Positions 1 to 51,743 of a DNA stretch of 51,743 bases are shown piece by piece. Made by a program: the position numbers and the translations under genes. The notes beneath the pieces were generated by a model that saw only the letters and a program-made list of their open reading frames with translations, did not search any database and had not been told where the DNA came from. Source of the stretch: Eremomyces bilateralis CBS 781.70 (taxonomy: Eukaryota); assembly GCA_010015585.1 (NCBI GenBank), contig ML975158.1; one strand, 5' to 3'. Every line of letters starts with the position of its first letter. The first letter of the stretch is position 1.

Positions 1-1045
1 TGATTGTGAATCAGATCATGAGTCAGACACACAGTGAGAGCAGGGCGGTGACAGAAAAATTCTTTCTATTATCGGTAATGATATTGGTATATGGATTTTT
101 CGTCCTTCAACTGTTTCCTCTGATGTGTCTAGAGCTTCCACGGCGTGGCTAGTTATGATCTATTGTAAGAAGGCCAGCTCTCAGGAGAAGTAAGGCGGGT
201 AGAGCGAAACCTGCCACCGCTTCCACAGCACGACCGCAGCGGTAGCAGGGCACGAAGTCTAGCACTGACAGGCGGCACGGGGTCAGAAGAGCCGCTTTCA
301 AATCGGACGGCGACCACCTCCTAACTACCCCATTGCCGCCCCGCTGCTGGGCTCCATGTCCTCGGTACCTGGTCCCGGGAGGTCGATCCATTCAGTGTAG
401 CCGTTTGTGAGGCGCCCTCTTGCGGAAGTCGATGAATGGGATCAGCTCACCGAGGAGAGGGAGCTAAGGGAGGAGGTAACAAAGAAGATGAGACGAAGAA
501 GTGGGCGGCGACGATGAAGAAAGAAGAGGCGAAGAATTGGGGGGGAGAGGCGGGAGTAGAATCGGAGGTATAGAGAAAAGGAGAGATGGAGGAGCAGGAG
601 AGGAAATGGGATCAGGATAGGTATAAGAGGAGACGGAAGCAACTCCGCGTAGAGCGGCAACCTCGGGCTCCATTGGAGCAGCTAATCTGGTTATAGCTGG
701 CCAATCCTGGAATGGGTGTATAAACATATTCCAATCACTATATGCCTCTGGAAATGGCAATGAAAAGTGTACATAATCCGAGCATAGTCAATGGTTAGAT
801 CAACGAGGCCGCGATGGATCAAAGACCACAGAAGCTCGGGCGCCATAGTCGTATTGGACACACCTAGCTAGTATATACCTCACCACCAAAACCATCTCCC
901 GCTCCAACTCGGCTATCGATCGGTCCCCAGAAAGGTATCGAACTCCGAAACAATGCTGCCGTAAGTCGTGACCAACGCCAACCGGAAAACTCCACCGCAT
1001 GCAATGAAAACGCCGGTCAAATACCCGGCGTTACTCTACCCTCCG

Positions 1046-2430
1046 CTACTCTCCTCCCCTTGGCCCCTGCCGCAACGGCATCATCGTCCTTATCGCCCCC
1101 TTAAAATGCACATACCGATCCGTCCGCGGATCATAGAACGCCACCGTATCGATCGTCGACCGCCCGTTCGTCCCGATCGTCTCCACCAGCCCCGTCACCA
1201 CCACCGTCCCGCGCGGCGCTTCCATATTTGCCTTGTCCTGCATCGACGCGACCGTGAGCGCGCGCCGGAAGATGCGGGTGATGGATTGGTCGTCGGTGCC
1301 GGGCATCTGGAGAACGCCGGGAAGGCGGGGGAATTTGCTGTTGGTTTCGGGGGTTTGGCCTTGCGCGTTGTCATTCGCGTCGTCGGCGGTGAGGCCGCCT
1401 GTGCGTGGGGTGTTTGGTCGCGGCGGGCCGTCTACGACGCGCTCGAAATCGACGTTAGTGCGGCGCTTTTTCTGGGTGATGCTGGGGGAGTCGGCGTCGT
1501 CGGACGGGTCGCCGGGTGCGGACAACATGCCTCTGAATCGCTTGATCTGCTGTTGGTAGATGGCCTGGAAGCTGTCGTAGGACGCCTGCAGCATGCCGAC
1601 GGGCATGAAGATGCGCTGGCGTTTGCGGTATTCTTCTTGGGAGAGCGTGCGGGCGGCCCAGGCGATGTAGTTTGGAGCGAATACAAGTCTGTCCGCTGTT
1701 AGATGTAGAACTTTCGAGCATGTTAGGACGCGGCTTACCCCGTCTGCTCATACTCCGGAGCTGGGCCGTCGGGGAAGACGACGTCGAGCCAGAACTTCCC
1801 CTTCTTGACATCCACCTGCCCCACCATCTTAAACCGTGGATCGTTCATCATCTGCGTCCGGACGAAATATGCGAGTGCCCCTGGTGCGGTCAGTCTATGT
1901 CCCTTGAGCGGAGCGTCTTACTCACGTCGAATATCCACCAACTTCTGCCGATCCGCGGCCAATTTTTTGAAATCCTGCCATTCCGGGTCCGATCCCTTGT
2001 AAAACGTCTTGGGCAGCTGTGTCGTGGGCCCGAGAGGGATGAACAGAAGATTTCCGTCGTTCATTACGATCGTCTCGCCTTCTTCGGGCGGCTGCCCTTC
2101 GCCCTCCTGCAGTTCCACTTCCTCTTCCTCCTCTTCCGTCTCCTCGATCTCGACTTTGAAGAAGTAGCCGAATGCGGATTGGACGGCCACGACCACTATA
2201 GCGGTTTTAAGCGCCCATATGGCCAACCGCCTACACCTATCAGCCTCGTTCATGGCGACGGCTCGAGGGACTTACCTGGTTGTGTACCGTGGCGAGGCAA
2301 ACTTGACGGTTTGGATATGCTGATGGCCCGAATCATTGTGGTATCTCCGGAATTGAGGGTGATAGAAGGTGAGTGGTCTTCGAGTGCGTGTCAACGCTCT
2401 GACGGCGCTTGAGGTTCGGTACATCCTCAT
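1046..2430 (-). CDS. Conserved fungal hypothetical protein, 4 exons, probably mitochondrial
   Basis: ATG at 2430 gives an Arg-rich presequence-like N-terminus (MRMYRTSSAVRALTRTRR). GT-AG introns (first 2275-2231) join the reading frames of ORFs 1918-2253 and 1046-1606 through an exon reading KGKFWLDVVFPDGPAPEYEQTG. Confidence 0.65.
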
Positions 2431-2768
2431 GAATAGCGGGAATGGAGGGTGAGGCGCATGTGTTGAGACGGGTTAGGACGGCATCCAGGAACATGTGGGT
2501 TAGCGTAGAATGGCAAACATAGAGGAGGATTTGAGGTGTAGAAAGTTGTGTACATAGATGAAAGCAACGTTAATCGGAATGACGACAAGAAATCAATCGC
2601 AAATCACCCGGTCGATGCCTTAAGTCTTAAGTCTTGAGGCTTGACGTTGCTCAGTTGATCGCCATCACGTGACCCTCATATTCCATCACGAAAGTTGAGA
2701 TTCCGACTCCTTCCCCCAGAATATATCCACCATCCCATCCGAGCAATCGAATAGCGTTTGTCGCGCCA

Positions 2769-3632
2769 ATGTTGGGATCCATGTGGTCCAAGTCCTTATT
2801 CTCAGCGCCCCTCCGCTCAATAGCAGGCGAATCTCTCCTCCGATTCCAGCCATGCCTCCGTCTCCTCCCCATCTCCCAGGTCCGAAACGCCGCCCACGCC
2901 GCTGAAGGACGAGCCAATGGAGCGAAGAAGGGAGCGGGAAAACGATTGGGGTTGAAAAAAGGAGCTGGTATGTTATGGGTGGACAGTTTGGCTGAAAAAT
3001 GCTGGGTTGGGGTACTTCTAACAATCGCAATAGAGGAACTCGTCGTGCCAGGCGTCATTATATTTCGACAGCGAGGGTCAAAATGGCATCCGGGCGAGAA
3101 CTGCGCTATGGGCCGCGACCACACCATCTACGCGACCGAGAAAGGATACGTCAAGTACTACAGAGACCCCAATCGGAATCCGAAGAAGAAGTACATCGGG
3201 GTGGTGTTCGAACGACATTGGCGCCTGCCGGTCCCCGTTGGTGAACCACGCCGACGACGTCTGGGAATGCTCGCCGTCCCTCGGGAGTCAGAAGGACAAG
3301 TGGGTTCGCTGAGCCCGTTGACACCCGCCGGTCTGGACGGAGAAGCCGCCGGACTACCCGGCGTGGCCGTCGCGGCAACATCCCCGGAAGAAAGCAGCAT
3401 GGGAGAGGGCGAGCTCGCCAAGCGCCGCAGACGAAAAGACTACGTGGTCCGCGAATCGAACTGGGAGATCGGCCGCACGGCCGAGAAGGCCGGGGTGACG
3501 GCGACGAAGTTCGTGCGCAAGGATCGGTTCCGCGCGTGGCGGCGGGCGGCGGCGCGACATCGGCGCATTTCGGAGACCAAGTCAGTGGGGAGGAAGGCGA
3601 AGAAGGGGAAACAGGGGAAGGTTAAGAAATAG
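2769..3632 (+). CDS. MRP7: Mitochondrial ribosomal protein bL27m
   Basis: L27 motifs GKRLGLKK and GVIIFRQRGSKWHPGENCAMGRDHTIYA; one 66 nt intron 2968-3033 (GTATGT...CTAAC...TAG). Confidence 0.93.
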   Translation: MLGSMWSKSLFSAPLRSIAGESLLRFQPCLRLLPISQVRNAAHAAEGRANGAKKGAGKRLGLKKGAGMLWVDSLAEKCWVGVLLTIAIEELVVPGVIIFRQRGSKWHPGENCAMGRDHTIYATEKGYVKYYRDPNRNPKKKYIGVVFERHWRLPVPVGEPRRRRLGMLAVPRESEGQVGSLSPLTPAGLDGEAAGLPGVAVAATSPEESSMGEGELAKRRRRKDYVVRESNWEIGRTAEKAGVTATKFVRKDRFRAWRRAAARHRRISETKSVGRKAKKGKQGKVKK

Positions 3633-4009
3633 GGGGGATAGGTGGGGTGGAAGTGAAGGCAGGCCGGGCGTGGATGGGGTTGGATGTCTATGCTTTGGTG
3701 ATGTACAATATTTTACAATGACTGTGAGGGATACGCGGTCGCTATGTACAATACAGGATTTGAAAGCAAATCATTCGCCGTTCCCTGCTATCGCTCGATG
3801 AATCCTGGAAACCAGCGGAATAAAGCGGTGATGTGCTTCCCCTCCAATGCTATCGGTGGCTATGGGGAATCCAACGCTCGAGCGAACTGAAGGACCCGAT
3901 ATGAGACCCAAGGTATCTGGACCCTGGACCATTCGAACCATCCCCTAAATCTCACCGCTGTGCCCAATTCAATTCTCAGTAATTTTGCTTCGATCGTCGG
4001 TGGCACAAC

Positions 4010-4865
4010 TCAAATCTTCAGAGATTTCAAAATCTGACTGTCAAAGACCGCCTTCGCAGCGGCACCGCCATGCTCCAGCGCAATCGCTCCGATGATGGCA
4101 TACATGGCCTGCGCAAGGACCGAATCAATACCCGATTCCTTAAGGTTGTCCGGCTACAAAGAAGTCAGCATTTTCACCCAGGGATCGTATATCTCAGCTG
4201 CGTACCATTCGAGGAGTCCATCTCACGACGTGGTTCAAACCATATGTCTCCGCGAGCGGGGCTATTCGCGTAGGACTCAAGATCTCCAATTTCCGGGCCG
4301 GTGACAAATTGTCCAATTGATCAAGGGCAGGGTGCGTGAAAGGCGTCCGTCCATAAGGGTCCGGAATAGGTGTGACAGCATGGCTCGGTTGTAGCAGTGC
4401 GAGTGACGTCTGCAGGTCCGCGATCCGTTTGCCTGCAACTGGTTAGTCTCTGGCGACGATTCCTTTCATTGTTCTCATACCCATATACGCTAATCGCGCG
4501 TTGTAACCCCGGGCGCCCTGATCGAAGCTCTTATGTGTGATGGCGATCCACCGCACCTCCTCCGATGGCACCAGTTCCGGTCTGCTCCCCAGAAATCGCC
4601 GGTAGAAGTCGTCGAGGACTTTCGGGTCGTCGTTCACAGTGAAAGGGAGGTTACTCCTCGACGCCCGTAGTCGCACGGGTGCCCGCAAAGAGGGAGGCGT
4701 CTGTTGCCATCGCGGACGATATGGCTCGTGTTCCCCTTGATTTGATTTTGCGGATGTTGAGAAGGGACATTTATAGAGTGCCCGTGTTGAGCTCGAGGCG
4801 GATTTAGGGAGACATCGTGATGGGAGTTGTCGCACGGCACATGCGACACGCGGAGTTGCCGACAT
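4010..4865 (-). CDS. MRPL15: Mitochondrial ribosomal protein mL57 (RNase III-like fold), 3 exons
   Basis: VNDDPKVLDDFY, WIAITHKSFDQGARGYNARLAYMG; spliced downstream exons read KRIADLQTSLALL and ESGIDSVLAQAMYAIIGAIALEHGG; stop at 4010-4012. Confidence 0.85.
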
Positions 4866-5275
4866 TGGATACCTTTCAGTGAAGAGAAGCGCAGGCTCCT
4901 TTCCAAATAGGAGTTTTCTAGGCTTAAGATAGCAAATGCACCCAAATCAAGAAACCAAGCGGATGGAAGACGTGAATGCGTGGATGTCCAAAAACTTGAT
5001 CGGCCAATCACATGCCATAGGTCGAGTCACGTGCTCTCAGAAAAGCTTTCCCACCTCGTATTCCGTAAGACAAAACACCAACGAACGAATGCCGAATGTA
5101 CCTAGGGATAGCTGGAGAAGGTCGGAGATTTCGACACTAGTTAAAGAGGAAAGCCAAGATCCCCTTCAAAAGGAGAGCATGTGAATATTTGTTAGATGTG
5201 TAAACGGCCAACTGTCATGTATTGTAGGAAGAAATTACGCCCCTGCCGCCGTTTGAGTGAGCAGATCTTAGCATA

Positions 5276-8200
5276 ATGAAGTTTGCAAAGTGCGTCTAAA
5301 CAAGCTCCTTTATTGCGGTCACCTTGATAACACTCAATTGCAGAGAACTTGAAGCGGAGCTGGTCCCAGAATGGAGGGCGAAGTACATGAATTACAAGGT
5401 ATCAAATGAACCCCCATGTGCATATTACGACATCACCACTAACAACGCGCAGGAAGGGAAGAAGAGGTTGAAAGCACTTGCTCGGGCGTACCGTAATCTC
5501 ACTGGAACACCCCGAGCAGCATTGAGCGCGAAGCGCAAAGGTATATTTACGCCTCGCTTCACAAACGACGCAATCCGTCCCCAAAATTTGCTTCAATCGG
5601 CCGAGGAAGACACTGCTAGGCGCAACTTCCCAAATCGAAATGCAGCGCGGACGCCAGACGCCGCATCTGCCAAATCTCCTGAGCGGAACTTAGCGACAGA
5701 GCCCCCGAATCCGATCAACGTCCCCGGCCGAGCAGCGGAGAAGCAGCCGCTCCACGAAAGCCCCGACTACTCCGGCTTCGGGAGATATGGAAGCATCATC
5801 GGTACCCCACCAGAAGAGAGCGACCTCCCCGAACTCCAGAAAGGGCTGCCGTCACTAGAACTTCCAGGCCCCGCGCTCCACTCGTCGGCAGCGTCGCATG
5901 CGTCGCGTGCGTCCAAAGAACAGCAGCAGGGCCCGGCTGTGTCTGGGGACGATCGACGAGGTCCGGGGGAGTTAGGGCGCACACCCACGACCGTGCTCGA
6001 GCCGATCGAGGCGCGGAGTCCGGCGCAAAATTCATTACGCGCTGGGACCGTGAATCCGTCGATTTTCAGGCGCTCGACAACGGCGGACCGTGACAGGCGG
6101 CCTTCGTTGCTGAGGAGGGTGACCTTAAGCGGACAGCCATCGACGCCATCCCACTCGCCTGACGTCCCGGTTGAAGCGCATCGGGAATTGGATTTCCGTC
6201 AATATGAGTTTCACCGCTTCCTTAACGAGCAACTGGATAAGATCGAGCTGTTCTACCGAGAGAAGGAGGTCGAAGCTACGGAACGTCTGGTTGTTTTGCG
6301 GCAACAGCTCCACATCATGCGAGATCAGCGATTACAAGAGCTGCAGAGCGCGAAGGGGGGAAATAAGTCTTCTTCCAACGAAACCGGCGATGCCAATGAT
6401 CCCCGATCGGGCGAGGCGGCAAGCTATTCTCAGAATGGCGAAACCAATCTACGAAATGTATGGACTAAGCCATTGGTCGCCGCCAAGGACCGAGTGAGCG
6501 GAAGGCGATTCGGGAAGACGACCCACGCCATGCAAGGCCTTGCCACTCCCGAAGGTCCCTCCGGAAACGACCTGAGTCGCGATTACACGCGCCGTTCCAC
6601 CGCTCCCGAGGTGCCGTACCGCACCGCCAAACCCAAGCTCAAGCTCGCCCTCCAAGAATACTACCGCGGCCTCGAACTGCTGAAGTCATACGTCCTCCTC
6701 AACCGCACCGCCTTCCGCAAGATCAACAAGAAATACGACAAGCTCTTGAACACCAAGTCGCCCATGCGGTTCATGAACGGGCGGGTGAACAAGGCGTGGT
6801 TCGTTCAGAGCGACGTGCTCGACAGGCATATCAAGGCGGTGGAGGACCTGTATGCGCGCTACTTCGAGCGGGGGAGCCATAAGATCGCCGCGGGGAAGCT
6901 GCGGGCGAAGATGGTGAAACATGGGGAGTTCGGGGGGAATATGTTTCGGAATGGACTGATGCTGGGGCTTGGGGCTGTCTTTGGGATTCAAGCTCTGGTT
7001 CGCGCCGCTATCTCGCTATATAGTGACGACGAGGACTTCGCTGAGCAGACGGGGTATTTGCTGCAGGTTCGTTTGGTCATGACCGCAATTCTGATACGTG
7101 CTAACGTCTCTAGATATATGGTGGCTACTTCATGATATTGGCGCACTTCTTCCTCTTCTGCCTTGCTTGTCGGTTTTGGGCGAAGTCGAAGATCAACTAT
7201 GTCTTCGTGTTCGAGTTCGATAACCGATCCCACTTGGACTGGCGACAAGTGACCCAGGTAAATCGATTGCAATGCTGCACATTCTTCAGACTAAACCGTT
7301 CTAGCTTCCTTCTTTCTTCACGCTCCTGTTGGGCCTGACCATGTGGTTCAATTTCGAGATCGTCCCTGGTGGAGAGACGCTATATCTCTATTGGCCGGTT
7401 ATTCTGATGGGCATCACGATCATCCTTATGTTTCTGCCAGTACCTTACTTTTACCACAAGACAAGGCAGTGGTTACTATATACCCTAGTAAGTCCGTACA
7501 TGATTGAGAGGGGCATGAACTTACCTTGCCAGTGGCGCCTCTTCTTCTCCGGATTATACCCCGTTGAGTTCCGTGACTTTTTCATGGGCGACATGCTCTG
7601 TTCTCAAACATATAGCATGGGTGTAAGTGGGGTTGAATCATCCTACCGGAAAATACTAATAAAACCCAGAATATCGAGCTCTTCTTCTGCCTTTACGCGC
7701 AGGATTGGGACGAGCCGCCGATGTGCAACTCGAACCACTCACGACTCCTTGGGTTCTTCACTACCTTGCCTGGCATCTGGCGCGCGCTTCAATGCCTTCG
7801 TCGTTATAAAGATACCCGTAACGTCTTCCCACACCTAGTGAATTTCGGCAAATATACGTTCACGATCCTGCAATACATGTCCTTGAGTCTATATCGCATA
7901 GATAGATCCACAGGATACCTAGCGCTCTTCATCGCCGTGTCTTCTATCAATAGTATATATTGCAGCATCTGGGACCTGGCAATGGATTGGAGTAAGTCTT
8001 CCACACCAACAGATGGCACCATGCTTACCAAACCAGGCCTCCTCGACCCCTACGCCCCCAACCGCTTCCTCCGAAAAACCCTCGGATACCGCCAACCCTG
8101 GATCTATTACACCGCCATGCTCCTCGACCCCATCCTCCGCTTCAATTGGATCTTTTATGTCATCTTCTCCTCCGACCTCCAACACTCCGCCCTCCTCTCC

Positions 8201-8692
8201 TTCGTCCTCTCCCTCTCCGAGATCCTCCGCCGCGGCATGTGGACCCTCTTCCGCGTCGAAAACGAACACTGCACCAACGTTGGCCGCTTCCGCGCCTCGC
8301 GCGACGTGCCCTTACCGTTCTCCCTGCCCGACTCGTCGGCCACGTCGCTGCTGGGTGGGCCGGACGCTCAGGCTGAAGCGGCGGCGCAGGAGCCGGGCCG
8401 ACCGGCGACTGGGGAACCGGAGGAACCGATTGCGCTGGATCGTACACATACCGCGACGGGAGTTGATGTTGAACAGGCTGACATGAACCCGGTGCGTCGT
8501 CATGCGCGGAGCTTCGCGACGCACCCGAGCCCGATGGTAAGGGGGTTGTCGACCATGGCGGTGCATATGCATGAGGCGCATGCGCAGGACTTCGAGAGGA
8601 AGAAGGTGCAGGATACTGGGGAGGAGGAGGCGAGCTCGGATGAAGATGGTGTGGAGGAGGATGAGGAGGGTGGTTTGGATGGGAAATGCTAA
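5276..8692 (+). CDS. SYG1: SPX-EXS domain protein (SYG1/XPR1/PHO1 family), multi-exon
   Basis: Spliced N-terminus MKFAK-ELEAELVPEWRAKYMNYK; SPX motif LNRTAFRKINKKYDK; EXS motifs PVEFRDFFMGDMLCS and EILRRGMWTLFRVENEH. Confidence 0.93.
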
Positions 8693-8844
8693 GGATGAAG
8701 AGATACTGTCGGGGGAGAGAGCAGGGAGCCTAAAGGAAAAGAGCAGCGCGTTTTCGATTTCCAACGCCTGTAAATGATTATCCGGTATCCTGTTCAACTC
8801 ATAATATAGTCTACGATGCCATCCACCATCCGCCATGCAACCCT

Positions 8845-9947
8845 CTAATCGATCTCCCGAATGATATCCGCCGGTATCAGCCGATCCTTCTCAATCACCC
8901 CCGCCTTCGCCAACAAATCAATCGTCAACCGAATCACCCGTTGATCCACCTTCCTCACATCCGTCGGAAACTCCACCGTCTTCATCCATGCCCGCGCGTC
9001 CGCCGCACTGTAATCCAACTGCGTGCTGATATACTCCACCGCCTCCTCCCCGTTCTGATTGAAGTGCTCCACCCCCTTATTCAACCGCTTCGCAAAGTCT
9101 CCCAGCCGCCAATCCTCCGGATCCGCCGCTACGATCTTCCAGCTGCTCCATGGCGTGTCGATCCACCCGATGTTCTCGATTGCTCCCTGCTCGTAGTAGC
9201 GGTTGGACGTGTAGTGCTCCCACATGAAGAAGTCGGCTTTCCCCGAGTTAACAGCGTCGCGGAGCCCTTGGAAGTTATCGGCGGGGATCACCTCGAAAGG
9301 CGAGGTGGTGTGGCGGAGCCAGCCGCGCGTGTCGGCGAGGACGTAGCCCATGACGTAGGAGCCGCTAGGGAGGTAAGTGTCAAGTCCGATGAGCGTTCAA
9401 TTCGGAAATTACCTTCCTATCCGACTCACGCCCATTTTCTTCCCCTGCAGCGCGGACGATTCATCGCCCCCGAGCTTCGCTTTAAACTCGCCTTTCCGTC
9501 CTTTGCCCGTGCTGATCGCCCAGCTGAGCGGGGTCGAGACGTATGTGCCGACGATTTTGAACGGGAATGGCGGGCCCGGGCTGCCTGCCTTCCCTAGGCC
9601 GGCGACCCAGCCTTCCGTGAGGCCCATGCCGATATCGATGTCTTTGGCTTTGAGGGACTCGACCATGTGGCCGGTGCCTGATGGGAAGGGAATGAGGGAC
9701 GCGTCGAGGCCATAGTGCTTCTGGGCGAAGTGGAGGGGCGTGGAGAAATGCTCTGTTGTAATCTATAAGCTTTGAATATCCGGAATCGTTATTCTCAGGG
9801 AGATTGACCTGGTACGTAGCCTATTCGTAGCTTATCTTGTGCTATTTGGGTGCTTGAGAATGGGCGTGTACTACACCACTGTCGGATACGGGCATTGTCG
9901 CTTCGCAACCTGCGGAGTGGCCGTACGACCAACCGTGAGGTACTCAT
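8845..9947 (-). CDS. Periplasmic-binding-protein type II fold protein (Ca3427/NMT1-like), 3 exons
   Basis: LRIGYVP|EHFSTPLHFA, GTGHM, GLTEGWVAGL, GVSRIGSGSYVM, ADFFMWEHYT, TPWSSW across ORFs 9795-10094, 9409-9666 and 8845-9351; basic N-terminus resembles a mitochondrial presequence. Confidence 0.8.
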
Positions 9948-10741
9948 CTTTGAGTTCAATAACAGAAAAGGAAAGGAATTGCCCAGTTCTATCGCATTTC
10001 TCAAAGATGGAAACGGGTGTTTACGGTATCGGCGACAGACCGGTGGTAGTGGGATGATAAATAGCGTTAGTATGGAGCACGTCACTGTCGTCACACCAGC
10101 CGCGGAGGTTCGGCCCTCATTCCGCAGGGCTATAAAGCTTCACGTGTTTATCAGGGGTTATCCATGCAGCCCCACCTTTTATTGACTTCACACCTCATCG
10201 GCATGTTCATCCGATGTCAAAAAAGACAAACAACAGCAACTCAAGTACAGCATCACAATTCACAATTCATAATTCACATAAGTATCTGAAGTCACCACAT
10301 AAAAGCAGGGTATATGGCCTGTCCTATCTCCCTTTCATGGCTTTTGGCAGATCTGCTCTGGTACTAACACACCCAAGACAAGGCATTATGAATCACGAGG
10401 TATAAGTACTATATATTCCATGGGAATCACAACTAGCAGTGCAGTCTGGCAAGGCCAGCAAGCTCTGGGTGTGATTATGGCCTGGAGAAGATCACTGCAA
10501 GATACAAGATGATCACGGGATGTGAGGGAATTCCCTCGGAGGCTGCTGCCAGCCGTAGCCTGGCCTTCGTTTGTTTGTTCATGTATTATCGCTGCATCAA
10601 TGGACCAGTAACTGTAAACCAGGCTCAGTGTGTGTTGGCATGTTACGCAAACCCCTTCACCTCTTCCACCTTTGAATTAAATTGCCCATCTCACAATCAC
10701 TAGATCTTTCTTCAAATCAACCTATTCCGTGGGCAGAAGGC

Positions 10742-12019
10742 ATGATGGAGGGCCCTAGCACATTGAAATTGTGCACTGTGTGCAACAAATCCAATGCTCA
10801 TTTTTGCAATGGATGCAAGAGCAGCCGCTACTGCTCAAAGGCATGCCAACGTGCTGATTGGCCTCTCCACAAACTCCTCTGCGAAACCTTCTCCGAGTTT
10901 CATATTTCGAGCCGACCATCTGACGAACACTTCCGAGGGATCCTATTTCCTGTGGATGACAAGAAGCCGAGACTCATCTGGCTTCATTGCAAGTGGCGCG
11001 TCGATAATGATGACCACAGCCGGTATCAGTATCCCGAAACTGCCTCATTGCTAGGCGCCGATTATATTAGGACCCCCAAATTAGTCCAGTACAATCCAGT
11101 GCTGAAGAGGCAACTGTCAGATACAATGCGCATCTACCATCGTGACACTTTCCTTATCGATGGATCGAAATCCAACAACAGCATTGCAGCTATTACCGCT
11201 ACCAAACCGGGGCTATACCATGACTGGCGAGGTCCCATCGTTGCTTGTGGCATGGTAGGACTAGGCATCGATCAAATCGCTTGCAAAGACCTTGACATGG
11301 ATCACTTCCGGCATATCACCGACTACTTCCTCTCGTACGGTCGTAAATCTGTACCTGCGACTCAGCAACCTATCGGCCCAAAGATCAAGGCTGTCAGGAT
11401 CAATTGCATCGGCGACCAGAAGATGTTCAATAAACCCGACTTCGAGGCAGTGGAGATTTCTCCTACTGATCCTATATTTTCCAAACCCGATGACACCTCC
11501 GACATTGCAGACCGCATCGGACTACCCATCTTCACCCGGCGCTGTCGTCCCAACCCAAAGTGGGCGAACGATGAGGACAACAAGATCTTCAAACACGAGA
11601 GCCCTTTCAACAATCAGGATGCTACATTCCTACATCTTTGCTGCGATCCGAAGGCTAAGTTCGACCTTAGCAGAGGGGTCATAGGCTGGGCGTGGGCTTC
11701 CCGGCAGTGGCAGAATAGCGTGGGAAGTGTCATCATTGTGCGTCAGGACAAAAAGCCACTGTTTCCATTGCATGCTGAGGCACTATGCAAATACTGTCAC
11801 CACGAGATACGTGCGCTTTTGGCTCACTCTATCGGGGAGTACTCACCAGACGAGCCACTGACAAAGGATGCTGTGCTAGCTATGATCTGCAGGCCTACCT
11901 TCTCTATCTACTGGTACAAGCTTCTTGAGGAGAAAAGCAAAGAAGGGGATAGGACGGCATTGGGCACACCTTTTCCTTACGATATTGATACTATTGAGGA
12001 AGGGAGGACACCTAGTTGA
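10742..12019 (+). CDS. zf-MYND domain protein, intronless
   Basis: CTVC...CNGC...YCSKACQRADWPLHKLLC at the N-terminus, followed by an uncharacterised region of about 380 aa. Confidence 0.85.
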   Translation: MMEGPSTLKLCTVCNKSNAHFCNGCKSSRYCSKACQRADWPLHKLLCETFSEFHISSRPSDEHFRGILFPVDDKKPRLIWLHCKWRVDNDDHSRYQYPETASLLGADYIRTPKLVQYNPVLKRQLSDTMRIYHRDTFLIDGSKSNNSIAAITATKPGLYHDWRGPIVACGMVGLGIDQIACKDLDMDHFRHITDYFLSYGRKSVPATQQPIGPKIKAVRINCIGDQKMFNKPDFEAVEISPTDPIFSKPDDTSDIADRIGLPIFTRRCRPNPKWANDEDNKIFKHESPFNNQDATFLHLCCDPKAKFDLSRGVIGWAWASRQWQNSVGSVIIVRQDKKPLFPLHAEALCKYCHHEIRALLAHSIGEYSPDEPLTKDAVLAMICRPTFSIYWYKLLEEKSKEGDRTALGTPFPYDIDTIEEGRTPS

Positions 12020-12527
12020 GCTGTACTACACTCTGGATCTGTATGCGGACAATCGTTAGTACTACTACCGAATTCAGGTCGATAATAACGATCTTTATCA
12101 ACCATCCCAGTGGCGCAATGTTTCCTGTGCGTATCCGGGGCAGAGTTTGTAAAAGGGGAGTGACTCTTCCTCGGCAACTTTGATTCCTAGAGAGGTGTAC
12201 TCAAGGTCCATCTGGTAGTCAGTCACTACACAGAAGCAAGCTGCCTTGGAGTAGGTATCTACATGCATGTGCCTGGCCAGGCCATCAGATCTCAATCACT
12301 GATACTACTACTACTAAAATTATCAAACCAATAAGCAGAGCCCAAGTCAACAGGCCGCAACACATCGCCCGCTGATAACACACTTCTACTCTCATCCTTC
12401 ATTTCCACTCTCACCTTCACTCTCACCTCAACTCTTACCTCAACTCTCACACCTCCACCCCCGTCACCCTTTCACGTTACAAATTCGACTTCTGCCATGG
12501 TACTATAAGTACTATTTAGATACTGTC

Positions 12528-14523
12528 ATGCAGTCGGCAATTGTACTACGCCGATTCCCTTGTGCGAATCAGTCAGCCTCCGCCTCCTGTCAAAATGAGG
12601 GCAAATCTGCCTGCTCGGCCTGCCGAATGGTCTTGGTATGTTGTGTCTACTATATGTCCACCCTCGTCCAATCATATATTAATCATGAGTGTCACAGTAT
12701 TGCAACCAGTCCTGCCAGAGGTCTCACTGGAGTGATCATAAGAAAGATTGCAAATCCCCGATGATGAAACCCACGTGGACTCCTTCGTGGCATATTGAAA
12801 ATCGCACCCCGACTTTCATCAACAATAATGCTCAGCCTTACACATCATTTGGGGGAGGGAAATATCTCTGGGGAAACGTGCCAGCGATTGACGTGCTTGC
12901 ACTGAAGAACAATGAAGGCTTGGAGTATGGGAAGGACCTAAGCCTTCTTTTCGCCGGTACGATTTGCGTTCAAATAACATTTCCGAGCATTCTAACGAGA
13001 TTGGACGTCAAACAGCCTCTGGGGATATTCGAAACGTCCTAAAGACAATTGCCTCGTTGCCAACGACGTACAATATGCAGTTGGCTATTACCCTAAACGA
13101 CCATGAGTTGGATATTGTTGCACGCAACGCAATCATGCTGATCCTTCTGCTGGCTGTTGAGGAACCGGAGACCGCGGTAGACTGTGTCGTGCATACTTGG
13201 TACTCAGCACAGATCTCGAAAACACACCTCGACCTTCTCGACACCACTGTCCGTCCTTTGCTCCAGGATATGTGTACCAAAATCGTCGAAAAGCCGGACG
13301 GAAAGCTCCTTGCGAAGACTTGGCATTTCGGGAAGCGAGGAATTCGAATTGCACTCACGAAACAGGCCTGGATTGCAACATTGTCATACCTGGATATGCC
13401 GGCGGAACTGACTTCAGAGCGTGCCCATAAGGTACGAACCGCTGTGACGTTAGCACCGGAGCGCAAAGATCATTTGGAACGCCATTTGTTTGCTCAAGCT
13501 CCAGCTCGGCGCGTGGGTTTCATGAAATTTCGTCAAGACGGCATCTTGTTGCCCTTCGGTCACTCTCGACACGCCTACAACATCCCGAACCCGTAAGCCT
13601 TCTCCTATTTGCTAGATGACGATGAGCGGCTAACCTCTTCTAAAAGGACATTCTTCCAGAGTTCGAACACGTGGCTATTGAAAGACGCAGCCGATCCAAC
13701 GGCCGGATGGTCGCACAAAGACGTCTGGAACACTTCCATTGGTAGTGTCTACAACGATGTTTATGGGAAGCTGTACTTTCATGTCAAGGATGTCCTCACA
13801 TCGGTCCACAAACGTCTGCGATCATTGGAAGTCGTTTTCCATCTCTTCCAGCTCGATGCCAGAGAACTCACTGATCATCTCAAGGTTGACACACTAGCAC
13901 GAATTGAGGTAAATCTACTGCCAAGATAGTTGTGGTGAATACCTTTCGTTTGACTACTATTAGGTTTCGAATATCTGTGACGGTCCATACCTAGGTCCGG
14001 CTCCCACTGTTTGCATATTTGCACCATTCCTTCAGAAGCGTACTACCAACCCTCATGCTTCTTTAATCACCTTGTTCATGAATGCGGTTGAAGAGGAGTA
14101 CCACCACTGTGGAGATCAGTACAATGTTCAAGTCATGCAACGGGAATTGCAGCGGATAATGAAGTATATGCCATATCGTCCAGGTATGCATCGGCACGAC
14201 CCAGCCCTCTTGCAAGCCTTGTCTGCAAAATCGCTGGTTCGAGATGGGGGCCGATACCTTGAAAAGTGAGTAAAGACTTCCAGCAGAAAGAATATAAAAG
14301 TCGGTTTTAACCACAAATCAGGTTTATGAAGCGAAGCAAATTCGATCTCATTGAGCAACTGGCAAAAGCAAAGGTGAAGAAACGCAACAGCATCATTGGC
14401 CAGTGGCCTGCTCGATTGAAGTTGCGGCCTGGTCACCCAGGTGCACAAGATGAATTCGATTCTTTGGTATCGAGCACTCTCAATGGCACAGAGTGTTACC
14501 TGGAGTGGCACCGAGTGGATTAA
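12528..14523 (+). CDS. zf-MYND plus DUF4470-type protein, multi-exon
   Basis: CSACRMVL|YCNQSCQRSHWSDHKKDC; YLWGNVPAIDVL, LLFA|ASGDIRNVLKT, VARNAIMLILL, DGILLPFG, EVSNICD; canonical introns between the ORF pieces. Confidence 0.82.
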
Positions 14524-15274
14524 TAGCCGGCTTGCTTCTTTGGGTTAGGCCCTCATGGTAGCCTGCCGCTTCGGGCTCCATGCTGCAGCGCCTGGATTTG
14601 TCGGGTACTCATGCCCACGGCAAACAGCTCATCCATAGCCCAGAGAATTATCCCTAACGTTTGTCCCATCTAACGTAACTTAGCACCGGCATGTGTATGC
14701 GGTGAGGAACAGGATGATGGTAGGAAGATCTTGAAAGACGCTTTTGCAAGAGAATGGACCAAGGAACTTATTCCTCACTGGTTGAATACAAATTATATTC
14801 CACGCTTGCCATTCGAAATCGGCACATCCAGGGGAGCTCTCGTCGAGGGCCCTAACTGGGTTCATTCCGACGACGGAATATACGATGGGATTGGGATAGA
14901 CACCGCTGCGATCGAGCAGGCAATGTGCATTCCAGACGCTAAATGGATTCCCCTGACCGGTGGCTCGAACATAGTCTTCTCTTAGGACCTCTACAAGAAA
15001 GGTCAAGAAGATTAGTCCTAGTGGAGGCTTCAATCCCGAGATGTAAATTGCTCTCAAGGCCCAGCAGTTTAGCCCTACGGTAAGGACATGATGAACCCGG
15101 GACATTTCTGTGATCATGACACGAATACCCTAATACCGCACCTCTGTCGTCCACATTTGGAAAGCGTTGGGAAGTGGGTTGGGCACGTGCAGCAGCAGCT
15201 TTAGCAGTGAGCTTTGTTGGAGCTGACATGGCGGAGCTGGAGCCAATACATACTGTAGGAATTCCCATCCCCTT

Positions 15275-15697
15275 CTATTTCAATTGACTATCTATTGGGT
15301 GTGAATGAATCGCCGCAATCAACCACCCAGATTCATCCGTCCTTCGAAGAGTGTAGGTCGCAGTGAACTCCTCGCATGAGGTGCCGTCCTTTCGTAGTCG
15401 CTTGGTTGCACAGCTAGCCAGGGCAAGACCCTTGTCATCCAGGATGATAATCTTTTTGGGACCGACATATTCGGAGTGATCAAAGCCGTCCTTACGAAGC
15501 CGTGTAACGGCGCTGGAGAGCATATCTGCCAGATCTTGACGGTTAGAGAGAATTGACACCGAACTAGCGGACAGGGTCACTGCAGGCTCGAGGTAGTTTG
15601 TTGCGGCCTTGTCGAAGTCTCCTTTGTTAAAATCGGATATGTAGTCGTCAAGCTGCTGTGAAATGCTCTCCTCGAGCGCTTTGGATGAAGATGGCAT
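15275..15697 (-). CDS. Small SnoaL/NTF2-like fold protein
   Basis: 140 aa intronless ORF with the pattern YISDFNKGD...RLRKDG...ATYTLRRTDESGWLIAAIHSH. Confidence 0.7.
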   Translation of the reverse strand: MPSSSKALEESISQQLDDYISDFNKGDFDKAATNYLEPAVTLSASSVSILSNRQDLADMLSSAVTRLRKDGFDHSEYVGPKKIIILDDKGLALASCATKRLRKDGTSCEEFTATYTLRRTDESGWLIAAIHSHPIDSQLK

Positions 15698-16387
15698 AGC
15701 TGAATAAGTTCCCCTGCTTTTTTAAGGTGAGCTTGGGAACTGTACACTTTCGCCAGTGACTTACAGATCGGGTTAGTATAGATCTCTATAACTAGCAATG
15801 TTGCGATTGTCTGTCAAGCCAGGTACGAGACAAAATATATTCCTGAATACATCGTGGCAGAGCAGTGGGGTAATTAGAGGTATTTAGATTGCCGACCCGA
15901 GGGGCCGAGTTACGGGCTTGCAGTGTCGTCCAACCGTCTAGACCCCAGAGATAGGCACTTGACACAGCGGGGAACAAGGAAGTCGTTAAATTCTCCAACG
16001 TACGTGAAAGGTTGACATGTAAACATATTGTTCTGCCAATGGTGTCATACGTATACTGTAGGTCATGTACGCTGGGCATCACCGTCTGATATCCAATTGG
16101 TCATGGTCGCTGTCGGTGGATGGCATGAATACCTGGATTCAACTCATACTGTGGATAATCTACTATTTACCATTCACTGACGTCGTTGCGCGGGACTGCT
16201 CGCACCGCAGGACCTCCGAACACCGGCACAATGCGCCACCACACCATTTTCACAGCTCTTCGGGCGTTTGTCGACCGGCACGCCGCAGTGGACTGGAGAA
16301 ATGCCACCAGGGCCATCTCCTAGCTCACCCGCTCTCAAATTGAGTGGCAGGAACCAACCGAACAATCAGATACTTTAGGGCATCATT

Positions 16388-16731
16388 GGGCTTCGAGCAT
16401 AGCGGCATCAACATCATGCCCCTTCCGAGTTTCGGCGCGATTGGGTTTGACCTAAGCACCGGTATGCCTGACATCGGCTCTGGGAGAGGGAGGGAAACAC
16501 ACTGCGGCTAGTGGCGACAGCGCCAGCGCGCCCTGAGCAGAAACCGCGAATGATGGCAGCGACAATGTCATGGGCGACTTCGGGCTCGGAGACCAGGATT
16601 GGCTGGCGCTGCCGCTCGATCCGCTGCTCAGCAGCTACATGGCGGACGTCACGCAGACGACGTACGGTCCGGACATCGGTTGTTATTGCATGCTGGATGT
16701 GTTGCTGCGTGGCCGGGAGAGGGATAGGTAG
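16388..16731 (+). pseudogene. Orphan C-terminal fragment resembling ARO80-type Zn2Cys6 transcription factors
   Basis: Reads INIMPLP, then a stop, then DWLALPLDPLLSSYMADVTQTTYGPDIGCYCMLDVLL; recalled as similar to the C-terminus of Pezizomycotina ARO80 homologues. No upstream coding body is visible. Confidence 0.5.
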
Positions 16732-17359
16732 TGGTTTTAGGAATAAGGAGCGACGCGATGATGAACTAGGGATTACGAGTGCATTATATGCTGTCGTAAA
16801 ATGGCATAAAGAGTGATCGGGTTCGTATATACCGCCTCAATATAACGGATCACGTAAATGGATAACTAGTGAGTCCAGTTCTTACATTATGGGATTTACT
16901 AGCGAAAAAGAAGCTCCAAGTCTCCTCTGAAAAGATCTATATAAACAAAGTGCAACACATCGTCAGGCCGCAAGGCCAACTACCACAAGTCTGGGCGACC
17001 AGCCCAAGACTATGACATTCAGCGCTGACATGGTGATGTGTGAACTCTTCTCTCCGAGTGGACGATATGTATACGGAACGGCGGTTTGGGTCACGGCTGT
17101 TATTGTGAGATAAATAGCGGTTTCGCTCAATCAGGTGATTAATGCAGCGACACAGTGGGAAAACACCGTTAGATTCCAAAAGAGCGTAGATAGATTGGCC
17201 TTGATCCTACAGAGCCGGATCCTACGAAAACAGGCTGTTCCTGCAGCTACTTTATATGGTTTACAATGGTGATCATTTCCCTAAAAAGGGAAAGAATAGG
17301 GGTATCCCCTCTATGGCCGTCGCTGCAGTGCTCAACTTCCTCACCAAAATCAGATTGTA

Positions 17360-20300
17360 ACCACCAAAACTGCCAATGTGCCACACCACCACCTAATTAC
17401 ATAGAAATTTCGGGCGGAAATTACAGGTAATTACAAAAAGGGAGCATGAGATATTATTAAAAAATTCAGAAAGGGAAAATATGTGCTATGCTTGACGCTG
17501 TGCCTCGTTCAGATGGGCAGACCAACATATGAGATTTTTACACAGTGGGGTCCTACACCGATTGCATCCATACCGAGTTTTTGGAGCACTTTTCTTCCGC
17601 CCATTGGATCCTGCAGCCCCACGGATCGTATTAACAGAGAGCTCTGTCAGCGGTTTCCTCCTTTCCGGATCAGGCAATGCAGTGCGACCGGCTGTTAGAC
17701 AGGAAACATACTGTTTTGCGTGTTCAAAGAGCTTTTCAGGGGCACCATGGTAAGGGGATGGTAACCGGCCAACCGCACCACTGTAGATTGTAAGGTGATC
17801 CTGGTGATGCGTGGTGGGCGGCGCGGGAGTCATCGCGATCATGTATGCGTTACAGATCGCAGTCTCTACCAGATACAGAAACAGCGGTTTCCACGTCTTC
17901 TTGCACCGCCTAGCGATCGCCCACCGACACCGTAATTGGTCGGCTATATCTACTCCATTCATATTATGGTTGTAGTTGTTTATGAACTCGGGGATAGGGA
18001 GCGGTTTCCTGTATTCACCAGGCGCGAATAGCTGCTTTCGGACCTGGTCCGCAGAGCTGGAGTCCTTAGGCCTTCGTCGCTATATAGAAGTTAGTAAGTC
18101 AGTAAAACTTAAGGGCGGAATAGTGAAGCAGATAGAATGCCATGACACGGCTTAAGGCGTCCTAATATATATATATGAAATTTCATATATATTCTAACGC
18201 TTTGCGCCGTACCCAGGCATCTTATTTACTTTCTATTATAACCGGTATAGATATAAACCTACGCTGAGAAACAGTGGTCATAAAATAGACCAATTTCGCA
18301 TCCATCCAGGCGCACTGTAGGACTGTATTCGACTTATCAGTCGCCGTGTATAACGCATGGGCGTTCGCCTTTTTAGAATTGTATTTGGTCATCAAGTCTG
18401 AAAGGTCTGGATCAATATAATCCTGAAGAGGTTTATCCTTCAGAAGGAGCTTCTCCCGTTCAGTTTTGACGAACCGGACAGTCCCTGCAGCACCTATATC
18501 GAACTCGTTTCGTAGGACACGGAGGAGTTTGTTGGTGGTGGAGAGGTTATCAAGCCATACAGCAATAGGGCGCTCGGCTTTTGCACGCAGCGGGATGACG
18601 AGATCCAGGACAACAGCCTGCGTGGGGGTAAACTCGTACGGCTTCTTGACCTATATATTTCACTCGTTAGCCAAGGACCTCAAAAACACAATATTAGGAG
18701 AGAGACAGTGGTAGATATAGCCATATCCTGTACGGTATGGGCACCGTGGTTAGAGCCGTTTTCGCGGACTGAGACTTAGGAGCTGGTGTCATACACCACC
18801 TCCACTGGTGCGGAGATAACGCGTTTCCCACCATCTTTACGAAAGTATACTATTTTAGACCATGCTTACCTCTTCTCTATGCCGAACGGACCTGCGGTAT
18901 ACGCGTGTAGCCTCATATCCCACACGTATCCATGGAATGCAAGGACCTAGACCTTGTACCCTATAGGCGTGGGCTTCGAGGGGATATTCACGGTTTCCTT
19001 TGCCCGCCCAAGGAAGCGAACCATCGCCTCGTCTATCGCACAATAGGATCCAGGGCGCCAGAGTTCCTGGAATTTCAAGGTAAGGAACTTCACCATAGAA
19101 TGAACCTTCTCCAGAGGTGTTAACTTCTTTGGGGCTATAGGTATATGCCACGCGATATATCGATCAATCTGTTGCCAATGAACACGACCCATATACCGAC
19201 GAACCGTTGGGTGGAGTGGGAGATTAGGATTAAGCTCGTTCTGACACGGTCTGGATGCGCAAGGTCTGCGATTACCAAGTTCCATTAATCTAAACTGAAG
19301 AGAGAGAGAGAGAAGAAATCTCCCGGCACCTTTGTGCGCGAGATAGCGACTCTCCTCTCCAATGCCCTACTGCTGTGTTACCATGTTTGTTTGCTTCTCT
19401 GATATAATCCACCAGCCACGTCTTCAGCCACAACCAAGGGAACAGGCCGCAGGCCTGGGACCATAACACGTTCCAGTAATATTCCACGCGTGGTTCGCGA
19501 TGTAGACCCATATAGATCAAGATCGCAAGATAGGCGCGGAGATCCTCCTCCGTAACATCGGTCCATGGGCGTGGGCTGTTCAGTTCCTTCTCGGGTGCAT
19601 GGTGGGCGTGCAGGTTAGTACTCACACAGAGAGTATGGTAAAATTCTGTGGTAAAGATGAGGTCTATGATCGCTCCAGGATCGTGAAACCTGACGGTATC
19701 AGGCAATATACCATGCGAAACCTTCTCCGGTATTATTAAGGGATCGAAATCGACGATAGGCGATGGGTCTGGGGGCGGTGGATTCTGGGTGTTTTTGGGG
19801 GCTTTTGGTACTGTAGGCGTGCTCTCAGCTTGAGCCTGTTTCCCCCTCTTTCCTCCTCTCTTCGCCTGCGGTTTGCCTTGAGATAGGAGTTCTTGAGATA
19901 GTGTGTCTTGAGAGGTCTGTATCTTAAGATCTCCATCGTTTTCCTGCGACACGTTGACGCGATCTAGATCTTCACCTTCACCGATCGCACAACCTGTCTT
20001 GAGGAGCTCTTCGCGGGTCTCAAAATGGGCCACCTCACCGGTAGGTACGAGATCCACGTCGAAAGGCTTCGAAATACCGAAAACACCCATATTCAATACC
20101 AAAAACACCCATAGTCGAAACGAATTGATTAAATTTCCTGTCCTCAGACGCGTCTGTATACAATTTGGGAGGGAATTTGGTGGGAGCTTGGCAAATACAG
20201 GGATCCTGGTCGAAACCCCGGTCTTTGAGCACTGCAGCCATGAAGGGGATAGTCTTCTACTTTTGTCGCCTTTCACAACAGTTTTGATACCTTTGAGGGG

Positions 20301-20400
20301 GAAAATCTCACCAGCCTTACAAAATTTCTAGAATTACAGTAATTTACGTATTACAAAAATTTTCCGTTACATGCCAAGTTTACAGGCGTTTTTTGGTGGG
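17360..20400 (-). mobile_element. Degenerate piggyBac-like transposon (DDE_Tnp_1_7 pseudogene, about 17486-20090); boundaries approximate
   Basis: Motifs LRAYLAILIYMG...YYWN, AIDEAMVRFLGR...PSKPTPIGYKV*, VWLDNL, IGAAGTVR, MNGVDIADQLR and a Cys-rich C-terminus (YGCNRCRTPLC...CWSAH); stops and an insertion interrupt the frame. No TTAA-flanked termini found. Confidence 0.88.
19242..19468 (-). mobile_element. Solo LTR (227 bp) inserted in the piggyBac transposase
   Basis: TG...CA ends with imperfect inverted termini (TGACACGGTC / GACCATAACA) and a 5 bp target duplication CGTTC at 19237-19241 and 19469-19473; removal restores YYWNELNPNLPLHP in frame. Orientation is inferred. Confidence 0.85.
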
Positions 20401-20586
20401 CCCAAGGAATTTCCGTGAAGAACGAACCAACTCGGCTCTGGCATCACGAGATACAGAAATCCTGTGATCTGATTGGCTCGAAGAAGATGTACTGATCGCA
20501 AAGAGTGCGTTTTTGGAGATGTTGCTGGCGATTGGCGCATATCTAGATACGTATACAAATGCATATACTGTGTGAAAACGATGCGG

Positions 20587-22494
20587 TTAGATCATCTCCT
20601 CCATCGCCATCTGGCTGTACAAGGTATCTTCCTCCATTCGCCCCATGATCTCATCCTGCGATGGAAGCACCATCTTAGTCCCGTCGCGCTTCATGGTCCT
20701 AGCCAACCGGAGGGCCCGCTTGTTCATATAGATGTACATCATCTTGTCAACGCGAAGCGCATCTAGGCGTGCCCATTTTGAGTCCACCAGGAAGTTCTGG
20801 ATTGAGAATGATCGTTCCGATGGGACTGAGCTTGATGGGGCGCTGAAAACGCGTAACGCAATAGAACTGAGCCATTTCATCTGAAACATACCACCCGCGC
20901 ATCTCCAATATAGGATGGGATCCGCCTCCCGTCGCATGAGGAAGGCGTTCTTCGCGAACGCGGTATCCGGGCTCTTGTAGCTGTAAAATTCATCGCAGAA
21001 CGCCTGCGCATCCTGTTCCTCGTGACAAAACATCTTCTTGACGAACTCATACATAGAGGTAAAGTCTTCGGGTGAAATTTGAGCCGTGCGATGACTTGGA
21101 TGGAGGTGATAAGCAAGGTGATGGAGTGGTATACCAACCTGCTGATTATATCGCTTTTGGACCACGCGATCAAGCTCTGCATGGAGGATAGGATCGCGTT
21201 CCTGGAAACCCACTCCGCTGATTGCCTTCCTAAGGGCTGCCCACCTCTCTATCACGGTCCCAATATCAAGGCGTGTAGATTCAGTCTGTACGAGGAGCTT
21301 TGAAACAGGACCGATGATCGCGATGGTCCTATCGAGCTCCCTCCAGAGCTCTGTGCCTAGGATCTTGCTTTGGTATTCAAGGAGGCGTCGTTTCACTGCG
21401 TCGCCGATCGTGATATCGTCTAATTGATCCTGGAAGAAGTCCTGGATGGCTTCCTTGTTCGCCTTGAGCGAATTCAGGCTCCCGACGTGACTTCCCCATC
21501 GCGTCTCGACTGATGCGACAAGGACCCGCGTCTTCCCGTATCGCTCCCTCTGCCTAAGGCGTATCTCGCTCATTACTTTCGAGGAGGATCGGATATCGCG
21601 TATGAGGTCCTTGAACAAGTCAAAGTGATGCTTAAAACGAGGCATCGCAAGGATATCTTTGATGAGGAGGGCGAGACTGTGTGCCTGACACGGAATACAG
21701 AGTATATGCCTGAGCTCTGGATCTTCACCAATCAGTCTCCACAGCTTACGCATAGAGGAACAGGTATCTGTAGAGAGACTGTTTACCCTCCTCATCTGTC
21801 CACCAATTGTATCCTGTAGGACTTCGCGTACGTATTCGAGAAGGAATTTAGCGTCGAGGGTCGCCGTCCGAGGTGCTGGTCTTGTCTGTATCATAAGCGA
21901 ACCGAAGGTATCGTGCGTGATTGAGAAATTAATCGTTCGATCGCCTGCACGGTTCTGAGACTCATCAATTGTGATATTTAACTGGAAGTCATTACCAAAC
22001 CCTGATAAGACAGTATCCACTTGATTCCTCGTCTCTGTGTATAGTTGATCGAGGAGCGGTCCAGAGACCGTAGGGCATGATGGGACTTTGAAGGAAGGGC
22101 ATAGCCTCTTCACAAAACGGTGGAAATCCTCGTCTTCCACGATGTTAAATGGTGATCCAGACATCACCACAAATTTGGTAAGGAGGAGCTCTAGGGCTTC
22201 TTGTTCCCGTTCGCTTGTAGAGGTAGTGGAGAACCCGCGACTGGAGAAGATAGTCGTCTGGCGTAAAGATGAGGTACATGATGGGGTAAGGGTTGTACAG
22301 GAAGATAGATCTGTAGACGTAGAGTCATCAGTAGCCTTCTGATTGATCGCTGGACATTTAGGGAGGTGCTTTTTCATCTCCGTGACGTTTTTGGTGCGCT
22401 CCCATTTGCAGTGCTTACAAGCCCAACGGTCGGCGGCCGTTGGCTCGAAATTCTTGTAAAAGATGGCATCGCGATTTTTTCCAACCTTCGGCAT
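20587..22494 (-). CDS. hAT-family transposase, uninterrupted 635 aa (BED-like finger, DUF659-type core, hAT dimerisation domain)
   Basis: WACKHC...HLPKC, ITIDES, STDTCSSM, CQAH, TRWGS, SSVPSERSFS. TIRs not identified. Confidence 0.9.
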   Translation of the reverse strand: MPKVGKNRDAIFYKNFEPTAADRWACKHCKWERTKNVTEMKKHLPKCPAINQKATDDSTSTDLSSCTTLTPSCTSSLRQTTIFSSRGFSTTSTSEREQEALELLLTKFVVMSGSPFNIVEDEDFHRFVKRLCPSFKVPSCPTVSGPLLDQLYTETRNQVDTVLSGFGNDFQLNITIDESQNRAGDRTINFSITHDTFGSLMIQTRPAPRTATLDAKFLLEYVREVLQDTIGGQMRRVNSLSTDTCSSMRKLWRLIGEDPELRHILCIPCQAHSLALLIKDILAMPRFKHHFDLFKDLIRDIRSSSKVMSEIRLRQRERYGKTRVLVASVETRWGSHVGSLNSLKANKEAIQDFFQDQLDDITIGDAVKRRLLEYQSKILGTELWRELDRTIAIIGPVSKLLVQTESTRLDIGTVIERWAALRKAISGVGFQERDPILHAELDRVVQKRYNQQVGIPLHHLAYHLHPSHRTAQISPEDFTSMYEFVKKMFCHEEQDAQAFCDEFYSYKSPDTAFAKNAFLMRREADPILYWRCAGGMFQMKWLSSIALRVFSAPSSSVPSERSFSIQNFLVDSKWARLDALRVDKMMYIYMNKRALRLARTMKRDGTKMVLPSQDEIMGRMEEDTLYSQMAMEEMI

Positions 22495-23086
22495 AGCTAT
22501 ATGAACATGAAAAGTAGGTAGATCGATAGATCTCGTCGAGACGAGTAAATAGATGTATATGAATTTAAATTTGGAGCTGATTCAGTCGCATTACCCGGAA
22601 GTTAGGTAGTTGATGAATAAAATGACCCCAAACCCAAACATGAAAATTCGTATCTTTCTATCCCTACCGATGATGAAAGATTAACTATTCCTAATGATGC
22701 ATGGATATACCAAAATATATATCGAATCGAAGCTCCAGATGAGGCCAATAATAATACATTTAAATATTTGGGTTTGCAATCCAAGTAGTATATCTAGAGT
22801 TATTAGCAGGTGAAGTAAAATGCTACAATTTTGGCAGTAGTTGCTTGGGGCAACGGATCACATCATGCACCATGGCGAGAAGACGGCCAAAATGGGAGTA
22901 GGCAACGCATATACTTTTCATATCGATCTGTATATCAAAATGTAGCTCTATATCTGAAGAAGTATACTAATCGGTATATTATTAAAATCAAGTGTAACTT
23001 AGTTTAGGAGAGTTACGGAGTGCGCAAGAGATCATGTACCTTTTTTTCAGGAATTTATGCCTGAGGCAGAAAGGCATCAATAAAAT

Positions 23087-23910
23087 GGCCTCCGTGGGGG
23101 AAGAAATTGATGGCCCTTACAAAGTGTCTTGGCACTATATTCCCACCACCAAATATATTGATATATCGCTGTCTACCACAATGGAGTCTTAATAAAGTCT
23201 CCCTTATTATCTACAACTAGATGGCATCTGTATGGCATCTCTGCAATCATCTTATGTACTTCCTCCATCGTGATTTTATCCCATTCATCAATCAGTATCT
23301 GTTTGAGCTCTTCCATGGTCTGCCATACCCGCTTGCGTACCCTCTGTTTCAGGATCCCCCAGAGCGCTTCCATAGGGTTCAGGTCTGGAGATTGTGATGG
23401 ATGATGTAAGCAATCAATCCAATTGATATGCTTCAATGAAGATGCGACGTTATTTGACCGTGTACCGTGCGATGGATCGTTATCTTCCTGAAGAGTCAAA
23501 AGTGGCCCACAAACGTCTGCACCAAACGACCCGCGATGGTGTAAACGAGCGGCCTCAATATGCGCAATGTAACCAGGGAGGATGTATTTGGCGTAATACT
23601 CCTGTGTCATGGAGTTCCCCTTCTGTTTGACCTCAACTTTGTGGGGCAGTTTCGCCTTCCAATCTTGTAATCGTTGGGAGAACTATTCGTCTGTTTCGGT
23701 CTGTTTTTGCCTCGGTTTCCTTGGCGTTTGCGGCTTTGGAGGATCTTCAGACTTGTCGTGATAGAACTTAAGGCTGCTTTTGGAATACCAATTGCAAGAC
23801 GCAGCAATATGGAGCACTATGCCCTTTGTCGCTGGTCGGTTTTGGATGTTCTCCGGTCGGTAGCGCGTACCCTTTTCGCGAATGATATGCCCTCGTGCTT
23901 GTTCCGTAGG
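23087..23910 (-). mobile_element. 3' half of a Tc1/IS630-like DD37E transposon with one TIR
   Basis: Near-identical, in inverted orientation, to about 41754-42577; QEDNDPSH...SPDLNPMEALW; TIR core 23095-23135; similarity stops abruptly at 23910. Confidence 0.92.
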
Positions 23911-24050
23911 TGTCAGATGTTGACCACTGGGGTGCGGACCCCAGTCGCTTCAGTCGATACCGGACAACAGGGGTTATGGACTTATGGTACACATCGCGAG
24001 CCTCCAGTGGTCATCCAACTCAGCTGAACCACTTCAAAGCGTTCTTTACA
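23911..24050. mobile_element. Possible short solo LTR at the Tc1 breakpoint
   Basis: Starts TGTCAGA exactly where Tc1 homology ends and ends TCTTTACA (imperfect inverted TG...CA termini); the flanking 5-mers differ (GTAGG vs ACGAA). Confidence 0.35.
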
Positions 24051-24484
24051 ACGAACCTGCACGCCATCTCCCTTGGAGTATTTCGGCTCGAAACTCATTG
24101 TTTCAGTTACTGCTTCAGAAGAAAATGAGAACGATTATGATTTGGTAGCTCGGACACGCGCCGTCTCGCGACCATGATGGCATTTCATATGCCCGCGCTA
24201 TCTGTTTATAATTGCGGCACAGCAAATGCAGTGCTTAATATCACCCCAGCGCGTATGCAGGCTCCCCATGAGAGCACCCTTTGGCCCCTACCATGTTCCT
24301 CCATAAAATCAGTCTCTGGTATTGTCTAATACTTGCTTTAACTACCCTCCATCACAGACGCAACTCACGTCTTCAGTCTGTTCAATTTGTCCTTGATCTT
24401 GTTCACATATTTCCGAATCGAAGCTCACGCACAACTCTCTTTCTTGTTCTCGGTCTCTTGACTACTACATCTAACTGTGTTAAA

Positions 24485-27001
24485 ATGGCACCTCCTATTG
24501 TTCACCAAGTGGATCTCAAGACCGCTAATATCCAAGTCGATCAGGAGAAATTAGGCCAATTGAAGAATCCGCTGTTGGACGAAATTGATAAGTTGCGTCT
24601 GCAGCATATTGATCGATTTATTCCGCTCCCGCAGCTCGTGGTCTGCGGCAATCAGTCGTCCGGCAAATCTTCTGTTCTTGAGGCTATTTCAGGCTTCAAG
24701 TTCCCTGTGAAGGCAGGGCTCGGGACAAGGTGGGCAACCGAGCTAATCCTGCGACGGTCTGACAAGTGCAGTTCTACAGTCGAAATTCAGCATGCTTTTG
24801 GAAATACCATCCCTACGGGACACTTTGACCCTCTCTTTCAGACGTTTTATAATGCAGACTCCTTCGATGGCATCGCCGAAGCTATGCAACGCGCACAGGC
24901 ACGCCTTAAAGAAAATGGGCCCAAAGACAAAATGTGTGAAGACATACTCAGAATCAAGATTCAAGGACCAGATTTGCCACATCTGAGTCTTGTCGACCTT
25001 CCCGGTGTCATTGGATCCGCTGATGATGCGCTGAAGAAAAGCATTCCATTCGCTTTCATGAGAAAGTACTTAAGGAATCCTCGGGCCATCATTATGGCTG
25101 TAGTAAATGCGGCTGTTGACGTCAATACCAATGATATCCTTGATGAAGTGAAAAAATTCGACCTCCACGAACATCGAACGATTGGTATCATAACGCAGGT
25201 CGATCGATGCGACAATCGCGACAGAGAAGAAGATTATTTGAGATTGGCGATGAATCAACATGAGACTGCGCAATACACACATGGCTGGCACGTTGTGAGA
25301 AATCGAGGTTCGAAAGAAACGGACTACACCTCTCAAAAGCGAGACGAAGTTGAGAGAAGGTTCCTGGAGAGAGGTATTTGGGAAGAGTTGGATTGGAAGA
25401 ACAAGGGGATAGATTCGTTGCGAGTCCGCTTAAGCGAACTCACTCAGCGGGTCGTGAATCAAAACCTAGGCCCAGTGATTGCGGATATCCAAAAGGAGAT
25501 CGACAAGGCCCAGAAAGACCTCGAACAACTTGGACCATCGCGAGATGGAGACGAAGAAATGGATAAGTATCTTCGATCGCTTGCCGAGGAAATGCGACTG
25601 TTCATCCGCGACGCCAGGGTGGGAGTCTGGATTGAGTCATTCTTCACTTCTGCACGTGGAGGAACGTCTCATAGAAACCTTCGCGCCAAGGCGCAAATTA
25701 TCGGGGAGAAATTTAGAGATGACATGCTCTTAAATGGCAAATCTTTCCTAATACTTGACTCGAAGTCAGGAGAGAAACACGAGCTCCACACCGAGGCCAT
25801 TGCACAAGCAACTGAAATCAGTCGGGAATTCAACACAGGGCATCCGCCTGGAGTATTCCAAAACCCCCAGGTCGTGTCTCAATTGTACTTGCGGCTTGTC
25901 AAGAACTGGAAGGGTATTATGCAAAACTACCAAGATGAAATAAATAAGGCGGTCTGGGACTTTTTCCAGGAAATCATCAAGTCTCGAACTGACGATCACG
26001 TCGCGAAGCGGATCATGGATGGGATTGTTGCGCCAGCCTTATTGGAGCGTAGAAAGAAGCTTAGCAGAGCGTGCAACGGTTTCTATGCACCACATGAAGA
26101 AGGGCTGATCGCCACATTCGACTTGAATTTCAAGGACAAAATCAGGAATCTTAAGCAATCTCGCCTGGGAGACGCCAACGACGAAACCAAAACACTGGTC
26201 GACACTCTGGAGTGCACCTTGGCGTTCTATGAGATCAAACTTCCAACATTTATTGACAATGTCACTATGTTGGGTGTGGAGCGGTGTCTTCTTCACAAAC
26301 TTGAGGATATCTTTTCCATCAAGAATCTAGATGCGATACCTAAGAGTGATCGGCTCTACCTCGTTGAAGAACGAGTTGATTCAAAGTCCAAGAGAAGGGA
26401 TCTTACTAAAAAGCTAGAAGCACTCGAGACGGGGCTCATTGATCTCAAGAATCTAAGAAGCACGGGGCTAGCATTTCCAGATAGTGAGTGACTAGAAATA
26501 TCAGACCCCGAACTTATCTGACAAGAGCACAGACCCGCCGGATGTGGAAGAACAGGTTAGAACACAACAGTGGGACCATAAGAAAGAACAGCTTTTTGAA
26601 GTGGAAGAAGCATCAGGTATGATGCACACAGACCCTCCAAATAGACTCCTGCTAGTAACTGATCAGAAGTAGTTAAGTCCAAGATCTCGAGTGAGCTTGG
26701 CCCTCAGACCACACTCAATACTCCGTCGAGCTCCACCGATCCACAACCATTCGATTTTAACGGAAATACGACACATGCGCAGCCGCTCACAGGCGACTTT
26801 CAAAGGGCGAAGCAGGCCATTGGAATGTCCACAAGTCCAACTGCCCCCAACCTTACCGGGAATACACCAAAGCCGACAGCGTCGACATTGTTAACGCCAA
26901 GCAAATGTTCTCAGAGTCGTCGTTCTCGAAGGGATCTCAATATTGGCTATAAGGCTGGAAAATCATTTACTGTGCCTGTAGACCAGGAAGAAGAACTATG
27001 A
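24485..27001 (+). CDS. Mx-like dynamin-related GTPase (GTPase, middle and GED regions) with spliced C-terminal tail
   Basis: LPQLVVCGNQSSGKSSVLEAISG, TRWATE, LVDLPG, RTIGIITQVD, HGWHVVRNR. Phase-compatible introns 26484-26532 and 26617-26672 extend the frame to TGA at 26999-27001. Start taken as the first ATG in front of the conserved region. Confidence 0.88.
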
Positions 27002-27487
27002 AACGAGCAAACCTGGCGTTCTCACAATAACATCATAGTACATCGGGTGTCTTAATATAATAAGTGTCCCGGCCTCTCAGGCGTCCTAGGGCCTCAGACG
27101 ATTGATTTGTTGGTTGATTAATTCATAGGCTGTCCCAACCGTCCTAGTGGTAGCTATGCAGCGTACAGCTATAAATATGGTGCTCCCGCCCTTCGCTTTC
27201 AGAAATCAAGCCGCTCCCGTCAGAGTTGCATCCTCTTCCTCTGCTCTGAACCGTTGCACTTTGCTCGGATAGCTCTTCTACATCTATATACTTGTCAGGC
27301 CTTTCCTGGCCCTCCTCTGCTTCTGTATACCGTTAATCACTCGTCCTCACTAGGTGCATTTGAGTACTGTGGACGGAACTGCCCGGAATTGCTCCAGGAG
27401 TCCAGTCCGTAGGATTAGGACAAATGAAGTACCAGGACGAACCTGTCTCAGGTCACATGTACGAGGACATTTTCACCATTGTTTAAC

Positions 27488-27830
27488 CTTATACATCCCA
27501 CGTGTCGTCGGACCGTTGATCTCGTCGCCAGTGGCTCGCTCATACACAAGCCGATATATTTTCCAGTATGTGCCCATAGAAATGGCCAGTTTGGTCCCTC
27601 GAAGTCGCCGTCCCTCCTTCCCGCGGCGCTGGCTGAGCAGCCAGTGGAAAAAGTTGTGCAATACGTTGATTGATATGGCTTGGTACATCTTCTTGGTGTC
27701 TTTTCCGGTATAGGCACCGTATCTATCCAGTATCTATCCAGCGTCAGAGAAATACAGCAATAGTTATGGAAGAGAAGGCTAAGCTACTTACTGGTATCAC
27801 TGTGCTTCGCTCCGTTCAATCTGCCGTCAG
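27488..27830 (-). pseudogene. N-terminal relic of a DUF3435 tyrosine recombinase (Starship captain)
   Basis: Two exons: IERSEAQ*YQ|YGAYTGKDTKKMYQAISINVLHNFFHWLLSQRRGKEGRRLRGTKLAISMGTYWKIYRLVYERATGDEINGPTTRGMYK. This matches the recalled captain motif NFFxWLL...GRR.RG.K....GTYWK..RLVYERATG. In-frame TGA at 27797-27799; the catalytic domain is absent. Confidence 0.75.
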
Positions 27831-28839
27831 ATTGTTTAAATGGGTGATTCCTCACCAAAATCTCGAAATTTTGCTACATTTTCGGGGCTTTTAACTTTAC
27901 TTGCTTAACTATATAAAAGTTTAGTTATTCAAGTTAAGAATTAAGGCATTGTAAAATGAAAAGTGTTAACTTAACTATGTTTATTAATAATTAGTGGCTG
28001 ATTTTAGAGGTCGAAAGGCGCGACTTTTGGTGAGGCTTTGGTGAGGCATGACCAGACTTCTGTCCTGTTAGTACCATCCTGGTGGAGCAAACTGCCCAGT
28101 TGGCAACTACAGACAGCCATAGTAGGGAGGGACAGTGACGTGACTCCGCTATTGACGGATGAGTTCGGGTTCTGTAGTAGTTAGATCTATCGAGAATGAC
28201 AGATAGTATTGTGTGGTAGCAAAGAGATGTTGGTCCCCAACCGCTTGTTCCCTGTGAGACACGCAACGGATGAGATGGTTGCCGATCTTGGTGAAGAAGG
28301 CCGGTATGTCACTTTAGGCATGAATCAAATTAGGAACAACTGCATATTGACTAGGACTGCGACTGGCTTTCCTGATTGCCAATCGATAAAGCACAATCTC
28401 ATCGAATAAACATCCTGAGACAGCAACGTTCCGTGCAGGAATACAGGTCTTCTTCGTGGAAAGTAAGTCAGTGTGCTTGGTACCAGGTTAGTTACAGCAC
28501 TGTATGTGGCACCTCCCAGGACGCCAGTTCGAAGCGCCATTAGAATAGAGCAATGCAAGGAGTAATGATGTTTCCTATTGTTGAGATAGATCGGGAAGAT
28601 GTCACATCAAGCAGATACCATTAATTATCTGATGTTGACCTCCAGAGCTGACTAATCCTAAAACGGAATAGCGGCGGGACACTTCATCCTTGACAATCGG
28701 AGGTTGGAAACGCCGATCAAGATTGATATCAAATTATTATCAAAAGAATCAAAGATGCATTTCCCGCACGCAATATTTTTCCCCCACTGCCACCTGACAG
28801 CTCGACCGCGTTTGACGATCCCAGCATCCCGTCGTTTAC

Positions 28840-30174
28840 ATGGACGCGGAGGCCTATCTTAAAAGCCATGGCTGGCAAGGTGCTGGACATTCCCTCGACC
28901 GAACCGGCCGTGGCATCAAAAAACCTCTCCTCATCTCGCAGAAAGACAACGTGCTAGGATTGGGGAAACCGAAGTCGCTGACGAGCGATCAGTGGTGGTT
29001 GCGAGCGTTCAATGACTCGTTGAACGATATTGGTACCGGGAAACAAGTGCGTGGGCAATTCCTGTTAGCCGTCTGGCTTGGGTACTAATTGGGAGAACAG
29101 AGTGCACTCTCGCAGATTCGAGAAGGCGGCGTTAGGAGGGGTGGACTCTACGGGTTCTTTGTGAAAGGCGAGAGTCTACACGGAACTATTCACGAAACCT
29201 CTATCGAAGCTGCTCTATCCACTATATCCACAGCCGCTGTACCGAAGCCAGCCTCTGCCGATACCTCGAAGCGGAAGCGCAAAGCTGCGGACTCGTCACA
29301 AGGCGACACACGAAAGCGAACGAAGATGGACCGAACGGAGCGAGCCCATCTCAACGACTCGAGCAGGAAAGACGAGACCAAATCGAAGGACGTTCCGGAT
29401 CGCGCCGTGGAACAACGGCAGAGGAAGGAGCGGAAACTCAATCGCCGAGTGAAGCGTCTGATCAAGCAAGAAATGGCCGAGGGGAAATACGGTCTCGCTC
29501 CACCGCATCGGAGTCACTCTTCAGATGAAGCAAAGGCTGCTAAGGAGTTGAAGAAGGAGGCGAAGAAGGCTCACATGAAGCGTCTGTGGGTGGAGTACTT
29601 CCCTGAGGAGAAATATGACGAGACTGGAGAAGAAGAGTTGGTAGAGGAAGACGAGAAGAGGGAGAAGAAGAAAAAGGGGGAGAAAGAGAAGAAGGAAAAG
29701 AAAGAGGAGAGAAAGTCGAAAGCACCAGCGATGAACGGCGTCCTGAATCTGAAGCCTGAGGAGCCCGAGAATCCAACGCTGACCGAATTTCAAGCCTCTC
29801 GTGCCACCGCGCTCCAGCACCGCGCCCCATCCCCCACATCCAAATCCGCCACCCGGCCCGAGAAGCGCAACTGTTCAGCGGACCCATCCTCACGCACGTC
29901 GAAGAAGAACCGCCGAGAGGAGAAACCAGCGCACGTCGACTCAAGCGCCGCGCTGTCGACGAAGCAGCAGAAACGCTACGCTGCGCGTGCAGCGGAGAAG
30001 GGGATGGCGCTAGAGACGTACATCGCGCGTCGCGAGGCGAAACGAGTCGGAGCGGGGGCGAAAGGTTCGGGGAATGGGCACGGCCATGGGGATATCACGA
30101 GGGACGCGAAGAGTGCGCCGATTTGCTTTGTTGATGTTGTTGGGGAGAATCCGGGGAGACGCGAAGGGCGTTGA
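28840..30174 (+). CDS. G-patch-like Lys-rich nucleolar protein (TMA23-like), 2 exons
   Basis: MDAEAYLKSHGW...GIKKPLLISQK...GLG...DQWWLRAF; intron 29047-29100; LYGFFVKGESL; KKE-rich tail. Confidence 0.8.
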
Positions 30175-30542
30175 TGGTGATCCGGTTACGATCGATGTCG
30201 GATTCGACGGCCAGGGGCTCCGGTTTGGGTTGTAGGGTTGTTGGAGTGGTTTTGGCATGTTAGTAGACGAGATAGATAGAATGGTGCTGATGAGTGTGAG
30301 CGAATCCAGACAACTGTTCATATTATGCATTCCGTGCTGTGACTATAGCTATGGAGTGCTATAAATGACTGGGCCCTAGGTAGTCTGGATGCAGAACCCG
30401 TCGTTATGTGAAAGTATTATGGTGTGGTATCAATCATCGCTCAACTGCCTCCCCACCCAAACGCCATATCACACCCGTCAAAACAGTAACATCGCACAAC
30501 CCGTCCGCAACACAGACGGGTATCAAAAACCCCTCTGTCAAA

Positions 30543-33500
30543 TTAAATCCTTCCCCCCCTCACAATCTCCCGCCCCACTACCTCCATCTCCCCACTCTCC
30601 GCTGTCCGCCGCCGCTCCACCACCCAATGAAACTCCCCACCCTTCCCTCCGTCCGCCTCGCGCACGTACGACACCGTGTCCGCTCCGCTGCCGCTACCGC
30701 TGTGCGCATGCGATGGCGACGTCGGGGATGCGTAGGTCGTGGGGCTATAGGGCGGGGGTTGGGGGAGGGGTTTGAGGGGCGGGGAGGAGAAGAGGGGGGC
30801 GGGGGTGGGGAGGGAGGGGATGGAGTCGTTGCTGATGGAGCTGCTGGGGGAGAAGCTGGTGGGATGGGGTGGGGAGGTGGAGAGGTTTGCGGGTGCGGTT
30901 GGGCTGTCGGGATCGGATTCGCCGTGCGCGGTCGGTGGGTGAAGGAGGACGACATCGGTGGCCGTGGGGTCTTTCACGAGCCGCGGCCGCTCTTCCTCGA
31001 CGTCATACCCCACCACCCCGCCGTCGCTCCCCTCATCCCCCTCCGCATCAACATAACTCAACCCCGAAACCATCGCCCCAAACCGCGGACTCCCCCGCCT
31101 CCCCCCCACAGGACTCACCCCAAACCCGCCCCCCGTCGTCGCAATCGGACTGCCCCCCCGCGATCCCCCGCCGTGGCTCGACCCCGCACTCCCCAAACTG
31201 ACCTCGCTAGCTCCAAACGCGCCGCGCCGGAGCCGCATCAGCTGATTCAAGCTCATTTCCTCCTCATCCCAACCAATCTGCGCCAGCTGCGCGAGGCCAG
31301 GGCTCGCCACCGCCGCCGTCGCCGCCGCGGGGCCCAGCACGGCGTTCGCGCCGCTCATGAAGCTCCCTACACTCGCGAACGAGTTCCGCGTGCTCTGCTC
31401 GCTGCGCTCCGTGATGGGCGTCAAGTTCGGTTCGCGGACGCTACGGGAGCGAGCGACGGGGTCGATGCCGCGGGGAGCAAAGACACCGCCGATGCTGGAG
31501 GCTTCGGTGACGGCGGCGGGGCCGAGCTGGGCGGAGGAGGCGTAGAAGCCGAATTCCCGGCCGTATTCGCCGTCGGAGTCGTAGGCGAGGGCTTCGGCGT
31601 TGGCAGCGGCGATCATGGGATCGGAGGCGAGGGACGGATCGAGGTCGGAGTCGTAGTCGATGAAGAGCTTTCCGGAGAAGGGGTCGGATGGATCGTCAGA
31701 GTCCGAGAAGAATCCCATGGATGAGGGCGTGAAAGAGACGGTGTGGGGTGCTGGTGGGGAGACTGCCGTGGATAGGCTGAGGTGGCCGGAAGAAGGGATG
31801 AGGCTCGGACGGGAGGAGAGGGATGGGTCGGACCGAGCGGGAGAATGGCCTTCATCTCTATCTGCCTCGAAGGAGGACGAGGCCTGAGAGGTGCTGAGGT
31901 CGGTAGCGTCGGAGTGCTGGCCGGCAGCTGCGTTCTCAGGGACGGGGACATCGATACTGGCCTTGCGAGTGAAACGGCCGGAGTCCGCAGCACGGTTAGC
32001 AGCTTCAGCCAATGCTCCGTGGTAGTCTGACAACGTCGCGAAGTTGGTGCTCATTTTCAACCGTGGCTTTGCATTTTGTGCAGCCCGTCTGATCCCACCG
32101 CTGTGGGACTCGCTGCCGATAAAGCCACCCGGATCTAAAGTGGACTCCTTCTCTCCAACCGGCGGCACCCGTCCCTTATTGAACCTTTGATTCAACGGGT
32201 GATCCGGATCGTCAAAGATCGACTCGTCGAACTCGCTCTCTCCAACCTCCCCCATCACCCCGTCGTCAAAATACAGGTTCTCGTCGCCGAAATCCGACTT
32301 GAATCGACGGCTTTGGCTACCCGAGGGTTGCAGGGAGGTCGTTGGGAAATTCGAGATCTGCGTGCTCGGGTCCATGGTCACTTGGATGGCGCCGTCGGAG
32401 CCATTGATTTCCAGTCCCTGGGCGGTGAATGTAGTATTCGACTGAGGTTGGTCTGGCGCGTCTGCCAGCGGTCGGCCGCCCAGCACGTTTTCAGCCGTCC
32501 CATACATAGAACCGTGCGTTGGAAGTCCGTTGAAGGGATGCTCGCTCCCCACGGCACTCGAAGCGTTCCCATTCAGCATCACCGCGGAGACGTCGATAGA
32601 CGACTGATTAGCGATCCGATTATACGCCGCCATCTCATCCTCCTCATCATCGCAATTAACTCCAGGGATTTGCTCCTCGAAGTCATCGAACTCGTCCATA
32701 TCGTACATGTCATTGTAGTCGTCCTCCGCGTCCTCTCGCGAATCGTGCTTCGTGGCACGCGCGGCGGCTTTCTGCTTGTGTCGTTCCTCCAGGATCCGCT
32801 CTTGGAGCGCGGAGTCGCCGCTGCCCAACTGGAAGCTGAAGCGGGAGGCGTTGCTGGTTTTGTGGGGAAGGAGGCGGTGGAGGCTGGAGCTCGTGCGGGA
32901 ACTGGCGGTGGTTCGTTGGGAGAGGGTGTGGGAGGCGGTTTTGCGACTCTCGCGGGCTGACCCCGGGATCGATTCCACCACCTCCCAGGTTTCCTGTTCT
33001 TGGTCGACGAGACTGTGCGTTGGCCGCGATTCCGGCATTAGAGTAGGAGACGGTGACTTTCTAGGTACCGGCGGAGGCTCTCGCTCGGGGGGTGGGGGCA
33101 GCATCGAATTTCTCGCAATGAAGTTCTGGTTTGCAAGCGCTTCGGCTCGAACCCCGGATTGTGAGTTGTCCAGGCTCGGTTGTTCGTCGAAATGTTCTCG
33201 AAAAACCGGCGTGTGCTCCATATCCGGCCGCAAGTCGGCGGCGCGTCCATCAGCGCTTCCGCGTCTTGTGTTTGTCCTGGATTCCTCGGATGATGGTGCT
33301 ACGTGTCCGACGTTGTTCGACGATATGTTCCGCTTGGGCCTTGGGACGCTGAAGTCATGCACACCTTTGCCAATAATTCGAGGATCATAGTCGTCTGGTA
33401 AATCCGGTACCGTCCGATTCCGACGGCTCACAAGGGAGTCGTCGGCCAATTCCAGGACCGCTCCTGAACGTCGCCGCAAGAGCAACGACATGGGGTTTCG

Positions 33501-34160
33501 CAAGTTAAGTTTTGTCCTCCCCTGTTTCGCTGAGATTGGCTGTGGAGGCGGTGGTGGCAGAGGAGGAAGTTGCTTGGAGGAAGACGGTCGTTCTTGGGGC
33601 GCAGCATCTCGAGAAGTGGTAGGAGAGAGATACAGGCTTGATGACGGTACTGGCGGTAATTCACGATCCCTTTCTTGTTGCGTGTCCCTTGGCTGGTAAG
33701 ACGGTGTTTGTCCAAACGTATATTGTCCACGATTTCGAAAGCCTGTCGTTCCTGGGGTATACGATCTCCTTGCAGCATCTTGGCTTCTCTGCATTGTTGG
33801 TCGAGGATCCGCTTTCGGTTCGCTTTCAACCCTCTCTAGAGGCTCCATCGGCCGTTCCTGCAATGTGGGCAGCATCTCCTCCGCATCCCCTCTCCGGTTC
33901 GACGACTGATCATTCCCGGATGTTGGTCGAAACGCATTCGGGGCTTGCGATAGGGATGACGGACCATGCTGCGACGCGACCCGAGGAATGGGGGGGAGAA
34001 TGGGCGGATATGGCGATATCGGCGAGTGCGCGGAGGTAGGTTGCGATTCGGAGATGCCCAGACCAGATAGCGGTGCAGCGAAGGAGTCGGGGGGAGCGGC
34101 GGAGTCGGGAGAAACAGGCGTGGAGCCGGAGCGTTTATGGGAGCGGAGGTAGGAGAACAT
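30543..34160 (-). CDS. Conserved fungal hypothetical protein, 1205 aa, largely low complexity
   Basis: Long intronless ORF with conserved-looking islands NPMSLLLRRRS, LPDDYDPRIIGKGVHDFS, EPNLTPITERSE and WVVERRRTAESG. Confidence 0.8.
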   Translation of the reverse strand: MFSYLRSHKRSGSTPVSPDSAAPPDSFAAPLSGLGISESQPTSAHSPISPYPPILPPIPRVASQHGPSSLSQAPNAFRPTSGNDQSSNRRGDAEEMLPTLQERPMEPLERVESEPKADPRPTMQRSQDAARRSYTPGTTGFRNRGQYTFGQTPSYQPRDTQQERDRELPPVPSSSLYLSPTTSRDAAPQERPSSSKQLPPLPPPPPQPISAKQGRTKLNLRNPMSLLLRRRSGAVLELADDSLVSRRNRTVPDLPDDYDPRIIGKGVHDFSVPRPKRNISSNNVGHVAPSSEESRTNTRRGSADGRAADLRPDMEHTPVFREHFDEQPSLDNSQSGVRAEALANQNFIARNSMLPPPPEREPPPVPRKSPSPTLMPESRPTHSLVDQEQETWEVVESIPGSARESRKTASHTLSQRTTASSRTSSSLHRLLPHKTSNASRFSFQLGSGDSALQERILEERHKQKAAARATKHDSREDAEDDYNDMYDMDEFDDFEEQIPGVNCDDEEDEMAAYNRIANQSSIDVSAVMLNGNASSAVGSEHPFNGLPTHGSMYGTAENVLGGRPLADAPDQPQSNTTFTAQGLEINGSDGAIQVTMDPSTQISNFPTTSLQPSGSQSRRFKSDFGDENLYFDDGVMGEVGESEFDESIFDDPDHPLNQRFNKGRVPPVGEKESTLDPGGFIGSESHSGGIRRAAQNAKPRLKMSTNFATLSDYHGALAEAANRAADSGRFTRKASIDVPVPENAAAGQHSDATDLSTSQASSSFEADRDEGHSPARSDPSLSSRPSLIPSSGHLSLSTAVSPPAPHTVSFTPSSMGFFSDSDDPSDPFSGKLFIDYDSDLDPSLASDPMIAAANAEALAYDSDGEYGREFGFYASSAQLGPAAVTEASSIGGVFAPRGIDPVARSRSVREPNLTPITERSEQSTRNSFASVGSFMSGANAVLGPAAATAAVASPGLAQLAQIGWDEEEMSLNQLMRLRRGAFGASEVSLGSAGSSHGGGSRGGSPIATTGGGFGVSPVGGRRGSPRFGAMVSGLSYVDAEGDEGSDGGVVGYDVEEERPRLVKDPTATDVVLLHPPTAHGESDPDSPTAPANLSTSPPHPTSFSPSSSISNDSIPSLPTPAPLFSSPPLKPLPQPPPYSPTTYASPTSPSHAHSGSGSGADTVSYVREADGGKGGEFHWVVERRRTAESGEMEVVGREIVRGGRI

Positions 34161-34353
34161 GTTGGGAGAGGTTATGCGTTTACGGAGGATCGGAGGTCAG
34201 CCTCCCAGCCCGTAGGCTGAATCTCGTACTAACAAAGCCAGTTGAAAGCCGAGTGAGGGGTGCTGGTTGAAGATTGGGGGAATGGGATTTGATCAAGGAC
34301 ATCCCTTGTGTAGAGACGGAAAAGCCGTGTATGAAGTATGTTTATGTTGAGGA

Positions 34354-34391
34354 CAACATGTGAGGGCAACATGTGAGGGCAACATGTGAGG
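34354..34391. repeat. Tandem repeat, 3 x CAACATGTGAGG(G)
   Basis: Directly visible 13 bp unit about 200 bp upstream of the 1205 aa gene. Confidence 0.9.
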
Positions 34392-35509
34392 ACCACCACG
34401 GTGTAAAGCACGGCTACGCATGAAGGGTGGAAAGTGACATGAAACCTGAAGATGTCGTCAGCAATGGGTGGAACGAGCGGGCGGAGGAGAGTCCCTACCC
34501 AGTCAGCTCAGGGCGGGTCAATGACCCCGAACGCGGTATTGCTTACAATTGAACGTGCACTGGGTTACTGGGTAGCATACTCCAGCTGACAAGAACAATT
34601 GTCGGGAGAGTCTCGTTCGATCTACAATGTTGTAGGAGGCTTAGATATTCCATGAATAGATGAACCGAATGGACGCAGTGGATGTTATGTGAAGTTGCTC
34701 AGTTAGAAGATATTGGCCTGAGGCGACATCAGGCAGCCACATTATTTATATTCGATTGCCAAGTCCAAGTTCCAGTCTCGAAAGTTCATTATAAGGGATA
34801 TTCCACGATTGTCTCAACAGCCAACCATGATTGTTTATTGGGCTCTCTACTCGTATTCCTGCCTCTCTCTTCCAAGATGGATCGAGACTTGCATGATAAA
34901 ATGCTTGGTTTTTTAATTCAGTAACTGATTGTTATAATGTACACTGGAGTCCCTTCAAGTAAAACCCTAGAGTCGTTGATGACATAAGTTCCAATAATGA
35001 TGCCCTGGGGCCTGGCAGGCTGGCACCATGTATGGCTGGGAGCCTGGGACTATGGACTATGGAGGTATTGCCTTAATGTATTGATGCCTTATTTTCCGCC
35101 TTGATGCCTTGTATATCTGCCTGTGCTGTGCCAGTGCCTGTGCCAGTGCCAGTGCCGATCGCCGTCTGCTCCTTCCCCCTCTGCTCTTTCCCCGCTGAAA
35201 TCCTTCCAGATGCAATTTACGAGATCCGTCAAATCGCATGTTGCATTCCTCCCTTTTATCCCCCAATTCTATAATTCCTTCTACCACCTTGGCAATGCTG
35301 CCCAGACAATTATCTAGGAGACATCCAATTAACCGTCGGGATTGATCCTCTGCTCCATGCCAGCTCACCTTGCGGTCGTGTCCCCTAACTCTCCCTCGCC
35401 AGCGCATCGTGTGATCTAGACTCCGTAACCTTCGCTTTCTCGTCTTCATGTTGTGCGACACCCAAATTCCTCACGAAAACCACTTGCATTCCCTTCCCCG
35501 ATAGCCATC

Positions 35510-38155
35510 ATGGAGACTGTCGACCGTCCTCCCAAAATGTCGCGCTACCGCTCCGTGCGAAAGGCCCAGCAGCAACACCTCGACACCGCGCCTGCCGACC
35601 CGCTTCCTTCCCTCCCCATGCCAGACGCAAATCCGGCTCCCGTAGGCGTGGCACGCAGCATGTCGCGTTATCATCGCTCGAAATCTGTGAGGAGTGCCAA
35701 CGCCCCGGTCGTCCCTGCGATGCGCAGCCCGCCAAATACAGCTCCAGGGTCACCCCCGAACGAGGGGATGCGGATGCGATCGACGACGAACCCTGGCCGC
35801 TCCCCCACCAGTGACGGTAGCAACACTGTTCCAACCTCGCCGATTCCATCGCAATCACGATCTGGAATGGTCTCACAAGCCGCGCGTCCCTTCACCTCGG
35901 CGCGCAATGCGCAAACCGCGCCCACGTACATGCCGCAACCACATCAACCCCTCACGGCGCATGAGGAGGCACGTCAGTTGATCGCTAATGAGACGGAGCG
36001 GCAGAGGCGGATGCGGGAGAAACAACAGCAGGAGAAGCGGGAACGGGAGCGATTGCTGCAGCGGGAAGCGGAAGTGGAACGCAGGGGTCGGGAAGAGGAG
36101 GACAAGGAGGCCCAGCGATTACAAAAGGAACAGGAGCATGTCGAAAGGGAGAGGGCGAAGGCGATGAGCAAGCTCAGCAACCATTCCAGATCCCATGACC
36201 AGGAACCGGCACGATTACCAGCCACAAGGGAAGCGAGCCTGCCTAAGAGCCTGCCCAAGAGCCTGCCCAAGAGCCTCCCAAGCTCGGGGACGGACAAGGA
36301 ACCGTCGCATTCGAAGATGGGATTTGGCTTCTTGAGGAAGAAAGAACACGATGCGCCAACTCAGCTTCTAAAAGAAACGAAACCATACATCGAAGCAACG
36401 ATTCGGCCAGGTGGAGGCGGGATCGTCCCTCGCGTCGATGCGCCACTATCGGCTGTCAATGCTGGAGACCGACGTGTCACGATTGAGTGCGAGAACTCGC
36501 GTATCATGCTTCCGGTAACTCCTACGACGACACCCATGGACTTGATCCGGTCAGCGGAGATCTGTTTGTCACAGGCCGTCGACACGAAGACGGCCGTGGT
36601 CCTCGAGCTATTCGAGAAAGTTGGCGTACAACGACCGGTACGAAGATACGAGCATATCCGAGACGTGCTCAACTCTTGGGACGAGGACACTTCCAATACC
36701 TTAATCCTCATCCCTTCCTCCGCCGAGAACAATGATGACCTCGTCGCGGAAACGGTTCCCCGCCAAAAACCAAAGGGGTCCTGGCCGGTCCTGTACTCTC
36801 AAACCCCGTCCAAATGGTCGAAACGCTGGGTTTACATCAACCAAGACGGACAAGTGACGGTCTCCAAGAATCGCGACGCTTCCACAAAAGACCAAACCAA
36901 CGTGTGTCATCTCTCCGACTTCGATATCTACACCCCGACCCCACGGCAGCGGAAACACAAGGTGAAGCCCCCGAAAAAGCATTGCTTCGCCATCAAGAGC
37001 CAACAGAAATCGAGCATGTTTATGTCCACCTCGACCTTTGTGCACTTCTTCTGCACCCCCGACAAGCAACTCGCCGACGACTTCTATCGAGCCGTCCAAG
37101 GCTGGCGGAGCTGGTATCTTGTCCACGTCCTCGGCGAAGGGGAAAAGAAGCCCAGTCCGAAACGCAGCGACCAGCGAGAGGGCCCACCGCTCGGGAGGTC
37201 GAATACCACCGCCGCCGCACGCCTTCGCCGCAACTCCACCAACTCCATCGAATCCCACTACCAACTCGGTTCCTTCCAACCCCTCCTCGACTTCTCGGAG
37301 TTCACCAGCTCTCACGTCCGCCAACCCAGCGCCACCACCAACCCCTCCACCCATCCCCGACCTTCCATCGATACCCCCCGCGCCCTCCACACCCGCAAAC
37401 CCTCCCTCCGCACCCGCGCCCCCCCAAGCGCCTTCCCCGCCCGCTACGCCACCGACACCACCCCTCCCTCCAGCCCCCCTGACGTCAACCCACCCCACCA
37501 ACCCCTCCTCACCCTCGCCGACCCCGACGTCTTCGTCCCCACCTCCCTTCTCGGCCGCACCTACACCCAACGCCAAAAAGCCCAACAAGACCGCGACCGC
37601 AACGCCCCTCCGAAACCCTTCTCCGACCGTCCCCCCACTGCCACCGCATCCAACCCCCCCGCCCGCACCACCTCCACCCGCTCCTCCCATCCCCGCCCCT
37701 CCACCGACACCAAACCCCTCGTCGACCTCACCCCAACCTACCGTCCCCCGCCCCAACACGCCCGCAAAGGCCGTGGCGTGCCCCTCCCCTCGTCAGGTGG
37801 CGTGCTGATCGGGCTCGCAGGCCGCGCTGTCGGGCCTGATGGGTATGACCTTTGCAGTCCAGAGCGCGCGGTCGGGGTGGAGCGGGGTAAGAGTTTGCGG
37901 GGGCAAGGGGTGAAGGTGCAGCACGTATCGTCGGGGGCTGGGTATCAGGGAGGAGAGGAGGCGGGATTTACGGGTGGGGGGCTGTTGGCGGGGAGTCGGA
38001 GCGGGCAGGGGGTGGGGAAGGGAAGGGGGGTGATGAGTGGGACGCAGGCGAGGGGGCCGATGGTGGATGTGAGGGAGCAGAGTCGGTTTGCGGAGGGGAG
38101 TTTGTTGGGAAGGATTGCGAGGAGGGAGGGGGATGCCCCGATTGAGCGGGGGTAG
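35510..38155 (+). CDS. PH-domain protein with preceding ubiquitin/RA-like region
   Basis: DAPLSAVNAGDRRV, QRPVRRYEHIRDVLNSWD, KWSKRWV, VCHLSDFDIY, CFAIKSQQK, FVHFFC, WRSWYLV; coiled coil at the N-terminus; SLPK x3 repeat. Confidence 0.8.
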   Translation: METVDRPPKMSRYRSVRKAQQQHLDTAPADPLPSLPMPDANPAPVGVARSMSRYHRSKSVRSANAPVVPAMRSPPNTAPGSPPNEGMRMRSTTNPGRSPTSDGSNTVPTSPIPSQSRSGMVSQAARPFTSARNAQTAPTYMPQPHQPLTAHEEARQLIANETERQRRMREKQQQEKRERERLLQREAEVERRGREEEDKEAQRLQKEQEHVERERAKAMSKLSNHSRSHDQEPARLPATREASLPKSLPKSLPKSLPSSGTDKEPSHSKMGFGFLRKKEHDAPTQLLKETKPYIEATIRPGGGGIVPRVDAPLSAVNAGDRRVTIECENSRIMLPVTPTTTPMDLIRSAEICLSQAVDTKTAVVLELFEKVGVQRPVRRYEHIRDVLNSWDEDTSNTLILIPSSAENNDDLVAETVPRQKPKGSWPVLYSQTPSKWSKRWVYINQDGQVTVSKNRDASTKDQTNVCHLSDFDIYTPTPRQRKHKVKPPKKHCFAIKSQQKSSMFMSTSTFVHFFCTPDKQLADDFYRAVQGWRSWYLVHVLGEGEKKPSPKRSDQREGPPLGRSNTTAAARLRRNSTNSIESHYQLGSFQPLLDFSEFTSSHVRQPSATTNPSTHPRPSIDTPRALHTRKPSLRTRAPPSAFPARYATDTTPPSSPPDVNPPHQPLLTLADPDVFVPTSLLGRTYTQRQKAQQDRDRNAPPKPFSDRPPTATASNPPARTTSTRSSHPRPSTDTKPLVDLTPTYRPPPQHARKGRGVPLPSSGGVLIGLAGRAVGPDGYDLCSPERAVGVERGKSLRGQGVKVQHVSSGAGYQGGEEAGFTGGGLLAGSRSGQGVGKGRGVMSGTQARGPMVDVREQSRFAEGSLLGRIARREGDAPIERG

Positions 38156-38549
38156 GTGGGGCTGGAGTTTGTTCATTTGGGTTGAGCGGGTTGAGCGTGC
38201 GGAGATATCCGGGGTAGATTTACGTTGGATTTAGCTGTATTTGGATGGATTGCGTTGGAGAACCCAGATACGTATGATATATGTTTATGAAGGAATGTTA
38301 TGACCATCTCTATCGAGTCTCTATGATATCCTTGCGGGTCCATTATAAACCATATCCACAAATCGACATGACAACTTTTATATATCTCAGAGTGTAGGGT
38401 ATCATCTATTATTTTAGCCCACAGCAAAGTGTACGCCATCACCATCTGAACAATCCCAGCGCCATCCCATGCAAATCTCGTTCCAACAGCCAAAACAGCC
38501 AACCCACCATGCTTTTATCCATATCGTACACGTACAACCACCCCTTCCC

Positions 38550-39229
38550 TCACTCCACCGCAAACCGCTTCTCATCCTCCCCCTTCCTCAACCACCACTC
38601 AATCCCCACACTAAACAACGCAAACCCCCCGGCCCCCACCGCCGCCCCCCGCGGCCCCGTCTTCCGCGCCAAAATTCCCCCCGCGAACGCCCCCGCCCAG
38701 ATCCCGTTCCACATGTCGTCCTTCGCCCGCAGCGCGCTGACGCCGCACTCCAGCCCGCTGAACAGGAAGCCGACGGTGCCGAAGTTGCGGCCGGTGGAGA
38801 GGGCGGCGCGGCCGGTTTCGGCGAAGCCGAGTTTGAGTTGTTGGCGGAGGGGGAGGGTGGAGATTTCGGGGGCGGTGGGGGAGAGAGGGGTGTCGTAGCG
38901 CATCTGGGTGGGTGTTAGGATATGGTGGAGGAATGAAGGGGGCCCAGAGGTTAGGGAGTTGGAGTAGACCTACCGCGGAGGTGAACACGCCGAACATCGC
39001 TCCTAATCCCGCGCCCATGACCGCCGCCATGCAGCTCTTAAACGCACAACTCTCGCCGGCGCCCTCGATCTGCGGGTGATGGTTAGCATGCGGAGGTACG
39101 AGGCTGGACTCGGGGTTGAAGGAGGCGTACCGCTTTCACGTATTGTTGTTCTTGGTGGCTCATGCCTGCCGCCGGCCCGCCCCCCGGCCGCTGGGGGAAG
39201 GGGAAGCCGCTGCCGCCCGGAAGAGACAT
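38550..39229 (-). CDS. TIM22: Mitochondrial inner membrane translocase Tim22, 3 exons
   Basis: ESCAFKSCMAAVMGAGLGAMFGVF, RNFGTVGFLFSGLECGVSALRAKDD.WNG; both conserved Cys are present. Confidence 0.92.
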
Positions 39230-39771
39230 GGTAAGTATCTAGTAATGGGGGAGGTGCTGGGTGAAGTCGCGGTTGGAAAAAGATGATCTTGAGACTTGGA
39301 TTGATCTGGATCAATGTTGATGTAGGTTTTGTGCCTGAGGTTGTAAGGCAAACACAGTTTCGCTTGTGAGGCTATAAGGCACCCACTGCTCTCTTGGGGG
39401 AAGAAATTGATGGCCCATACAAAGCGTCTTGGCACGAATTACATCACCAGTTTTCCAGAGCTCTACAAATCACAACTAACAGATTACAAACTCCAATCTA
39501 CTACAACGCCACTGTCTTCTCTTCATGGAGCGTCCAATTACGCCAGATAGGCCAATTAAGCGCCAAGAACATAACACACCCGAAAAATCTCGCTTTTTCG
39601 AAGCGTATGATAGCCGTACCGAAGGTCAACCATTGTCCGATATTCTCCGCAAGCTGGATCTTTCTCGACGTACAGCAAACCGTTGGCTAAGTGAACGACG
39701 TCGCCTTGGAAAAGAGGCATACAGACGAACCCGGCCCAATAGCGACAAATTAGGGCGAAACCGCGCAATTA

Positions 39772-41461
39772 ATAATAATAATAAGAATCAATTTAACGTA
39801 CTATCTGGATCCCTTTCGGGTCTATGAGCACGATATTCTATCTGGTCTGCCGCGGGCAAAAGTTTCCCCGTAGCCCTGAGGCTGCGGGTACATAAAATCC
39901 CGCCTCCTCCCTTTAGTAGACTATCTCAAACGTTTATCATCTATCCGTAAGAGTCGGTGTTTCCGCCTACGCGGAGAGCTTATTCTGGCACGTCGTGGAG
40001 GAACTGGAACGGTTTCCAGTCCTCTATTACCTCCTCCTCAACTTCCTTGGCCACCCGGTATTGCTCTAGGCCTCCCGCATCGATCAGCCACCTTGCTGCG
40101 TGGCGCACCTTGTCCCTGTCATGCAATATCCTCTTAAAGTCCGTTGTTCCAGCTCGTTGGAGGAGCTCGATCCTCTGGTCGGTCCGCTGCGGGCAAAATG
40201 CAAGGAGCAGGTCATCATATTGCGTTTATATACAACAGCAGGTTTCGCCAGTCCACTTATCCAGACTCCTGCCACAGTTTTCAAAGCTTGCTCGTTGCTC
40301 CGCTTGTCCGCAGTTACCCCCCCAGGCAAAAAGGGTTCCTGCCTGTGTAACGCCTGTTTGCTCCATAAGCATACATCACCAGCGTTCTGACCTAAGCGGC
40401 CAGTCCTGTCTTTTTGTATACCGACACGCGCATCCGTTCTCTCGAGCCACGTAGTAGTCTCTCCGGCCGGGGTTTGATCCCGCCTGCTTTCAGGTTCACC
40501 GAGGGTCAGAGCCCATTGAAGGGATGAGGTCCTTGGAGCCAGCAGTGGCTACCACGCACTACGCCCCGCGACTCCTGTAAACAGTCATCGTTTCGCGTTG
40601 CCCATAGAGGTCTCCCTCTGATGGGCCGACCGTGTCTTGCAGGATGAGGCAGGTTTGAGCTTGTAGCTCGATTATGCAGTTCAGGGTTTTCGCATGCGTT
40701 CCGCACCGGGCAACGCATGCAGCCTCATCCCACTAACCAAGCTCGAGTCCTCCATCATCTTGAGTTGGCCCGTGATTCTCCCATTGTATAGATCCGAGCG
40801 ACGGGTCTGTGTCTCCATCGAGCCTCCACCAGGAGCATACCTGTGTTTCCCCTCTATCGACTGGCCTGTAACTCCAGTTCCGTAAGCTGTCGTGCTTGTC
40901 GCGCCCGGTGAGCTCGTGTCGTTGTGGTATTAACAGGTTCCGATAGAGGGGCCTTAACAAGCGCTCCCGTTGCGAAGAGGCCCTCCGGCCTTAACAGAGT
41001 TCGCCTAGATTTATACAAGTTAGCCTTAACGAGTTCTTTAGAATTAGGATTGTTCCAAACCCTCGCTACACGCAGCTCGTTGCTCACGCATAACCCCAGA
41101 GTAGGCGAGCCTGAGGGTGTCCTGTTAGAGGCCTAGGACGCGTCCTCATCCACCTAATAATAAGTCAGGCTTCCGGATCCAGCTGCGAGCTAGATAGACC
41201 CCTATCGGATGGTTCTCGTATCCCTTTGTATCCCTCAAGAGGCCTCCCTTGATGAAAGGACACCGTGTCTAAGCGGAGGCAGTAGACACAGTCGTGCTGG
41301 TGTTGGTGGTATGGCGATACCACGCTCAACGCCTGCGACCTGCACGCGCGACGCGTGCATCTCTCTCATCGCCACTGCACTTAGCCATTAATAGAGAACT
41401 CTTCTCTATCAATGTTTCCACCCGCGGCGACGTGGACGCGTGCAGTTGGACTTCGCGGGCT
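39772..41461 (-). mobile_element. Internally deleted non-LTR retrotransposon (Tad1-like LINE derivative), 1.69 kb
   Basis: 11 bp target duplication CCGCGCAATTA (39761-39771 and 41462-41472); (TTA)n 3' tail; ORF2 C-terminal remnant at about 39980-40215 (AFCPQR...AGTTDFKRILHD...AARWLIDAGGLEQYRVA); no RT or endonuclease core. Confidence 0.85.
41375..41460 (-). ncRNA. HDV-like self-cleaving ribozyme
   Basis: P1 GCCCGCG/CGCGGGU, P2 CUGCAC/GUGCAG, P3 GCG/CGC, L3 UCCACGU, P1.1 CC/GG, 13 bp P4, J4/2 GCUAA with the putative catalytic C at 41384. Confidence 0.9.
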
Positions 41462-42910
41462 CCGCGCAATTACATCTCCTCAATTAGATGCTATTCTTTC
41501 TTCAAATAATCCTGTTCGGGAGCTTCCATACGAAGCTAACATCTCGCATTTTGACCTTGATATCACAATAGGGCGCAGCCTCCGTGAGAATCTACAAACA
41601 CGACGAGATGCAGGGCGTTTTGAACGAGAGCAAGGCAAACCTGTATCCGCTGAGAATCGCAAGTTGCGGGAAGTATACGGTCGCTTTGGGATGGAACAAC
41701 CCTTGATCGGTTATTGGGACTCCATTGAATTTACAGACGAGATGCATTACGATCCTACGGAACAAGCACGAGAGCGTATCATTCGCCAAAAGGGCACGGG
41801 CTACCGACCGGAGAATATCCAAAACCGGCCAGCGACACAGGGCATGGTGCTCCATATTGCTGCGTCTTGCAATTGGTATTCCAAAAGCAGCCTCAAGTTC
41901 TATCACGACAAGTCTGAAGATCCTCCAAAGCCGCAAAAGCCAGGGAAACCTAGGCAAAAACAGACTGAAACGGACGAACAGTTCTCCCAACGATTACAAG
42001 ATTGGAAGGCGAAACTGCCCCACAAAGTTGAGGTCAAACAGAAGGGGAACTCCATGACACAGGAGTATTACGCCAAACACATCCTCCCTGCTAATATTGC
42101 GCGTATTGAGGCCGCCCGTTTACACCATCGCGGGTCGTTTGGTGCAGACGTTTGTGGGCCACTTTTGACTCTTCAGGAAGATAACGATCCATCGCACGGT
42201 ACACAGTCAAATAACGTCGCATCTTCATTAAAGCATATCAATTGGATCGATTGCTTACAACATCCATCACAATCTCCAGACCTGAGCCCTATGAAAGCGC
42301 TCTGGGGGATTCTGAAACAGAGGGTACGCAAGCGGGTATGGCAGACCATGGAAGAGCTCAAACAGATACTGATTGATGGATGGGATAAAATCACGATGGA
42401 GGAAGTACGTAAGAGAATTGCAGAGATGCCATACAGATGCCATCTAGTTGTAGACAATAAGGGAGACTTTATTAAGACTCCATTGTGGTAGACAGCGATA
42501 TATCAATATATTTGGTGGTGGGGATTCAGTGCCAAGACGCTTTGTATGAGCCATCAATTTCTTCCCCCATGGAGGCCTGAATGCAGATGATGAGATCAGA
42601 TCTCACCAAACCAGAGAGTGTATTGACTGGCTACTGTAAGTATGATATTTATTGATAAATCCCGACGTTGGTTGAGAAACAGCATAGCTGTCTGGCTAAT
42701 ACCACAGTTTGCAGCTTCAATACAGCTAAGCACGGTCACCGACATATCAAGCCTCATTCAGACACAGTAGAAGATTAAGAGAAGAGAATAAAGCGAGTGG
42801 CATTGCTAGTATCGTAATAAAAGAAAATCCCCCAACACCTACGCATTCCCAGATATCCGTACCCGCCTATACGCCGTGCAATGCCGCCTCAGTCACCCCC
42901 TATCTACAAA

Positions 42911-44420
42911 CTAGACGTACACCTTCTTCGCGTCCCGCGGGTGACACTCCATCGGGCAGTAAGGGCACTTGAACCGCGTGCCTTTGCTGATCTTCTCCAG
43001 GGACTCTTTGGCGATGACGTGGCCGCACGGGAGCAGCATGGGTGGGTTCGAGTCGGTGGACTGCTCTTTGGAGACGGGGCAGACGAAGACGGAGTGGAAA
43101 TGGTATGCAGGAGGAAGGGGGATCTCAACCTAGCAGAAAGAATATTAGTCTCGGTGTGAAATAGTCGTTTAGGAGAGCAACATACCGGCAACTCCTCCCG
43201 ACTCGTCCACTCCGCCTTCCGGTTCGCTAGGATCTTCTGCACCCGCATCAACGGCGGCAACGCCACCGCCCCCGCCGTCGCCGCGACGTACAGCGGACTG
43301 TCCGCGCTCAGCTCCAGCAGCGAACAGAACTCCCGCGTGAACGACCCCGCCACCTCCTCCCACGCACTCGCGGCGTCGAAGAGGTGCCGGTACGGACTCG
43401 TGGCTATATTTGGCCAGAACGCCAGCGCCGCGGAGAGCTGGTGGATTTCCCGCGCGTAGCGGCCGGCGAAGGAGGCGAGCTCGGAGCGGGCGTACGCCCA
43501 GGCGCGGAGCGGGAGGGTGTGGTCGCCGTGCTCTTGCGCGGAATCGACGAATTGGCGGATGAATTCGAGGCGGCAGAGCTCGAATTCGAGGTTGCTGCCG
43601 CGGGTTTCGAGGACGTGGCTGTTGCGGCGGGCCCAGTCGATGGCGGGGAGGAGGTTGTGGTTGATGCGGAGGTCGTGGAGGATGTGATGCATGGCGGCAA
43701 ATTCTTGTTGGAGGGAGGTGGGGGCGAGCTCCGCGGCGGCTGGGTCCTCGTCCATGGCGTCGGTGTCGTCTTCTTGACTGCTGAATAACGAGTGGGAACT
43801 TAACAGGGAGGCACCGGCGGCGCTTATGTCTGGGAGATCGTTTAGATGGGGGGATTTCGACTTCGCTTCGAGTATAAAGGTGTTCGCCACGTTGAACTGG
43901 CCTTCGCGGAGGAGGTGCATAGCTATGGCCCGGTTGAGTAAGTGCGGTTGTGAAGAGACTACATCGTTTGAGGCACTGGGAAAGGGTTTATCTTTGAATC
44001 TCTAACGTCCATGTCAGTACACTATTGTCAAGGGGCAGCCACTATCAGTAGAGGTCGAGGGAGGATACCTTGTTTAAGGCCTTCTCATACGCTCCCAGGG
44101 CGTTGTGCATGCCTCGCAGAGCATGTGGTTTTTTGGGAACATTGCTGTAGAGCTTGTCGAGGGATTGCTTCGATAACGATTGTAGTTTGACGAGGGTTGT
44201 GGCAGCGTTTGAGGGATCTATACAGATCAGCGTCGTGATATCTAGAGGAGGGCTCAGACGGACCAGCAGTAATGGTTCGTTTGGCATTCTCCACCATATC
44301 TATGAGGACTTGGACTTCGTCGATCGCGGCTTGTAACGTATGATCTTTCCTCTGCATATCCCCCAAGCATGTATGGAGGTCGGCCAGCCCGGCTGGCGGA
44401 GGCGGATCGGCGGAAGGCAT
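42911..44420 (-). CDS. RMD5: GID/CTLH complex RING subunit Rmd5/Gid2, multi-exon
   Basis: [15 protein letters not shown] (LisH), AIDWAR...[11 protein letters not shown] (CTLH), FTREFCSLL...SPLY (CRA), [13 protein letters not shown]...[12 protein letters not shown]...FKCPYCP (RING). Confidence 0.92.
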
Positions 44421-45067
44421 ATCAAAGCTACGATAGCAGTTCAGGTACGTTGGTGCTGTCTGACGGCGTCTTAAGCAACACGAAGACCTCGATCAGCTGG
44501 GTCTTGAATTTGAAAAAGCCACACTCATGGCAACCATGGATACTAGGTGGTATTGGTGATATAACGAACGTGGTGGTCGTGTGAGCGGAAGTCGGAGCTT
44601 CTCTCCAGGTGATTGATTGATGGATGGCATCAGCTGGTGATTGGCCCCGCTTTCATGGTGTCGGACAGTGACGTGCCGGTGCAAGGCTGGAGATGTCAAG
44701 AAAGAATCCAATTCACATGCCAATGATTCAAATTGATATTCCATACGAAGATATAAAATCATCAGGACTCAGACTAGACTCGTCTATATAATTTCGGGAC
44801 CTCTCGGGCGCTTGCTATTGTGACATGGCATATTGATATTGATGGCTGCCGCTTCCACTTCACCCACCCTTATGTCTCCCCCTCCTTTTTGAACACCTTT
44901 GTCTCTACCCTCATGACATGTCGGGGAGTTCAAAGTCGGAATAATAGAGTATAGCTTCCGGAACTGGCTGCATATGACCCTACTTACATTCCCAGGTCCA
45001 AGGCATGGAGGGTGACATCCGAAAACTCAACAGGTTGAAATAGCGTACACCGCCATCTCTGTCCACT

Positions 45068-47758
45068 ATGGCCACTCAACCTCGCTCCTCCTTCGAAAGC
45101 ACCGGCTCTTCACCCCCCCAAACCTCCATCACCTCCAAGGACCTCCCCTACCGCTCCCTCGTCATCGCCGACCCCGTCGCCGCCCGATTCCTCGAAGATG
45201 AACCCTCCACAAACGTGCTGGCCCACCGGGAGACCCTCCCCGGATTCGAGACCTACCTGGTGGAGCAGTGGGCCTGCAATCGCGCACGTCCAACGTACGT
45301 GATCTCCACGTACACCGGTGACCTGTCGCATACGACCACCGTCGCCGTGCTGAGCGCCCCGCTCGATCAAAACGACTGGAGTCCGAAGGTGCGGGCGTAT
45401 TTCGACGCCTTGCAGCAGCACTACGCGCGGCCGCGCGAGACGGCCTTGGGGATGCTCATGGCGACGAACCTGTCCAGCTTTCCCAGCAGTCTGACGCTGA
45501 TCAAGGTGCCCGAGGGAAACGTCAGGAAGCACTGGGAGGACTTCGTGGTGAACGAGGACCTCAAGCGGCTGGGATGCGCGGGACGGGCGGGGTTGACGTT
45601 GACGCAGCCAACCAGCGCCACGGTCGCCAAATTTCATCAGCTGTACCGCACCAGCGAGAAGGTCCCACTATATCAAAGCGTCATGGACCTGGTGAAGCTC
45701 TGCCAGCTTGCATTGGTCCTCTTCGGGAAACTGCCGCTCGACTACGGCGACGGGCTGCTCTGCGACGTGACTGAGGCGGCCATCAAGGACTGGTGGGTCG
45801 AGTTCGGCGCTGAATTCTTCTCCATCGAACCGAACGACGGCATCCTGGGTCCGACGACCGTGGCTGCGTTGGTCGGTCTGGTGATGGGTGCGCGCAACCG
45901 GCTGCACGCGTACGGCGCGCCTGTGTCAAAGGACGTGTTCGAGGTGGAGGCCACGAAGCGGGCGATAGCGTACTTTCAGAAGGCGTCGAGACTGCCCAAG
46001 ACGCGGCGGCTGGACCGGAGGACGTTGCAGCGGTTGCACTCCGCGACGGCGAAGGCGGCGGAACAGAAGAGCGGGGAGGGATGGACGGTGCCGCGGGCGG
46101 TGAAGAGCACGGTCGCGGAACTCAGTGGAAAGGGGGGGGAAATGGTGATGGAAATGGTCGGGCGGGGAGGCGGGGAGAAAGCCGGCATTGCGGCTGTCGA
46201 AACGGTGGACTTTGAAACCTTCATCGATCTCCTGGGTGGCGGCAGCGCTAAGTGGCTCTGGCATGGGAAGGGCAAGAAATTTCAGTCGAGCGACGTGTCT
46301 GGCAAGTATGCGTCGGGTACCACAGGCGAGAAAGACCATCCACTCTCGAGGAAGATTTCGGAGGCTGGGAAAACGGAGCCGCCGACATTGCGGAAGCAGA
46401 ATACCGTCGAGGACGGCGCATCGGTCACGAGCGATATAGTACGACAATCCTCGATTCGGGAGCCAGAGAGTGCGATGGACGGCGATCGTGACCGAAAGTC
46501 CCGCAGACACGCACTACAGCGAGCGGGAATCAAAGTCAAAGATACGGTCAGCGGCAAACGTCACCAACCCAAGGGTTCGAAAGATGCCAAAGACGGCACG
46601 CTATATCCCGAGGAGGCGGACGATTCGAAACAAATCCTCACTTCGATCCCACCCAGTCCGACCGCCGTTTCGGTTGATCAGGTTGCAAAAGATCACACCA
46701 ACTCTCCGTCGGAATCCCAGAGTGTCCTTTCGAAGATACCGACTTTCGCGTCAGCGATGACAGAGACTCCGTCAGTAGCGTCACGAAACCTCTTTTCTTC
46801 GCCAACTCTACAACTGTCGGCGCCTAATATCGGGACCAAGACCGAACCCGTCGCTCCCACCAATGCCACTCAACCAGAACTAGGCGCTTCTAATGCAACC
46901 AAACCCGAACTTGGTGCCCCTATCCACCTAGAGCCCGAGCCAAAGTCCCGATCTCCCATCAAGCCCCTCCTCACCGGCCCGACCTACCACGGCGTCGATC
47001 TCAACGACCTCTTCGGCATCGACACCAACCAAGAAATCAGCCCCCTCCTCCGCACCACCTACAGCACCAGCAACCTCCCCACCCTCCGCGCCCTCCGCGC
47101 CCTCCCACCCAACCCGTCCAACCTCCCCGATCCCACCCCCCCACCCCCCCACGATGTCAAGTGGCCCCGCCACCTTTCTTTCAGCGTCGCCGAATCCAGC
47201 ATCCTCACCTGGTCGAAACTCGACACCGGGTCCTCCTCCCCGCACCCCGGCCTCCACGCCGAATACCACGCGCTTCTCTACGACGGCGGCACGCTGCGGC
47301 GGTTGCGCGAGCGGCTGCGCGAGCTCTCATGTCTACATGAAGGGAGTGTCGCGCCGCAGCTACAGCGGCTTGTGACGGTGCTGGATACCGCGGCGGCGGA
47401 CCAGGGAACCGTGGAGGGGCTGTACGAGCCGAGTCTAGAGACATACGGGCAGGCGCGCGACGCGATGCACGATACGCTCGAATCGGAGCGGGGGAAGCTG
47501 ATGGACGCGGTCCGGGAGGTGGAGGTGCTGGCGTCGCGGCTGGAGTACGAGATGGCGGCGCTACGGAATAAGGTGGAGGGTGTGGAGGAGGCGGTGGGGG
47601 AGTTTGGGGGGGCGGTGAGGGAGTTGGAGGAGAGGATTGGAGGGATTGAGGGAGAGGATCGGAGCCAGGGGGGGTGGGGGAGTTGGGTGATGGGGGTGTT
47701 GTTTGGGGTGGCGGGTGCGGCGAGGGTGGAGGGACAGGGGCGGGAGGAGGGGGGATGA
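45068..47758 (+). CDS. STB6: STB6/STB2-like (Sin3-binding) protein
   Basis: GFETYLVEQWAC.R, TNLSSFPSSLT, FVVNEDLKRLGCAGR, DGLLCDVTE, EPNDGILGPTTVAAL; C-terminal coiled coil. Confidence 0.8.
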   Translation: MATQPRSSFESTGSSPPQTSITSKDLPYRSLVIADPVAARFLEDEPSTNVLAHRETLPGFETYLVEQWACNRARPTYVISTYTGDLSHTTTVAVLSAPLDQNDWSPKVRAYFDALQQHYARPRETALGMLMATNLSSFPSSLTLIKVPEGNVRKHWEDFVVNEDLKRLGCAGRAGLTLTQPTSATVAKFHQLYRTSEKVPLYQSVMDLVKLCQLALVLFGKLPLDYGDGLLCDVTEAAIKDWWVEFGAEFFSIEPNDGILGPTTVAALVGLVMGARNRLHAYGAPVSKDVFEVEATKRAIAYFQKASRLPKTRRLDRRTLQRLHSATAKAAEQKSGEGWTVPRAVKSTVAELSGKGGEMVMEMVGRGGGEKAGIAAVETVDFETFIDLLGGGSAKWLWHGKGKKFQSSDVSGKYASGTTGEKDHPLSRKISEAGKTEPPTLRKQNTVEDGASVTSDIVRQSSIREPESAMDGDRDRKSRRHALQRAGIKVKDTVSGKRHQPKGSKDAKDGTLYPEEADDSKQILTSIPPSPTAVSVDQVAKDHTNSPSESQSVLSKIPTFASAMTETPSVASRNLFSSPTLQLSAPNIGTKTEPVAPTNATQPELGASNATKPELGAPIHLEPEPKSRSPIKPLLTGPTYHGVDLNDLFGIDTNQEISPLLRTTYSTSNLPTLRALRALPPNPSNLPDPTPPPPHDVKWPRHLSFSVAESSILTWSKLDTGSSSPHPGLHAEYHALLYDGGTLRRLRERLRELSCLHEGSVAPQLQRLVTVLDTAAADQGTVEGLYEPSLETYGQARDAMHDTLESERGKLMDAVREVEVLASRLEYEMAALRNKVEGVEEAVGEFGGAVRELEERIGGIEGEDRSQGGWGSWVMGVLFGVAGAARVEGQGREEGG

Positions 47759-48840
47759 TGTGCCCTGTAGGCTGTAGGGCTGGAATAGATTGATGATACC
47801 ACTGAGCGTTGTAAGATTGGACTTATGCCGATTGGCGAAAGGTACGCTGGCCTCTAAGGATTTGGGCCAAGAGTGTCAACCTATGAGTAACGCATCGAGC
47901 TCTCCGTTCGCGATATCCCAGAATAGGGGATGAATGAAGCTTTCGACTGCCGCCTGGAGAGACATACGTCATGCATGCAGAAGCTCACTTACCAGGAAGA
48001 CTACTGTACGGAGACAGCTTCGTCGATTAGCGTGGATGTCTACGACAACGCATGTCGCAGGAATCAGGATTCGGTTCCGTTCATAGTAATCAAGCCGAGT
48101 GAAGGTCCCGAATGAAGATAGCTGGCGAGAATCCATCCAGATTCGCCGCGTCAGCTTCGTTCTAGAAGGACCTAATCCTTAGAATCCCCATCAAGAAGAC
48201 CAGTGTCGGGGTTAGGATTGGCGACGTTGCCTGATTGATATTGTTATATGAGATTCTCTTATGTCCATTTATCATATTTAAAGAGAAACCGGTTATGTAT
48301 GAGACTGGAATAGATTGGTATCGGCATTATTTATTTAGTTCGACCGTTACTCCGTACATCTGTCCAGTTCCGAGCTATTCCCCCTGTTCTAAAATTGGTG
48401 GCATTCGTAGATGTTGATCTGACGTCTGTCATCTCCAAGACTCCAACTCCCCATCTCTCCCATAGAGCTTACCCTTAGGAGACATTTGTCCATTGGAGAT
48501 TCTTCTAATCCACAAGCTGACTGCAACCCCGAATTGGAAGGGTTGATCTAAATCTGTACCTGTACACCAACCGATCGATCCAGGCAACGCCCGCCACAGG
48601 GCTGACTTCCTCCCGGGTGACCATCCGCAGGTGACCGACTGATTACAGATTCATTGCTTTGCTGGTGCTTGTTGCCATTCCTGATATTCGATCAATTCCC
48701 CGTTCTTTATTAAAGGATTCTACCACTCTAGAGCTCAAGCGCGAATTCGTGCATTGTCGCTCTTTGGTTGCTTTCATCCAATGCCACTGCTTTGTGTCAC
48801 ACTCCTCCATTAGAGAGACATTAGGCTACCCGTATTTGGC

Positions 48841-51743
48841 ATGGAGCAGGTAGAAATCCACAGCAAGGTACGAACATCATCCAGATATCGAAACGAAGGC
48901 TTTGCTAATCATGACATTTCCAGTCGTATCTCGTGCGATGGATCGGCGTTTCTCCCGCCTACACTATCTCATGGACCGTCCAACCGCACAAGAAGTCTAT
49001 TAACTTCGCGCTATTCAAACACGCCGGTGCAAGCAGGTCTGGAACCGCCCTTCCCACCACCGGAACCGACGACGCTCCTCCAGCACCGCACACCGACGGA
49101 CGCACGAAATCGAAGACCCCGAACGACAACTCGACCGTCGTGGAGACCCTGCAATCCAAGGGGTTGAAGCTGGTCCACTGGTTCGGAAAATGCGAAGCGG
49201 ACAAGGTCACCACCGGGAAATATGATGTCCCCGACAACGAAGCGGGCATGTACGGCCTGGTGTTCGACAACACCTTCTCTAAGGCGGTCTCCAAGACAGC
49301 CACCGTGGTGATCATGACGCATCCGTCGCATGCGCCTCCGAAGTCAGGCGGTCCTCAGTACGCGCACGCCGACGGGAGTTCGACCAGCCTACCGACCGCC
49401 AAGTCCAGTCCGGCGATGCGTCCAGTCGCCGACTCCCAAGAATCCCTCCCGCTGGACGGCACCACGCACCGAGTGACGTTCGCGACCGGCTCTCGACAAG
49501 GCTCGGAAAGCCACGGACCAGGACCACCGTTCTATACCGGCATCCTACAAAAAAAGCGACGCAAGAGGAACCAAGGGTTCGCGCGCCGGTATTTCTCCCT
49601 CGACTTCACCACCTCCACCCTCTCCTACTACCACAACCGCAACTCCTCCGCGCTGCGCGGCACTATCCCGCTCTCTCTCGCGGCGGTCAGCGTAGACGAG
49701 AAATCGCGCTACATCACGGTCGACTCGGGCGCGGAGGTGTGGCATCTGCGGGCGAACAATGCGAAAGACTTCCAGGGGTGGAAGGCGGCGTTGGAGAAGG
49801 CGGCGAACATCGCCAGTAGCTCGGCGGCGAAGGAGAAGCATGAGCCTGCCCAGCCGGCGCGCCCGGCGCGGGCGGTGGATCCAGCGGAGGAACAGGAGTG
49901 GGATCAGGTGCAATCATTGGTGGGGAAGGTCGCGGGGATACGAGACGCGGTGCGAAGGTTGGCGCAGAATACGGACCCCAAATATCTGCCGCGTTTGTCG
50001 ACCGCGCATGGGCCGGGAATGAGCGACATCAGTGAAACCACGAGTCCATCGGAATCGGAGAATGGCGATCCCTTCAGCAAGACAGCCGATCACAAAGAGA
50101 AGAAAGCGTTCTGGAAGCGAAAGCCAAACGTGAATGGCACGGCCAATTCGCTATTCAAGAGGAGTGTGTCGGCGCAGCTCGCGGTACCATCCCCTGCAAG
50201 TGCCGCAAGCAATGGACAAGTCCCGAAGCTTCAATATGTGAACAACGCGGAGAAAGACGCGGGCATCCACGATCATTGCATGGCCCTGCTCAAGGACCTC
50301 GATGAAACCGTCGCCAAGTTCTCCGAGCTCCTGTCAGAATCCAAGCAGCGACGACGGCCGCAGAGTAGGACCGCACTATCGCGCCAGAGCACCGATTCGA
50401 TGTCCTCCAGAGAGGAGTTCTTCGACGCGCCCGACGCCCAAACGCCACGGGTCGGCATAATGAATATCGACCGAGACAGCGAGGAGAGCGATGAAATCTC
50501 TCATGTGTCGGACCGAGCCTCGGAATCGAGCAGTGAATTCGCTAGCCTCGCGACGTTTGAGCGGAAGAGCGGGGCGGGCGAACTATCGATTTACCCCGTC
50601 CGACCGAAGACGTTAGCCCCCCTTCCCCTCGACCCGGTTCCGAGAAGGACCAGCGTGCCGACGGCGAAGTTAAACCCCCCAAGCCTGATCAGCTTCCTTC
50701 GGAAAAACGTCGGCCAGGATCTGTCGACCATTGCTATGCCCGTTTCCGCGAACGAGCCGATGTCGGGCCTCCAACGCGTTGCAGAGCAGCTGGAATACAC
50801 AGGGCTTATCGACGCGGCGACGACGAAACCAAGTGAGACCGGTGAGAGGCTTCTTTATATCGCCGCATTCGCCATCTCGGCGTTCTCCAACTCCCGAGTG
50901 AAGGAGCGAGCGATCCGCAAACCGTTCAACCCCATGCTCGGCGAGACGTACGAGCTCGTCCGCGAAGACAAAGGCTACCGCTTCATCGCCGAGAAGGTCA
51001 CGCACCGGCCCGTCCGCATGGCCTGTCAAGCCGAAAGCGCCACCTGGACCCTCACCCAGTCCCCAATGCCGGTCCAGAAGTTCTGGGGCAAATCCATGGA
51101 ACTCAACACGGACGGCCCCGTGCACCTCTTCCTTCACTCCGTCGACGAGCACTACAGCTGGACCCTCGCCACCTCCTTCCTCCGCAACATCATCGCCGGC
51201 GAGAAATACATCGAGCCCGTCAACACCATGACCATCTTCAATGAGACCACCGGCGCCAAAGCCCTCGCCACCTTTAAAGCCGGCGGTCTCTTCTCCGGCC
51301 GCAGCGAGGACGTCTCCGTCACCGCCTTCAACGCCGCCGCCCAACGCCTCCCCCTCGGCCTCCACGGCAAATGGACCTCTCACCTCCACCTCACCCACGA
51401 CGGCGTCGACACCGGCCCCCCCATCTGGACCGTTGGCCAGCTTGTCGACCACGCCCCGGCACGCTATGGCTTCCCGACCTTCGCCGCCGCGCTGAACGAA
51501 ATCACGCCGGTCGAGCGAGGGGCCATCCCCGTGACGGACTCGCGGCTGCGCCCGGATCAGCGGGCGGCGGAGGAGGGGGATTTGGATCGCGCGGAGGCGT
51601 TAAAGGCGCGGTTGGAGGAGCGGCAGCGGGCGAGGCGGAGGGTGATGGAGGAGCATGGGGAGCGGTGGACGCCAAGATGGTTCGTGCAGGTGGGGGGGGA
51701 GGGGGATGAGGTGTGGAAGTTGAAGGAGGGGCGGGATGGGTAT
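48841..51743 (+). CDS. OSH3: Oxysterol-binding protein with GOLD and PH domains, truncated by the window end
   Basis: MEQVEIHSK|SYLVRW; GMYGLVFDNTFSK (GOLD); KKRRKRNQGFARRYFSLD (PH); LRKNVGQDLSTIAMPVSANEP, RKPFNPMLGETYELVREDKG, EKVTHRP, TDSRLRPDQR (OSBP). Confidence 0.92.

Follow-up and report, generated by a model that had tools for sequence, protein, structure and literature searches.

The minus-strand insert of 1,690 bp at 39772-41461, within the stretch of 51,743 nucleotides analysed here (the window), is probably a bipartite chimeric retrocopy of the MINE type, a reading to which we give a probability of roughly 70%. On this reading a ribozyme-headed non-coding RNA would have been joined by a template switch to the last 436 bases of a LINE. 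MINE elements of Magnaporthe were reportedly the subject of work by Fudal and colleagues in 2005. The evidence comes from the anatomy of the insert, from a predicted ribozyme whose cleavage site coincides with the 5' end of the element, and from the junctions seen in related copies, where a fixed module end meets variable LINE entry points and LINEs free of the module occur.

The insert and its host transposon

The insert splits a Tc1/mariner transposon and is bounded by identical 11-bp repeats (Table 1). The 46-bp inverted ends of the host (39395-39439 and 42524-42569) are 95.7% identical, and scripted removal of the insert and one repeat left a 1,474-bp Tc1/mariner with a single, unbroken ORF of 421 codons, which starts at 39525 and runs across the emptied site. 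Pfam matched HTH_23 and DDE_3 on this ORF, each under its curated cut-off. When the locus was aligned with a diverged host paralogue that lacks the insert, the alignment picked up again at 41462. A previous reading of this DNA made from sequence only had described the perfect 11 bp duplication and a host transposase without stop or frameshift, and both observations are borne out here. Given a canonical junction, perfect duplications and an intact host, we also share its view that the element was inserted in its present form.

Table 1. Features of the insert and its surroundings (positions in the window).
Feature	Position	Strand	Basis
Host Tc1/mariner transposon, split by the insert	39395..42569	+	Inverted ends, sub-cut-off Pfam matches, reopened ORF
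Target-site duplication, left copy (CCGCGCAATTA)	39761..39771	.	Identical to 41462-41472
(TTA)4T tail, LINE-derived	39772..39784	-	Direct sequence reading
LINE 3' UTR, 195 nt	39785..39979	-	Lies between stop codon (39980-39982) and tail
Last 75 LINE ORF2 codons and stop	39980..40207	-	phmmer matches; open codons 40207-39983
Non-coding 5' module (1,253 nt), counterpart of WEIRD in MINE	40208..41460	-	No Pfam match, ORFs of 154 aa at most, conserved blocks, fixed terminus
HDV-like self-cleaving ribozyme (predicted)	41372..41460	-	Fold, Rfam, position
One extra base (A, element strand) between duplication and G1	41461..41461	-	
Target-site duplication, right copy	41462..41472	.	Identical 11-bp repeat; copy of CCGCGCAATTA

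The LINE-derived 3' part

The LINE-derived portion of the insert comprises 436 nt (40207-39772). Its ORF2 piece gave 63 phmmer matches at E≤1e-3 and corresponds to the extreme C-termini of four proteins of 1,112-1,150 aa with endonuclease and RVT_1 domains; a word-indexed protein search with the same piece had returned 149 candidates, none at E≤0.01, and the exhaustive search then succeeded. The 3' UTR shares its motif GGGATCC...ACGTTAA with the 3' terminus of the main LINE lineage among the relatives, and in related elements AAT-, TTA- or A-type tails immediately precede the duplications. The 75 or so C-terminal ORF2 codons, 3' UTR and TTA tail recognised in the sequence-only reading are therefore all present at the lengths given in Table 1. 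Its statement that the element encodes no reverse transcriptase or endonuclease agrees with the Pfam search, which found no family in the six frames of the insert, and with tblastn of 64 proteins (the query and its 63 matches), for which the best E outside 39950-40400 was 0.08.

In the source organism, two contigs of run X3 and one of run X4 leave the window sequence at 40207 and continue into LINE ORF2, where an in-frame zinc-knuckle-like motif is encoded. This is the one alternative continuation readable at 40207 in that organism, and the other source-organism copies have only 39773-40207 in common with the insert. An ORF2-like stretch just upstream of 40207 in the window (C-C-C-I-stop-T-Q-Y-D-D) was dismissed as coincidence, because it aligns with the module terminus of the relatives and the true LINE continuation differs.

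The non-coding 5' module

The remainder of the insert is a module that matches no Pfam family and contains no ORF longer than 154 aa. Relatives were collected by scanning metagenomes with 22 nt of the ribozyme core, which gave more than 100 related copies. Two blocks of the element (1-365 and 812-1141, numbered from 41461) are 67-84% identical to these copies, and the module region of the relatives is likewise devoid of any consistent ORF. What had been taken for the decayed interior of a LINE is thus better described as a conserved non-coding module. Its 3' end (...GACCTG) aligns with the fixed terminus of the relatives (...ACCTGCC), and the junction 40208|40207 sits exactly at this homologous terminus. 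A consensus fold of the last 140 nt of the module shows two short, modestly supported stems and contains no known motif, and Rfam returned a chance row only for the module 3' end. Over 39000-42500, with E up to 10, Rfam detected no tRNA, 5S or 7SL head, so the insert does not have the head expected of a SINE.

A predicted HDV-like ribozyme heads the module

The first nucleotides of the module are predicted to fold into an HDV-like ribozyme with P1, P1.1, P2, P3 and P4 in nested double-pseudoknot order and cleavage 5' of G1, the complement of 41460. The predicted helices are a P1 of 7 bp with a G1.U wobble, a P2 of 9 bp, a P3 of 3 bp and a P4 hairpin, connected through L3 (UCCACGU), P1.1 (CC/GG) and J4/2 (GGCUAA). 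In an alignment of 98 sequences, whose columns 22-43 are fixed by the search pattern, 94.7% of the cells of the 31 pairs are paired, compared with 34-54% when the partners are slid. Covariation in the main alignment is modest, with double changes in 5 of the 31 pairs and a score of 0.053, compared with 0.044 in shuffles. At position 1:41, 91 of the 98 sequences have G.U and 5 have A-U, while the J4/2 cytosine (C77) is unchanged throughout (98/98). Three subfamilies differ in the sequence of P4, which forms a hairpin in all of them, and show compensatory changes in P2.

Rfam searches of 121 nt gave full-length matches to RF00094 (33.5 bits, E 9e-4, below the cut-off of 50) and RF02682 (32 bits, E 8.7e-5, below the cut-off of 44). 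The wider search of 3.5 kb with E up to 10 gave two chance rows only and missed the HDV-like ribozyme, and at gathering level the whole window had 0 matches. A ribozyme model built here and run over the window recovered the known copy only, the runner-up having an E of 0.18. Taking together the modelled structure, the two sub-threshold Rfam matches and the position, the ribozyme already proposed for this 5' end appears to be genuine, and we infer that it is catalytically active.

Most family copies begin at the predicted cleavage nucleotide

In 112 of the 115 metagenome loci that extend 31 nt or more upstream, the family head begins at G1 after unrelated flanks, the closest pair of which is identical at 22 of 30 positions. 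A duplication of 12-16 bp beside the LINE tail was found in 24 of the 58 family loci searched; it abuts G1 in 21 of these relatives, with 1 extra base in two and 2 extra bases in one. The contigs of the source organism also contain the module in multiple copies, and other copies too end at the cleavage site, as seen in four contigs of run X1 that have differing continuations and all end at 41460. In the same run the summed contig depth over 40212-41465, which is not a copy number, is 950-3,600, compared with about 170 in the pair of contigs spanning the insertion junctions. The element therefore belongs to a multi-copy family, as had been proposed, with module copies both in the source contigs and in the metagenomes. 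Since the 5' end of the family copies coincides with the predicted cleavage site, we count this position as evidence for a 5' end set by the ribozyme.

One module end, several LINE partners

Junction variability was read in the metagenome relatives, which are 67-84% identical to the window element. Their module 3' end is constant (...ACCTGCC), and it is fused to LINE sequence in 40 junction classes among 45 copies; when junctions were mapped on the longest relative, 15 elements had 15 different LINE entry points. The LINE part starts with CC or GCC in 8 of 14 mapped junctions, matching the terminal GCC of the module. The partners span at least three LINE lineages: two of them, with endonuclease and RT and with AAT- and TTA-type tails, cannot be aligned with each other at the DNA level, and a third is poly(A)-tailed and encodes RNase H. 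A further partner lineage has ORF2 DNA 65-66% identical to that of the first. The fixed module end combined with varying LINE entry points therefore points to repeated chimera-making template switching, not to one inherited deletion. Five junction pairs are shared or nearly shared among the 45 relatives, and for this reason some chimeras may be copied as units.

LINE 5' ends were also found in the relatives. Seven are solo, without a module, and the model search found no ribozyme adjoining them, whereas in two (L026 and L053) the module immediately precedes a LINE of full length that has ORF1-like and ORF2 regions; Pfam found nothing on the ORF1-like region of these two. No solo module was present among the 45 relatives with a readable module terminus. 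The same model search located ribozymes in the relatives at module heads only, which indicates that the ribozyme is likely part of the non-coding module and that the LINE itself lacks one. Consequently, of the "both LINE extremities" that the sequence-only reading saw in the insert, the 3' one is indeed from a LINE and the 5' one belongs to the module. Its broader description, a non-autonomous and bipartite element with a ribozyme at the head and the LINE 3' recognition region at the end, agrees with the anatomy; its single deleted family copied in trans is at odds with the number of junction classes and of LINE lineages involved.

Origin of the chimera and alternative explanations

In the scheme that we favour, a LINE reverse transcriptase would begin target-primed reverse transcription at the 3' end of the LINE RNA and first copy 436 nt, made up of the tail, the 3' UTR and the 75 final codons. 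It would then switch template to the 3' end (...ACCTGC/C) of a separate non-coding RNA of 1.25 kb and copy this through to its very first nucleotide. The HDV-like ribozyme at the module head would cut the module from any longer transcript, leaving a defined, uncapped 5' end, and integration of the product would create the 11-bp duplication and add one extra base. We infer both the joining step, template switching, and the manner in which the module RNA would acquire its 3' end.

The insert could instead be an internally deleted LINE, similar to R2 SIDE or NARTc, that had its own 5' ribozyme, decayed and afterwards spread in trans as a single family that inherited one junction. Ribozyme-headed deleted derivatives of R2 and L1Tc are known (PMC6765202), and the multiple copies in run X1 and the five paired junctions would suit such a family. 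This origin is very unlikely, as the relatives contradict it: seven LINE 5' ends are solo, without the module, against two preceded by it, one module is carried by at least three LINE lineages, the module end stays the same through 40 junction classes, and the middle of the insert holds no detectable LINE coding remnant, in a region that is equally ORF-free in the relatives. Splicing of a LINE transcript before retrotransposition, from a fixed donor at the module end to cryptic acceptors in the LINE, would likewise produce fixed upstream and variable downstream breakpoints. Its chance is close to nil, however, and the junction dinucleotides rule it out as the source of the fixed breakpoint: on the reference LINE, AG precedes the downstream breakpoint in 0 of 15 cases, and in the longest element the module end is not followed by GT. 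It would also need 15 acceptors for 15 elements, and the module is joined to LINEs that never contained it.

Alternatively, the module could be a captured leader. Module plus full-length LINE would then constitute the autonomous master, from which the shorter forms would derive through copy-choice or a deletion linking the LINE body with the module/LINE boundary. L026 and L053 have precisely this arrangement, and the lack of a solo module among the 45 readable relatives fits it as well. We nevertheless hold it to be improbable, as it requires an internal acceptor site, whereas such enzymes are said, after work by Bibillo and Eickbush in 2002 that PMC6765202 cites, to jump end-to-end onto a free 3' end; moreover, the same boundary is used with unrelated LINE lineages, and solo LINE 5' ends outnumber module-headed ones. 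A different doubt concerns the ribozyme, whose fold may be non-catalytic, with an internal promoter initiating at G1 and the structure serving protein binding or translation. Precise 5' ends alone do not separate cleavage from initiation, the Rfam scores lie under the cut-offs, and in L1Tc one stretch of 77 nt is both promoter and ribozyme (PMC3185411). We consider this rather improbable given that P1.1, the cleavage-site G.U wobble and the invariant J4/2 cytosine are all there, and that the helices are maintained by different sequences in three subfamilies.

More tentatively, and with the odds against it, the module of the proposed template-switch chimera may be a selfish hitchhiker RNA of an undescribed kind, which has no gene and lives inside chimeras only. 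The ribozyme would free it from read-through transcripts, its GCC 3' terminus would be a preferred landing site for the template-jumping RTs of several unrelated LINE clades, and it would spread without SINE-like 3' recognition. If this were true, there would be a fungi-wide family to which WEIRD of the rice blast fungus belongs.

The template-switch origin would give a concrete, testable answer to the question of what sets the 5' end of MINE-like chimeras, and would also address why a 5' partner RNA can abound without a recognisable gene. In fungal retroelements the HDV-like ribozyme would head the acceptor RNA of template-switch chimeras, a role different from its known one at the start of a LINE. 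One module on at least three LINE lineages, together with CC/GCC microhomology, would make a natural data set for studying how LINE enzymes jump templates. Annotators would class such copies as internally deleted LINEs, by which both the partner and the mechanism would be misstated.

Comparison with known systems

The CPEB3 ribozyme is a member of the HDV ribozyme family. With this family (RF00094, RF02682) the predicted ribozyme shares the nested double pseudoknot, the G.U at the cleavage site, the L3 sequence UCCACGU and the J4/2 sequence GGCUAA with its conserved C; it differs in its sub-gathering scores and, in the window copy, in a bulged P2 and a long, AU-rich P4.

R2 with its SIDEs and L1Tc with NARTc (PMC6765202, PMC3185411) resemble the present element in that the cleavage site of an HDV-like ribozyme is the first retrotransposed nucleotide and is retained by the non-autonomous copies. 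In those systems, however, the LINE itself begins with the ribozyme and gives rise to the short forms by losing internal sequence (PMC6765202, PMC3185411), whereas here LINE copies without a ribozyme exist in the relatives and the short forms resemble fusions of two RNAs. An element of the SIDE or NARTc type would be expected to take both ends from the autonomous partner; in the relatives the seven solo LINE 5' ends have neither module nor ribozyme. U6-L1 and related mammalian chimeric retrogenes made by template switching, as cited in PMC2104539, are similar in that a whole acceptor RNA with a fixed 3' end is joined to a variably truncated LINE within one duplication-flanked insertion. Their acceptor is a small nuclear RNA transcribed by RNA polymerase III, and here it would be a 1.25-kb RNA with a 5' end that we propose to be set by the ribozyme.

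The architecture matches that of MINE from Magnaporthe grisea/oryzae, in which a full-length, non-coding WEIRD of 1.1 kb is fused to 230-5,461 nt of MGL and repeats of 10-20 bp are present (Gogvadze et al. 2007; PMC2104539). The 33 elements described there have 28 junction sites, which show a GCC motif. In 2007 WEIRD, from the rice blast fungus, was described as a housekeeping non-coding RNA with no known function; the word "ribozyme" is absent from the paper (PMC2104539), and we found no paper, subscription papers being outside the scope, that connects an HDV-like ribozyme with WEIRD/MINE or with fungal LINE chimeras. A weak test confined to primer sequences spoke against identity with MINE of Magnaporthe: the published primers MNR2, WEIRD125-forward and WEIRD967-reverse (PMC3978060) have 0 matches in the window at ≤3 mismatches, and the best window matches of the two WEIRD primers (11-13/20) equal those of shuffles. 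The organisation is nevertheless alike (PMC2104539). Both elements consist of a complete non-coding 5' RNA of about 1.1-1.25 kb and a 5'-truncated LINE 3' part within one duplication, both are multi-copy with many LINE entry points and a GCC junction motif (here in the metagenome relatives), and a solo 5' module is known in neither. The present module differs from that of MINE in its HDV-like ribozyme head and, among its relatives, in having several LINE lineages as partners.

Structure of the insert and its host transposon

The insert splits a Tc1/mariner transposon and is flanked by identical copies of CCGCGCAATTA. The host carries 46-bp inverted ends (39395-39439 and 42524-42569) with 95.7% identity, together with Pfam matches to HTH_23 and DDE_3, each under the curated cut-off. 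Removal by script of the insert and one repeat leaves a compact element of 1,474 bp with one open 421-codon frame from 39525. A host paralogue without the insert, approximately 83% identical, is present in run X1, from the source organism, and in a further run, X3; in its contig, 81 other letters separate 39679 from 41462. The window genes are fungal (SPX/EXS, oxysterol-binding protein, dynamin, and hAT and piggyBac-like transposases). The hAT-like and piggyBac-like ORFs adjoin (19290-22581) and the surrounding stretch is lower in GC. Speculatively, read-through from the CTLH-domain gene would yield sense module RNA for the ribozyme to release.

Features of the insert, its surroundings and the predicted ribozyme (window positions)
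Feature	Position	Strand	Composition or remark
Tc1/mariner host	39395-42569	+	split by the insert
Insert	39772-41461	-	1,690 bp
Module (non-coding 5' part)	41460-40208	-	
LINE part	40207-39772	-	
Flanking repeats	39761-39771; 41462-41472		perfect
piggyBac-like ORF	19290-20327	-	DDE_Tnp_1_7
hAT-like ORF	20587-22581	-	dimerisation domain; DUF659 match slightly under cut-off
CTLH-domain gene	42904-44001	-	directly right of host, oriented towards insert
P1			GCCCGCG/CGCGGGU, G1.U wobble
P3			GCG/CGC
L3			UCCACGU
P1.1			CC/GG
P4			12-bp hairpin
J4/2			GGCUAA
P2			9 bp, one bulge

A (TTA)4T tail closes the element on the minus strand; upstream of it come 195 untranslated nt and, before these, an open stretch of 75 codons (40207-39983). 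Searched exhaustively with phmmer, translated 39980-40375 had 63 matches at E<=1e-3, every one on the last ~80 residues, and four of them are the extreme C-termini of 1,112-1,150-aa proteins with Exo_endo_phos_2 and RVT_1. The perfect repeats, open host frame, TTA tail and ORF2 C-terminal codons described in the sequence-only reading were all confirmed. Its decayed LINE interior was not recovered: Pfam returned zero families in six frames of the insert, the best tblastn match outside 39950-40400 with 64 proteins (the query and its 63 matches) was E 0.08 or worse, no minus-strand ORF of the insert exceeds 154 aa, and the module has no consistent ORF in the window copy or in the listed relatives. 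The rest of the insert appears to be without recognisable protein.

A predicted HDV-like ribozyme at the 5' end

The 5' end of the insert, read from G1 (the complement of 41460 and predicted cleavage nucleotide), is a predicted HDV-like ribozyme. Rfam did not detect it in a search over 3.5 kb; on 121 nt, RF00094 (33.5 bits, E 9e-4, cut-off 50) and RF02682 (32 bits, E 8.7e-5, cut-off 44) align along the whole model in identical register, with both scores under the curated cut-offs, so that the sequence stays outside Rfam-threshold membership.

Metagenome contigs were scanned with a 22-nt core (P3, L3, the 3' strand of P1 and GG), giving at least 121 loci, of which L011 and L092 are GC-rich chance matches outside the family. 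The fold was evaluated on an alignment of the window copy and 97 distinct relatives, drawn from 99 distinct sequences among the listed loci with L120 and L053 (P4 wholly lost) left out. Pairing holds in 94.7% of cells across the 31 proposed pairs and falls to 34-54% once partners are slid by 1-3 columns; five of the pairs have changes on both sides. Covariation scores 0.053, compared with 0.044 shuffled (0/500 shuffles reach 0.053), and the J4/2 cytosine is invariant. Two things weaken this test: the search pattern had already set columns 22-43, and the aligned sequences are closely related. P4 is wholly different in sequence among three subfamilies of the listed loci and a hairpin in all, and P2 shows compensated changes; both support the fold independently. 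Within the first 49 nt, the third subfamily (L120:246-343, L077:1-80 and L032:1-79) aligns with the window over 40-49 bases at 95-96% identity; its P4 is a short GC-rich hairpin, and in P2 a U-A pair has become A-U by compensated change.

The family head (<=3 mismatches) begins exactly at G1 in 112 of the 115 listed family loci with >=31 nt of upstream sequence. The flanks upstream are AT-rich and unrelated (closest pair 22/30 identical), and in these 112 loci G1 is preceded by A (55), T (36), G (13) or C (8). A 12-16-bp direct repeat with its second copy directly after the LINE tail was found in 24 of the 58 listed family loci with >=1.2 kb downstream, five weaker 10-12-bp repeats without a preceding tail being left out. 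The first copy abuts G1 in 21 of the 24, with one extra base in two and two extra bases in one; in the window copy, 41461 is a single additional base. Target duplications in the listed relatives tend to begin with tail-like ATAATA. The related loci have AT-rich flanks and G-to-A and C-to-T changes inside the ribozyme, and ORFs >=100 aa are almost absent (2 in ten long related elements); the pattern resembles that left by repeat-induced point mutation.

The module and the LINE

Between the window element and the listed relatives, positions 1-365 and 812-1141 (counted from 41461) are 67-84% identical, and homology is also found in the final ~100 nt before 40208. Mapping 23 listed elements with defined ends (1.9-6.5 kb) onto the longest relative, L026 (7,042 nt, ORF2 at 3341-6738), revealed a first ~1.4-1.85 kb common to all, with a terminus that is always ...ATATAACTACCTGCC; the window module, in register with this terminus, stops at 40208 with ...GAUGACCUG. 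Past the terminus, 15 listed elements of the L026 LINE lineage resume at 15 different L026 positions, from 2361 to 6586. Other listed elements have other partners: L037 and L041 carry a second, TTA-tailed LINE with endonuclease and RT, L040 and L021 a lineage whose ORF2 DNA is 65-66% identical to that of L026, and in L004, L006, L007 and L051 the ribozyme-headed module is fused to a poly(A)-tailed element, of which 0.56-1.6 kb is present. The last 1.6 kb of the poly(A)-tailed element in L004 encodes RNase H (E 1.7e-11), and this partner belongs to a LINE clade other than that of the window's partner. The 45 listed loci with a readable terminus and 70 nt behind it fall into 40 junction classes, of which 35 hold a single locus and five hold two.

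On other parts of the listed contigs, seven LINE copies start at ~1503-1510 (L026) after unrelated DNA and without the module, and the module precedes a full-length LINE only in L026 and L053 among the listed loci; no solo module was seen among the 45 listed relatives with a readable terminus. A covariance model built from the fold alignment finds one copy in the window; in 79 listed loci every ribozyme that it detects heads a module, apart from two degenerate second copies. With the seven LINE 5' ends, this argues against the proposal that the ribozyme is the LINE's own end, and the module is not part of the LINE.

Contigs of four sequencing runs were placed on 39300-42700. Three contigs, two from X3 and one from X4 (a run labelled as another organism), match to 40207 and then diverge into other sequence, which reads in frame C-G-S-P-R-Q-S-L-Y-Y ahead of L-L-A-F-C-P, the zinc-knuckle-like motif of the ORF2 relatives. 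In X1, four contigs with differing continuations stop at 41460. This contig evidence indicates that the family is present in the source organism, that other copies also begin at the predicted cleavage site, and that the LINE has only 39773-40207 in common with the element. The window has no further copy of any part of the insert. The family is multi-copy in X1, in keeping with the family postulated from sequence, and its LINE tail is far more abundant than the module: summed contig depth is 21,000-42,800 over 39756-40211, 950-3,600 over 40212-41465 and ~170 for two contigs bridging the insertion junctions, taken only as multi-copy because summed depth is not copy number.

In other module copies (two contigs of X1, one of X3), 38 bp (40653-40690) are missing with TA instead, an indel variant within the family. 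X4 matches 39776-40207 with 3 differences and has two module pieces, the near-identical pieces in other-organism runs covering 39776-40207 and 40851-41258; X6, labelled as a second other organism, matches 39773-39956 with 1 difference. These pieces make the family either very young or common to close relatives. One X3 contig runs leftwards from the tail (39778) into a long ATT repeat, suggestive of a further copy that landed inside a trinucleotide repeat or lies tail to tail with one.

Joining of the two parts

The LINE part starts with CC or GCC, the module's last letters, in 8 of 14 cleanly mapped junctions of the listed loci (the L033 junction not counted). The acceptor end is fixed, the donor points are scattered, microhomology is short and one duplication surrounds the whole; together these argue for a template jump, in which the reverse transcriptase would pass from LINE RNA to the 3' end of another RNA, the module. 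Splicing is excluded, since AG precedes 0/15 downstream breakpoints in the reference, and in the longest element the module end is not followed by GT. Chimeras with a full-length LINE may act as masters, and some chimeras may be copied as units, given the five shared or near-shared junction pairs among the listed loci. What stands of the sequence-only reading is an element that is bipartite, non-autonomous and headed by a ribozyme and that was inserted in this form; the decayed LINE interior and the LINE-owned ribozyme are rejected.

Comparison with known systems

Ribozyme-headed LINEs with deleted derivatives are known, as R2/SIDEs and L1Tc/NARTc (PMC6765202). Their defining trait is that both ends come from the autonomous partner; the insert lacks it, and the sequence-only model, which is of this type, fails on that point. 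An HDV-like ribozyme heading MINE-like or fungal LINE chimeras was not found in literature in which few subscription journals are covered. MINE, a chimera of WEIRD and the LINE MGL in Magnaporthe, joins a full-length 1.1-kb non-coding WEIRD to 230-5,461 nt of MGL. The repeats are 10-20 bp long, the 33 elements use 28 sites, these sites show a GCC motif, and WEIRD is not known on its own; microhomology is not reported in that paper, nor does the word "ribozyme" occur there (PMC2104539). Three published MINE/WEIRD primers (PMC3978060) have 0 matches in the window at <=3 mismatches, and the best window matches of two WEIRD primers equal those in shuffles. The window element works in the manner of these chimeras and would be called MINE-like, sequence identity having been compared through the three primers; the published explanation of the Magnaporthe chimeras is a reverse transcriptase template jump (PMC2104539).
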